The notes beneath the pieces are model-generated. The model saw nothing but the letters and a program-made list of their open reading frames with translations, made no database searches and was not told the DNA's origin. A stretch of DNA of 35,282 nt from an uncultured Candidatus Saccharibacteria bacterium (GTDB lineage Bacteria > Patescibacteriota > Minisyncoccia > Phycocordibacterales > UBA9973), in the NCBI GenBank assembly GCA_964591475.1, contig CAZQAX010000003.1, forward strand, positions 1 to 35,282, in the 5' to 3' direction. The translations under genes were made by a program, and so were the position numbers. This document shows positions 1 to 35,282 of this stretch, in pieces. Every line of letters begins with the position of its first letter. Within the stretch, counting starts at the first letter, position 1.

Positions 1-23
1 ATCTGATCTCTCAATTTTTACTA

Positions 24-52
24 AAGCCACTATTTAATTAGTGGCTTTTTTA
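24..52 (+). terminator. intrinsic terminator of the upstream (off-window) gene
   Basis: AGCCACTA/TAGTGGCT stem plus T-run. Confidence 0.75.
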
Positions 53-97
53 TTTCCTTAAAATACTCAGTCGAACTTCATCCCAAGTTCGGAGCAC
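47..97 (+). repeat. cassette boundary repeat, copy 1 (inverted repeat 71-92)
   Basis: TTTTTATTTCCTTAAAATACTCAGTCGAACTTCATCCCAAGTTCGGAGC immediately after terminator 24-52. Confidence 0.85.
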
Positions 98-126
98 TTG
101 ACAATTTAATAAATATACCTTATTAT
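98..126 (+). promoter_or_regulatory. class-A cassette promoter TTGACA-17-TATTAT
   Basis: Hexamers read directly at 98-103 and 121-126. Confidence 0.65.
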
Positions 127-152
127 ATAAACAAATAAGGCTCTTTAATATT

Positions 153-209
153 GGTTTTATTTAGGTTACCAAAGCAGGTCAAATTGGCCTTTTGTGGCAA
201 CTTAAATAT
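153..209 (+). promoter_or_regulatory. conserved 57-nt structured leader, copy 1
   Basis: Differs from 1317-1373 at 2 positions. Nested hairpins: outer 163-171/195-203, inner 176-180/186-190. Confidence 0.55.
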
Positions 210-220
210 AACTAAACAAG

Positions 221-547
221 ATGAAAAAGAATTATTTTTGGATGAGTATATCTCATTGGTTGGGTTTACCAATAACAATTACATTAGATAATAAAACAGA
301 GCGTGGGTATCTTTCTACGCCAAAAAATCAATCCGGAAATTTTTATTTGCATAATCGAAAAGATTCAAACCTGCTGTTAACAGGTAAAGCATCTGATGTA
401 ACCAGGGTTTCTCTTGCGCACCCAATACTGCAAGATGCCTGGGCTTTTTGTACAGATCCAGATGCTAGGGAGGTTTCAATCTTTAAACATCCAAGCGGTA
501 GGCCAATGTCTATTCGTGAGGCAAAACAAAAAGGACTAATACCTTAG
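221..547 (+). CDS. hypothetical small protein, cassette 1 (108 aa)
   Basis: ATG ORF from track. Own promoter at 98-126 and conserved leader. T-run follows the stop. No family recognised. Confidence 0.6.
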   Translation: MKKNYFWMSISHWLGLPITITLDNKTERGYLSTPKNQSGNFYLHNRKDSNLLLTGKASDVTRVSLAHPILQDAWAFCTDPDAREVSIFKHPSGRPMSIREAKQKGLIP

Positions 548-560
548 TGTTATAAAAATT

Positions 561-604
561 CCAGTTTACAAAACTAGTACGACGTATGTCTGCTGGTTTT
601 TTTT
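561..604 (+). terminator. weak hairpin plus T8 after cassette 1
   Basis: Only a 4-5 bp long-range stem (CCAG/CTGG). T8 at 597-604. Confidence 0.35.
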
Positions 605-650
605 ATTTCCCTAAAACGCTTATTCGAACTTCATCCCAAGTTCGGAGCCT
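597..650 (+). repeat. cassette boundary repeat, copy 2 (inverted repeat 624-645)
   Basis: Same consensus. TCGAACTT-CATCCC-AAGTTCGG is intact. Confidence 0.85.
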
Positions 651-651
651 C

Positions 652-685
652 AAAAAATAGCCTTATTCTGTAAGGTTATTTTTTA
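652..685 (+). terminator. intrinsic terminator between boundary copy 2 and promoter B1
   Basis: 10-bp stem 656-665/671-680, T-run. Confidence 0.7.
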
Positions 686-724
686 TTACCGTACTTAGAA
701 AATATTGTAAAGTTCGAACCTATT

Positions 725-752
725 TTGACATTTCTTGTGAATAATGTAGTAT
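725..752 (+). promoter_or_regulatory. class-B cassette promoter TTGACA-16-TG-TAGTAT
   Basis: 725-730 and 745-752. Same architecture at 1795, 2325 and 2868. Confidence 0.65.
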
Positions 753-778
753 ATTAGTAAATTAAATTAGTGTAAATT

Positions 779-1132
779 ATGTCAGTAGCACAAGCCCAAG
801 GAATTGTTCGCACCAGATTAGCTGAAGAAAAAAGAAAAGTTATTCTTGCTCAAATGCCTGAAAATATTCAGAACTTATGGAAAGAGTATAGAAGTCTCGG
901 TCACCCATACTATACGAGCAGTATGATTGAAAAGTTTATTATATATGTTGCTGCCCTGTATCTTGGAGTATTGCTTTTACTTAAGGGTAGGAAAATTAAA
1001 ATTAGGGAAATCTACCTTGATTTTTTGCAGCATATTGAAACTTCAAACAACAACATTAAAGAATTCTCTAAAAAGCCCGATATTCAATTGGTGATTAAGG
1101 CTTTTAAGGATAATAATGTTGCCTGGATATAA
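779..1132 (+). CDS. hypothetical small protein with one central TM segment, cassette 2 (117 aa)
   Basis: ATG ORF. Class-B promoter at 725-752, terminator at 1158-1182. Hydrophobic stretch FIIYVAALYLGVLLLL. Confidence 0.6.
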   Translation: MSVAQAQGIVRTRLAEEKRKVILAQMPENIQNLWKEYRSLGHPYYTSSMIEKFIIYVAALYLGVLLLLKGRKIKIREIYLDFLQHIETSNNNIKEFSKKPDIQLVIKAFKDNNVAWI

Positions 1133-1157
1133 AAATATAGATATCCTAAAAATTACT

Positions 1158-1182
1158 AACCCGTCAAATGGCGGGTTTTTTT
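1158..1182 (+). terminator. terminator of cassette 2
   Basis: CCCGTC/GGCGGG stem, T7. Confidence 0.8.
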
Positions 1183-1260
1183 ATTTCTCTAAAATACTCA
1201 ATCGAACTTCATCCCAAATTACCACTTTGCTAAGGCTACATCGGTACACAGTCGGAGAAG
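1176..1260 (+). repeat. cassette boundary repeat, copy 3, right arm displaced by a ~33-nt insertion (about 1218-1250)
   Basis: Left arm and loop are intact at 1202-1215. ..GTCGGAG resumes at 1251. Confidence 0.75.
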
Positions 1261-1262
1261 TA

Positions 1263-1291
1263 TTGACTTTTAAGGTAAAATATGCTATCAT
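1263..1291 (+). promoter_or_regulatory. class-A cassette promoter TTGACT-17-TATCAT
   Basis: 1263-1268 and 1286-1291. Aligns with 98-126. Confidence 0.65.
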
Positions 1292-1316
1292 ATACGCAAT
1301 AAGGTCTTTTAAATAT

Positions 1317-1373
1317 GGTTTTATTTAGGTTGCCAAAGCAGGTCAATTTGGCCTTTTGTGGCAACTTAAATAT
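1317..1373 (+). promoter_or_regulatory. conserved 57-nt structured leader, copy 2
   Basis: Same as 153-209. The outer stem is fully paired here (G at 1332 versus A at 168). Confidence 0.55.
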
Positions 1374-1382
1374 CACTATAAT

Positions 1383-1715
1383 ATGAAAATAGAACCCACT
1401 ATTCCTGTCCTATACACTGTATCCATTGCATCAAGCAAGTTTAGTAAATTATTCTTTGTATCCCGAATTCCTACACCTAATGAAAAAGAACACATATCGG
1501 TAGGTGTTGATTTACCTGAATTAGATTACATAAAGGTTCAATCAGTAAGACAGAATCTGCATAATATCTACAATCGTACGCGGGCAGACAATTATGAAAA
1601 CCGCCCAATCGATGAGGTCTTTGCTGTATTAGTAGAATATAGACCAAATGAAGAAACACGGGAAAGGGTTAAGAAACAGCTAATAGAAAAAGGCTGGAAG
1701 TCGTCCGGTAAGTAA
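1383..1715 (+). CDS. hypothetical small protein, cassette 3 (110 aa)
   Basis: The track ORF starts at TTG 1356. I chose ATG 1383 because it sits at the same position after the conserved leader as ATG 221 in cassette 1. Terminator at 1737-1775. Confidence 0.55.
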   Translation: MKIEPTIPVLYTVSIASSKFSKLFFVSRIPTPNEKEHISVGVDLPELDYIKVQSVRQNLHNIYNRTRADNYENRPIDEVFAVLVEYRPNEETRERVKKQLIEKGWKSSGK

Positions 1716-1736
1716 TCTTTAAATTATAAAACATAT

Positions 1737-1775
1737 AAAGCCCTTCAGAATATTAGTAATCTGAAGGGCTTTTTT
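1737..1775 (+). terminator. terminator of cassette 3
   Basis: 10-bp stem GCCCTTCAGA/TCTGAAGGGC, T5. Confidence 0.85.
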
Positions 1776-1794
1776 ATTTCTCTAAAACTCACCT
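1770..1794 (+). repeat. cassette boundary repeat, truncated copy (no inverted repeat)
   Basis: TTTTTTATTTCTCTAAAACTCACC then runs directly into the -35. Confidence 0.6.
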
Positions 1795-1822
1795 TTGACA
1801 TTTGGTGTAAATAATGTAGTAT
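1795..1822 (+). promoter_or_regulatory. class-B cassette promoter
   Basis: TTGACA 1795-1800, TG-TAGTAT 1815-1822. Confidence 0.65.
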
Positions 1823-1874
1823 TTGAGTAAATTAAATCAGATGATCCGACTGAATAAAACGGTACGTACTATAT

Positions 1875-2267
1875 ATGGAAACAACAATAAAATTTTACAT
1901 CAGTAAACAAAGGGGAAGCAAAGAACTTGGTTTTTATTTTTTTATTAAAACCAGTGCCCAAGAGAGTCGTACTTGCTATCTTTCAAAAAAAGAAAATCTT
2001 GCAAGTGTTATTAAAGATTTGTTTAATTCTTCAGTGAATAAACTTAATCCAGAAATAGATTATTTCAAGTTTAAGACTGTTTATAATATTGAATCATATA
2101 CAACTGGAAACGCAATTTTCGTCGTAGGAGAAGTTTTAAAAAAAAGGGAGCTCTTGTTTTTAAACGATTCGGTAATAGAAGTTAAGCCAATGCTTGAAGA
2201 GGATATAGATCTTTTTAACGAAGCTTTTGAAAGCTTACGCAATGGTAGTTTTGTTAAGACTTTGTAA
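1875..2267 (+). CDS. hypothetical small protein, cassette 4 (130 aa)
   Basis: ATG ORF. Class-B promoter at 1795-1822, hairpin terminator at 2276-2306. Confidence 0.6.
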   Translation: METTIKFYISKQRGSKELGFYFFIKTSAQESRTCYLSKKENLASVIKDLFNSSVNKLNPEIDYFKFKTVYNIESYTTGNAIFVVGEVLKKRELLFLNDSVIEVKPMLEEDIDLFNEAFESLRNGSFVKTL

Positions 2268-2275
2268 ATTTATAT

Positions 2276-2306
2276 AAAGGCTGTTCACAAAAGTTCAGCC
2301 TTTTAT
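2276..2306 (+). terminator. terminator of cassette 4
   Basis: AAAGGCTG/CAGCCTTT stem, interrupted T-tract. Confidence 0.6.
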
Positions 2307-2333
2307 TATTGCGAATTTCTACCTTTGACATTT
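2298..2333 (+). repeat. 36-nt terminator-to-promoter junction, copy 1
   Basis: GCCTTTTATTATTGCGAATTTCTACCTTTGACATTT, identical to 2841-2876. Confidence 0.9.
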
Positions 2334-2352
2334 TGGTTAAATAATGTAGTAT
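2325..2352 (+). promoter_or_regulatory. class-B cassette promoter
   Basis: TTGACA 2325-2330, TG-TAGTAT 2345-2352. Confidence 0.65.
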
Positions 2353-2377
2353 TTACTTGAATTTAAACGTACAAAAG

Positions 2378-2812
2378 ATGGAAAAACAAGAAATAGAATT
2401 TGAAGATTTTAAAGATACTTTAGTAAAGCATCGCACAGCATTGAAGGCAAGAGAAAAAGGATTTTATTGCATAACTCCTCACAGATTCTTAAATGAAAAA
2501 CAAATTGTAGGCGGGTGGATAGGTGGTAATACGCCAGAACCATCAAAAGAACAAATTGAGATTTATTTATCAAACCCAGAAGAATTACTGATTGCTCCAA
2601 CTGCGGGTGTTTTACATCAGTGGTTAAAAAGAATCCATAATATTTCAGTGCATACTGAGCCTGTTTATTCAGGTGTTCCTAAAATAGGCACGATATTTCA
2701 GGCTTATTTATTTTTTGAAAAAACAAAACGTGTAGATTTTACAAATGCCTACGCAGATGAAGCAGAAGCGTTTGAGGCTGGTATCTACGAGGCTCTTCAT
2801 AGGTTACCTTAA
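2378..2812 (+). CDS. hypothetical small protein, cassette 5 (144 aa)
   Basis: The track ORF starts at TTG 2357, which lies at or upstream of the predicted TSS of promoter 2325-2352. First ATG at 2378 preferred. Terminator at 2815-2850. Confidence 0.6.
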   Translation: MEKQEIEFEDFKDTLVKHRTALKAREKGFYCITPHRFLNEKQIVGGWIGGNTPEPSKEQIEIYLSNPEELLIAPTAGVLHQWLKRIHNISVHTEPVYSGVPKIGTIFQAYLFFEKTKRVDFTNAYADEAEAFEAGIYEALHRLP

Positions 2813-2814
2813 TA

Positions 2815-2850
2815 AAGGAGGCTGTTCGTACAAACGTTCGGCCTTTTATT
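2815..2850 (+). terminator. terminator of cassette 5
   Basis: AGGCTGTTCG/CGTTCGGCCT imperfect stem, TTTTATT. Confidence 0.6.
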
Positions 2851-2876
2851 ATTGCGAATTTCTACCTTTGACATTT
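2841..2876 (+). repeat. 36-nt terminator-to-promoter junction, copy 2
   Basis: Identical to 2298-2333. Confidence 0.9.
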
Positions 2877-2895
2877 GGTTTAAATACTGTAGTAT
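2868..2895 (+). promoter_or_regulatory. class-B cassette promoter
   Basis: TTGACA 2868-2873, TG-TAGTAT 2888-2895. Confidence 0.65.
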
Positions 2896-2919
2896 TTGGT
2901 TAAATTAAATGTATAGAAA

Positions 2920-3351
2920 ATGAAACTAGTACCTATTGTTTTAATAAACGGTAAGACCGTTAATCTTCCAACGGAGGTCGAAATCGCTAATTTTAGAAAT
3001 CACCTTGGTGGAGCAAGAGCTTGGTTTTTTGATAATGGTTTAGAAAAAAATATTCCATATGTAATTAAACAGTACAATGTCCGCACAGGATTAGATCACG
3101 AGATTTTACAGGAAAAGTATTTTTTAAAAAAGATTTCTTGTCCTAAAAACTCTATGCTACTTGGGGTGTTGTTTGACAAAGAATACAACCCTAATTTTTT
3201 CTTACTTGAACCAGAGGGTGAAGGCGTAAGTCAAACATTATGTATTGTTTTAGTTAATGAAGAAGAAGAGGTTCCTGACGATTATGCTTATCACTCTACA
3301 TCACTAAAGCCCAATTTCGACACAAAACATTGTGTTTACAAAATTGAGTAA
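2920..3351 (+). CDS. hypothetical small protein, cassette 6 (143 aa)
   Basis: ATG ORF. Class-B promoter at 2868-2895, terminator at 3369-3399. Confidence 0.6.
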   Translation: MKLVPIVLINGKTVNLPTEVEIANFRNHLGGARAWFFDNGLEKNIPYVIKQYNVRTGLDHEILQEKYFLKKISCPKNSMLLGVLFDKEYNPNFFLLEPEGEGVSQTLCIVLVNEEEEVPDDYAYHSTSLKPNFDTKHCVYKIE

Positions 3352-3368
3352 AAAATCAATTACCTTAA

Positions 3369-3399
3369 GGGCTTGTCATTATATGGCAGGCCTTTTTTA
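3369..3399 (+). terminator. terminator of cassette 6
   Basis: 8-bp stem with two G-U pairs, T6. Confidence 0.75.
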
Positions 3400-3445
3400 T
3401 TTGCCTTCCAATATACTCAGTCGAACCTCATCCCAAGTTCGGGGT
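3393..3445 (+). repeat. cassette boundary repeat, copy 5 (inverted repeat 3421-3442, one mismatch)
   Basis: TTTTTTATTTGCCTTCCAATATACTCAGTCGAACCTCATCCCAAGTTCGGGG. Confidence 0.8.
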
Positions 3446-3451
3446 CGTGTA

Positions 3452-3481
3452 TTGACAAGGGGGTGATAATTATGTTATCTT
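3452..3481 (+). promoter_or_regulatory. class-A-like cassette promoter TTGACA-18-TATCTT
   Basis: Aligns with the 98-126 and 1263-1291 promoters and is preceded by the boundary repeat. Confidence 0.5.
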
Positions 3482-3544
3482 TATAAAAGATTTACTTAAC
3501 CTGGTAGCCTGAGGGATTGTCCCAAAACGGCTGAACGAATTTGT

Positions 3545-3762
3545 AAAAAACTTTGTTTTACACAAAGACACATTGGACGCAGGTAAGGTTGTTTTTTATA
3601 GTTTAGACTTTTTACGCAGTTTTTGCCTAAGGAACAAAAAGTGGCCGAGTCGAAAATAGCTAAACGTTTTGTAAGGGAGTCATAGATGTTTTTATTAATG
3701 TTAGCGCTAACGCTAATACTGACACTAAGACTAAAGCCTAATAAAACCAAAAAAACAGTTGG
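3545..3762 (-). ncRNA. speculative antisense RNA opposite the small ORF and its SD
   Basis: Minus-strand TTGACC (3793-3798)-17-TATTTT (3770-3775). Minus-specific hairpin CTTTGT/ACAAAG plus T6 at 3545-3567. All signals are weak. Confidence 0.2.
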
Positions 3763-3787
3763 ATCCATAAAAATAATAAGGCTCTGA
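3686..3787 (+). CDS. candidate 33-aa hydrophobic/basic peptide MFLLMLALTLILTLRLKPNKTKKTVGSIKIIRL (type I toxin-like)
   Basis: Hand-translated; below the track length cutoff. AAGGGAG at 3673-3679 lies 6 nt before the ATG. Hydrophobic N-terminal half and Lys-rich tail. Sits inside a promoter-to-terminator unit with no long + strand ORF. Confidence 0.3.
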   Translation: MFLLMLALTLILTLRLKPNKTKKTVGSIKIIRL

Positions 3788-3807
3788 CAATAGGTCAACC
3801 TCTACGA

Positions 3808-3840
3808 AAAGCCTCGAAACCTTAATCGGGGCTTTTTTTA
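3808..3840 (+). terminator. terminator of cassette 7
   Basis: AGCCTCGA/TCGGGGCT stem, T7. Confidence 0.8.
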
Positions 3841-3860
3841 TTTTCCCTTAAAATATGTAT
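3833..3860 (+). repeat. cassette boundary repeat, truncated terminal copy
   Basis: TTTTTTTATTTTCCCTTAAAATATG after terminator 3808-3840. The array ends here. Confidence 0.55.
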
Positions 3861-3874
3861 TTAATTATATAAAT

Positions 3875-3901
3875 AAAAAGGCAACGTAATGTTGCCTTTT
3901 T
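3875..3901. terminator. bidirectional hairpin (serves the 260-aa minus-strand gene)
   Basis: A5-GGCAAC-loop-GTTGCC-T5. Confidence 0.75.
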
Positions 3902-3907
3902 GATGTC

Positions 3908-4690
3908 TTACTTTACCTTTTTAAAGTATTCATTAATTACTTCAATTTTGGGAAAGTTTAGAATTACGTTGTACCGGTCAGTTTTCTGAGCGTTTTCCCA
4001 AAGAAAATTGGTTAAAATAACTTCCTGCTGGGCTTGATCAGAATCTCTTATAATAAATGATCTACGTAATGTTATTGCCAGGGTGTAACCGTTTAGTTCT
4101 ATTGAAAAATCCTCAATATTCTCATTTGGTCTTTTGCCAGCAAAATCAGTTTGTTTGGTTCGGGTGAAATGTTCCTCAAGTTCGCGGGCTATATTAATCA
4201 AGCCATTTTCTTGATCAAGAGCCTCATTGTCCCATTGTAGGTACGTGAAGTGAAATGAATGATTGAATTCATCGGAATGAATAATCTGAAAATCATTGCT
4301 TAGTTGTTCAATCTCTACAGTTACTCTGTTTCTGAATCCAAATCTTGCATATACATAATTTGGGGTACCAAAACGGGCGTAGTGTTTGTTAACCACCCAC
4401 ATTAGTGGGTAATTTTCTTGACTATGAAGTATGGTCGACAGTTCGTCAGCCAAAGGGTAAGAGTCTTTTAAATACAAGTTAATGTTTTTGCCAGCAATTT
4501 TTTCAGGTGTTGGCAAAAGTTGGGCAATAAAGTGCATTATAATAGAACTATCTGGAAGTTCGCCAAAGATTTTGTAATCAAATTCTTTTGCCGTCCACAT
4601 TGCCGGTGAGAAAATATTATTTTCATCTACCTCAGGGATTAGTATTAGAAAGTCTCCAATACTGATTTTCGCGTAGTTTGTGTTTGTCAT
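3908..4690 (-). CDS. hypothetical protein (260 aa)
   Basis: Long ATG ORF with hairpin 3875-3901 downstream. No family recognised, no SD. Confidence 0.7.
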   Translation of the reverse strand: MTNTNYAKISIGDFLILIPEVDENNIFSPAMWTAKEFDYKIFGELPDSSIIMHFIAQLLPTPEKIAGKNINLYLKDSYPLADELSTILHSQENYPLMWVVNKHYARFGTPNYVYARFGFRNRVTVEIEQLSNDFQIIHSDEFNHSFHFTYLQWDNEALDQENGLINIARELEEHFTRTKQTDFAGKRPNENIEDFSIELNGYTLAITLRRSFIIRDSDQAQQEVILTNFLWENAQKTDRYNVILNFPKIEVINEYFKKVK

Positions 4691-4794
4691 AGCTTTTGTT
4701 TTTTGGGGTACTATTTAATATCGAGATATCGATAAGTTTTAATTAATCTACCAGGGTTATGTAGATTTGTCAAAATCGCCCTTACTCAATCTTG

Positions 4795-4803
4795 TGTTAA
4801 AAT
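4795..4803 (+). promoter_or_regulatory. extended -10 TGtTAAAAT, 8 nt before ATG 4812 (leaderless)
   Basis: Read directly. Confidence 0.55.
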
Positions 4804-4811
4804 TAAATGAT

Positions 4812-5201
4812 ATGAAATCAAAAAGTGAAAAATATGTTGACGGGTTCGTAATACCAATTAAAAAGAAGGATGTAGCTGCTTATAAAAAAATGGCCGAGTG
4901 GGGTAGAGATTCTTGGATGAAACACGGGGCTTTGCAGTATTTTGAATGTATAGGCGATGATTTAAAAGTTAAAAAAGGTATGGGTCTTGGTTTTGGTAAA
5001 CTTGCCGGGCTTAAACCTAATGAAACAGTTATATTTTCATATATTGTTTTTAAATCCAAAGCTCACCGTGACGCAGTAAACAAAAAAGTGATGAAAGAAA
5101 TGGATAGCCCCGAAAATAGAAAAAGATATGAAAACTTCCCAATGCCTTTTGATATGAACAGATTTGCATATGGTGGTTTCAAAACAATTGTAGAGGCTTA
5201 A
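4812..5201 (+). CDS. DUF1428 (YbaA-like) family protein
   Basis: N-terminal YVDGFV..P, HGAL.Y.EC.GDD and KS.AHRD.VN.KVM motifs match my recollection of DUF1428. ATG 4812 lies 8 nt after TGtTAAAAT; the track start TTG 4767 is rejected. Confidence 0.7.
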   Translation: MKSKSEKYVDGFVIPIKKKDVAAYKKMAEWGRDSWMKHGALQYFECIGDDLKVKKGMGLGFGKLAGLKPNETVIFSYIVFKSKAHRDAVNKKVMKEMDSPENRKRYENFPMPFDMNRFAYGGFKTIVEA

Positions 5202-5206
5202 TAGAA

Positions 5207-5232
5207 TTAAAAAAGCACCCAATAGGGCGCTT
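5207..5232 (-). terminator. terminator of 5236-5745
   Basis: The stem is complete on the minus strand (G-U) but has an A-C mismatch on the plus strand. T6 is on the minus strand. Confidence 0.65.
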
Positions 5233-5235
5233 TAC

Positions 5236-5745
5236 TTAATTGACTGTAAATTCTTCGTCTAAAACCTCTAGTGGTTCTTTGTCTTTTGTTTCAAATTTAA
5301 CACTAGCTATCCAGCCATTGACCTGGACTTTTTTAAAAACCAAATCATTTTTAGTTGATTCAATTTTTAAAACCATGCCAATGTTTTGAAGATTTTTTGG
5401 AAAGCAGCTACTTTTGTACCATAGGGCTGTTGACGTGTCTCGGGCGCCATATTCGCTACTGTACCCATAGTCAACTAAACCAATCTTGTCATCTTTGATT
5501 TTTTTTATCCTAACAATTCGGCCAGCGTCTTGCGCAGATATTTCTAGTGGATTTTTAAAAGAAGAAATTTCTCCTCTAATGTTAGAATCAATTCCTGCCA
5601 AGGATCCACAAACAATAACTGAAATCAAAAAAACACCAAAGGCTCCAAAAGAAAAACCATACTGTACAAAACCAGTAATTACGGCTGTTAAAAAGATTAA
5701 TACAATAGCAATAGGGAAATAAAATGTTTCTTTTTCTTTACTCAT
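5236..5745 (-). CDS. hypothetical membrane protein (2 N-terminal TM segments plus a soluble C-terminal domain)
   Basis: ATG ORF with a strong SD AGGAGGGG (plus-strand 5753-5760) 7 nt upstream. Minus-strand terminator at 5207-5232. Confidence 0.7.
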   Translation of the reverse strand: MSKEKETFYFPIAIVLIFLTAVITGFVQYGFSFGAFGVFLISVIVCGSLAGIDSNIRGEISSFKNPLEISAQDAGRIVRIKKIKDDKIGLVDYGYSSEYGARDTSTALWYKSSCFPKNLQNIGMVLKIESTKNDLVFKKVQVNGWIASVKFETKDKEPLEVLDEEFTVN

Positions 5746-5884
5746 GAGTAAGCCCCTCCTAAGGACTTTTTTAAATGTTCAAAATAAGTTAACTTTTTTA
5801 TTTTTATCACTAATTTTTACACAAGTCAAACTTTTTATTTTTATTTAATTAGACTTGCGGGGTATTGTTTACATATATCAAGCT

Positions 5885-5893
5885 TGGTACAAT
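5885..5893 (+). promoter_or_regulatory. extended -10 TGgTACAAT, 9 nt before ATG 5903
   Basis: Read directly. Confidence 0.5.
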
Positions 5894-5902
5894 AATCAGT
5901 AT

Positions 5903-8692
5903 ATGAACCCAAATTTTATAGATGATGTAAAGGGGGCTGGTACGACAAAACCCTTTGGTTTACGTAACTTTACCTTTAGCAAAAAAGCTGATTTATTTTT
6001 ACATTTTTTAATATGTGCAGTTGTTGTTTTTTTTGGAATTAGGGCTGGTATTTCGAATGCCGCCAATACAGCTATTGAAGACCTTGGAATACAGTTTCAA
6101 CAATTAGGATCAGGTCCAGGGTCAATGTTTTTTGATGCCAATGGAGACCCACACTGGTTTGTGGTTTTTAGTGGTAGAGCTCAATTTATTGATGTGAATT
6201 TAAAAACAGGTGAAAAAAGATATTTCAATATTGGCAAGGGCGGGCTTGGGGGTAGCCCAAAGGCTTTATCTGGGAATAGTCTTTTTGTATTCGTAGGCGA
6301 TTCTTGTTCAGTGTGGCAGTACGACATAACTGCGGGAACCATCAAAGAGCTCAAACAAGCCGGTTCAAATAATGGCTGTGGTAATTCTACGGGAACTCAA
6401 AGTGCGTATACTGCCGCTGATGGTATGGTTTATGCCGGAACAGCACATAGAGGTACTGTATATGAAATTGATCCCGCAACTGGGAATATAAGAGACTTTG
6501 GTATTGTTGACCCACCAGCTGGTAATCCAACATGTAGTGGTTGTGCATCTCGCATGGTTAGTAACATTGTTGTTGACGCTAATTTTATATATACATTAAT
6601 GCGTGACACTAGTACGAATTCTTGGTGGTTAGCCATCTTAAACCGCAGTGACGGTAGCTTGTCAGCTTCTTGTGACAAAGACAGCTTACTACCTAGTGGC
6701 AAAGTTGCTGCATCTGTTGATGGAACCCAAATATGGTACAACTCATACCGTATTGATAATACAAATGGCCAATGTCCAACAACCAAGGGCACCCCTCCAC
6801 CGCTAAGATCTTGGTTTTTCCCTTCAAATGTTTACTCAACTGATGGCGACTCTTATGCTCAAGCCGCTTCGGTTTTTGGAGTTGATATTGATGCTTCAGG
6901 TGTAGAGGTTGACACGAGTAATGGTGGAATTTCAACACTATCATATCGTTACCCCGCTGGTTCTGGAAATTGGACACAGGTAACTCAGTCAATATTAATG
7001 AAAGATGCCCAAATAAAACGCATCAAAGCTAAAGATGATACTAATGCATATTTAATAGGTGGTTCGTATGGACCAAACTCAATATTTAACGGTAGCTCAA
7101 GTACGGTTTTAGGTCGTACACCACAAAGTACTTATGCAGCAACTCCGGTAGGGCAATATCTATATCTTTCTGGATACACAGCTAATACTTATAGATATAA
7201 CACGTCACTACCTTGGACGGTTATGGGGTCATCAACACAAACGTTTTGTAATGTTTCATCGCCATCAAATCCATGTGTAGCTTTCGCAGGAATGGGTAAG
7301 TATCATTATTATACAAAAGTAGCATCAAATGGGAATTTGTATATTGCATCTGATTATAAGCGTGGCAACCGAGGAGGTGGAGATATTGGATGGATAAATC
7401 CAACAAGTGGAGCGACAAGCTATCACGCGCTTACTTGCGATGCGCCAAGTGGATTTGCATTGTTGTCAGACGGCAAAACTATTGCTTATGCGGGTAGTGG
7501 AGAGGCTGGATCATTTGGTTGTACTAATACAGTAGGAAAAGTCTATATATTTGATACTAACACACACACCGTAACAAATTCATTTTCACCAGTAGCAAAC
7601 TCTGATAGCCAGGGTACAATTATTGACACAAATGATGGAGGAATACTGGGAATCGTTAAAGGCTATCCTGCATTTGGTCAGTATACTATGTATAAAGTTG
7701 ATGCAAGCGGCACACATGCGTCATGGTCACCAATGGTTGTAACAGGTACTATATTTGGGTCTACAAACGGAGCAGATCAATTTATGATCAAAGCTCGTGA
7801 CGGTATGATCTACACAACAGGTAATACTAATGAATTAATTAAAATTAATCCGAGTGATGGCACCCGTACTTCGGTTACTACGGCAAGTAGTTATATTACT
7901 GCTATGGAATTTGTAGGAGACGACTTGTATATGGCTGTTGGTTCAAATGAAAGTAGGCTACAAAGAATAAGAGGCTTAAACCCACCTGCTCAACAACTTT
8001 CTACGACAAAAGCGATCACCTCATTTAATTTTGGGACACCTGCTGTTACTGGAACAATAAATGATTCAAATAAAACTATATCTTTAACTGTGCCATTTGG
8101 GACAAACGTTACATCTCTTATACCAACTGTTGTGACTACTGGTACATCAATCAGCCCAAATACAGGTGTCGCTCAAAATTTTACAAATCCTGTGACCTAT
8201 ACCGTAACTGCAGCTGATAGCTCTACTCAAAATTATGTAGTAACGGTTACAATCTCTCCTGACACAAATCCTAATAAAAGCACTGACCCGGTCAAGAAAG
8301 ACCCAGACCCAATACCAAGCAAACAACCAGACCCAGTTAAAACTGAAACTGAAAAAACCAAACCCGTAGAACCGGTCAAAACCGAAACAAAGCCCACCCA
8401 GCCCGAAACAAACAAGAGCACTCCTGAAGAGATAGTTAAAAAGAATCAATTTGTATTTACTAAAAACCTTAAATTTGGCATGAAAGATGAAGGTGTTTAT
8501 GCGTTGCAAGTATACTTAAATAACAACGGCTTCCCTGTGTCAAAATCAGGTGTTGGCTCAAAAGGTAAAGAAAACGCTTATTTCGGTATAAAGACAAGAG
8601 CTGCCCTAAAAAGGTTCCAAAAAACAATAGGATTAACTCCTACAGGTATACTAGGTCCCGTTACACAAAGAATTATTATAAAAAATCCTTAA
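5903..8692 (+). CDS. large cell-surface protein: signal/anchor, G/S/T-rich beta-rich ectodomain, Ig-like beta-sandwich module, Pro/Thr/Lys linker, C-terminal PG_binding_1 domain
   Basis: ATG 5903 lies 9 nt after TGgTACAAT. N-terminal hydrophobic segment ends ..ISNA. Ig-like module motif ITSFNF..GTI...TISLTVPFGTNVTSL...PVTYTVTAADSST. Linker PDPIPSKQPDPVKTETEKTKPVEPVKTETKP. C-terminus G..V..LQ.YL...G.....G..T..A.K.FQ...GL..TG resembles a peptidoglycan-binding domain. Confidence 0.85.
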   Translation: MNPNFIDDVKGAGTTKPFGLRNFTFSKKADLFLHFLICAVVVFFGIRAGISNAANTAIEDLGIQFQQLGSGPGSMFFDANGDPHWFVVFSGRAQFIDVNLKTGEKRYFNIGKGGLGGSPKALSGNSLFVFVGDSCSVWQYDITAGTIKELKQAGSNNGCGNSTGTQSAYTAADGMVYAGTAHRGTVYEIDPATGNIRDFGIVDPPAGNPTCSGCASRMVSNIVVDANFIYTLMRDTSTNSWWLAILNRSDGSLSASCDKDSLLPSGKVAASVDGTQIWYNSYRIDNTNGQCPTTKGTPPPLRSWFFPSNVYSTDGDSYAQAASVFGVDIDASGVEVDTSNGGISTLSYRYPAGSGNWTQVTQSILMKDAQIKRIKAKDDTNAYLIGGSYGPNSIFNGSSSTVLGRTPQSTYAATPVGQYLYLSGYTANTYRYNTSLPWTVMGSSTQTFCNVSSPSNPCVAFAGMGKYHYYTKVASNGNLYIASDYKRGNRGGGDIGWINPTSGATSYHALTCDAPSGFALLSDGKTIAYAGSGEAGSFGCTNTVGKVYIFDTNTHTVTNSFSPVANSDSQGTIIDTNDGGILGIVKGYPAFGQYTMYKVDASGTHASWSPMVVTGTIFGSTNGADQFMIKARDGMIYTTGNTNELIKINPSDGTRTSVTTASSYITAMEFVGDDLYMAVGSNESRLQRIRGLNPPAQQLSTTKAITSFNFGTPAVTGTINDSNKTISLTVPFGTNVTSLIPTVVTTGTSISPNTGVAQNFTNPVTYTVTAADSSTQNYVVTVTISPDTNPNKSTDPVKKDPDPIPSKQPDPVKTETEKTKPVEPVKTETKPTQPETNKSTPEEIVKKNQFVFTKNLKFGMKDEGVYALQVYLNNNGFPVSKSGVGSKGKENAYFGIKTRAALKRFQKTIGLTPTGILGPVTQRIIIKNP

Positions 8693-8695
8693 GTT

Positions 8696-8893
8696 ATGAG
8701 TACTAGAATATTTGTTTTAATCGCCTCGCTTATATTTCTAACAGTCAGTATCGTTCAAAGCTTTAGAATTTTTTTCGAATGGCAAATACTGGTTGGAGAT
8801 TTTGTAACACCTATGTGGATGACGTACGTTGTAGTCATTTTAGCCTACTATTTAACCTTTACTGGTTTTAAAATTTACCTAAGAAAACCTTAA
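8696..8893 (+). CDS. small membrane protein (65 aa, 2 TM)
   Basis: ATG 4 nt after the upstream stop. Two hydrophobic helices. Followed by terminator 8923-8953. Confidence 0.55.
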   Translation: MSTRIFVLIASLIFLTVSIVQSFRIFFEWQILVGDFVTPMWMTYVVVILAYYLTFTGFKIYLRKP

Positions 8894-8922
8894 TCCACCC
8901 ACAAGCAATTACAATCTGCAAT

Positions 8923-8953
8923 AAAAAAACCACCAACAATTGGTGGTTTTTTT
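8923..8953. terminator. bidirectional terminator between convergent genes
   Basis: A7-CCACCAA-CAA-TTGGTGG-T7. Confidence 0.85.
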
Positions 8954-8957
8954 ATTG

Positions 8958-9329
8958 CTAGTGTTTGCGCAACAAGTTTTTTATACTTCTAGCTCCTCGA
9001 ATAAATATATTTCTTGATCGGTCTTTACCTTTTTTAATTTCATTAAAGATCGTGTCTTTAACTGTATCGATTGCTGTGTACATATCGGGCTCGTTTGATG
9101 TTGCACGATATGTTTTACCTTTAAAATTAACCATACACTCAGCTTTGAATAAATCATTAGCATGGTTGTGGTGGTTTGTAGTTTTAGCAACCTCAAACTC
9201 AACGAGAACGTCGGTATTAGTGCTTGAGAGTAGTTTGCCTAAATTTGTAACCCTATTAATTACATAGTCTGATATAGCATCTGTCATTTCAAAACCAGTG
9301 GCTTTTAAGTTTATTTTGATGTTTTCCAT
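8958..9329 (-). CDS. hpf: ribosome hibernation promoting factor / RaiA family (short form)
   Basis: The N-terminus (I.I...G.E.T.AI..YV..R...L.K) and the DMY.AID.V.D motif are typical of the S30AE/HPF family. Confidence 0.8.
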   Translation of the reverse strand: MENIKINLKATGFEMTDAISDYVINRVTNLGKLLSSTNTDVLVEFEVAKTTNHHNHANDLFKAECMVNFKGKTYRATSNEPDMYTAIDTVKDTIFNEIKKGKDRSRNIFIRGARSIKNLLRKH

Positions 9330-9388
9330 ATATTTTAAACTAAACTACTAATACTTTAATTTTAGCACTTTTGGCAAAATAATACTGT

Positions 9389-9904
9389 TTAAAAGTTTAT
9401 GCCCAGTATTTTTAACACAATACCGGCCAGTGGGTCAGCCGATGTGCCGTAAACCATAACACCGCCCAACAGACCGGTAACTGTAATAGTGATTAGTCCA
9501 ACAAAGGCTAGCACACCTGAAACTACTTTGTGGGTTAAAAGATCTTTTGCAAAAGTTAAAAACTTTACAATTTGCGGTAAGTTTAATTTTTGGGTAATTA
9601 TTGGTATTAATAAAATTAATACTTCACCCACCAGTAATAGTGCATATACCCAAGTTGAAACGCTAGCAAACGTTGAGTGCATTTCAACTAATTGATGATT
9701 CGGGTTAACTAGTTCTTCAGCCAATTCGCCAGTAGAGCTTGCAACAAATGCGCCTAGTACACCAACAAGTAATAAGGCTCGTTGTATTTGCGCCCAGGCA
9801 ACATTAGGCAACCATTTATAAAAAGGGACTATTTTAACAAATGAATAAATTAATAAAAATGCAATAGGGAAGTGCACAAAAATTGGATGTATGTTGTAAG
9901 TCAT
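9389..9904 (-). CDS. DUF2231-like polytopic membrane protein
   Basis: HPIFVHFPIAF motif at the N-terminus. ATG 9904 lies 7 nt after TATACT. The longer track start 9997 would overlap the divergent gene. Confidence 0.65.
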   Translation of the reverse strand: MTYNIHPIFVHFPIAFLLIYSFVKIVPFYKWLPNVAWAQIQRALLLVGVLGAFVASSTGELAEELVNPNHQLVEMHSTFASVSTWVYALLLVGEVLILLIPIITQKLNLPQIVKFLTFAKDLLTHKVVSGVLAFVGLITITVTGLLGGVMVYGTSADPLAGIVLKILGINF

Positions 9905-9911
9905 ATATATA

Positions 9912-9919
9912 AGTATACA
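9912..9919 (-). promoter_or_regulatory. -10 TG-TATACT, 7 nt before ATG 9904 (leaderless)
   Basis: Read on the minus strand. Confidence 0.5.
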
Positions 9920-9927
9920 CCTTTGTG

Positions 9928-9936
9928 TGTTAAAAT
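9928..9936 (+). promoter_or_regulatory. extended -10 TGtTAAAAT, 8 nt before ATG 9945 (leaderless)
   Basis: Read directly. Confidence 0.55.
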
Positions 9937-9944
9937 AGATAGAT

Positions 9945-10523
9945 ATGAAGGAATCTTTGGCCATAATAGCCGCCCTAATTGCATTTGCGGGCAACATACC
10001 TTATTTGCGTGACGTTATTAAAAAGCGGGTAAAGCCTCACCCTTATACTTGGCTTGTTTGGACATTGGTATCGTTAACTACATTTTTTGGGGCTTTACAA
10101 AAAGGTGCTGGTATTGGTGCACTACCAACGGGTGTTGCTGAAATCTTTACAATTATTATTTTTATATTTTCATTGCAGTATGGGTTCAAACAAATTCGAA
10201 AAATTGATACATTGTTTTTATGCATAGCCTTGCTAGGTTTTATACCTTGGATACTAACCAAAGACCCGACAATTTCAGTGATTATCGTGGTCGCAATTGA
10301 TTTTGTCGCATTTATACCAACGCTACGCAAAACTTGGCAACATCCAAAATCTGAAACCCCGTTACTATACAGCATGAATGTTTTGCGCCACATACTGACC
10401 CTATTCTCACTTCAAGCCTATAATATTGCCACAGTTTTGCATTCAATCGTTATGATTATTATGAATTCGTTCATGACTTTTATAATAATGGTAAACAAAG
10501 TTACTAAAAAACACACTAATTAA
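9945..10523 (+). CDS. hypothetical polytopic membrane protein (about 6 TM)
   Basis: Hydrophobic ORF. ATG lies 8 nt after TGtTAAAAT. Confidence 0.7.
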   Translation: MKESLAIIAALIAFAGNIPYLRDVIKKRVKPHPYTWLVWTLVSLTTFFGALQKGAGIGALPTGVAEIFTIIIFIFSLQYGFKQIRKIDTLFLCIALLGFIPWILTKDPTISVIIVVAIDFVAFIPTLRKTWQHPKSETPLLYSMNVLRHILTLFSLQAYNIATVLHSIVMIIMNSFMTFIIMVNKVTKKHTN

Positions 10524-10546
10524 AGGCTTTTATAAAATAATTTTTG

Positions 10547-10555
10547 TGATATACT
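10547..10555 (+). promoter_or_regulatory. extended -10 TGaTATACT for the small basic protein gene (about 30-nt leader)
   Basis: Read directly. Confidence 0.5.
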
Positions 10556-10591
10556 GTAATCACTAATTATAATTTTTAAATTTAAAAAAAC

Positions 10592-10747
10592 ATGGCAAAA
10601 AGACAAGGTTCTATCGGTAAATTAAAACACCCAAAAGGTCCACATAAAACAGTTAAGCGATTAGCTGTTAAAAAAACAATGCTAGCTGTAAAGGCCGCTA
10701 AAAAGCTTCGCGGTAAAGTATCAAAAAAGGTCACAAAGAAAGCCTAA
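10592..10747 (+). CDS. small lysine-rich basic protein (51 aa) MAKRQGSIGKLKHPKGPHKTVKRLAVKKTMLAVKAAKKLRGKVSKKVTKKA
   Basis: Hand-translated; below the track cutoff. TGaTATACT promoter at 10547-10555 and clean terminator at 10753-10781 bracket it. Confidence 0.6.
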   Translation: MAKRQGSIGKLKHPKGPHKTVKRLAVKKTMLAVKAAKKLRGKVSKKVTKKA

Positions 10748-10752
10748 AAATT

Positions 10753-10781
10753 AAAAAACTACTTTAATAAAGTAGTTTTTT
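10753..10781 (+). terminator. terminator of the small basic protein gene
   Basis: 8-bp stem ACTACTTT/AAAGTAGT, T-run. Confidence 0.8.
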
Positions 10782-10789
10782 AATTTACG

Positions 10790-10798
10790 TGGTATAAT
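10790..10798 (+). promoter_or_regulatory. extended -10 TGgTATAAT, 8 nt before ATG 10807 (leaderless)
   Basis: Read directly. Confidence 0.6.
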
Positions 10799-10806
10799 TA
10801 ATAGAT

Positions 10807-11205
10807 ATGAAAGGATTTAATATAAATATCGAAAACGAAACCGTTGCGAATAACAACTTTCGCAAGGTTTTGTATACTGGTAAACATAGTCAATTAGTTT
10901 TAATGAGTTTGCGTCCAAACGAAGACATTGGTATGGAGGTGCACCCCGACAATGACCAATTTTTCAGATTCGAACAGGGTACAGGGCAATGTATTATTAA
11001 TGGTAACGTATATGAAGTTAGTGATGGTTCAGCAATCGTTGTACCAGCTGGAGCTGAGCATAACATTATAAATACTTCATCAACTGATGATTTAAAACTA
11101 TACACAATCTACTCGCCAGCGCACCATAAAGACGCTATTGTGCGCGAAACCAAACAAGAAGCGATGGATAACGAGGCTGAATTTGATGGCATAACTACTG
11201 AATAA
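10807..11205 (+). CDS. cupin domain protein
   Basis: G.E...H.....Q and VPAG..H...N motifs. ATG lies 8 nt after TGgTATAAT. Terminator at 11221-11251. Confidence 0.8.
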   Translation: MKGFNINIENETVANNNFRKVLYTGKHSQLVLMSLRPNEDIGMEVHPDNDQFFRFEQGTGQCIINGNVYEVSDGSAIVVPAGAEHNIINTSSTDDLKLYTIYSPAHHKDAIVRETKQEAMDNEAEFDGITTE

Positions 11206-11220
11206 CTAGCACTAAAAAAT

Positions 11221-11251
11221 AAAAATGCCCTTACTTGAAAAGGGTATTTTT
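11221..11251 (+). terminator. terminator of the cupin gene
   Basis: ATGCCCTT/AAGGGTAT stem, T4. Confidence 0.7.
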
Positions 11252-11263
11252 AGTGTGCAAATG

Positions 11264-11291
11264 TTGACATTACCGCTATTTGTGCTATCAT
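11264..11291 (+). promoter_or_regulatory. promoter TTGACA-16-(TGc)TATCAT for the T9SS-CTD gene
   Basis: Read directly. About 23-nt leader. Confidence 0.6.
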
Positions 11292-11320
11292 AGTACTTGA
11301 ACTATTCTATAAAATTAAAT

Positions 11321-12376
11321 ATGACAAAAAAAGACAAGATTTTTTACTTTTCTGTATGCGCACTGGTTATGCTAAGTTTCATTTTTGGATTTAAAGCTAA
11401 AGCCCAGTGCACAAAAAACATCGCCACTTTTTCAGGTGGTGGTAAATTGGAGCTTATCAAGCATGCAACTGACTTTCCCTCAACAGGGAAGACGACTTTT
11501 TACTACAAGTTCTGGGCTTCAACGCCCAAAGACTTAAGCCATTTTGATGTATTTGTCGGCACGTGCCTTACTAAATTTTATGGTGGGGGCACGTACACAA
11601 ACACTGTAGACACCAGTGGTTTAGACTACAACTCGTGTTGGAAGCTGGGCCAAGATGGTTCAGTATCTGGTAAGCCATGGGTCATGAAATATGACTGTGG
11701 TGTTAAAAAAGGTGATTCGTTACAAGGATTCTTTGTATTAAACGATACTTTTGGTGTCACTAAAAATGACGCGCTGTTAAAGTATGGTACAACTGTTGTT
11801 TACAATAGTATTTGTGCGCCACACATTCAGTGCGCTACGCCCGTTACCTTTGGCCATATTTCAGTCAAGAACGTTAAAAATTCTGACGAAGTCAGCTTTA
11901 CAACGTTCACAGAAACAAACAATGATACGTTCATTGTTGAACAATCTTACGATGCTATTCAGTGGAAAAATGTTGGTGGTGTAAAGGGTAAACGTAATTC
12001 GTCTGAAAGGGTTGATTACTCAGTAAAGGTTAATTTATACGACCATGCGAACAATGTTCGCTATTATCGTGTAAAACAAATTGATTTTGATGGCAAGTTT
12101 GATTATTCGCCGGTCGTTAAAATCAGTAGCGAACCAATTGTTGGTTTTTACCCAAACCCAGCTAATGCGGGTCAAAGCGTTATTTTTAACCTTACTAATT
12201 TTGATGAGTTCAGTGAATCCAAACTTTTAGTGATTAGCCCATTAGGTGAGGTTGTTTTCACCAAAGATTTCACCGGTAGTAACATTTTTGAGGTCAACGA
12301 TTTAACCAAGGGGGTGTACTGTGTGCAAATTGCTTCGCGACACTTTACCAAGGCGCAAAAACTAGTCATCAAGTAA
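11321..12376 (+). CDS. secreted protein with T9SS-type (Por) C-terminal sorting domain
   Basis: Signal peptide MTKKDKIFYFSVCALVMLSFIFGFKAKA. C-terminus FYPNPANAGQSV.F......LLVISPLGEVV....L.KGVYCVQI......QKLVIK matches the TIGR04183-like pattern. It is preceded by an F.VE.S.D...W......YYRVKQIDFDGK..YSPVV module. Confidence 0.8.
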   Translation: MTKKDKIFYFSVCALVMLSFIFGFKAKAQCTKNIATFSGGGKLELIKHATDFPSTGKTTFYYKFWASTPKDLSHFDVFVGTCLTKFYGGGTYTNTVDTSGLDYNSCWKLGQDGSVSGKPWVMKYDCGVKKGDSLQGFFVLNDTFGVTKNDALLKYGTTVVYNSICAPHIQCATPVTFGHISVKNVKNSDEVSFTTFTETNNDTFIVEQSYDAIQWKNVGGVKGKRNSSERVDYSVKVNLYDHANNVRYYRVKQIDFDGKFDYSPVVKISSEPIVGFYPNPANAGQSVIFNLTNFDEFSESKLLVISPLGEVVFTKDFTGSNIFEVNDLTKGVYCVQIASRHFTKAQKLVIK

Positions 12377-12400
12377 GTGTAAAGCTAAAGTTCTTCTTTG

Positions 12401-12426
12401 AACGGGTCCAAAAGACCCGTTTTTTA
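12401..12426 (+). terminator. terminator of the T9SS-CTD gene
   Basis: ACGGGTC/GACCCGT stem, T6. Confidence 0.85.
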
Positions 12427-12475
12427 ATACCTATATTATCTGCAGGAGATGGGTAATACGGGTTTTACCCACACC

Positions 12476-12509
12476 TTGACTTGACTAAAATAAGTATCTA
12501 TGATAGTAT
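12476..12509 (+). promoter_or_regulatory. csp promoter: overlapping TTGACTTGACT with TATGAT/TGaTAGTAT, each pair at 17-nt spacing
   Basis: Read directly. Leaves a leader of about 75 nt. Confidence 0.55.
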
Positions 12510-12587
12510 ATAAAGACAAAGCGATTTTTTAGAAGTAGTCTCTCTCATTATATCTATTTGTATATTATTATTTATGAAAAAAATCTA

Positions 12588-12800
12588 ATGAAAGGTACTA
12601 TAAAAAAACTTGTTAAAGAAAAGCTTTTCGGTTTCATCCTTGATGAATCAACTGGAAAGGACGTTTTCTTTCATGGTAACAACCTAGTTGGCGCAGACTT
12701 TAACGACCTAAATGAAGGTGATTCAGTTACATTTGAAATTGAAACTACTAACATCCGTGGTGAAGAAAAGACTGGTGCTGTAAACGTACAACGCGCATAA
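12588..12800 (+). CDS. cold-shock domain protein (divergent RNP motifs)
   Basis: GTIKKL...K.FGFI....GKDVFFH......F..L.EGD.V.FEIE pattern. ATG 12588 chosen over TTG 12558. Confidence 0.7.
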   Translation: MKGTIKKLVKEKLFGFILDESTGKDVFFHGNNLVGADFNDLNEGDSVTFEIETTNIRGEEKTGAVNVQRA

Positions 12801-12824
12801 TACGAAAGTATTAGTTCGTTTTTG

Positions 12825-12856
12825 AAAAAACCCTGCATTATTTGCAGGGTTTTTTC
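12825..12856 (+). terminator. terminator of the csp gene
   Basis: CCCTGCA/TGCAGGG stem, T6. Confidence 0.85.
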
Positions 12857-12880
12857 ATATTTGCGTAAATCTATTTTTTA

Positions 12881-12889
12881 TGTTAAAAT
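12881..12889 (+). promoter_or_regulatory. extended -10 TGtTAAAAT, 6 nt before ATG 12896 (leaderless)
   Basis: Read directly. Confidence 0.55.
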
Positions 12890-12895
12890 AAATTC

Positions 12896-13120
12896 ATGAA
12901 GAAATACGAGCAAGATCTATTAACTAGCCAAGAACAGCTAACCCTGGGTGTGTTTTTAGAGTCTTTTAATAAAAATATGCCTGAAAGCTTTCCAAAAGCG
13001 ACAGCGCCACTGCTTAAAAAATTCAAAGATTCTCATGAATCGCTATTTAAAGACAGTAATTCATGGTCACTCGATGTACACCGCAAAAAACTAATTGACT
13101 GGTTACCGGGCAATATTTAA
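12896..13120 (+). CDS. hypothetical protein (74 aa)
   Basis: ATG lies 6 nt after TGtTAAAAT. Terminator at 13119-13147. Confidence 0.55.
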   Translation: MKKYEQDLLTSQEQLTLGVFLESFNKNMPESFPKATAPLLKKFKDSHESLFKDSNSWSLDVHRKKLIDWLPGNI

Positions 13121-13147
13121 AAAACCTCATATTGTATGAGGTTTTTT
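13119..13147. terminator. bidirectional terminator between convergent genes
   Basis: ACCTCATA/TATGAGGT stem flanked by A- and T-runs. Confidence 0.8.
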
Positions 13148-13164
13148 ACTTTATATCTGTATGG

Positions 13165-14040
13165 CTACTGATTCAAAGGCAATTCCATGAAAAATGTTGA
13201 ACCTTTGTCTACACCGCCCGATTCAGCATACATTTTACCACCGTGCCTGTTGATTATGATTTTTGATAGATATAGCCCCAATCCCATACCGTATGAATTT
13301 AACGCTTGTGCTCGGTCGCCACGGTAGAACTTTGAAAAGACTTTCATTTTATCAACCATATTTAAGCCTATACCGTTATCTTGTACGAAAAATAAAATAC
13401 TTTTACCTTGGTTTTTGCAATCGACATTGATTTGGCCATTGTTTGGTGTATAGGTCAGAGCATTTTCAATTAAAACATCTATAACAAATGAAATTCTTTT
13501 TAGGTCGGCAGTTAATAAAGGCATTTTATCAAAAATCGATACATTCATTTGTATACCTTTTTTATTAATTAAACCCGCATGTTTTAAAAGCGACTCTTCG
13601 ACTATTTCTCGAATTGAAACAGCCTTGAATGTATAACTTGAAACATCGCGCACATCAATAATACCCAAAAATGTGTCTACAACCGCCAATAATCGGTCAG
13701 ATGCATTTTCAATGTCTTGAATATAGTTTTGCCTTTCGGTGTATGATTCGGTGCTTTTAAGCTCATTTGCGGTCCATAATATTCTAGTTAGTGAGGTTCT
13801 AAAGCTATGGTTCACTATTACGGCAAAGTCATGTTCAGATTTATTTGATTTTAAAAATAGTTTTATGTAATGAAAAACCAGGGCTGCAATACTAGCATAA
13901 AAAACATAGTCTATTATAAGTGGCAGTGCTGACTGATCGTATTTAACAGCAATTTGGGTGCTATTGTTCATAATATAAACTAGACCTATAAAATATACTG
14001 CAAGAATCGTTACACTTAGAATTTTGCGAAATTTGTTCAT
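13165..14040 (-). CDS. sensor histidine kinase (2 TM, HisKA + HATPase_c)
   Basis: H-box HSFRTSLT, N-box ENALTYTP, G1 DNGIGL, G2 GMGLGLYLS. ATG 14040 lies 6 nt after TATAAT. Confidence 0.85.
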   Translation of the reverse strand: MNKFRKILSVTILAVYFIGLVYIMNNSTQIAVKYDQSALPLIIDYVFYASIAALVFHYIKLFLKSNKSEHDFAVIVNHSFRTSLTRILWTANELKSTESYTERQNYIQDIENASDRLLAVVDTFLGIIDVRDVSSYTFKAVSIREIVEESLLKHAGLINKKGIQMNVSIFDKMPLLTADLKRISFVIDVLIENALTYTPNNGQINVDCKNQGKSILFFVQDNGIGLNMVDKMKVFSKFYRGDRAQALNSYGMGLGLYLSKIIINRHGGKMYAESGGVDKGSTFFMELPLNQ

Positions 14041-14046
14041 ATGTAA

Positions 14047-14052
14047 ATTATA
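14047..14052 (-). promoter_or_regulatory. -10 TATAAT, 6 nt before ATG 14040 (leaderless)
   Basis: Read on the minus strand. Confidence 0.5.
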
Positions 14053-14074
14053 CCCCATAATCAATTTTTTATAA

Positions 14075-14100
14075 ATAAAAAAGCCCTTCGCGTACGAAGG
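14075..14100 (-). terminator. terminator of prs
   Basis: CCTTCG/CGAAGG stem, then GC plus T6 on the minus strand. Confidence 0.6.
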
Positions 14101-14109
14101 ACTCTTGTA

Positions 14110-15153
14110 TTAATTTGATTGTGCTACTTTTTTTTCGCCATTATCTAACCAAAGAGCTGAAACCGATTCACCGTTGTGCAGGTTATCAATGGTTCTGGCT
14201 ATCCATTTTGCTACAGACATAATAATGATTTTTTTACCTGCTGACTCAATGGTCTTGATAAAGTCATCACTTACCGGCACTGTGTCAGTAACACAAACTG
14301 ATTGAAATTTAGATTCAATAATGTTTTTAGATGTTTCTTCACCGAAATCAGGATGCGTGGCAGTAGCTCCAAAATTTTTGATATGAGGATACTTTTCACT
14401 AACTGCTTCGGCCGCATTTTTCAGAGTACTAAATGTGCTAATAAGATCATCAACAAACTCAATAGAGTCTATCTGCTCAGAAATTATACCCTGCGCATAA
14501 ACTTGCATTACCTTTGTTTGATCTGAAGCTTTCTGGTCTCTAACTTTGTCGGTTATTATCAGGGGTACATTAAATTCATTGGCAACTACTCTGCCATACT
14601 TCGAACCACCCAGGTCACCGGCGCCAATAGCCAAGCGTGACATGTCTGGGTATTTTGACCTGATGTGGTCAATAATAAGCATTGTTGTGTCAATTTCTTC
14701 CATTGGAGGATCATCACTTTGACTAGCTGGATTGTGTAGCTTACAAACAACGATTTGATCTACGCCAATACTTTGAAATAGCCTTGGAAACAATCCAGTA
14801 AGTTTTGGTTTTCGATTTTTTCTGTCCATAACATCTTGTCTTTGGTGGGGTAATTTTGGAATGATGACTGTAATCTTGTGTGGACGACCAACCGAAATAC
14901 ACCATATAAAACGTAGATACTGTGTTAACCAGTGCCCAGTTTCAGGCCCATTCTGGCTTGTAAAAATAATAAATACGTCGCGTCCACGAACGGTTTCAGT
15001 TTGGTGCGGGATGCTTTCGCCATCAGAAAAGTCTTGAATGTGTACACCTCCGGGCTCAATATTATCAAGCTCTTCAGCGACTGCTTTGCCAAGTCTTAGA
15101 TCATTTCCAAGAATAAATAACTGTTTAGGGTAGGGGATTTTTAGGTTTTGCAT
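14110..15153 (-). CDS. prs: ribose-phosphate pyrophosphokinase
   Basis: Prs-like F.DGE........VRG.DVFII plus a PRPP-binding loop VDDLIST..T. Confidence 0.85.
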   Translation of the reverse strand: MQNLKIPYPKQLFILGNDLRLGKAVAEELDNIEPGGVHIQDFSDGESIPHQTETVRGRDVFIIFTSQNGPETGHWLTQYLRFIWCISVGRPHKITVIIPKLPHQRQDVMDRKNRKPKLTGLFPRLFQSIGVDQIVVCKLHNPASQSDDPPMEEIDTTMLIIDHIRSKYPDMSRLAIGAGDLGGSKYGRVVANEFNVPLIITDKVRDQKASDQTKVMQVYAQGIISEQIDSIEFVDDLISTFSTLKNAAEAVSEKYPHIKNFGATATHPDFGEETSKNIIESKFQSVCVTDTVPVSDDFIKTIESAGKKIIIMSVAKWIARTIDNLHNGESVSALWLDNGEKKVAQSN

Positions 15154-15212
15154 ATTTAGTTTTTTAATTTTTCTGACCTAAGTCTATTGTAAAAAACCCT
15201 TTTTGTCAAAAA

Positions 15213-15245
15213 CAAAAAACCCGTTCAATACTGAACGGGTTTTTA
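15213..15245 (-). terminator. terminator of 15263-15490
   Basis: 9-bp stem ACCCGTTCA/TGAACGGGT, T-run on the minus strand. Confidence 0.8.
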
Positions 15246-15262
15246 ATCCAAAGGGGATTTTA

Positions 15263-15490
15263 CTAGTTGTCTTCGGGGCCAAGTATGCATATACTCAAGC
15301 CCTTCAGTTTTTCATCTTCAGGGAACTCGAAGAATTTTAATGAGTTTTCACTAGCTTCTAGTGATATTTGCAAATCGCCAAAAGGTTTACCACCAAGTGG
15401 GAACACCTTAACATCACCATCAGAGCTTAACATCTCATTAACTCTTACACGGACCCTCTCTTTAAATTCAGCATCTTCTTTTGCAAACAT
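15263..15490 (-). CDS. hypothetical acidic protein (75 aa)
   Basis: ATG ORF with TG-TATAAT upstream and terminator 15213-15245 downstream. Confidence 0.5.
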   Translation of the reverse strand: MFAKEDAEFKERVRVRVNEMLSSDGDVKVFPLGGKPFGDLQISLEASENSLKFFEFPEDEKLKGLSICILGPEDN

Positions 15491-15521
15491 AACTTATTTT
15501 TTATTATTATACATTAATTTT

Positions 15522-16241
15522 CTAATTACGCAATAGCTTAGCCATTTCGTTCTTGGTCCACTCGACCTTGCGCTTGTCTTGCTGAAAATAGCCCCTAGTG
15601 ACCTCGTATTTACCGGTGGCTTCGTTTAATACAGGTACAGTTTCTTTATAAGGGTCATCTTCTGATCCAAAAGCCCTACCTGCTGTACCGAAATCAATCA
15701 TTACGGGGTTGCAATCATCTTCGGTATCAATCATCAGGTTCTTTTTATGTAAATCTCTGTGGTGAATACCGTTTTCATGCATTATGTCTAAATACTGGTC
15801 AACTTTTGCCCAATACTTATCGTGATCATAGTTTTCAGGTATTGGAGCAAGGCCCATTATTATATCACCAGGGGTTGGGCCATTTATCTTCTCCATTAAT
15901 ATATAAAAGTCTCCTGTTTCTGTATCTTTAATATACGCAATTAGTTTAGGTACCCGTACCCCTAGTGCACCAACCTCTTGTTGATATTCGAATTCGGTAT
16001 CAATATCATTGCATAAAATTTTTGGCACTTTTTTCATTTTTTTCATGCAAACATCACCAAAGTGTTTATCTTTAATACCCAAAACTACGGCATTGTCACC
16101 AAAACCGATCTGTTCAGATCTTTTCATTAATTCAGCAAGACACTTTTTAAGAGCCTTTTCTTCTTTTTGTTCTACGTATTTTTTTACGATTTCAAATTTT
16201 CCTCCTGGTGTCATTCTTTCCATATAATTTAATTTTACCAT
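15522..16241 (-). CDS. minimal protein-kinase-fold protein (Ser/Thr kinase, RIO or Kdo-kinase-like)
   Basis: HHRDLHKKNLMID catalytic loop, DFG motif, VCMKK lysine region. Only 239 aa. Confidence 0.75.
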   Translation of the reverse strand: MVKLNYMERMTPGGKFEIVKKYVEQKEEKALKKCLAELMKRSEQIGFGDNAVVLGIKDKHFGDVCMKKMKKVPKILCNDIDTEFEYQQEVGALGVRVPKLIAYIKDTETGDFYILMEKINGPTPGDIIMGLAPIPENYDHDKYWAKVDQYLDIMHENGIHHRDLHKKNLMIDTEDDCNPVMIDFGTAGRAFGSEDDPYKETVPVLNEATGKYEVTRGYFQQDKRKVEWTKNEMAKLLRN

Positions 16242-16286
16242 ATAAGCTTTTTAGGCACCAGTCACATAGGTTTGTGGTTAATTTTG

Positions 16287-16295
16287 TGATATTAT
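16287..16295 (+). promoter_or_regulatory. extended -10 TGaTATTAT, 7 nt before ATG 16303 (leaderless)
   Basis: Read directly. Confidence 0.55.
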
Positions 16296-16302
16296 TTTTA
16301 GA

Positions 16303-17265
16303 ATGAGACTAAAAAAGCAAAGTATTTTAATTATTTTAGCAATTCTTCTTATTGCTTTTGTTTTATATTATTTTTTTAAAACAGATCTAATTAATATATC
16401 AGCATTCTCACAAAAAAATTCTATTCAAAACCAGGTTGCAATCAATGTAAACACTCCTGCGCCTGACCCCGTCACGCCGGTAGTCACTGAAATACCTGAA
16501 ATAGGTGACTACTACCTATATACAATATCTGAAATTGACACTTTGGCTAAACTAAAAAAAGACTTAGGCGCAAACGGTACTGATGAAAAATTTAAACTGG
16601 TTTTAGCTATAAACCATATTGATTCTAAATTCGTGGGCAAGAGCACAAAGCTAGTGGTACCTAAAACCTTCCCTGATAATTTGCAAAATTTTTTGCTAGA
16701 TTATTCACCATTCCCAAAAAACATACCCCAACTAAGTACTGTGCCAAAAATGATTTTAATCTCACAAAAAATTCAGTACATTGCCGCTTATGAAAATGGT
16801 GCGTTAGTATATTCAGCCCCAGTTAGTACCGGTAAAAAATCAACCCAAACTCCAAACGGTTTATTTACTGCAAATTGGAAGGCTAAAAAATCTACTAGCA
16901 CCGTTGATAGTTCATGGATACTGCCATGGGTTGTAAATTTAGACAATTTCGACGGCATTTCAATGCATCAATACGAACTGCCGGGCTACCCAGCTAGTCA
17001 TTCATGCATTCGCATGCGCGAAGTCGACGCCAAATGGATGTATGATTTTGTTAATCAATGGCAATTAACACCCGATGGCAAAAGCGTTGCTGTGCACGGA
17101 ACACCAGTATTAATTTTTGACAGTTACGAATATGACAAAGTTAGGCCTTGGTATAATTTAACTAGTGATCCAAACTTTTTAAATATCAATGAGGCCGATT
17201 TAAATACTAAACTAGCACCGTTTATGGATAAAATTTTAAATTATAATAAAGAGGTGTTAAACTAA
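16303..17265 (+). CDS. L,D-transpeptidase (YkuD domain) with N-terminal TM anchor
   Basis: Catalytic motif H....PASHSCIRM. ATG lies 7 nt after TGaTATTAT. Confidence 0.85.
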   Translation: MRLKKQSILIILAILLIAFVLYYFFKTDLINISAFSQKNSIQNQVAINVNTPAPDPVTPVVTEIPEIGDYYLYTISEIDTLAKLKKDLGANGTDEKFKLVLAINHIDSKFVGKSTKLVVPKTFPDNLQNFLLDYSPFPKNIPQLSTVPKMILISQKIQYIAAYENGALVYSAPVSTGKKSTQTPNGLFTANWKAKKSTSTVDSSWILPWVVNLDNFDGISMHQYELPGYPASHSCIRMREVDAKWMYDFVNQWQLTPDGKSVAVHGTPVLIFDSYEYDKVRPWYNLTSDPNFLNINEADLNTKLAPFMDKILNYNKEVLN

Positions 17266-17277
17266 TATTACTAATTT

Positions 17278-17436
17278 ATGGATTTTTCAACTCACCATAA
17301 CAAAGACGTATTTTTTTTACTAATACTGACACTATTTGGCTCAATTTCGGCTATGTACATAGTATGGAAGGCAAATAAAACGATTGTGTACCTAGATAAT
17401 ATTTCAAACATTGCTGCAGTTGAAGCTATTAAATAA
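17278..17436 (+). CDS. possible small membrane protein (52 aa)
   Basis: Hand-translated MDFSTHHNKDVFFLLILTLFGSISAMYIVWKANK... One TM segment. No independent signals. Confidence 0.3.
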   Translation: MDFSTHHNKDVFFLLILTLFGSISAMYIVWKANKTIVYLDNISNIAAVEAIK

Positions 17437-17448
17437 AATTTAATTATA

Positions 17449-17484
17449 AAACCCCCTACAGACACATTTCTTTGTAGGGGGTTA
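17449..17484. terminator. hairpin between convergent genes (better T-tract on the minus strand)
   Basis: 10-bp stem ACCCCCTACA/TGTAGGGGGT. Confidence 0.6.
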
Positions 17485-17496
17485 AAATTTAACTAT

Positions 17497-18165
17497 TTAA
17501 TCATCGTCGCCGTCGCCAGTAATTTTTAGTATCTCAAGAAATAGATTTACTATGTCTAAATATAAGCTCAATGCAATATCTATAGCATTATCCATATTGC
17601 GTTCCACCACACTTGCTCGATACATGTCATAGCCAATATAAAGACTAAATATTCCAGCGGCAATGTAATCAATAATACTAAGCGCATTAAGTTCAGGTAT
17701 AAAAATACCAGCGATTCTAACAAGTAGTAAAGAGCATAAGCTAAAAAATAATGCCGAGCCAAGTTTTGAAAAAATGTTCGGCAGTAAGGTTCCAGCTAAA
17801 CCCATTGCAAATGTAATAACCGCTGTTAACGCGCACGCATTTTGTACAACATCGGCGTGATACCTGTTTAAAACAGGTCCAAGTATTATACCAAGGGGTA
17901 CTAACACTAGGTTGTATCCAATAAAGGAGATAAACCAATTATTAGACACAGATGCGATAATGATACCAATAATTGGGGCAATGAGTCCCAAGATAACTAC
18001 TGATACCCATCCCGGCACAAAACCAGACTGGTTTGCTAAATGAGCCGCTACCGCTGATCCGATTAGTCCATAAATTGTAAACCCTGATACCATTCCGTAG
18101 AATGTTTGTTTAGATACCGAGTGAAAATCACCGGTTTTTTCGAAGACTTCAGTTGATTTTAACAT
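17497..18165 (-). CDS. Bax inhibitor-1 / YccA family membrane protein
   Basis: Seven hydrophobic segments and the C-terminal LYLDIVNLFL..L motif typical of BI-1. Confidence 0.8.
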   Translation of the reverse strand: MLKSTEVFEKTGDFHSVSKQTFYGMVSGFTIYGLIGSAVAAHLANQSGFVPGWVSVVILGLIAPIIGIIIASVSNNWFISFIGYNLVLVPLGIILGPVLNRYHADVVQNACALTAVITFAMGLAGTLLPNIFSKLGSALFFSLCSLLLVRIAGIFIPELNALSIIDYIAAGIFSLYIGYDMYRASVVERNMDNAIDIALSLYLDIVNLFLEILKITGDGDDD

Positions 18166-18328
18166 TGTTTATTTTTTAATTTCTACATATATAGTAACAG
18201 TTTTATGTTTTTTGTCAAATAAAAAACCAAAATACCACAGGCTTTGTACTCGTTGTTTTTATAAAACAAAAATATCTTCATAAACAAAGGTATAGAAACG
18301 CTATACACTTTCCAAATTGAAATTTTTG

Positions 18329-18337
18329 TGTTAGACT
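18329..18337 (+). promoter_or_regulatory. extended -10 TGtTAGACT, 7 nt before ATG 18345 (leaderless)
   Basis: Read directly. Confidence 0.5.
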
Positions 18338-18344
18338 TGTGCCT

Positions 18345-20132
18345 ATGGAAATCAGAAACATTGCAATTATTGCGCACGTTGACCATGGTAAAACAACTTT
18401 GGTTGACTCTATAATGCGCCAAATGGGTATGACCGCCGAGGGTGCATCGATGGATTCAAATGATCTTGAAAAAGAGCGTGGAATCACTATTTATGCTAAA
18501 AACACATCTTTATTTTACAAAGATACAAAAATTAATATTGTCGACACACCGGGTCACGCCGATTTCGGTAGTGAAGTTGAGCGAGTACTTCGCTCAATTG
18601 ATTCAGTTCTATTGCTAGTTGACGCCCAAGAGGGTCCAATGCCACAAACTCGTTTCGTTTTAAAAAAATCTTTAGAGTTAGGTATTCAACCAATTGTGGT
18701 TATCAACAAAATCGATAAACCAGCCGCAAACCCTGCGCGTGTTCATGATGAAGTTTTAGAACTATTTATCGAACTTGGCGCCAAAGACGAACAAATCGAA
18801 TTCAAAACAATTTACGCTATTGGTCGCGACGGTGTTGCAATACGCAATCTTGAAGACGAACGCAAAGACACGACTCCGCTACTTGATTTAATACTAGAAG
18901 AAGTCAAACCAGCCAACAAAGACACCAGCCCAACTGACGAACCAAAAGCTCAAGTTTTTAACCTAGGCTATGACAATTTCTTGGGTCGTTTAGGTATCGT
19001 TCGTGTATACAGCGGCGAATTAATTAGTGGCAGTATGATGACCACAATTTCACCTTATACTGAAACTAAAACAGCTCGCATTACAAAACTGTTTACATTT
19101 AATGGGCTTGAACGCAAAGAAGTTCAAAGCCTAGTAGCTGGCGATATTGGTATTGTGGCTGGCTTTACCGATGTTTCAATTGGTGAGACTATCGTCAAAG
19201 ACGCTACAACCGAACCCATGCCTGCAATTGCAATTGATGAACCAACAATTACACTTAACTTTTTAGTTAACGATTCACCGTTTGCTGGACGCGAGGGTAA
19301 ATTCGTTACTTCTCGTCAAATTCGCGATCGTCTAGAACGCGAGCTTGAAATCAACGTGGGCCTAAAAGTTACTTTTGACCAAGACGTATTTTATGTTTCA
19401 GGCCGAGGCGAACTACACATTTCAGTATTGCTTGAACAAATGCGCCGCGAAGGTTACGAACTGCAAGTTTCTCAACCACAAGTTATTACCAAAATTGAAG
19501 ATGGTCACAAAATGGAGCCTTTTGAGGAAGTTACAATCGATGTGCCAACTGAATTCTCTGGCGCAGTTATCGAAAAACTTACAAAACGCAAAGGCTTGAT
19601 AATGAACATGTTTGAAAAAGAGGGTAGCACTAGAATCTTAATCGAAATGCCAACTCGTGGGCTATTAGGTTACCGCAGTCAATTCGTTGTTGACACAAAA
19701 GGTGAAGGCATACTTGCATCACGCTTTGTCGGTTTTCGTGCATATGCTGGCGAGATTGAAAAACGTGATGTTGGTTCTATGATCTCAATGATCACGGGTG
19801 CCGCCGCAGGTTATGCACTAGCTAACCTACAAGATCGTGGTATTTTATACATTGGTCATGCCGAGGCGCTATACGAAGGTATGGTTATCGGTAACACATC
19901 AAAAGGCGAAGACATGATTGTTAACGCAGTTAAAGGTAAGCAATTAACCAACGTTCGAGCATCTGGAACCGATGATGCTATATACCTAAAACCACCAATG
20001 ACTTTGTCGATCGAGCGTGGGCTTGAGGTTATGAACGCTGATGAATACCTAGAAATTACACCAAAATCAGTTCGGTTACGTAAAAAATATTTAACTGAAA
20101 CTGAACGAAACAAAGCCGGCCGATCTAAGTAA
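18345..20132 (+). CDS. typA: translational GTPase TypA/BipA
   Basis: [29 protein letters not shown] motifs and full-length architecture. ATG 18345 lies 7 nt after TGtTAGACT; the track GTG 18339 is less likely. Confidence 0.95.
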
Positions 20133-20175
20133 TTCAGGGCAAATTTACCTAAAAAAGTTTTCCACCAATTGGGGG

Positions 20176-20203
20176 TTGACGAATTTAATAGATATGATAC
20201 TAT
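20176..20203 (+). promoter_or_regulatory. promoter TTGACG-16-(TGa)TACTAT for the sigma-r4/HARE-HTH gene
   Basis: Read directly. About 25-nt leader. Confidence 0.55.
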
Positions 20204-20235
20204 GAATACAATAACTTATTAAGTATAGAAGTAAT

Positions 20236-21267
20236 ATGGCACAACAAATAACATTTAAACCAAAACAGGTCACTAAAAAGATTCTTTCGAATCTACAACA
20301 AAGGGCATATGATGTTGTCTTTCACCGATTCGGTTTGGGCGACGATGCCACACCAAAGACCCTAGAGTCTATTGGTCAAAGCTATGGAATTACTCGTGAA
20401 CGCGTTCGTCAAATCGAAAACGCAGCACTAACAACAATTCGAAAATCAGACGCCTTTAAAAACGAACAAAAAACATTCGAAGAACTAAAAGGTATGCTTG
20501 ACGAATATGGCGTACTAGTTAAAGAAGAAGACTTCCTATCTCATGTTTCAAAAGACAAAAACGTTCAAAACCATATACACTTCTATTTAGTTTTGTCAGA
20601 CTATTTTACAAAGCACAAAGAAGATGAAGATTTTCATTCACGTTGGACTGTTGATTCAGGTGTATCTGAAAAAGTTCACTCTTCGTTAAAGAACCTATAC
20701 TCGTCACTATCTGATACTGAACTTCTATCTGAAATCGAAATCGTTGACCGCTTCCTTAAAACAATGAAAGACTTGTCAGAGGAATACCGCAACGAAGAAA
20801 TCGCAAAACGTTGGTTGGGTCTATCTAAAAAAATTGGTAAAAATCCACTAGGTGAATGGGGTAAAACTGATTCATCAAATGTTAAAACTCGTGGAATTCG
20901 CGACTATGCATACCTAGTTATGCGCAAACACGGCTCACCACTTCACTTTCGTGAAGTTGCTAAAAAAATCCAAGACACTTTTGGTAAAAAGACTCATGTA
21001 GCAACATGTCACAATGAACTAATCAAAGACAAACGTTTTGTTTTGGTTGGCCGAGGCTTCTATGCTCTGTCTGAATGGGGTTACAAACCGGGTATTGTTC
21101 GCGAAGTTATTCGTGACATCATCAAAAAATATGGCCCAATGTCAAAAGACGACATAATCGAACACGTTATGAAGGAACGATATTTGAAGAAAAACACAAT
21201 TATCGTCAATCTACAAAACGCCAAATACTTTAAAAAGAACAAGCAAGACCTATACGTTAACGCTTAA
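20236..21267 (+). CDS. sigma-70 region-4-like HTH plus C-terminal HARE-HTH domain protein
   Basis: N-terminus LESIGQSYGITRERVRQIE resembles sigma region 4.2. C-terminus H..E.....RFVLVGRGFYALSEWGY resembles the HARE-HTH of RpoE/delta-type proteins. Confidence 0.7.
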   Translation: MAQQITFKPKQVTKKILSNLQQRAYDVVFHRFGLGDDATPKTLESIGQSYGITRERVRQIENAALTTIRKSDAFKNEQKTFEELKGMLDEYGVLVKEEDFLSHVSKDKNVQNHIHFYLVLSDYFTKHKEDEDFHSRWTVDSGVSEKVHSSLKNLYSSLSDTELLSEIEIVDRFLKTMKDLSEEYRNEEIAKRWLGLSKKIGKNPLGEWGKTDSSNVKTRGIRDYAYLVMRKHGSPLHFREVAKKIQDTFGKKTHVATCHNELIKDKRFVLVGRGFYALSEWGYKPGIVREVIRDIIKKYGPMSKDDIIEHVMKERYLKKNTIIVNLQNAKYFKKNKQDLYVNA

Positions 21268-21280
21268 TCTATCTAAATCA

Positions 21281-21308
21281 AAAAACCGTACAATATGTGC
21301 GGTTTTTT
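21281..21308 (+). terminator. terminator of the sigma-r4/HARE-HTH gene
   Basis: ACCGTAC/GTGCGGT stem, T6. Confidence 0.75.
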
Positions 21309-21314
21309 GATTTG

Positions 21315-21323
21315 TGTTATAAT
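21315..21323 (+). promoter_or_regulatory. extended -10 TGtTATAAT, 6 nt before ATG 21330 (leaderless)
   Basis: Read directly. Confidence 0.6.
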
Positions 21324-21329
21324 AAAAAT

Positions 21330-21806
21330 ATGAAACAAAAAGGGATGGCAAATATTTTTGTAATAATTTTAGGCGTATTTATTATAATCATTTTATTTGG
21401 TTATTTTAAAAATAACAAAGTAGTTGTTTCAAAAAAAAGTGCTGCAAATGCTAAACAAATGTTGGACCAATCAAAATACAGTCCCGATATAAATTATCCT
21501 TTTACTGGTTGTGGTATTCAAATCGACACCCCAACACCAACCACCCACGTTAAAAATATTTTTGAATTCTCAGGTCAAGCAACTGGTTGTGGTTGGAATG
21601 CGCAAAATGGCTTCATTGGCACACTAGAAATATTGGACTCAAATAACTATTCATTAACAGACGTTATAAACGTACCTGTTGCACCCGATGGAAAATTTAA
21701 GTTAACAGTAGGCTTAAAAAGGCCGTCAACCAACGATTTAGGCTTGCTTTACTTGCGAAGTATCGATGGTTTACAGGTTGCCAGTTTTACAATTTATTTA
21801 AAATAA
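21330..21806 (+). CDS. membrane-anchored or secreted protein with an Ig-like (possibly Gmad2-like) domain
   Basis: ATG 21330 lies 6 nt after TGtTATAAT. The track start 21297 sits inside terminator 21281-21308. TM segment then a beta-rich domain. Confidence 0.6.
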   Translation: MKQKGMANIFVIILGVFIIIILFGYFKNNKVVVSKKSAANAKQMLDQSKYSPDINYPFTGCGIQIDTPTPTTHVKNIFEFSGQATGCGWNAQNGFIGTLEILDSNNYSLTDVINVPVAPDGKFKLTVGLKRPSTNDLGLLYLRSIDGLQVASFTIYLK

Positions 21807-21807
21807 T

Positions 21808-23073
21808 ATGAATTCTGTTTTAGAAATACTATATAGAACGGCTCATATTTGGGCACCAATACTTTTAGTCGTTATGGCTTGGCGTGTTTGGAATTGGTAT
21901 ATTAACGAGCTTTTTTATATGGGTCTAAATTGGAAGCTTTTAGAGATCAAGGTACCCCAAGAAATTCGTCGCTCGCCAGCTGCTATGGAGATGGTCATAA
22001 TTAACGCCCTTTATCAAACAGGTGGTTATTCAAACTGGGTACACAAATATTGGTCGGGCAATAAACCTCTGTGGTTTTCATTAGAAATTGCCTCAATCGA
22101 GGGTAATGTTCATTTTTTTATACGCACACCCGAAAAATTTGCCAGACTTATTGAAACACAGATTTATGCTCAATACCCACAAGCCGAGGTTTTTACAGTT
22201 GATGATTATGTGACCGAAGTGCCAGACTATAAACCCGATGGCGAATATGACTTGTCAGGCGGTGAGTGGAAGCTTGAAAAAGCAGACCCTTACCCAATCA
22301 AAACCTTTATTGATTACGGGCTAGACAAAGCCGTTGGTTCTCTTGATGAAGATCAAAAAATAGACCCTATAACGCCACTAATTGAATGGATGGGTTCAAT
22401 TGGTAAAGGCGAGCAAGTTTGGTTTCAAATGCTTATTCGACCTTCAAACTGGGGTAAATATGAAATAGAGGAAGAGGACAAGGTCACTAAAAAGAAAATT
22501 ATAAAAATAGGTAAATGGACAGACCTTGTCAAAAAAGAAGTCGAAGCTTATAAAAAGAAGTTCGACCCCAAAGAGGGTTCGTCAGTCCCAGTTCGAATGA
22601 GTAAAATGGAAGAAAGCGTTTTAAATGCATTAGAAAGGAGTATGACAAAGCTTGGTTTTGATATTGGCATGCGACACATATATATTGCCAAAAAAGACAA
22701 ATTCAACAAAAACACTTCGGGCGAATTTGGTAATGTGTTGCGCCAATTTAACTCACTTGAATTCAATAGCTTTAAATCAGATGGCGGTACCGGTGGACCC
22801 GACTTTGTTTGGGAAGACATGCGCGGCATTGTGCCGATTAAAAAGAAAAAGTCTATGCTAAAAGCCTACAAGGCTCGTTGGTGGTGGTACCCTCGTTTTG
22901 ACTATAAAAAAATAGGGCACTATTTGAAATACCAAAAAGAGCGCGATAGTATGGTTTTAACTAGCGAAGAAATTGCCACAATTTACCACCTACCATCAAC
23001 TACGATTCAAACACCAACGTTCAAGCGTATTAATTCTAAAAAAGTCGAGGCGCCGTTTAATCTACCTATATAA
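21808..23073 (+). CDS. hypothetical membrane-anchored protein (421 aa)
   Basis: Starts 2 nt after the upstream stop. N-terminal TM segment. No family named with confidence. Confidence 0.75.
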   Translation: MNSVLEILYRTAHIWAPILLVVMAWRVWNWYINELFYMGLNWKLLEIKVPQEIRRSPAAMEMVIINALYQTGGYSNWVHKYWSGNKPLWFSLEIASIEGNVHFFIRTPEKFARLIETQIYAQYPQAEVFTVDDYVTEVPDYKPDGEYDLSGGEWKLEKADPYPIKTFIDYGLDKAVGSLDEDQKIDPITPLIEWMGSIGKGEQVWFQMLIRPSNWGKYEIEEEDKVTKKKIIKIGKWTDLVKKEVEAYKKKFDPKEGSSVPVRMSKMEESVLNALERSMTKLGFDIGMRHIYIAKKDKFNKNTSGEFGNVLRQFNSLEFNSFKSDGGTGGPDFVWEDMRGIVPIKKKKSMLKAYKARWWWYPRFDYKKIGHYLKYQKERDSMVLTSEEIATIYHLPSTTIQTPTFKRINSKKVEAPFNLPI

Positions 23074-23075
23074 AT

Positions 23076-24050
23076 ATGGATGACATGCAAAATAATCAAA
23101 ATCGCACTATAAAATTGATAAGAAAAACTATCAAATTGGTTTTGGTTATTTTTGTCGCTTACTTGATATTTTATTTTATTAGCCCGCCTAAAAACTTTCC
23201 TGAAAAATCAAGTTTTACAATTAGTTACGGCACACCGTTAGGGGTAATCTCGTATAGACTAAAAAACGAAGGTTATATTCGTTCACGCTTTTTATTTGAA
23301 GGTTTAATAATTTTAAAACAAAACGAAAAAAGCATTAGTGATGGTGAATATTATTTCGAAAAACCAGTAAATTTAATATTTGTTGCACTTCGTTTGACTG
23401 GATCAAATTTTGGACTAGACAGGCTAAAAATTACCATACCCGAAGGCTACACCAGGGCCGATATTGCCAAACGTTGCGAAGCCGTGTTGGTAAATTGTAG
23501 TTCGGCACGCTTTCTTGAAAAAACCGAAAGCATGGAGGGTTATTTATTTCCAGACACTTACTTAATATTCCCGGGCAAAACCGAAGACGACCTGATAGCT
23601 AAAATGAAATTGAATTTTGAGAATAAAACAAAAAATGTTTTCAATACCAGCATAATGCCGTCTGAACAAAAAGACATTATAGTTATGGCGTCAATTTTAG
23701 AGCGTGAGGCAAATGGCGACGAAGATATTAAAATAATTTCAGGTATTTTGCAAAATCGATTGCGCATAGATATGCCTCTACAGGTTGATGCGACTTTTTA
23801 CTATTTATTAGGCAAAGAGTCTAGCGAACTAACATTGAATGATTTAAAAATAAAGTCACCATATAATACTTATACAAACAAAGGCCTACCCCCGGGGCCC
23901 ATAGGTAACCCAGGAATTAAGGCAATACAAGCTGCTATTTACCCAACTAAAACTGATTATCTGTATTACCTGCACGCAAGTGATGGCACGGTTTATTATG
24001 CCAAAACACATGCCGAACATGTTAAAAACAAAAGGCTTTATTTAAAATAA
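23076..24050 (+). CDS. mltG: endolytic murein transglycosylase MltG (YceG-like)
   Basis: ASILEREA, YNTY...GLPPGPI.NPG motifs. N-terminal TM anchor. Confidence 0.9.
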   Translation: MDDMQNNQNRTIKLIRKTIKLVLVIFVAYLIFYFISPPKNFPEKSSFTISYGTPLGVISYRLKNEGYIRSRFLFEGLIILKQNEKSISDGEYYFEKPVNLIFVALRLTGSNFGLDRLKITIPEGYTRADIAKRCEAVLVNCSSARFLEKTESMEGYLFPDTYLIFPGKTEDDLIAKMKLNFENKTKNVFNTSIMPSEQKDIIVMASILEREANGDEDIKIISGILQNRLRIDMPLQVDATFYYLLGKESSELTLNDLKIKSPYNTYTNKGLPPGPIGNPGIKAIQAAIYPTKTDYLYYLHASDGTVYYAKTHAEHVKNKRLYLK

Positions 24051-24075
24051 TTTTGTGATATATTAAATACTTATT

Positions 24076-24624
24076 ATGAAAAAACACAGGCTAGCTTTTA
24101 TTGACGTTGAAACAACAGGATTAAACCCCGACAAGCACGAACTTATTCAAATAGGTATAGTTTTGGCTGACCAAGTTTGGGACGGCAACAAAGTTGAACT
24201 AAAGCACATTGACGAAGTCGAGCTTAAAATCAAGCCGGAACGAATTTCTGATGCCGACCCACAAGCCTTGCGCGTCAATGGTTATACACCGGCTGAATGG
24301 ATTTTTGCCTATTCATTACCCGAAGCTATGAAAATATTTGCTGACAAAACCAAAGACTGTATTTTTGTAGCCCACAATGCCTGTTTTGACTATTTATTTA
24401 TAGACAAAGCCTTTCATGTTACAGGTATCGAAAACCAAATGCATTTTTATAAAATAGACACATTATCAGTTGCTTATGCGCGCCTAGGGGTTAATAAACA
24501 GGTTGAAAAATATTCGCTTTCAACACTGTGCGATTTATTTGGTATTAAAAACTCTAACGCACACACAGCTTTGGCTGATGCCCATGCAACTTATGAACTT
24601 TTCCCTAAACTTATTAACGAATAA
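24076..24624 (+). CDS. DnaQ-like 3'-5' exonuclease (DEDDh)
   Basis: Motifs FIDVETTGL, AHNA.FD, H.AL.DA. Confidence 0.85.
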   Translation: MKKHRLAFIDVETTGLNPDKHELIQIGIVLADQVWDGNKVELKHIDEVELKIKPERISDADPQALRVNGYTPAEWIFAYSLPEAMKIFADKTKDCIFVAHNACFDYLFIDKAFHVTGIENQMHFYKIDTLSVAYARLGVNKQVEKYSLSTLCDLFGIKNSNAHTALADAHATYELFPKLINE

Positions 24625-25696
24625 AAAGCCCTCAGGGCTAAAACAAAAAGTTTTTGTTGGTATTTCGGGTGGTGTTGATAGCGCCGTTTCGGCCATACTT
24701 TTAAAACAACAAGGTTACGACGTAACCGGTGTATTTATTCGTACCTGGCAACCTGACTTTATCGAATGCACTTGGCGCGACGAACGTCGCGATGCCATAC
24801 GCGTATGCGCCCATTTAAACATTCCATTTTTAGAGTGCGACGCCGAAGACGAGTACAAGAATTTAGTTGGCATGCAAATGGTTAATGATTATGTTGCAGG
24901 CCTAACACCTAACCCTGACATACTATGCAACCGCGAAGTCAAATTTGGCGTTTTTTGGAATTTTGCAAAACAAAATGGGGCTGATTTTGTTGCTACGGGC
25001 CACTATGCAAAACGCTCTATGCAAAAAGGTTTATTTTTTATGGAACGCCCGACTGATAAAAACAAAGACCAAACTTATTTTTTATGGACTTTGCAAAATG
25101 CTGATCTAGAGCATGTGCTCTTCCCGCTAGCTGATTTAAACAAAGACGAGGTTAGGGTAATCGCTGAAAAACACAATTTACCAAATGCTACTAAAAAAGA
25201 CAGTCAGGGTGTATGCTTTTTGGGTCATATTGATATTAAAGATTTTCTATCGCACTATACCGAATTAAAACAAGGTGATGTGTTAGATGAAGAGGGTAAC
25301 GTAATAGGTAAACACGATGGTGCAATTGTTTACACATTGGGCCAACGCCACGGATTTGAAGTTTTCAAAAAAACCAACAACGAAAAACCGTATTATATTA
25401 TTGCCAAAAATGCCGAACTAAACACAATCACCGTATCAACCGAAATCATAAATACAACTTTTGCTAAAAAGGAACACTTATTAACTAAAGGCTTTATTCG
25501 CAAAGACATTGAAAACAATGCCGAAACTTTTGGCCTGTATCGCTACAACGGCGAATTTGTAAAAATCGAAGTTTTAAACGAACTTAATAATGACAAAATC
25601 CAAGTCATTTTCGAAAAGCCAGTGTTAATATCACCCGGCCAATCGGTGGTATTTTACCAAAACGATATAGTAATTGGTGGCGGTGTTTGTCTGTAG
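24593..25696 (+). CDS. mnmA: tRNA 2-thiouridine(34) synthase MnmA
   Basis: PP-loop SGGVDSAV, CN.EVKF, and the catalytic-Cys region. The start is uncertain: the last in-frame ATG before the PP-loop is 24593, overlapping the exonuclease by 32 nt. Confidence 0.85.
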   Translation: MNFSLNLLTNKKPSGLKQKVFVGISGGVDSAVSAILLKQQGYDVTGVFIRTWQPDFIECTWRDERRDAIRVCAHLNIPFLECDAEDEYKNLVGMQMVNDYVAGLTPNPDILCNREVKFGVFWNFAKQNGADFVATGHYAKRSMQKGLFFMERPTDKNKDQTYFLWTLQNADLEHVLFPLADLNKDEVRVIAEKHNLPNATKKDSQGVCFLGHIDIKDFLSHYTELKQGDVLDEEGNVIGKHDGAIVYTLGQRHGFEVFKKTNNEKPYYIIAKNAELNTITVSTEIINTTFAKKEHLLTKGFIRKDIENNAETFGLYRYNGEFVKIEVLNELNNDKIQVIFEKPVLISPGQSVVFYQNDIVIGGGVCL

Positions 25697-25702
25697 TATA
25701 AT
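25697..25702 (+). promoter_or_regulatory. -10 TATAAT inside the mnmA 3' end, 7 nt before ATG 25710 (leaderless)
   Basis: Read directly. Confidence 0.5.
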
Positions 25703-25709
25703 GATATTG

Positions 25710-26138
25710 ATGAAAATATTATTTGTTTGTAGGGGGAATATTGGGCGAAGCCAAATGGCACAAGAATTTTATAACAGTCTTTGTAATGGAAAAGGTGTTG
25801 CTGACTCTTGTGGTACTCGTGTTGGCGAATTTGAAGGTCAAAAGATTTTCGAAATTAAAAGCATTTCAGTAGAAGACGACATCCGTGCCATGCAAGAGAT
25901 TGGTTTTGACTATTCACAAGGCGTACGAAAACAAATAAACCCTGAACTTATTGAAAACGCAGACACAGTAATTGTAATGGCTGAAAGGGATACTTGGCCT
26001 GATTATTTAGAAAACAACCCCAAGGTTATTTTGTGGGATGTAGAAAATCCAAAAGATGTTCCATACGAAAAAACCTGCGAAATTAGAGATATAATTAAGG
26101 GTAAAGTTGAGCAACTTATTTTTGAAAACAATTCATAG
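25710..26138 (+). CDS. low-molecular-weight phosphotyrosine phosphatase / ArsC-type reductase
   Basis: P-loop CRGNIGRS (CX5R-S). ATG 25710 lies 7 nt after TATAAT. Confidence 0.8.
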   Translation: MKILFVCRGNIGRSQMAQEFYNSLCNGKGVADSCGTRVGEFEGQKIFEIKSISVEDDIRAMQEIGFDYSQGVRKQINPELIENADTVIVMAERDTWPDYLENNPKVILWDVENPKDVPYEKTCEIRDIIKGKVEQLIFENNS

Positions 26139-26145
26139 AATATAG

Positions 26146-26151
26146 TATAAT
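26146..26151 (+). promoter_or_regulatory. -10 TATAAT, 8 nt before ATG 26160 (leaderless)
   Basis: Read directly. Confidence 0.5.
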
Positions 26152-26159
26152 TATTAGCC

Positions 26160-27839
26160 ATGACCCAAAGCGAAGCACTCACAATTTTAAAAACTGGGGC
26201 CAATGTATTTTTGACTGGCGAGCCGGGGGCGGGTAAAACACATACTATCAATGCTTATGTGCGCTATTTGCGCATGCAGGGTATTGAACCGGCTATAACG
26301 GCCAGCACCGGCATTGCCGCGACACACATTGGCGGTATGACCATACATTCATGGTCGGGTATTGGTATACAAAACACGCTTGATAAATACGCAATTGATA
26401 AAATCGCCAGCACCGAATACGTAGTTAAGCGAATTTTAAAAAACACGGTTTTAATTATTGATGAAATTTCAATGCTCTCGCCCAATACGCTAGACATGGT
26501 CGATGCCGTGTGCAGGGAAGTTAAGCAAGTGCAAAAACCTTTTGGCGGTATGCAAACTATTTTAGTTGGAGACTTTTTTCAACTACCACCCATCGTCAAG
26601 AATAATTTTTATAGCAACAATCAAAATAACTCTTATAATAATCAAACTATTGACGAATACAGCCAAGAAACTTTTTTTCAAGAAGAAGACGATGAACAAA
26701 GGCGGCTAGATAGCTTAAAAATATTTGCCTACCAATCGAAAGCTTGGCAAAAGCTTTCGCCAATCATTTGCTATTTGACCGAACAACATCGCCAAGACGA
26801 CGATGACTTTTTAGACATACTATCGTCTATACGCGCAAATCGTGTTCTGCCCGAACATATCGATAAAATAAATTTGCGTAAAACAAGTGCAAACAATAAT
26901 CATGAAAATATTACAAAACTATTTTCGCATAATGCCGATGTTGACCGCATCAATAATAATGAACTAGCTAAAATTAAAGACGAGGAGCGTACGCACACAA
27001 TGCGAAGTTCTGGTAAAGATTCATTGGTCAATGCATTAATCAAAGGTTGTTTGTCGCCCGAAGATTTATGTTTAAAAAAAGGCGCCGTGGTTATGTTTAC
27101 TAAAAACAGTCCACGCGAAGGCTTTTATAATGGCACATTAGGTACAGTTATTGATTTTGAAAACGACACCAACTACCCAATTGTTAAAATTCATAATGGC
27201 AAAAACATAACAGTCGAACCTGTCGACTGGAGCGTTGAAGAGAACGGCAAAATCAAAGCCCAAATAAACCAAATACCACTGCGTTTGGCTTGGGCTATAA
27301 CAGTACATAAAAGCCAAGGTATGAGCCTAGATGGCGCTGTAATGGACCTATCGCAGGTATTTGAATATGGGCAAGGCTATGTGGCTTTATCGCGCGTACG
27401 CAGGCTTGCAGGCCTCCATATAATCGGTATTAACGACAAAGCCATGCAGGTGCACCCCGAAATTTTAAAACAAGACGTTACATTTCGCGAACAATCAGTC
27501 GATGCACAAAATGCCTTTAGCGAAATTTCAAAACAAAACATTACCGAATTACACAAAAAATTTATTATTGAAAATGGTGGTGTGTGGGTTGATCAAGATC
27601 TTGAGTCAAAACTTAAAGAAGGAACCAAAGAGTCAAAAGAAAAAAACAAATTAGAAAAAATTCGCGAAAAACATCCAAAGGCTGGAATGCGTTGGAATGA
27701 AGACGAGGAAAAGATTTTAATTGAATTATTTAATAGTGGACAAACACAAACTGCAATAGCTAAAAAAATGGGACGCAAAATTGGTGGCATACACGCAAGA
27801 CTTGTAAAACTTGGCTTAATCGAAGACGAAGTAGTATAA
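26160..27839 (+). CDS. PIF1/RecD-like SF1 helicase with C-terminal HTH tail
   Basis: Walker A GEPGAGKT, IIDEISM, VGDFFQLPPI, TVHKSQGMS, YVALSRVR. N/Q/D/E-rich insertion. C-terminal W.EDEE..L...F..G....IA..MGR..GGI..RL. Confidence 0.85.
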   Translation: MTQSEALTILKTGANVFLTGEPGAGKTHTINAYVRYLRMQGIEPAITASTGIAATHIGGMTIHSWSGIGIQNTLDKYAIDKIASTEYVVKRILKNTVLIIDEISMLSPNTLDMVDAVCREVKQVQKPFGGMQTILVGDFFQLPPIVKNNFYSNNQNNSYNNQTIDEYSQETFFQEEDDEQRRLDSLKIFAYQSKAWQKLSPIICYLTEQHRQDDDDFLDILSSIRANRVLPEHIDKINLRKTSANNNHENITKLFSHNADVDRINNNELAKIKDEERTHTMRSSGKDSLVNALIKGCLSPEDLCLKKGAVVMFTKNSPREGFYNGTLGTVIDFENDTNYPIVKIHNGKNITVEPVDWSVEENGKIKAQINQIPLRLAWAITVHKSQGMSLDGAVMDLSQVFEYGQGYVALSRVRRLAGLHIIGINDKAMQVHPEILKQDVTFREQSVDAQNAFSEISKQNITELHKKFIIENGGVWVDQDLESKLKEGTKESKEKNKLEKIREKHPKAGMRWNEDEEKILIELFNSGQTQTAIAKKMGRKIGGIHARLVKLGLIEDEVV

Positions 27840-27840
27840 T
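27835..27840 (+). promoter_or_regulatory. -10 TATAAT overlapping the helicase stop codon, 7 nt before ATG 27848 (leaderless)
   Basis: Read directly. Confidence 0.5.
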
Positions 27841-27847
27841 AATAAAT

Positions 27848-28351
27848 ATGACAGATTTATTTGCAAATTTATTATCAAGCGAAACAGCCCTAATTGGTGC
27901 ACGCCTAGGTGTTGCCATGTTGCTAGGCATGCTCGTTGGTACAGAACGTATTTTGGCTCACAAAACTGCCGGTATGCGTACATATGCCTTAATCTCAATG
28001 GGCTCAGCTTTATTTATTATTATTTCATTAATTATTATTAGCCAATTTCAGGGCGTAACTAATTTTGACCCACTACGTATTGCTGCTCAAGTTGTTTCAG
28101 CTGCTGGATTTATTTGCGCAGGTTTAATTTTTGTTAAAAAAGACGGCGTTGTAGGTTTGACTTCATCAGCCGGTCTATGGGTATCAGTTGGTATTGGTAT
28201 GGCTGCTGGTTTTGGTCTATACAATGTTGCGGTTATTGCCACAATACTGACCCTATTTATATTCGTAGTATTATGGTTTGTTGAAAAAGGCTTACGCAAT
28301 ACAAAACTTTACCGAATGATCGACGAAGACAATACAAATCAAACACAATAA
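27848..28351 (+). CDS. MgtC/SapB family membrane protein
   Basis: G.ER......AG.RTY.L...GSA motif and 4-5 TM segments. ATG lies 7 nt after a TATAAT embedded in the helicase stop region. Confidence 0.8.
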   Translation: MTDLFANLLSSETALIGARLGVAMLLGMLVGTERILAHKTAGMRTYALISMGSALFIIISLIIISQFQGVTNFDPLRIAAQVVSAAGFICAGLIFVKKDGVVGLTSSAGLWVSVGIGMAAGFGLYNVAVIATILTLFIFVVLWFVEKGLRNTKLYRMIDEDNTNQTQ

Positions 28352-28356
28352 ATATT

Positions 28357-28384
28357 AAAACCCTCAGTAATTACTGAGGGTTTT
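28357..28384 (+). terminator. terminator of the MgtC gene
   Basis: Perfect palindrome AAAACCCTCAGTAATTACTGAGGGTTTT. Confidence 0.8.
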
Positions 28385-28451
28385 AATTAAATAATTTCAT
28401 TTGCTAAAAACCCAAACGGGTGTTATGATACAGGCAGAAAAATTATAGCAT

Positions 28452-28655
28452 ATGCCAGTAGCCAGAAAAAAACGAGACAAGAAAAGGATGATTGAGAAAA
28501 ACCCCTTTAGTTTTAGTGAAGGTTCGGTTATCCCAGCCCCTGAAGAATTAGTTCAAAATCCGCAGCAAAAACCAAAAGGTGATTTTGATGCAAAAAAGCC
28601 TTTGAATAAAAAGGTTGTGAGTAATAAAAATCTTCACCGAACAACTAAAAAGTAA
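28452..28655 (+). CDS. small basic protein (67 aa)
   Basis: ATG ORF from track. TGtTATGAT promoter about 30 nt upstream. Lys/Arg-rich. Confidence 0.5.
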   Translation: MPVARKKRDKKRMIEKNPFSFSEGSVIPAPEELVQNPQQKPKGDFDAKKPLNKKVVSNKNLHRTTKK

Positions 28656-28656
28656 C

Positions 28657-28806
28657 ATGCCGGAAGACAAAAAGATTTCAAAACGCGACGCTGACATTGA
28701 ATGCATCAAATTAGATAAAAAATATTTCAATGGAAGCCCCAGTAAATTTCAAAAATTTAAAAACATTTTTAAACTACCGCGAATGCCTATGCGTTCGCGA
28801 AGATAA
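28657..28806 (+). CDS. possible small basic protein (49 aa) MPEDKKISKRDADIECIKLDKKYFNGSPSKFQKFKNIFKLPRMPMRSRR
   Basis: Hand-translated. ATG 1 nt after the upstream stop. Terminator 28837-28868 follows. Confidence 0.35.
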   Translation: MPEDKKISKRDADIECIKLDKKYFNGSPSKFQKFKNIFKLPRMPMRSRR

Positions 28807-28836
28807 GATCCTACCTGTTCTTGTATTCATAGCTTG

Positions 28837-28868
28837 CCAGCCCTTTCGTTTTGAGGGCTGGTTTTTTG
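28837..28868 (+). terminator. terminator after the small basic gene pair
   Basis: CCAGCCCT/AGGGCTGG stem, T6. Confidence 0.85.
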
Positions 28869-28890
28869 TTTTTACAGCCCCCGAAAATAG

Positions 28891-28899
28891 TGCTATATT
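28891..28899 (+). promoter_or_regulatory. extended -10 TGcTATATT, 6 nt before ATG 28906 (leaderless)
   Basis: Read directly. Confidence 0.55.
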
Positions 28900-28905
28900 T
28901 GATTT

Positions 28906-30672
28906 ATGAATAAAGAAAACATTAAGACCAAGTGGGACCTAACACTGCTTTATAAATCTATCAACGACCCTCAAATTGGAAAAGATGTTGAGCTAATAGA
29001 GAAGGCTTGTTTGAGTTTTGAAAAAAAATATAGCAACAAAAAATTTTTAAAAGATTTCAAGATTTTAAAATCAGCACTAAATGATTATGAAAACCTAGAT
29101 GGATTTAAAAATCCACTGGTTTACTTAAGACTAGTAAGTGATACTGATAATAAAAATAAAAAAGTTAGCGCACTGCAAAACCTATTATCAGACAAGTTAA
29201 CAAATGCGACTAATAAAATTTTATTTTTTAGAATAGCGCTTGGGCAAATTGATAAAAACACACAAACAAAGATTCTAAAAGATAAAGGGTTTGAAAAGTA
29301 TGCCTACTTCCTAAAACAAATCTTTGATAACTCTAAATACCAACTATCAGAACCAGAGGAAAAAATATTAAACTTAACATCACTAACATCAAGAGACTTA
29401 TGGGTGCGGTCACAAAATAAACTTCAGTCTGACCAGTATATAGTTTTTAAAGGTAAAAAAATATCATTAGGTGAGGCAAGTGGTAAATTTAGAACTTTAA
29501 ATAAAAAAGACAGAGACGTATTGGGCTCTTTAGTAAACAAAAAATTAAAAGAAATTAGTTATTTTTCAGAAGCAGAAATAAATGCGGTTATTCTGAACAA
29601 GAAAATGTTAGACGAATTAAGGGGCTTTAAAAAACCCTATAGTCAAACGATTTTAGGCTATCAAAATAATGAAAAATCGATCGAGAACCTAGTTGAAGTC
29701 GTAACTAAAAACTTTAAAATATCTAACGACTTTTTCAAAATAAAGGCTAAAATGTTAGGCCAAAGTAAGCTTACATATTGGGATAGGTCGGCTGAAATTA
29801 AAACAAATAAAAAATCAAAAATATCTTTTGAAGAATCTTTAGAAATTCTAAATACAGCATTTTCAAAACTTGGCAAAACATATACTGATATATTAAATAC
29901 TTATGTCACCAATGGCCAAATAGATGTATTCCCGTCATTAAACAAAAAATCTGGGGCATACTGCTGGTCAAATGCCAATATGCCAACTTTTGTATTTCTA
30001 AACCATACAAACGACTTAAATTCTGTAATGACATTTGCTCATGAAATGGGTCATGCTATACACGGAGAACTTTCTAAAAATCAACCATTAATATACCAAG
30101 GCCATACAATATCGGTAGCCGAGGTTGCAAGTACTCTTTTTGAAAATTTTGCATTTGAAGAAGTTTTTGAGAAACTTTCTGAAGACGAAAAAACCATTGC
30201 ACTACATGACAGAATAAGTGATGACATACAAACAATTTTTAGACAAATCGCTTGTTTTAATTTTGAAAACGAGCTTCACTTACAAATTCGAGAAAAGGGA
30301 GGTCTTTCAGCTGAAGATATTGCAAAGCTAATGAATAAGCACATGGGCGCTTATTTAGGACCAATTTTTGACTTAAAAGATGATGATGGATACTTTTTTG
30401 TTATGTGGTCTCATATTAGAAGATTCTTTTATGTATACTCATATGCTTACGGACAACTAATTAGTAAAGCGTTATATAATCGATACAAAAAAGATAAAAA
30501 ATTCTTAGAAAAAATTGAAAAGTTTTTATCCGCCGGTGAAAGCATGTCACCAGATGACATTTTTAAATCAATTGGTATAAATACAACAAATTCAGACTTG
30601 TTTGTTGATGGATTGAATCAGATTAAGGCTGACATCAAGACACTTGAGAAGCTTGTTTCTAAAAAAAGCTAA
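28906..30672 (+). CDS. pepF: oligoendopeptidase F (M3B metallopeptidase)
   Basis: HEMGH zinc motif and M3B length/architecture. ATG lies 6 nt after TGcTATATT. Confidence 0.85.
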   Translation: MNKENIKTKWDLTLLYKSINDPQIGKDVELIEKACLSFEKKYSNKKFLKDFKILKSALNDYENLDGFKNPLVYLRLVSDTDNKNKKVSALQNLLSDKLTNATNKILFFRIALGQIDKNTQTKILKDKGFEKYAYFLKQIFDNSKYQLSEPEEKILNLTSLTSRDLWVRSQNKLQSDQYIVFKGKKISLGEASGKFRTLNKKDRDVLGSLVNKKLKEISYFSEAEINAVILNKKMLDELRGFKKPYSQTILGYQNNEKSIENLVEVVTKNFKISNDFFKIKAKMLGQSKLTYWDRSAEIKTNKKSKISFEESLEILNTAFSKLGKTYTDILNTYVTNGQIDVFPSLNKKSGAYCWSNANMPTFVFLNHTNDLNSVMTFAHEMGHAIHGELSKNQPLIYQGHTISVAEVASTLFENFAFEEVFEKLSEDEKTIALHDRISDDIQTIFRQIACFNFENELHLQIREKGGLSAEDIAKLMNKHMGAYLGPIFDLKDDDGYFFVMWSHIRRFFYVYSYAYGQLISKALYNRYKKDKKFLEKIEKFLSAGESMSPDDIFKSIGINTTNSDLFVDGLNQIKADIKTLEKLVSKKS

Positions 30673-30686
30673 AAAATAACACCAAT

Positions 30687-30712
30687 AAAATGCCCGAAAA
30701 TGGCATTTTATT
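30687..30712 (+). terminator. terminator of pepF
   Basis: AAAATGCC/GGCATTTT stem. Confidence 0.7.
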
Positions 30713-30725
30713 ATGCATAATTTTA

Positions 30726-30734
30726 TGGTAAAAT
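30726..30734 (+). promoter_or_regulatory. extended -10 TGgTAAAAT, 9 nt before ATG 30744
   Basis: Read directly. Confidence 0.5.
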
Positions 30735-30743
30735 GGTCAAATA

Positions 30744-32450
30744 ATGACATCGAACGAAATCAGGGCTAGATTTTTAGACTTTTTCGCAAAGCCTGAAAAT
30801 GGTGGCCACAAAATAATTCCATCATCAAGCCTTGTGCCAGAAGGCGATATTTCGGTATTGTTTACAACTGCTGGAATGCAACAATTTAAACCCTACTATT
30901 TGGCTCCAGACAACGCAACCAAAGACTTTGGCACCAAGAATGTCGTAACAGTACAAAAATGCGTTCGTACAGGCGATATCGAAGAGGTAGGCGATGCAAC
31001 ACATCTTTCATTTTTCGAAATGCTTGGTAATTTCTCTTTTGGCGGGTATGGACGACGCGAAGCTATTACATATGCATATGATTTTATAACAAAGGAAATG
31101 GGTTTAAAAATTTCTTATGTTACATATTACAAAGGCGAGGGTGTAGTACCAGCCGACATTGAATCCAAAAATATTTGGGCAGAACTTGATCCAGCTCTTG
31201 AAATCCGCGAAGATGGCGCCGATGTTTTCTGGGGTCCAACAGGTTTAAATGGTCCGTGTGGCCCTACAACCGAAATTTATTGTAAGAATGCTTTAGGTGA
31301 GGATGTAGAAATTTGGAATATAGTTTTCAATGAATATTTTTGTGATGGGTCACGCGAGCAACTAGACAAAGGCGAGGCAACGCTTAAAAAATTGGACATC
31401 CTTGGTATCGATACAGGTATGGGACTCGAGAGATTAGTATCAGTAATTCAAAAAGAGGAAAGTGTTTATGATACAGATTTATTTAATGGCGAAAAAACTA
31501 AAGAAGAACGCATTGTAGCTGATCATATTCGTGCAGCAGTTTTTATGATATCCGATGGCACAAAACCATCTAATACAAGCTCTGGATATGTACTGCGTCG
31601 CTTAATTCGCCGAGCTAAATTAAAAATGCGGAAAATGAGTGATGAAGAATATAACAAAAATTCAGACGGGTCTGTATTTTATGAAAAAATTAATAAAGTT
31701 TTTGAAATATTTAAAAATTTAGAATATTTAAATAATCAAGAAGATAAGGTTTTCAAAATAATTCAAGAAGAAGAGTTAAAATTTAGAAATACCCTAGAAT
31801 CAGGCCTTAAAGAATTCGAAAAAGGTATTGATCCATTCGTTTTAGCAACTACATATGGTTTTCCAATCGAATTGACACTTGAACTTGCAAAGGAAAAGGG
31901 AATTCAGGTTGATCTAGAAGATTTCAATAAAAAAATGGCCGAGCATCAAAAATTGTCACAAACTGCAAGTGCTGGTATGTTCAAGGGCGGGCTCGCAAAT
32001 CACAACGAACAAACTATCAAATTGCACACTGCACACCATTTATTATTGGCAGCGTTGCAACAAGTACTGGGTAAAAGCGTTAAACAACGGGGTAGTAACA
32101 TTACCGAAGAAAGACTTCGTATAGATTTCATGTTCGAGCGCAAAATGACCGATGAAGAAAAAAAGCAGGTTGAAGACATTGTAAATGAAAAAATTAAGGC
32201 TGGTTTGGCCGTAGTTCGCAAAGAAATGCCACTAGTAGAAGCCGAGAAGCTTGGTGCCGAGATGGAGTTTGGCGCCAAATACCCCGAAATGGTTTCGGTT
32301 TATTCAATCGAACAAGACGGCACACCTTTTAGTATCGAATTCTGCGGTGGACCACACATAAATAACACTAACGAACTAGGACATTTTAAAATTCAAAAAG
32401 AAGAAGCCGTCGCGCAAGGCATTCGTCGCATAAAAGCTATTCTAGAATAA
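30744..32450 (+). CDS. alaS: alanine--tRNA ligase, short form lacking the C-Ala domain
   Basis: Class II catalytic N-terminus (FTTAGMQQFKP), editing-domain HTAHHLL and CGGPH, ends ..GIRRIKAILE. 568 aa. Confidence 0.9.
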   Translation: MTSNEIRARFLDFFAKPENGGHKIIPSSSLVPEGDISVLFTTAGMQQFKPYYLAPDNATKDFGTKNVVTVQKCVRTGDIEEVGDATHLSFFEMLGNFSFGGYGRREAITYAYDFITKEMGLKISYVTYYKGEGVVPADIESKNIWAELDPALEIREDGADVFWGPTGLNGPCGPTTEIYCKNALGEDVEIWNIVFNEYFCDGSREQLDKGEATLKKLDILGIDTGMGLERLVSVIQKEESVYDTDLFNGEKTKEERIVADHIRAAVFMISDGTKPSNTSSGYVLRRLIRRAKLKMRKMSDEEYNKNSDGSVFYEKINKVFEIFKNLEYLNNQEDKVFKIIQEEELKFRNTLESGLKEFEKGIDPFVLATTYGFPIELTLELAKEKGIQVDLEDFNKKMAEHQKLSQTASAGMFKGGLANHNEQTIKLHTAHHLLLAALQQVLGKSVKQRGSNITEERLRIDFMFERKMTDEEKKQVEDIVNEKIKAGLAVVRKEMPLVEAEKLGAEMEFGAKYPEMVSVYSIEQDGTPFSIEFCGGPHINNTNELGHFKIQKEEAVAQGIRRIKAILE

Positions 32451-32476
32451 TTTCTATTTAGATAAAATATAGAACA

Positions 32477-32511
32477 CAAAAACACTGTTAAATCTTTTTA
32501 ACAGTGTTTTT
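32477..32511 (+). terminator. terminator of alaS
   Basis: AACACTGTTAAA/TTTAACAGTGTT stem, T5. Confidence 0.85.
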
Positions 32512-32532
32512 AGTATAAAAATAGTGTAATTC

Positions 32533-32541
32533 TGTTATAAT
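32533..32541 (+). promoter_or_regulatory. extended -10 TGtTATAAT, 8 nt before ATG 32550 (leaderless)
   Basis: Read directly. Confidence 0.6.
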
Positions 32542-32549
32542 TAATTCAA

Positions 32550-33683
32550 ATGCATACCGAGGGCAAAAATATTTTAGTCATCGATATCGGTTCGGGCTCA
32601 ATCGGCTCGGCGGTAGTTTCTATTGGTAAAAAAAATGCAATTACTTTTGCAAATAGATACGAATTAGAATTTGGCGAAAAAACTGATTTTAAATTATTGT
32701 TAGACAAGGTAAACCTAGGTATTAAACACTGTCTTGAAAAAATACCCAATAAAGCTATAGCCGAAGTTCATATGTTCATGCACTCGCCATGGCACACAGT
32801 TACTACTAAAAAAATCACACTGAACGAACCTAAAGATTTTAAAATAACAGAAGACCTTATTGAACAAGCCTCACAAAACGAAATAGTAGACTTTATGGCA
32901 AATGCACGTGCAAATTTTCCAGGATTTGAAGACTTGATGATTATTGAATCTACCGTACCTGAAATAAAGATAAACGGCTATATTGTCGACAAACCTTTTG
33001 GTAAAAAGGTAAAAGCCTGCGAATTTTTAATGTCACTAGCGCTTGCCCCAAAAGACATAATCCATAACATAACAAACATTTGCGAATCTGTTTTAAAAAT
33101 AAATAAAAAAGATATTAAATTTCATTCAGCAACAACGGCTTTTACACATCTATGCTCCAGTTTATATAACGAAAATAATGCTATCATGATTATAGACGTA
33201 GGCTCTGAAATAACTGATATTAGTTTAGTTAAAAATAAAGCCTTGTCTTTTGGTGTATCTTTTGTTGGTGGTTCGCATGATATTATTAGAAAAATTAGCC
33301 AACTATACAAAACCAACTTTACCGACTCTGAAAGTCTAGCTTTTGCAGCATTTTCAGGTGTTGGGGCTCAAGACAAAACACTTCAAATGGAAACAGAGCT
33401 GGGCCCTTTATGTACGGTTTGGCAAAAATCAATATCTGATTCATTGGTAAAAATTTCTAAATTCGAAGCAGTACCAAAAAAAATAATTTTAATCTGCGAA
33501 GACTCAAACACTGCTTCTTGGTACGCAAAATCAATTAGTTCTGACACGTTTACCCAATATTTACGTACCGAGGGTAAGTTTCAAACAATAACACCCTCAA
33601 TCGAAGCCTTAAAAGCATATATAAACATGGACAATGTTTCATATATAGACACCAGTCTTTGCTTATTATGCATAACAGTATAG
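32550..33683 (+). CDS. actin-like ATPase (FtsA/PilM-like)
   Basis: Phosphate-binding motifs VIDIGSGSIG and IIDVGSEITDIS. ATG lies 8 nt after TGtTATAAT. Confidence 0.65.
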   Translation: MHTEGKNILVIDIGSGSIGSAVVSIGKKNAITFANRYELEFGEKTDFKLLLDKVNLGIKHCLEKIPNKAIAEVHMFMHSPWHTVTTKKITLNEPKDFKITEDLIEQASQNEIVDFMANARANFPGFEDLMIIESTVPEIKINGYIVDKPFGKKVKACEFLMSLALAPKDIIHNITNICESVLKINKKDIKFHSATTAFTHLCSSLYNENNAIMIIDVGSEITDISLVKNKALSFGVSFVGGSHDIIRKISQLYKTNFTDSESLAFAAFSGVGAQDKTLQMETELGPLCTVWQKSISDSLVKISKFEAVPKKIILICEDSNTASWYAKSISSDTFTQYLRTEGKFQTITPSIEALKAYINMDNVSYIDTSLCLLCITV

Positions 33684-33690
33684 TTAAATT

Positions 33691-34968
33691 ATGAAAAAAT
33701 CTGACGAAAAAATAAAAATAAGCGACGTAACAGTAGGTAAAGATATTAGTACCGTACCTAAAAACGTGTCGGTTAAAATACTGGCCCACAAAGACTTTGC
33801 ACCCCTTGATGAAGAAATCGTTAATGTCGAACGCAAAGACCGCAAAAGTAAAATTTTTACCATAGTCGGTATTTGTATAGTTGTAATTTTTGGCTTACTT
33901 TACTTGGGTCATATGTTTTCGTCAGCAACTGTTTATATTGAAAAAACAACGGCGCCATTTAGTTTTTCAAATACCGTTATTACAGCAAACCAGTCTGAAA
34001 CGAGTGAATTACCATTTACTGTTGTCGAGGTAACCGATACGCACCACGAATCAATCGTGCCAGACATGTTAAATTCTTCACCTAAAAAGGCTACAGGTAG
34101 CGTTGTCGTATACAATACTAATTCAAAATCTAAAATAAACTTAAAAAAAGGCACTGTTTTCATTGCCAACAATAATATTCGCTTTTTATCTGACAGTGCA
34201 GTTGTGTTGCCTGGTTATACCACCGACGCAAATAAACAAATCATACCGGGCCAGGTTATCGTTAAAATAACCGCTGAAAAGACAGGCTCGGCTTCAAATA
34301 TTGGTAATTCTGACCTAACATTGGCTAATTACCAAAAACAAAAGACTAAAATATATGCGAAAACCAATGAAATAATAGCAGGTGGTGCTGATCAAATGGC
34401 TTATGGGCTTTCAGAACCGCTAAAAAAATCAGTTTCTGACAAAATTGACGAGGCATTGAAAAGATCTTTGTTTATAAAAGCCGGAGCCGAAATTCCAAGC
34501 GAATATATTTTATATTTAGACATGTTTGTATATAGTCCAAAAAATCTAATTATTTCAGGCACACCACAAACATTAGATGTTTCCAAAGAAGCTTCACTTA
34601 TTGCATATGTAATTAAAAAACAAGACATTGAAAAACTTATAAAGAATCATTTAACCGTAGAGTCGCCGATTAACCCTCAATATCTAGGCATTGAAAACCT
34701 TGTTGTTAAAATGGTCGCAACACCAAATGAACTACTTAACCCGCAAACACTGCAGCTATCTTTTTCGGGTTCAGGTAAGGTTGTTTCGTACGTAGACACA
34801 ACTGGCTTGTCTAAAAAACTTTCAAACCTAAACATTGTAAACGCAAGAAAGATGCTGGATGAAATAAAAAGTCTAAAAAGCTACGATATAAAAGTGAGTC
34901 CTGGCTATACATGGCTAATGCCTAAAAATTCAAAAAGGATAAAGATTGTTGACGTAAATAATAATTAA
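33691..34968 (+). CDS. hypothetical single-pass membrane protein (425 aa)
   Basis: Starts 8 nt after the upstream stop. TM segment IFTIVGICIVVIFGLLYLGHMF, then a large beta-rich ectodomain. Confidence 0.75.
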   Translation: MKKSDEKIKISDVTVGKDISTVPKNVSVKILAHKDFAPLDEEIVNVERKDRKSKIFTIVGICIVVIFGLLYLGHMFSSATVYIEKTTAPFSFSNTVITANQSETSELPFTVVEVTDTHHESIVPDMLNSSPKKATGSVVVYNTNSKSKINLKKGTVFIANNNIRFLSDSAVVLPGYTTDANKQIIPGQVIVKITAEKTGSASNIGNSDLTLANYQKQKTKIYAKTNEIIAGGADQMAYGLSEPLKKSVSDKIDEALKRSLFIKAGAEIPSEYILYLDMFVYSPKNLIISGTPQTLDVSKEASLIAYVIKKQDIEKLIKNHLTVESPINPQYLGIENLVVKMVATPNELLNPQTLQLSFSGSGKVVSYVDTTGLSKKLSNLNIVNARKMLDEIKSLKSYDIKVSPGYTWLMPKNSKRIKIVDVNNN

Positions 34969-34989
34969 GATACAATAGAGTTTATATAT

Positions 34990-35199
34990 ATGCCAAACAA
35001 AAATGAACAGAGGGCCACAGGTGTTGTTACCGAAGCGTTGCCAAATACAATGTTTCGAGTACAAACAAGTAATGGTATTTTAATAGCCTACCTAGCAGGT
35101 AAAATGCGCATGAACAGAATCAAGGTTTTGATTGGGGATAAGGTCGAATTAGTGCTTGACGAGTACGGTGGAAAAGCTAGGGTTGTCAAAAGATTATAA
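34990..35199 (+). CDS. infA: translation initiation factor IF-1
   Basis: G.V.E.LPN.MFRV...NG....A...GKMR.N.I..L.GD.V....Y.....R pattern. Confidence 0.9.
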   Translation: MPNKNEQRATGVVTEALPNTMFRVQTSNGILIAYLAGKMRMNRIKVLIGDKVELVLDEYGGKARVVKRL

Positions 35200-35282
35200 G
35201 TAGTGTATACTGTCCCAGTTGAGATTCTGGCGAGGCATTTGCCTTTCTAGACTCCAAAATTTGCGAAAAATAAAAAGTGTAT

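Follow-up and report, generated by a model that had tools for sequence, protein, structure and literature searches.

Autonomous units, each made up of a promoter, a small ORF and a terminator, are found in series in bacteriophages, as 'morons' and as SPO1-type host-takeover modules. CIME-type elements are tRNA-linked genomic islands which arise from the tandem accretion of integrase-less elements, and the attC-type sites of integrons follow the consensus RYYYAAC/GTTRRRY. Arrays with no integrase close by, known as CALINs, are frequent (Cury et al. 2016, PMC4889954). The orphan-immunity arrays of Bacteroidales named rAID-1 are defined by a 5' XerD-like recombinase together with homology to T6SS immunity genes (bioRxiv 10.1101/471110), and putative mobile promoters have been described as stretches of 50 nt or more, with an identity of 80% or higher, that lie upstream of non-homologous genes (Nijveen et al. 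2012, PMC3575422). The locus described here combines shared non-coding borders with unshared genes, which points to an undescribed form of accessory-gene shuffling in the ultra-small CPR bacteria; no paper describing such border-flanked cassette arrays was found in the literature.

Layout of the cassette array

The window, meaning the whole 35-kb stretch of DNA analysed (35,282 nt), comes from a member of the Patescibacteria (CPR); its MltG shares 90% identity or more with a protein of a 'Candidatus Paceibacterota' MAG and the window is syntenic with a Saccharibacteria MAG. Positions 1-3860 are best read as the distal end of an array of variable accessory genes on this chromosome, and their GC content is slightly below that of the surroundings. 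The first-pass annotation had described seven units on the same strand, each consisting of a cargo between a near-consensus promoter and a terminator, and all of these were found again on the + strand: seven promoters (98, 725, 1263, 1795, 2325, 2868 and 3452) match TTGACA/TATAAT at 10-11 of 12 positions, and eight hairpins with T-tracts have folding energies of -11 to -20 kcal/mol (z from -3.4 to -6.4). The array has 1.8 promoters of this kind per kb, against 0.46 per kb on each strand elsewhere in the window. The suspicion that the array extends upstream proved right, as positions 1-6 hold the last two codons and the stop of a further cassette ORF, whose end is carried by the 72 additional upstream nucleotides of locus L001 (reading ...LKDMDMISKLLEKGYTILYIKSNLI*) and whose terminator lies at 23-48 (-14.1 kcal/mol, z -5.9). 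The array was recovered again in independent assemblies, in which its upstream end was sought and not recovered, every contig breaking at the same place. L001 also has 125 nt in common with locus L035, which may be a mere assembly-graph overlap.

Few kinds of expression signal are used. The class-A promoter of unit 1 (98-126, TTGACA-17-TATTAT) is followed by a leader of 81 nt that forms a long hairpin (134-214, z -3.8), and the second class-A promoter (1263-1291) has a leader copy 89% identical to it (1298-1378; -31.2 kcal/mol, z -6.3); further copies are present in L035 and L043, and in a compensatory change an A-U pair is replaced by G-C. The promoter of unit 7 (3452-3481, TTGACA-18-TATCTT), which had been assigned to the same class, is without this leader, and class A is therefore heterogeneous. 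The class-B promoter block is present in four copies (725-752, 1795-1822, 2325-2352 and 2868-2895), and the two classes do not strictly alternate as had been proposed. Units 1, 2, 3 and 6 end in terminators at 570-600, 1158-1177, 1737-1769 (-19.8 kcal/mol) and 3367-3395. The terminator type TERMB (..CAGCCTTTTATTATT) is found at 2276-2303 and again at 2816-2847, as well as in L009, L012, L027, L031, L035 and L043. The identical 36-nt segment noted at two junctions is exact (2298-2333 = 2841-2876).

The cargo consists of six ORFs which are mutually unrelated by BLASTP (all pairs E > 0.01), in line with the earlier claim of conserved non-coding flanks around unrelated cargo. The first two encode 108 aa (221-547) and 117 aa with one hydrophobic segment (779-1132), both of no family, and the third encodes 110 aa counted from ATG (1383-1715). 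The fourth, of 130 aa (1875-2267), is an orphan with a self-match only among 5.8 billion protein clusters. The fifth, w5, of 144 aa (2378-2812), has 10 known homologues and matches phrog_12005 (E 6e-10) and, weakly, an ORF of a Cellulophaga phage, while the sixth, of 143 aa (2920-3351), has 5 relatives among 1.8 billion representative proteins. Unit 7, first taken to be without cargo, has an ORF for a hydrophobic and basic peptide of 33 aa (3686-3787) with the Shine-Dalgarno sequence AAGGGAG, preceded by a leader of about 200 nt and followed by a terminator (3806-3837). Searches of Pfam and PADLOC gave no match of the cargo to defence or immunity families and thereby no support for the comparison with orphan immunity or anti-defence genes. 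In other genomes, homologues of the cargo are surrounded by ordinary accessory enzymes and toxin-antitoxin-like genes, and related arrays carry NUDIX, GNAT, deaminase, GrpB, NYN, nucleotidyltransferase, zeta-toxin-like kinase, MaoC and RelB genes, a set typical of cassettes or islands.

The border and its spread

The border is built around M1, a 25-nt imperfect palindrome (TCGAACwTCATCCCAAGTTCGGAGC), which is preceded at exactly 6 nt by a -10-like box and often followed by a small terminator (T2) and by the motif M2 (AAGTTCGAACCTA) adjoining the next promoter. Its fine structure was derived from 37-41 distinct copies, and the box, nAnnAT, has A at -11 in 32 of 37 copies, A at -8 in all 37 and T at -7 in 32. 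By manual tally, M1 is followed by a terminator in about 18 copies and by a TTGACA-type -35 element 2-11 nt on in about 16.

The first M1 (TCGAACTTCATCCCAAGTTCGGAGC, 71-95) stands behind the box TAAAAT (59-64) and ends 2 nt before the class-A promoter. The second (624-648, box TAAAAC at 612-617) shows the full form, with T2 directly 3' of it (652-687, -20.8 kcal/mol, z -6.0) and M2 at 710-722, 2 nt 5' of the next -35 element; M1 and T2 look like a unit of about 65 nt, and this module is present again in L012 and L035. The third (1202-1257, box TAAAAT at 1190-1195) is interrupted, its 5' part (1202-1220) being separated by an insert of about 30 nt from a 3' remnant, GTCGGAG (1251-1257), which still adjoins the promoter. 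The fourth, with its box CAATAT (3409-3414), spans 3409-3445, and its M1 (3421-3445) has 3 mismatches. A boundary of about 50 nt had been placed after six terminators, and four copies of it stand (46, 599, 1177 and 3396; three full and one interrupted), while the sites at 1770 and 3836 share its first 15-20 nt only, the latter being the partial border (3836-3855, about 20 nt) behind unit 7. M1 is absent from four of the seven junctions. M2 is complementary to the 5' arm of M1 and was found 5' of the next promoter in more than 13 copies across L006, L012, L027, L031, L034 and L039. The 3' half of M1, like M2, abuts the -35 element, and both probably have a role in the promoter as well.

Within the window, the M1 and class-B patterns are both confined to 1-3860, where shuffled sequences lead one to expect none. 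Outside it, copies 82-100% identical to M1, M2, the class-B promoter, the class-A leader and two terminator types separate other small accessory genes in further CPR MAGs, which bear the label Saccharibacteria or Paceibacterota. The identical M1 25-mer is found in the CPR MAG loci L006, L009, L010, L011 and L020 and the metagenome loci L029-L033, and full M1 occurs in the same setting, in arrays of 2-6 copies, in MAGs labelled Paceibacterota, Saccharibacteria and Patescibacteria. Fourteen non-CPR matches to an M1 19-mer were rejected as chance matches in coding sequence, none of them continuing into the full motif. Judged by its sequence, the border is a CPR-wide element with a fine structure of its own. 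The flanks outlast the coding sequence, as first supposed, with an identity between genomes of 82-100% for the non-coding modules versus 66-75% for the coding DNA of DUF1428, TypA and w5. Within the available data, nothing indicates that the ORFs recur as core genes in conserved order, that the motifs are generic or that the cargo is one paralog family.

Proposed cassette exchange and competing explanations

Cargo also differs behind conserved flanks, as had been suggested. In L043, from a different sample, an identity of 94% holds across the w5 cassette, its promoter and terminator included, the homology ends at the T-tract and other cassettes come next, giving w5 neighbours that differ from those in the window. 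The contexts of w5 homologues differ among L037, L039, L041 and L043, and so do their promoters, which are of class A' (L039), class B (L041) or their own kind (L037). In L035, the same upstream sequence is followed by a different array of at least eight cassettes, and in the MAG locus L011 a single cassette lies between 45-nt direct repeats of the border. Related arrays often start just 3' of a tRNA gene in the same orientation, namely after tRNA-Asn in L034/L020, L031 and L041 and after tRNA-Glu in L010, and the same composite of about 200 nt was found 3' of a tRNA end and 3' of M1, both of which end in GGAGCA.

Given this anatomy, the conservation across CPR, the varied neighbours and promoters of one cargo and the flanking direct repeats, we give an even chance to the explanation that mobile, self-expressing cassettes accumulate at a hot spot of the chromosome, where recombination between conserved borders exchanges them. 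Each cassette would comprise a border (in full form the box, 6 nt, M1, a small terminator and M2), a conserved sigma-70-type promoter and leader of a few kinds, an unrelated small gene and a terminator of a few types. Recombination within the borders would allow cassettes to be gained, lost and reshuffled; a cassette with one border that inserts at a resident copy would end up between direct repeats, and repeated insertion beside a tRNA gene would yield a head-to-tail array in which each gene is expressed individually and the terminators insulate neighbours. The exchange could be carried out by a recombinase whose gene lies elsewhere in the genome, or by RecA after natural transformation. Recombination at the flanks, already proposed in the first-pass annotation, is something we infer, as are its enzyme and the transcription of the border; the initial observation is confirmed and its interpretation partly supported. 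No recombinase gene was found in the 35-kb window, in the gene tables of ±10 kb around L037, L039 and L041 or among the scanned ORFs of the other loci, and no circular or empty-site forms of cassettes were seen. The clean breakpoints in L043 and L035 lie just after the terminator T-tract and not within M1, and M1 is therefore not proven as the crossover point.

The conservation of M1 could also be explained without recombination, by a protein operator or an RNA function. Box, M1 and terminator would then be transcribed as a very small unit of their own, either an sRNA of about 65 nt or a hairpin that stabilises the 5' end. The 3' half of M1, and likewise M2, would serve a CPR-wide transcription factor as its operator or UP-like site, and the array would be a set of co-regulated accessory genes whose mosaic stems only from homologous recombination or gene conversion ('mobile promoters') with no dedicated cassette mechanism. 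This is a serious possibility, though an unlikely one. By -10 geometry, nucleotide 1 of M1 falls at +1, M1 and T2 fold into two clean hairpins, one-sided M1 stem changes allow G-U pairing on the + strand alone and are joined by two compensatory cells, and the closing stem is kept in the 79-nt long form of L039. AAGTTCGRA lies 2-6 nt 5' of the -35 element in both the M1 and the M2 setting and a sequence of this type is kept at 1251-1257 even though M1 is broken there; one array holds a stand-alone alpha-CTD-like protein, and promoter reuse is documented (PMC3575422). However, M1 is conserved by sequence and not by covariation, which is no higher than in shuffled controls, Rfam gave no matching family, and the M1 loop found no target within the window. 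The half-sites of M1 are spaced by N10, whereas the LexA box of these genomes has N4. Terminal M1 copies in L011 (3445), L027, L030 and L035 (2585) have no co-directional gene to regulate, and the lone cassette between direct border repeats in L011 likewise counts against purely regulatory borders.

A genuine integron-type system or CALIN, in which the M1...M2 composite (about 95-110 nt, within the attC range) would be an attC-like folded site for an integron-like integrase encoded elsewhere, is an improbable explanation of the array. Positions 618-726 do fold on either strand as one long imperfect hairpin with a variable tip, with outer arms TTCGAAC/GTTCGAA that contain AAC and GTT triplets and inner arms AAGT-CGG/CCG-ACTT, and the types of cargo resemble those of integron cassettes. 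These outer arms do not fit RYYYAAC/GTTRRRY, however, the composites of L006 and L039 lack the inner pairing, many borders consist of the 25-nt M1 alone or are without M1, and no integrase was found in the loci searched. About as improbable is a remnant of a phage or mobile element, whether a module for early genes or host takeover or a chain of 'morons', for although strong promoter, small orphan ORF and terminator make a typical phage early-region layout, GC is slightly reduced and w5 has its phage-type matches, the 35-kb window is without phage genes, M1, the class-B promoter and w5 are all unmatched in IMG/VR, the array elements have no match in phage and plasmid collections and core genes flank related arrays, a lack of phage signal which argues against the host-takeover module first considered.

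Relation to described systems

Like 'morons' and SPO1-type modules, the locus is a series of autonomous units that each bring their own promoter, small ORF and terminator, but no phage context was found and the modules are common to the chromosomes of different CPR lineages. With CIME-type islands the arrays share a start after tRNA-Asn or tRNA-Glu in the same orientation, non-autonomous units and, in L031 and L041, partial repeats of the tRNA 3' end between cassettes. By contrast, the units measure only 0.5-0.9 kb with one gene each, and M1 is not copied from the resident tRNA end, being identical where tRNA-Asn ends differ.

With rAID-1 (bioRxiv 10.1101/471110) the locus has in common that small co-directional genes form long arrays, that intergenic repeats are 'reminiscent of integrons' and that GC is skewed, whereas neither a XerD-like recombinase nor T6SS immunity homology was found in the array, whose upstream end was not recovered. 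As in integron arrays and CALINs (PMC4889954), small, unrelated and mostly orphan genes stand head-to-tail on one strand, the border site is an imperfect palindrome, the same cassette has varied neighbours and an integrase may be absent nearby. Unlike in integrons (PMC4889954), each cassette has its own strong promoter, which is rare there, and its own terminator, conservation of the border extends to its sequence (25/25 nt across lineages) and not to structure alone, no IntI or attI was found and the genomes are tiny, of a size class reported to be integron-free. The mobile promoters of PMC3575422 also place similar upstream sequences before non-homologous genes within and between genomes; in the present arrays, promoters, leaders, terminators and a separate border motif are reused jointly and in ordered tandem.

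Anatomy of the array and its chromosomal setting

Window positions 1-3860 carry seven + strand promoters (98, 725, 1263, 1795, 2325, 2868 and 3452) that match TTGACA/TATAAT at 10-11 of 12 positions, a density of 1.8 per kb against 0.46 per kb per strand in the remaining window, together with eight terminators recognised by folding as hairpins with a T-tract (-11 to -20 kcal/mol, z -3.4 to -6.4). Six open reading frames of 108, 117, 110, 130, 144 and 143 aa show no mutual resemblance in pairwise comparison. What recurs is the flanking DNA: a repeat search returned a 50-nt boundary repeat (46, 599, 1177 and 3396) and four copies of a class-B promoter block, the 81-nt 5' leader that accompanies class-A promoters is present in two copies with 89% identity, the class-B junction is 89% identical across 80 nt, and an exact 36-mer is common to two junctions (2298 and 2841). 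M1, a 25-nt imperfect palindrome at the cassette borders, and the class-B promoter are confined to the array within the 35-kb window, with a chance expectation of none. The tandem units of promoter, unrelated cargo and terminator with repeated flanks that the first-pass annotation described are thus real. Independent assemblies contain the same array, and the contigs that carry it all break at the same node about 70 nt upstream of the window, so that the upstream end of the array was not recovered.

Three details of that annotation change. The boundary said to follow six terminators exists as three full copies and one interrupted copy, while the sites at 1770 and 3836 keep only its first 15-20 nt. 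The promoter at 3452 had been placed in class A and does not group with the two class-A units. The seventh unit, thought to lack an open reading frame, encodes a hydrophobic, basic peptide of 33 aa (MFLLMLALTLILTLRLKPNKTKKTVGSIKIIRL, 3686-3787, + strand) which is preceded by the Shine-Dalgarno sequence AAGGGAG and a 5' UTR of about 200 nt reaching back to the promoter at 3452. Type I toxin genes typically have such an arrangement; a 100-aa reverse-strand ORF over the same unit (3496-3798) is probably spurious. The class-A leader has no Shine-Dalgarno sequence. It folds into a long stable hairpin (151-212 and 1315-1376 in the window, about 1010-1075 on the - strand of the related locus L035 and about 603-665 of L043; z -3.8 to -6.3) that stops a few nucleotides 5' of the start codon, has a variable tip and shows an A-U to G-C compensatory change.

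Outside the array the window is ordinary chromosome, with genes for TypA, MltG/YceG, MnmA, AlaRS, PepF, HPF, a Pif1 helicase and a histidine kinase, and no tRNA gene, phage genes or recombinase were found in the 35 kb. The MltG protein is at least 90% identical to that of a MAG labelled Candidatus Paceibacterota and the DUF1428 and HPF genes are common to the window and a Saccharibacteria MAG locus, and the host is therefore a bacterium of the Patescibacteria (CPR). The protein encoded at 11297-12376 (+) has a Por_Secre_tail domain for type IX secretion sorting (E 9e-8), which is unusual outside the Bacteroidota/FCB group. The alanyl-tRNA synthetase (30744-32450, +) is just 568 aa long, with its C-terminal part apparently missing, the usual length in bacteria being about 870 aa. 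A 343-aa protein (20236-21267, +) joins sigma-70 region 4 to a HARE-HTH domain, and a pair of neighbouring ORFs where the window ends (32550-34968, +) gives weak PilM/FtsA-like and Baseplate_J/GlxA-like matches.

Structure and distribution of the border element

A border consensus built from 37-41 distinct copies in the window and related loci reads, in order, T-rich tract, box nAnnAT, exactly 6 nt (wSyCAT) and M1 itself, TCGAAC(T/A)TCATCCCAAGTTCGGAGC. Counted from the first nucleotide of M1, the box has A at -11 in 32 of 37 copies, A at -8 in all 37 and T at -7 in 32, which is the geometry of a -10 hexamer and would place a predicted transcript start at M1. By tally, a small terminator follows within a few nucleotides after M1 in about 18 copies, and a TTGACA-type -35 element lies 2-11 nt downstream in about 16. 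The second border motif, M2 ((CCTTAGTAG)AAGTTCGAACCTA; window 710-722), comes next where such a terminator is present and lies directly 5' of the promoter of the next gene; it resembles the 3' half of M1, to whose 5' arm it is also complementary, and window 618-726 can fold as one long imperfect hairpin. The M1 copy at 1202 is split by about 30 nt, with GTCGGAG still adjoining the promoter.

In its commonest form M1 is an 8-6-8 palindrome. Changes on one side of the stem keep G-U compatibility on the + strand alone. Covariation in the hairpin does not exceed that of shuffled controls, and 18 of 24 variants leave pair 7-16 unpaired, so that M1 as a structured RNA is not proven. Rfam holds no family for M1, the class-A leader or unit 7 at gathering or permissive thresholds, the permissive scans returning genuine tRNA genes in related loci and otherwise chance-level matches to terminator regions. 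A search of the window for targets of the M1 loop TTGGGATGA matched solely the reverse strand of M1 itself. A long form of 79 nt occurs twice in L039 (9803-9881 and 10682-10760, +) as a three-hairpin cloverleaf-like fold with the closing stem TCGAAC/GTTYGG; the second copy reaches -32 kcal/mol (z -5.5), and neither ARAGORN nor the Rfam tRNA model recognises this form.

The identification of M1 as a LexA box was rejected on spacing, as M1 reads CGAAC-N10-GTTCG and the LexA (SOS) box GAAC-N4-GTTC, the spacers of which are rigid (PMC8565304). A box of the latter kind, GAACAATCGTTC, does lie upstream of lexA in L039: the GAAC-N4-GTTC palindrome TGTGAACAATCGTTCACA (18638-18653) overlaps the promoter of lexA (18666-19235), with a gene for an IMS (Y-family) polymerase downstream, so that this CPR genome has an SOS box of Gram-positive type. 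In L035 (2067-2504, +) an array on the other strand encloses the gene for a stand-alone protein of 145 aa that carries the C-terminal domain of the RNA polymerase alpha subunit (PF03118, E 1e-11). M1 copies flank this gene, and its product is a candidate DNA-binding partner for border or promoter elements.

The 19-nt core of M1, scanned through one genome per species, was found at 23 loci. Fourteen are chance matches in coding sequences of unrelated phyla with no extension to the full motif. Eight are in Patescibacteria MAGs labelled Paceibacterota or Saccharibacteria, where M1 stands in the same setting, with a terminator upstream and a promoter or terminator downstream in all eight; in seven of them the 25-mer is complete or differs at no more than two positions, and L027 is intact for the first 21 nt only. 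A ninth CPR MAG match (L016, Candidatus Lloydbacteria) has the TCGAACTTCATCCCAAATT variant, also present at window 1202 and L035 1153, with the rest of M1 absent. Metagenome contigs add eight further loci. With mismatches allowed, M1 is repeated six times in L006, five times in L035 and three times each in L020, L023, L031 and L039. The pattern used for the collection scan left out the common A7 variant, and this distribution is therefore an underestimate. Other modules travel as well: the class-B promoter is also present in L009, L010, L035 and L041, the class-A leader in L035 and L043, and the terminators TERMB and T2, the latter being the small one directly after M1, in several related loci. 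From genome to genome, identity is 82-100% in these non-coding modules, compared with 66-75% for shared coding DNA (DUF1428 74.7%, TypA 66-69%, the cargo protein w5 73-75%). The reversal of the usual conservation pattern, first noted by eye, is thereby measured.

Changing neighbours, tRNA genes and cargo

The fifth cassette of the window illustrates how neighbours and promoters change. In L043 the stretch that spans its class-B promoter, gene and terminator (window 2338-2853) is 94% identical; homology stops at the T-tract and is followed by M1, a class-A promoter and leader with another ORF, and a MaoC cassette. Homologues of w5 follow a class-A' promoter within an M1 array in L039, follow a class-B promoter beside tRNA-Asn in L041, and stand alone with their own promoter in L037. 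The metagenome that contains the window contig also contains L035, which shares its terminal 125 nt with L001, the contig that extends the window upstream, and then carries another array, with eight cassettes or more; it may be a strain variant or a second array, and the common stretch is possibly an assembly-graph overlap. In L011 a single small cassette lies between 45-nt direct border repeats, and opposite the second repeat stands a convergent core gene. Three units of L023 (167-2240) have different ORFs and about 250 nt of common non-coding spacer (repeat families of 109 nt and of 81 nt plus the M1 border), in the identical order M1, hairpin module, class-A' promoter and leader. Downstream of the last of these units come a small Cys-rich ORF and, next to it and identified by eye, the gene for ribosomal protein L25.

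Several related arrays start just 3' of a tRNA gene in the same orientation, namely tRNA-Asn in L034/L020, L031 and L041 and tRNA-Glu in L010. In L031 (3060-3285, 1955-2200 and 1320-1560, all on the - strand), L034 (6240-6425) and L041 (9695-9950) one composite of about 200 nt comes after both the tRNA 3' end and M1, composed of a terminator, an inverted tRNA-3'-end fragment with an internal hairpin, a direct pseudo-tRNA fragment (..CCTGTAAGG..GATATCCCTACCCTGGGAGCA, ending in GGGAGCA), a small terminator and M2. Pseudo-tRNA 3' fragments lie between cassettes in all three loci. M1 and tRNA-Asn have the end GGAGCA in common, and M1 is neither a copy of the resident tRNA nor matched by the Rfam tRNA model. 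By position M1 takes the place of a tRNA 3' end, as is expected of repeated insertion at a tRNA-type attachment site; we treat this as a lead only. The tRNA genes of L010, L020, L031, L036 and L041 mostly do not encode CCA, and their TAnnAT-like boxes mostly end 0-3 nt before the mature 5' end, too close for standard spacing between -10 element and start.

The six window proteins belong to no Pfam or PADLOC family, and a SUKH-3 match (E 0.18) is not significant. Only w5 has a PHROG match (phrog_12005, of unknown function). Relatives are scarce: none for w4 among 5.8 billion protein clusters, five for w6 among 1.8 billion representative proteins, and ten for w5. The AlphaFold2 model of w5 has low confidence (pLDDT 65.5) and found no significant fold match with Foldseek, the weak dsRBD-like ones (E >= 0.02) being taken as uninformative. 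Elsewhere the cassettes carry NUDIX, GNAT, deaminase, dehydrogenase, GrpB, NYN, nucleotidyltransferase, zeta-toxin-like kinase, MaoC and RelB proteins, a PhnB-like protein (by eye only) and a stand-alone RNAP alpha-CTD-like protein, a mix that is typical for cassette arrays and small islands.

Interpretation and comparison with known systems

The best-supported reading, to which we give an even chance, is that self-expressing, mobile cassettes occupy a hot spot of the chromosome and are exchanged by recombination at conserved borders. It builds on the observed anatomy, spread, differing neighbours and flanking repeats; the recombination step and its enzyme are what we infer, and the latter could be an unlinked recombinase, or RecA after natural transformation, which is known in Saccharibacteria (PMC10633639). 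A bolder proposal, possible but decidedly tentative, is that CPR/Patescibacteria have their own gene-cassette capture system, a functional integron analogue in which each cassette consists of promoter, leader, gene and terminator, the site is the tRNA-like border (M1, with M2) and the recombinase is encoded elsewhere in the genome. In the main rival the borders have a regulatory role only, either as a tiny RNA or as the operator of some CPR-wide factor. It is favoured by the -10 geometry before M1 and by the position of AAGTTCGRA relative to the -35 element, whereas terminal M1 copies have nothing to regulate and direct border repeats surround a cassette, and we regard a purely regulatory border as rather unlikely. 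Regulatory and recombination roles are not mutually exclusive.

CPR bacteria, with genomes of about 1 Mb and few recognised mobile elements, nevertheless show considerable gene turnover at strain level. A concrete, testable route for it would be offered by a border that lineages labelled Saccharibacteria and Paceibacterota share down to the nucleotide and that flanks self-expressing orphan genes with changing neighbours, and if the cassette capture system is true, ultra-small genomes could trade accessory genes across CPR lineages. M1/M2 is a new cis-element whose candidate binding partner is a recombinase, a transcription factor or an RNA. For the Saccharibacteria, which have recently become tractable, the array also offers native CPR promoters, leaders and terminators and perhaps a landing site, and dozens of orphan proteins are flagged as a mobile accessory pool that is probably relevant to the epibiotic lifestyle. 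No paper on such CPR arrays, and none with the M1 sequence, was found in the literature.

A true integron or CALIN is very unlikely. In a complete integron intI adjoins the array, whereas no IntI was found here, with no Phage_integrase match among the large window ORFs or the gene tables of L037, L039 and L041; integron cassettes are promoterless and expressed from a common Pc, whereas all seven units have their own promoter and terminator. The R''-L''...L'-R' fold of attC (57-141 nt) is approached by the long hairpin at window 618-726, which has AAC/GTT outer arms, but not by the composites of L006 and L039, so attC-like folding is inconsistent between loci. Integrons are also reported absent from genomes of this size class (PMC4889954). 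A phage origin, for instance as an early or host-takeover module, which resides in a phage or prophage, is likewise very unlikely: no phage genes were found in the window, IMG/VR gave no match for M1, its core, the class-B promoter or w5 relatives, and the array has no blastn match in phage and plasmid collections.

Three further known systems were compared with the array. The rAID-1 arrays begin with a XerD-like tyrosine recombinase at the 5' end, a part that in the present array would lie beyond the contig break about 70 nt upstream of the window, and hold homologues of interbacterial immunity genes, in contrast to six proteins without a significant Pfam or PADLOC match. In tRNA-linked accretion islands the array lies directly 3' of a tRNA in the same orientation, as seen in related loci, the window itself containing no tRNA, and direct tRNA 3'-end repeats separate the units, to which the pseudo-tRNA fragments of L031, L034 and L041 may correspond. 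Putative mobile promoters are defined by at least 80% identity over at least 50 nt before non-homologous genes, and the flanks described here have 89% over 81 nt, 89% over 80 nt and 82-94% between genomes. Its closest known counterparts are integrons and CALINs, rAID-1, tRNA-linked accretion islands, mobile promoters and phage morons, and from every one of them the array departs in one or more defining features.

What the first reader, a model, noticed from the sequence alone, without database searches (positions are those of the whole stretch)
3452..3840. Cassette 7 has no long ORF: long-leader transcript with an SD-led 33-aa hydrophobic peptide and opposing antisense signals
The last cassette has the same boundary, promoter and terminator frame as the others. 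Its ~350-nt body has no + strand ORF of 60 aa or more. It does contain one of only two good Shine-Dalgarno sites in the window, AAGGGAG at 3673-3679. The SD lies 6 nt before an ATG that opens a 33-codon ORF (3686-3787). That ORF encodes MFLLMLALTLILTLRLKPNKTKKTVGSIKIIRL, one hydrophobic helix plus a Lys-rich tail. This is the composition typical of type I toxins and other small membrane peptides. About 200 nt of leader with local hairpins precede it. On the opposite strand there is a weak promoter (TTGACC-17-TATTTT, 3770-3798). There is also a hairpin at 3545-3567 that has a T6 tract only in the minus orientation. Together these would give a ~215-nt antisense RNA covering the SD and most of the ORF. 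The annotated minus-strand ORF 3496-3798 would then be an artefact. All signals are individually weak, and a pure ncRNA is an alternative.
Basis: partly seen in the sequence, partly recalled or inferred. Interest (0 to 1): 0.65.

Follow-up and report, generated by a model that had tools for sequence, protein, structure and literature searches.

The report
Conserved ORF-less RNA gene cassette
The seventh "cassette" most likely encodes a roughly 350-nt non-coding RNA with its own promoter and terminator.

Summary
The toxin/antisense interpretation fails once related copies are compared.

The body (about 3476-3840) recurs at about 85-100% identity in about 20 metagenome runs from freshwater, wastewater, sludge and sediment. 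The protein-coding cargo of the other six cassettes is mostly absent from the four runs tested.

- **The 33-codon ORF is not kept.** In the commonest variant ATG3686 reads GTA and a 1-nt insertion after 3716 shifts the frame.
- **The 100-codon minus-strand ORF is not kept.** It has three in-frame stops in that variant.
- **The antisense -35 box exists only in the window.**
- **The "hydrophobic helix" is a repeat effect.** It comes from a CUAANN hexamer repeat.
- **The SD argument is weak.** 30 of 31 genes here have no SD.

The conserved features are the + strand promoter boxes (with divergent spacers), the terminator, and several helices. Four base pairs change on both sides while staying paired, and many G·U pairs work only on the + strand.

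There is no Rfam, tRNA or tmRNA match. The best reading is a new, lineage-restricted structured ncRNA carried as cargo in a modular cassette array. Its function is unknown, and no RNA-seq run was available.

The parts
3396..3445 (+). Boundary module: a post-terminator sequence plus the hairpin CGAACCT-CATCCCA-AGTTCG. It is shared with the other cassettes.
   Evidence: Repeat family D2, four copies in 1-4000. The exact 22-mer occurs in 5 CPR MAG contigs and 8 metagenome contigs.
3452..3481 (+). Sigma-70-type promoter, TTGACA-18-TATCTT with a TG extension. The inferred transcription start is near 3488.
   Evidence: The -35 and -10 boxes are kept with different spacer sequences in variants B1 (TTGACA-17-TATCTT) and B2 (TTGACA-17-TATTCT). 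Variant E shows a TATGAT box (loose ends).
3499..3584 (+). 5' domain with predicted multi-branch helices (3499-3503/3580-3584, 3505-3509/3529-3533, 3513-3516/3520-3523, 3536-3544/3568-3576, 3551-3556/3562-3567). This is the most conserved block.
   Evidence: A versus B: 0 differences in 74 columns against 44 in 244 downstream (Fisher p=4e-6). Identical or nearly so in X6, X7, X8, X12, X16, X22, X25. Variant E has 5 substitutions and 1 insertion. There is no covariation, so this fold is only a prediction.
3599..3662 (+). Domain 2: a long hairpin with the apical loop CC-UAA-GG.
   Evidence: Basal helix 3599-3603/3658-3662: four substitutions (U3603C; AGC3658-60GAU) keep all three affected pairs, and one is a double change, U-A to C-G.
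3666..3747 (+). Domain 3: a long imperfect hairpin (apex GUUAG-NN-CUAAC, 3700-3711). It contains the SD-like AAGGGAG, both candidate AUGs and the hexamer tract. It is nearly perfect in variant B and weaker in the window.
   Evidence: RNAalifold on A and B. There is one double compensatory pair (about 3684/3726) and five changes between G·U and Watson-Crick pairs. Six positions are mismatched in A, and the alignment of 3681-3694 is ambiguous.
3707..3744 (+). Period-6 tract (CUAACG CUAAUA CUGACA CUAAGA CUAAAG CCUAAU).
   Evidence: Autocorrelation is 0.56 at lag 6 against about 0.3 at other lags. CTAA occurs 7 times against 1.9-2.7 expected. This tract explains the Leu-X-Leu-X 'peptide'.
3779..3801 (+). 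Penultimate hairpin (3779-3781/3799-3801 and 3785-3788/3794-3797).
   Evidence: Two independent double compensatory changes: 3780/3800 is G-C in A and E but A-U in B and D. 3787/3795 is A-U in A, D and E but G-C in B.
3806..3843 (+). Intrinsic terminator (12-bp stem, 8-nt loop, T7). It is a module shared with other cassettes.
   Evidence: In variant D2 three changes (3806, 3813, 3814) all keep or improve pairing. The same hairpin follows a 165-aa ORF in L018.
3686..3787 (+). Judged spurious.
   Evidence: The start codon and frame are lost in variant B. D1 has a deletion and an insertion plus a Leu-to-Pro change.
3496..3798 (-). The 100-codon minus-strand ORF. Judged spurious.
   Evidence: Three in-frame stops in variant B. 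No homologues among 5.8 billion proteins. Not called as a gene on the identical NCBI contig.
3770..3798 (-). Antisense promoter-like match. Not conserved.
   Evidence: 9/12 match. The -35 box reads ATGACC or ATGGCC in B1, B2, D1, D2 and E.

Best explanation
Positions 3452-3843 are a stand-alone gene for a roughly 350-nt structured non-coding RNA, transcribed from the + strand. The transcript would start near 3488 from a near-consensus extended -10 promoter and end at an intrinsic terminator (3806-3843).

The RNA would fold into a highly conserved 5' domain, two long hairpin domains, a small penultimate hairpin and the terminator. It is carried as the cargo of one unit in a modular array (boundary hairpin, promoter, cargo, terminator). 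Such arrays occur in Patescibacteria/CPR genomes, and their cargoes differ from genome to genome.

The 33-aa and 100-aa ORFs are by-products of sequence periodicity and chance.

What is shown: the sequence is conserved, the ORFs are not, the transcription signals are kept, and some helices are kept through compensatory change.

What is inferred: that the RNA is made, and what it does. My best guess for function (about 0.3) is a trans-acting regulatory RNA. It would use its invariant 5' domain as a sequence-specific interaction surface for an RNA or protein partner encoded elsewhere in the genome.
For: **Conservation of the cargo**
- The body recurs in about 20 runs from about 12 studies.
- In four of those runs (X6, X11, X15, X22) only the regulatory modules match upstream. 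The six protein cargoes are absent at 80% identity or more, apart from part of cassette 4 in X22 and the 3' end of cassette 6 in X15.

**No reading frame is kept**
- Neither ORF survives in the variants.

**Transcription signals are kept**
- Promoter boxes are kept while the spacers diverge, and the terminator is kept through G·U to G-C changes.

**Structure is kept**
- Four pairs change on both sides while staying paired, against 0 in all six slid-partner controls. 97% of cells are paired.
- At least 8 G·U pairs would be A·C mismatches on the minus strand.

**The 5' block is under extra constraint**
- A versus B: 0 of 74 columns differ, against 44 of 244 downstream.

**Other**
- An SD is not a translation signal in this genome.
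- No gene is called in this region on the identical NCBI contig.
Against: - No RNA-seq run holds the region, so transcription is not shown.
- Only 4-5 distinct variants exist, all within about 15% divergence and partly reconstructed from contig difference tables.
- The covariation is suggestive, not statistically robust. The tested structure was also derived from the same sequences.
- The 5' domain fold has no covariation, and variant E weakens three of its helices.
- The mosaic pattern (D1 is A-like in the 5' half and B-like in the 3' half) means recombination could inflate the apparent invariance of the 5' block.
- No target or partner was found.
- The 101-codon open frame on the minus strand of the window copy is rarer than chance alone predicts (0.9% of shuffles).
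Confidence: 0.62

Rival explanations
1. The transcript is an mRNA with a long leader for an SD-led small hydrophobic membrane peptide (type I toxin-like), and a cis-antisense RNA from the minus strand represses it.
For: In the window copy AAGGGAG lies 6 nt before ATG3686, followed by a 33-codon Leu-rich, Lys-tailed ORF. A 9/12 antisense promoter match exists. AAGGGAG is also kept in variant B.
Against: - In variant B the ATG reads GTA and a +1 insertion follows 3716.
- D1 has an indel pair and a Leu-to-Pro change inside the 'helix'.
- The antisense -35 box is lost in all five other variants.
- The proposed antisense terminator is a weak AU-rich stem with two G-C pairs and is not listed by the scan.
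- The genome does not use SDs.
- The hydrophobic pattern comes from a hexamer repeat.
Confidence: 0.04
2. A dual-function RNA. It is a structured RNA that also encodes a very short, fast-evolving micro-peptide starting at the conserved AUG3698 (ML[A/V]LTL...).
For: AUG3698 and the first six codons are kept in A, B and D1. Four of the five A-to-D1 substitutions in 3698-3733 are synonymous in this frame (hand translation of the sequences).
Against: - The products would be 29, 14 and 23 aa with unrelated C-termini.
- AUG3698 lies in the apical helix of domain 3, 18 nt from the SD-like motif.
- The conserved codons coincide with the conserved hairpin apex, so RNA constraint explains them.
Confidence: 0.07
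3. A decayed cassette. It is a former protein-coding cargo or long leader that lost its ORF and persists only because it sits between conserved, recombining promoter and terminator modules. There would be no RNA function.
For: - All known copies are within about 15% divergence, so the time for decay has been short.
- The modules clearly recombine: the same terminator follows another cargo in L018, and one body carries different promoters in B1 and B2.
- A strain whose neighbour gene is 90% identical at the protein level has another cargo at this position.
Against: - This is the only cargo found in all four runs tested (X6, X11, X15, X22), while the protein cargoes are mostly absent from them.
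- Changes are compensatory or switch between G·U and Watson-Crick pairs, and do not break helices.
- The 5' block is invariant between A and B while the rest differs by about 18%.
- No six-frame remnant of an ORF is shared among the variants.
Confidence: 0.13
4. The minus-strand 100-aa ORF (3496-3798) is a real small-protein gene.
For: The frame is open for 101 codons, which only 0.9% of shuffles reach. 12 of 23 A-to-B substitutions fall on its third codon positions (my count).
Against: - Three in-frame stops and net frameshifts in variant B.
- No homologue in 5.8 billion proteins, and no Pfam, PHROG or PADLOC hit.
- The only promoter-like site overlaps its start and is not conserved.
- It is not called on the NCBI contig.
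- G·U pairs favour the + strand.
Confidence: 0.03
5. A DNA-level element such as a recombination, replication or protein-binding site, and not an RNA.
For: It lies in an array that shuffles by recombination. Domain 3 is a long near-palindrome in variant B.
Against: - G·U-containing helices and one-sided G·U to G-C or A-U changes make sense only for RNA of the + strand.
- The element is framed exactly by a promoter and a terminator, both conserved.
Confidence: 0.04

Closest known systems
Stand-alone bacterial regulatory RNAs of 200-500 nt with their own promoter and Rho-independent terminator (for example RNAIII, CsrB/RsmZ, CrcZ, SgrS)
   Same: It is an independent transcription unit of several hundred nucleotides with several hairpin domains, a terminal intrinsic terminator and no conserved long ORF. 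A short ORF in one copy recalls dual-function RNAs.
   Different: - No sequence or covariance-model similarity to any Rfam family.
- No enrichment of GGA motifs as in CsrB-type sponges: 5 observed, 4.1 expected.
- A-rich AAnAAnAA motifs are only mildly enriched: 3 observed, 0.56 expected.
- No partner or target is known, and the organism is a CPR bacterium with a reduced genome.
Type I toxin-antitoxin loci (for example hok/sok, tisB/istR, fst)
   Same: The window copy has a small hydrophobic ORF with a basic tail, a long structured leader and an antisense promoter-like match.
   Different: The start codon, the reading frame and the antisense promoter are all lost in related copies.
Non-coding or ORF-less cassettes in integron arrays and moron-like units (promoter, gene, terminator) in phages
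   Same: It is one unit among tandem, same-strand units with conserved boundaries and interchangeable cargo. Some cargo is RNA only.
   Different: - Every unit here has its own strong promoter and terminator, which integron cassettes usually lack.
- The boundary hairpin is 21 nt and shows no attC R/L boxes (my reading of the sequence).
- No integrase lies in the window.
- The boundary repeat is absent from IMG/VR viral contigs, and the RNA body finds no match in phage or plasmid records.
tmRNA
   Same: Similar length. One frame reads like a tag ending GCC UAA UAA (ANANTDTKTKA**).
   Different: ARAGORN finds no tmRNA and Rfam shows no tmRNA match even at E up to 10. I could see no tRNA-like acceptor or T-arm and no 3' CCA. 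The tag frame is shifted in variant B.

Membership tests
Type I toxin-antitoxin | A small hydrophobic toxin ORF whose start codon and frame are conserved among homologues | tested here: not met
   In variant B the ATG reads GTA and a +1 insertion follows 3716. D1 has an indel pair and a Leu-to-Pro change.
Type I toxin-antitoxin | A conserved antisense RNA gene (promoter and terminator) overlapping the toxin mRNA | tested here: not met
   The minus-strand -35 box TTGACC occurs only in the window and is ATGACC or ATGGCC in five variants. The proposed terminator is not detected by the scan.
Type I toxin-antitoxin | The peptide is toxic or depolarises the membrane | not testable with these tools
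   This needs an expression experiment.
Any Rfam 15 family (including RNase P, 6S, SRP, tmRNA, riboswitches, OLE/GOLLD/ROOL/raiA) | A covariance-model score at or above the family's gathering threshold | tested here: not met
   0 hits at gathering thresholds in the whole window. At E up to 10 on 3300-3950 only terminator-like weak hits appear, the best being 26.8 bits against a cut-off of 56.
tmRNA | A tRNA-like domain with an alanine acceptor stem, a T-arm and a tag ORF | tested here: not met
   ARAGORN finds none. The tag-like frame is not kept in variant B.
Protein-coding gene (minus strand, 100 aa) | An ORF intact in homologues, with homologous proteins elsewhere | tested here: not met
   Stops in variant B. 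No protein homologues. No family hits.
Stand-alone structured ncRNA/sRNA gene | Its own promoter and intrinsic terminator, conserved in homologues | tested here: met
   The boxes are kept with divergent spacers, and the terminator is kept with pair-preserving changes.
Stand-alone structured ncRNA/sRNA gene | Secondary structure supported by covariation | tested here: inconclusive
   Four double-compensatory pairs and about 13 one-sided pair-preserving changes, against 0 double changes in the slid controls. There are only 6 partly reconstructed sequences, and the structure was derived from them.
Stand-alone structured ncRNA/sRNA gene | The transcript is detected with defined 5' and 3' ends | not testable with these tools
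   No RNA run holds the region.
Protein-sequestering RNA (CsrB/RsmZ type) | Multiple GGA motifs in hairpin loops, above expectation | tested here: not met
   GGA: 5 observed against 4.1 expected (P=0.40). AGGA: 1 against 1.5.
Integron gene cassette | An attC recombination site and an integron integrase | tested here: inconclusive
   The ORFs of 100 aa or more that were scanned with Pfam gave no integrase hit. Not all ORFs were scanned. The boundary is a 7-bp/7-nt hairpin, much shorter than an attC, and no attC model was run.

The most novel reading that the evidence does not exclude
This RNA would be the founding member of a new family of structured RNAs. It would travel as RNA-only cargo in a previously undescribed, integrase-independent cassette system of CPR/Patescibacteria. 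In that system, conserved boundary hairpins, promoter/leader modules and terminators act as recombination handles that shuffle small orphan genes between genomes. Its near-invariant 70-nt 5' domain would mark a specific molecular partner, for example a host or phage factor relevant to the epibiotic lifestyle.
Probability: 0.2. Interest if true: 0.65.

Novelty: new member of a known kind. Interest (0 to 1): 0.42.

Why it matters
CPR/Patescibacteria have very small genomes, few known regulators and almost no described regulatory RNAs.

A promoter-to-terminator RNA gene found in several environments would be a concrete candidate for studying riboregulation in this group. This holds all the more because neighbouring protein cargoes are swapped between genomes.

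It would also help to understand the modular arrays of small orphan genes in which it sits.

In practical terms, annotation pipelines should not call the 100-aa antisense ORF. An SD-like motif is also not evidence of translation in genomes that do not use SDs.

Tried and rejected
**Searches for known RNA families**
- Rfam at gathering thresholds on the whole window and at E up to 10 on 3300-3950 gave nothing meaningful.
- ARAGORN found no tRNA or tmRNA.

**Searches for more copies of the RNA**
- An invariant 22-mer found 0 hits in GTDB genomes, JGI metagenomes and IMG/VR. A second, degenerate pattern also found none in IMG/VR. The 22-mer spans the site of variant E's 1-nt insertion, so E-like copies would have been missed.
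- blastn against phage and plasmid records gave no match.
- 13 loci were fetched through the boundary repeat. None holds the RNA by blastn or by a covariance model of the 5' domain.

**Protein searches**
- The 100-aa ORF has no homologues.
- A concatenate of the six cassette proteins gave nothing. The word filter was saturated, so this result is uninformative.
- The 260-aa neighbour has one homologue. Its contig (L018) carries a different cargo at this position.
- Pfam, PHROGs and PADLOC gave no function for any cassette protein. The only hit was phrog_12005, of unknown function, for cassette 5.

**Expression and targets**
- No RNA-seq run holds the region.
- RNA-RNA duplex scans against all translation-start regions in the window and against the cassette leaders were no better than shuffled controls.

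**Ideas considered from reading the sequence and dropped**
- Hammerhead-like, TPP-like and tmRNA-like resemblances did not hold up.
- MFE z-scores are about -2 on both strands and do not discriminate between them.

Full report
**Context**

The window is cellular DNA with about 35% G+C. It encodes TypA/BipA, YceG, a short AlaRS, a PIF1-type helicase and a PilM-like protein. Near-identical DNA occurs in freshwater metagenomes and in NCBI metagenome assembly GCA_013565595.1.

Positions 1-3843 hold seven same-strand units. Each is framed by three repeated modules:
- a post-terminator sequence plus the hairpin TCGAACYTCATCCCAAGTTCGG;
- one of a few promoter types;
- an intrinsic terminator.

The exact boundary 22-mer occurs in five GTDB species genomes, all CPR MAGs (Paceibacterota or labelled 'Saccharibacteria'). 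It also occurs in eight metagenome contigs and in no IMG/VR contig. The organism is therefore very probably a Patescibacteria/CPR bacterium.

**Check of the observation**

- the promoter TTGACA-18-TATCTT with a TG extension (3452-3481);
- the terminator 3806-3837 plus a T-run;
- no + strand ORF of 60 aa or more;
- AAGGGAG at 3673-3679, 6 nt before ATG3686, and the 33-codon ORF;
- the 9/12 antisense promoter match at 3798-3770;
- the 100-codon minus-strand ORF.

The hairpin at 3551-3567 is a weak AU-rich stem, and the terminator scan does not list it.

**Related copies**

No copy was found in GTDB genomes, JGI metagenomes, IMG/VR, phage records or plasmid records. The k-mer index of public runs found the region in about 20 runs from about 12 studies of freshwater, wastewater, activated sludge and sediment.

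Laying the assembled contigs of those runs on the window gave these variants:
- **A:** the window. X5 carries an identical copy of 3542-3831.
- **B:** X9, X10, X11, X13, X15 and X21. This body occurs behind two different promoter sequences.
- **D1 (X6) and D2 (X22).**
- **E (X26):** a more distant, partial copy.

I reconstructed these from the difference tables and aligned them.

The flanks differ between copies:
- B1 and B2 have different spacers between the same -35 and -10 boxes.
- X25 has a 104-nt segment in place of the 48-nt boundary-to-RNA spacer, and a different upstream terminator.
- In X26 the terminator is followed by another cassette promoter (TTGACATTTTATAG).

I also laid four of these runs (X6, X11, X15, X22) on 1-3450. 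Only the regulatory modules match, namely the boundaries, the 85-nt leader of cassettes 1 and 3, and the class-B promoters. The six protein-coding cargoes are absent at 80% identity or more, except part of cassette 4 in X22 and the 3' end of cassette 6 in X15. The ORF-less body is therefore the only cargo found in all four of these runs.

**Coding potential**

In variant B, ATG3686 reads GTA and a 1-nt insertion after 3716 shifts the frame. The 33-aa ORF therefore does not exist there. D1 has a deletion at 3760, an insertion after 3768 and a Leu-to-Pro change.

From the internal AUG3698 the products would be 29 aa (A), 14 aa (B) and 23 aa (D1), with unrelated C-termini.

The minus-strand 100-codon frame has three in-frame stops in B. 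It has no homologue among 5.8 billion proteins and no family hit. It is not called as a gene on the identical NCBI contig.

The open frame in the window copy is unusual: 18 of 2000 shuffles reach it. The tract 3707-3744 is a period-6 repeat (CUAANN; autocorrelation 0.56 at lag 6; CTAA 7 times against about 2-2.7 expected). This repeat probably helps to keep that frame open. It also makes the + frame read Leu-X-Leu-X, which is the 'hydrophobic helix'.

The antisense -35 box is ATGACC or ATGGCC in all five other variants.

30 of 31 genes in the window have no SD-like motif, and many have a -10 box directly before the start codon. An SD-like heptamer is therefore not a translation signal in this genome.

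**Evidence for an RNA**

- **Transcription signals.** The + strand promoter boxes are kept while the spacers diverge. The terminator is kept, and in D2 three changes (3806, 3813, 3814) all preserve or improve pairing.
- **Consensus structure.** RNAalifold on the variants gives five parts: a 5' multi-branch domain (3499-3584), a long hairpin (3599-3662), a second long imperfect hairpin (3666-3747), a small penultimate hairpin (3779-3801) and the terminator.
- **Pair counts on the 6-row alignment.** 97% of cells are paired. Four pairs change on both sides while staying paired (3603/3658, about 3684/3726, 3780/3800, 3787/3795). The last two have different phylogenetic patterns. About 13 pairs change on one side between G·U and Watson-Crick. 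None of the six slid-partner controls has any double change.
- **Strand.** At least eight G·U pairs would be A·C mismatches on the minus strand, so the + strand is the functional one.
- **5' block.** It is identical between A and B (0 of 74 columns), against 44 of 244 columns downstream (p=4e-6). It is nearly invariant in seven other runs.

Caveats:
- There are few, closely related and partly reconstructed sequences.
- The structure was derived from the same sequences that were used to test it.
- The 5' fold has no covariation and is weakened in variant E.
- The D1 mosaic shows that recombination occurs, which could inflate the apparent invariance of the 5' block.

**What it is not**

There is no Rfam family match and no tRNA or tmRNA. 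GGA motifs are not enriched. No complementarity to start regions or cassette leaders exceeds shuffled controls.

A strain whose 260-aa neighbour protein is 90% identical carries a different cargo at this position. That cargo is a 165-aa ORF followed by the same terminator hairpin. The RNA unit is therefore exchangeable cargo at this position and not a fixed part of the locus.

**Conclusion**

The most likely reading is a new, lineage-restricted, structured non-coding RNA gene carried as cargo in a modular CPR cassette array.

Function is unknown. I favour a trans-acting regulatory RNA whose invariant 5' domain contacts a specific partner, at about 0.3. A non-functional decayed cassette remains the main rival, at about 0.13.

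No RNA-seq run was available. The decisive evidence would be expression data and a larger alignment.

Noticed in passing
window 134-214 and 1298-1378: An 85-nt 5' leader is 89% identical between cassettes 1 and 3 and contains the hairpin GGUUACCAAAG...CUUUUGUGGCAAC. In other metagenomes it occurs at high depth joined to different downstream ORFs (for example in X6 and X15). It has no Rfam hit and may be a shared cis-regulatory or translation-enhancing leader module.
   Followed up: partly
window 46-95, 599-648, 1177-1226, 3396-3445; L001-L013: The boundary module (TTTTTATTTCCnTAAAAYR... plus the hairpin CGAACYT-CATCCCA-AGTTCG) is repeated several times per locus in CPR MAGs and metagenome contigs. 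It is absent from IMG/VR. It often lies next to tRNA genes and other small RNA genes.
   Followed up: partly
whole window (31 gene starts): Only 1 of 31 genes (5236-5745, minus strand) has an SD-like motif. Many genes have a TATAAT-like box 7-12 nt before the start codon. This suggests mostly leaderless or SD-independent translation in this organism.
   Followed up: partly
L008 about 2070-2200 and about 3130-3260; L005 about 1650-1790; L011 about 6280-6420: A roughly 125-nt GC-rich structured sequence has paired 5' and 3' ends. Its 3' end (GGGUCGAUAUCCCUACCCUGGGAGC) resembles the T-arm and acceptor of the nearby tRNA-Asn and, loosely, the boundary hairpin. It has no Rfam or ARAGORN hit. It could be a tRNA-like RNA or the source of the boundary repeat.
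   Followed up: partly
L018 (Logan contig, 1371 nt), read on the minus strand: The homologue of the 260-aa neighbour gene (90% aa identity) is preceded by a different cassette: a promoter, a 165-aa ORF and the same terminator hairpin as the RNA (AAAAAGCTCCGAAACCTTAATCGGGGCTTTTTT). This is direct evidence that cargo is exchanged between shared modules.
   Followed up: yes
L001 about 6400-6540: Another apparently ORF-less mini-unit in a Paceibacterota array. It has a boundary hairpin and a promoter-like TTGATA...TGTGATATAAT, then about 60 nt ending in a terminator hairpin.
   Followed up: no
window 649-690: A short hairpin plus T-run (AAAAAATAGCCTTATTCTGTAAGGTTATTTTTT) lies directly after the boundary of cassette 2. 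The same module recurs in L008 and L018. It may be a second terminator or a tiny transcript.
   Followed up: no
window 2378-2812: The cassette 5 protein (144 aa) matches phrog_12005 (E=6e-10), a phage protein family of unknown function. It is the only cassette cargo with any family hit.
   Followed up: no
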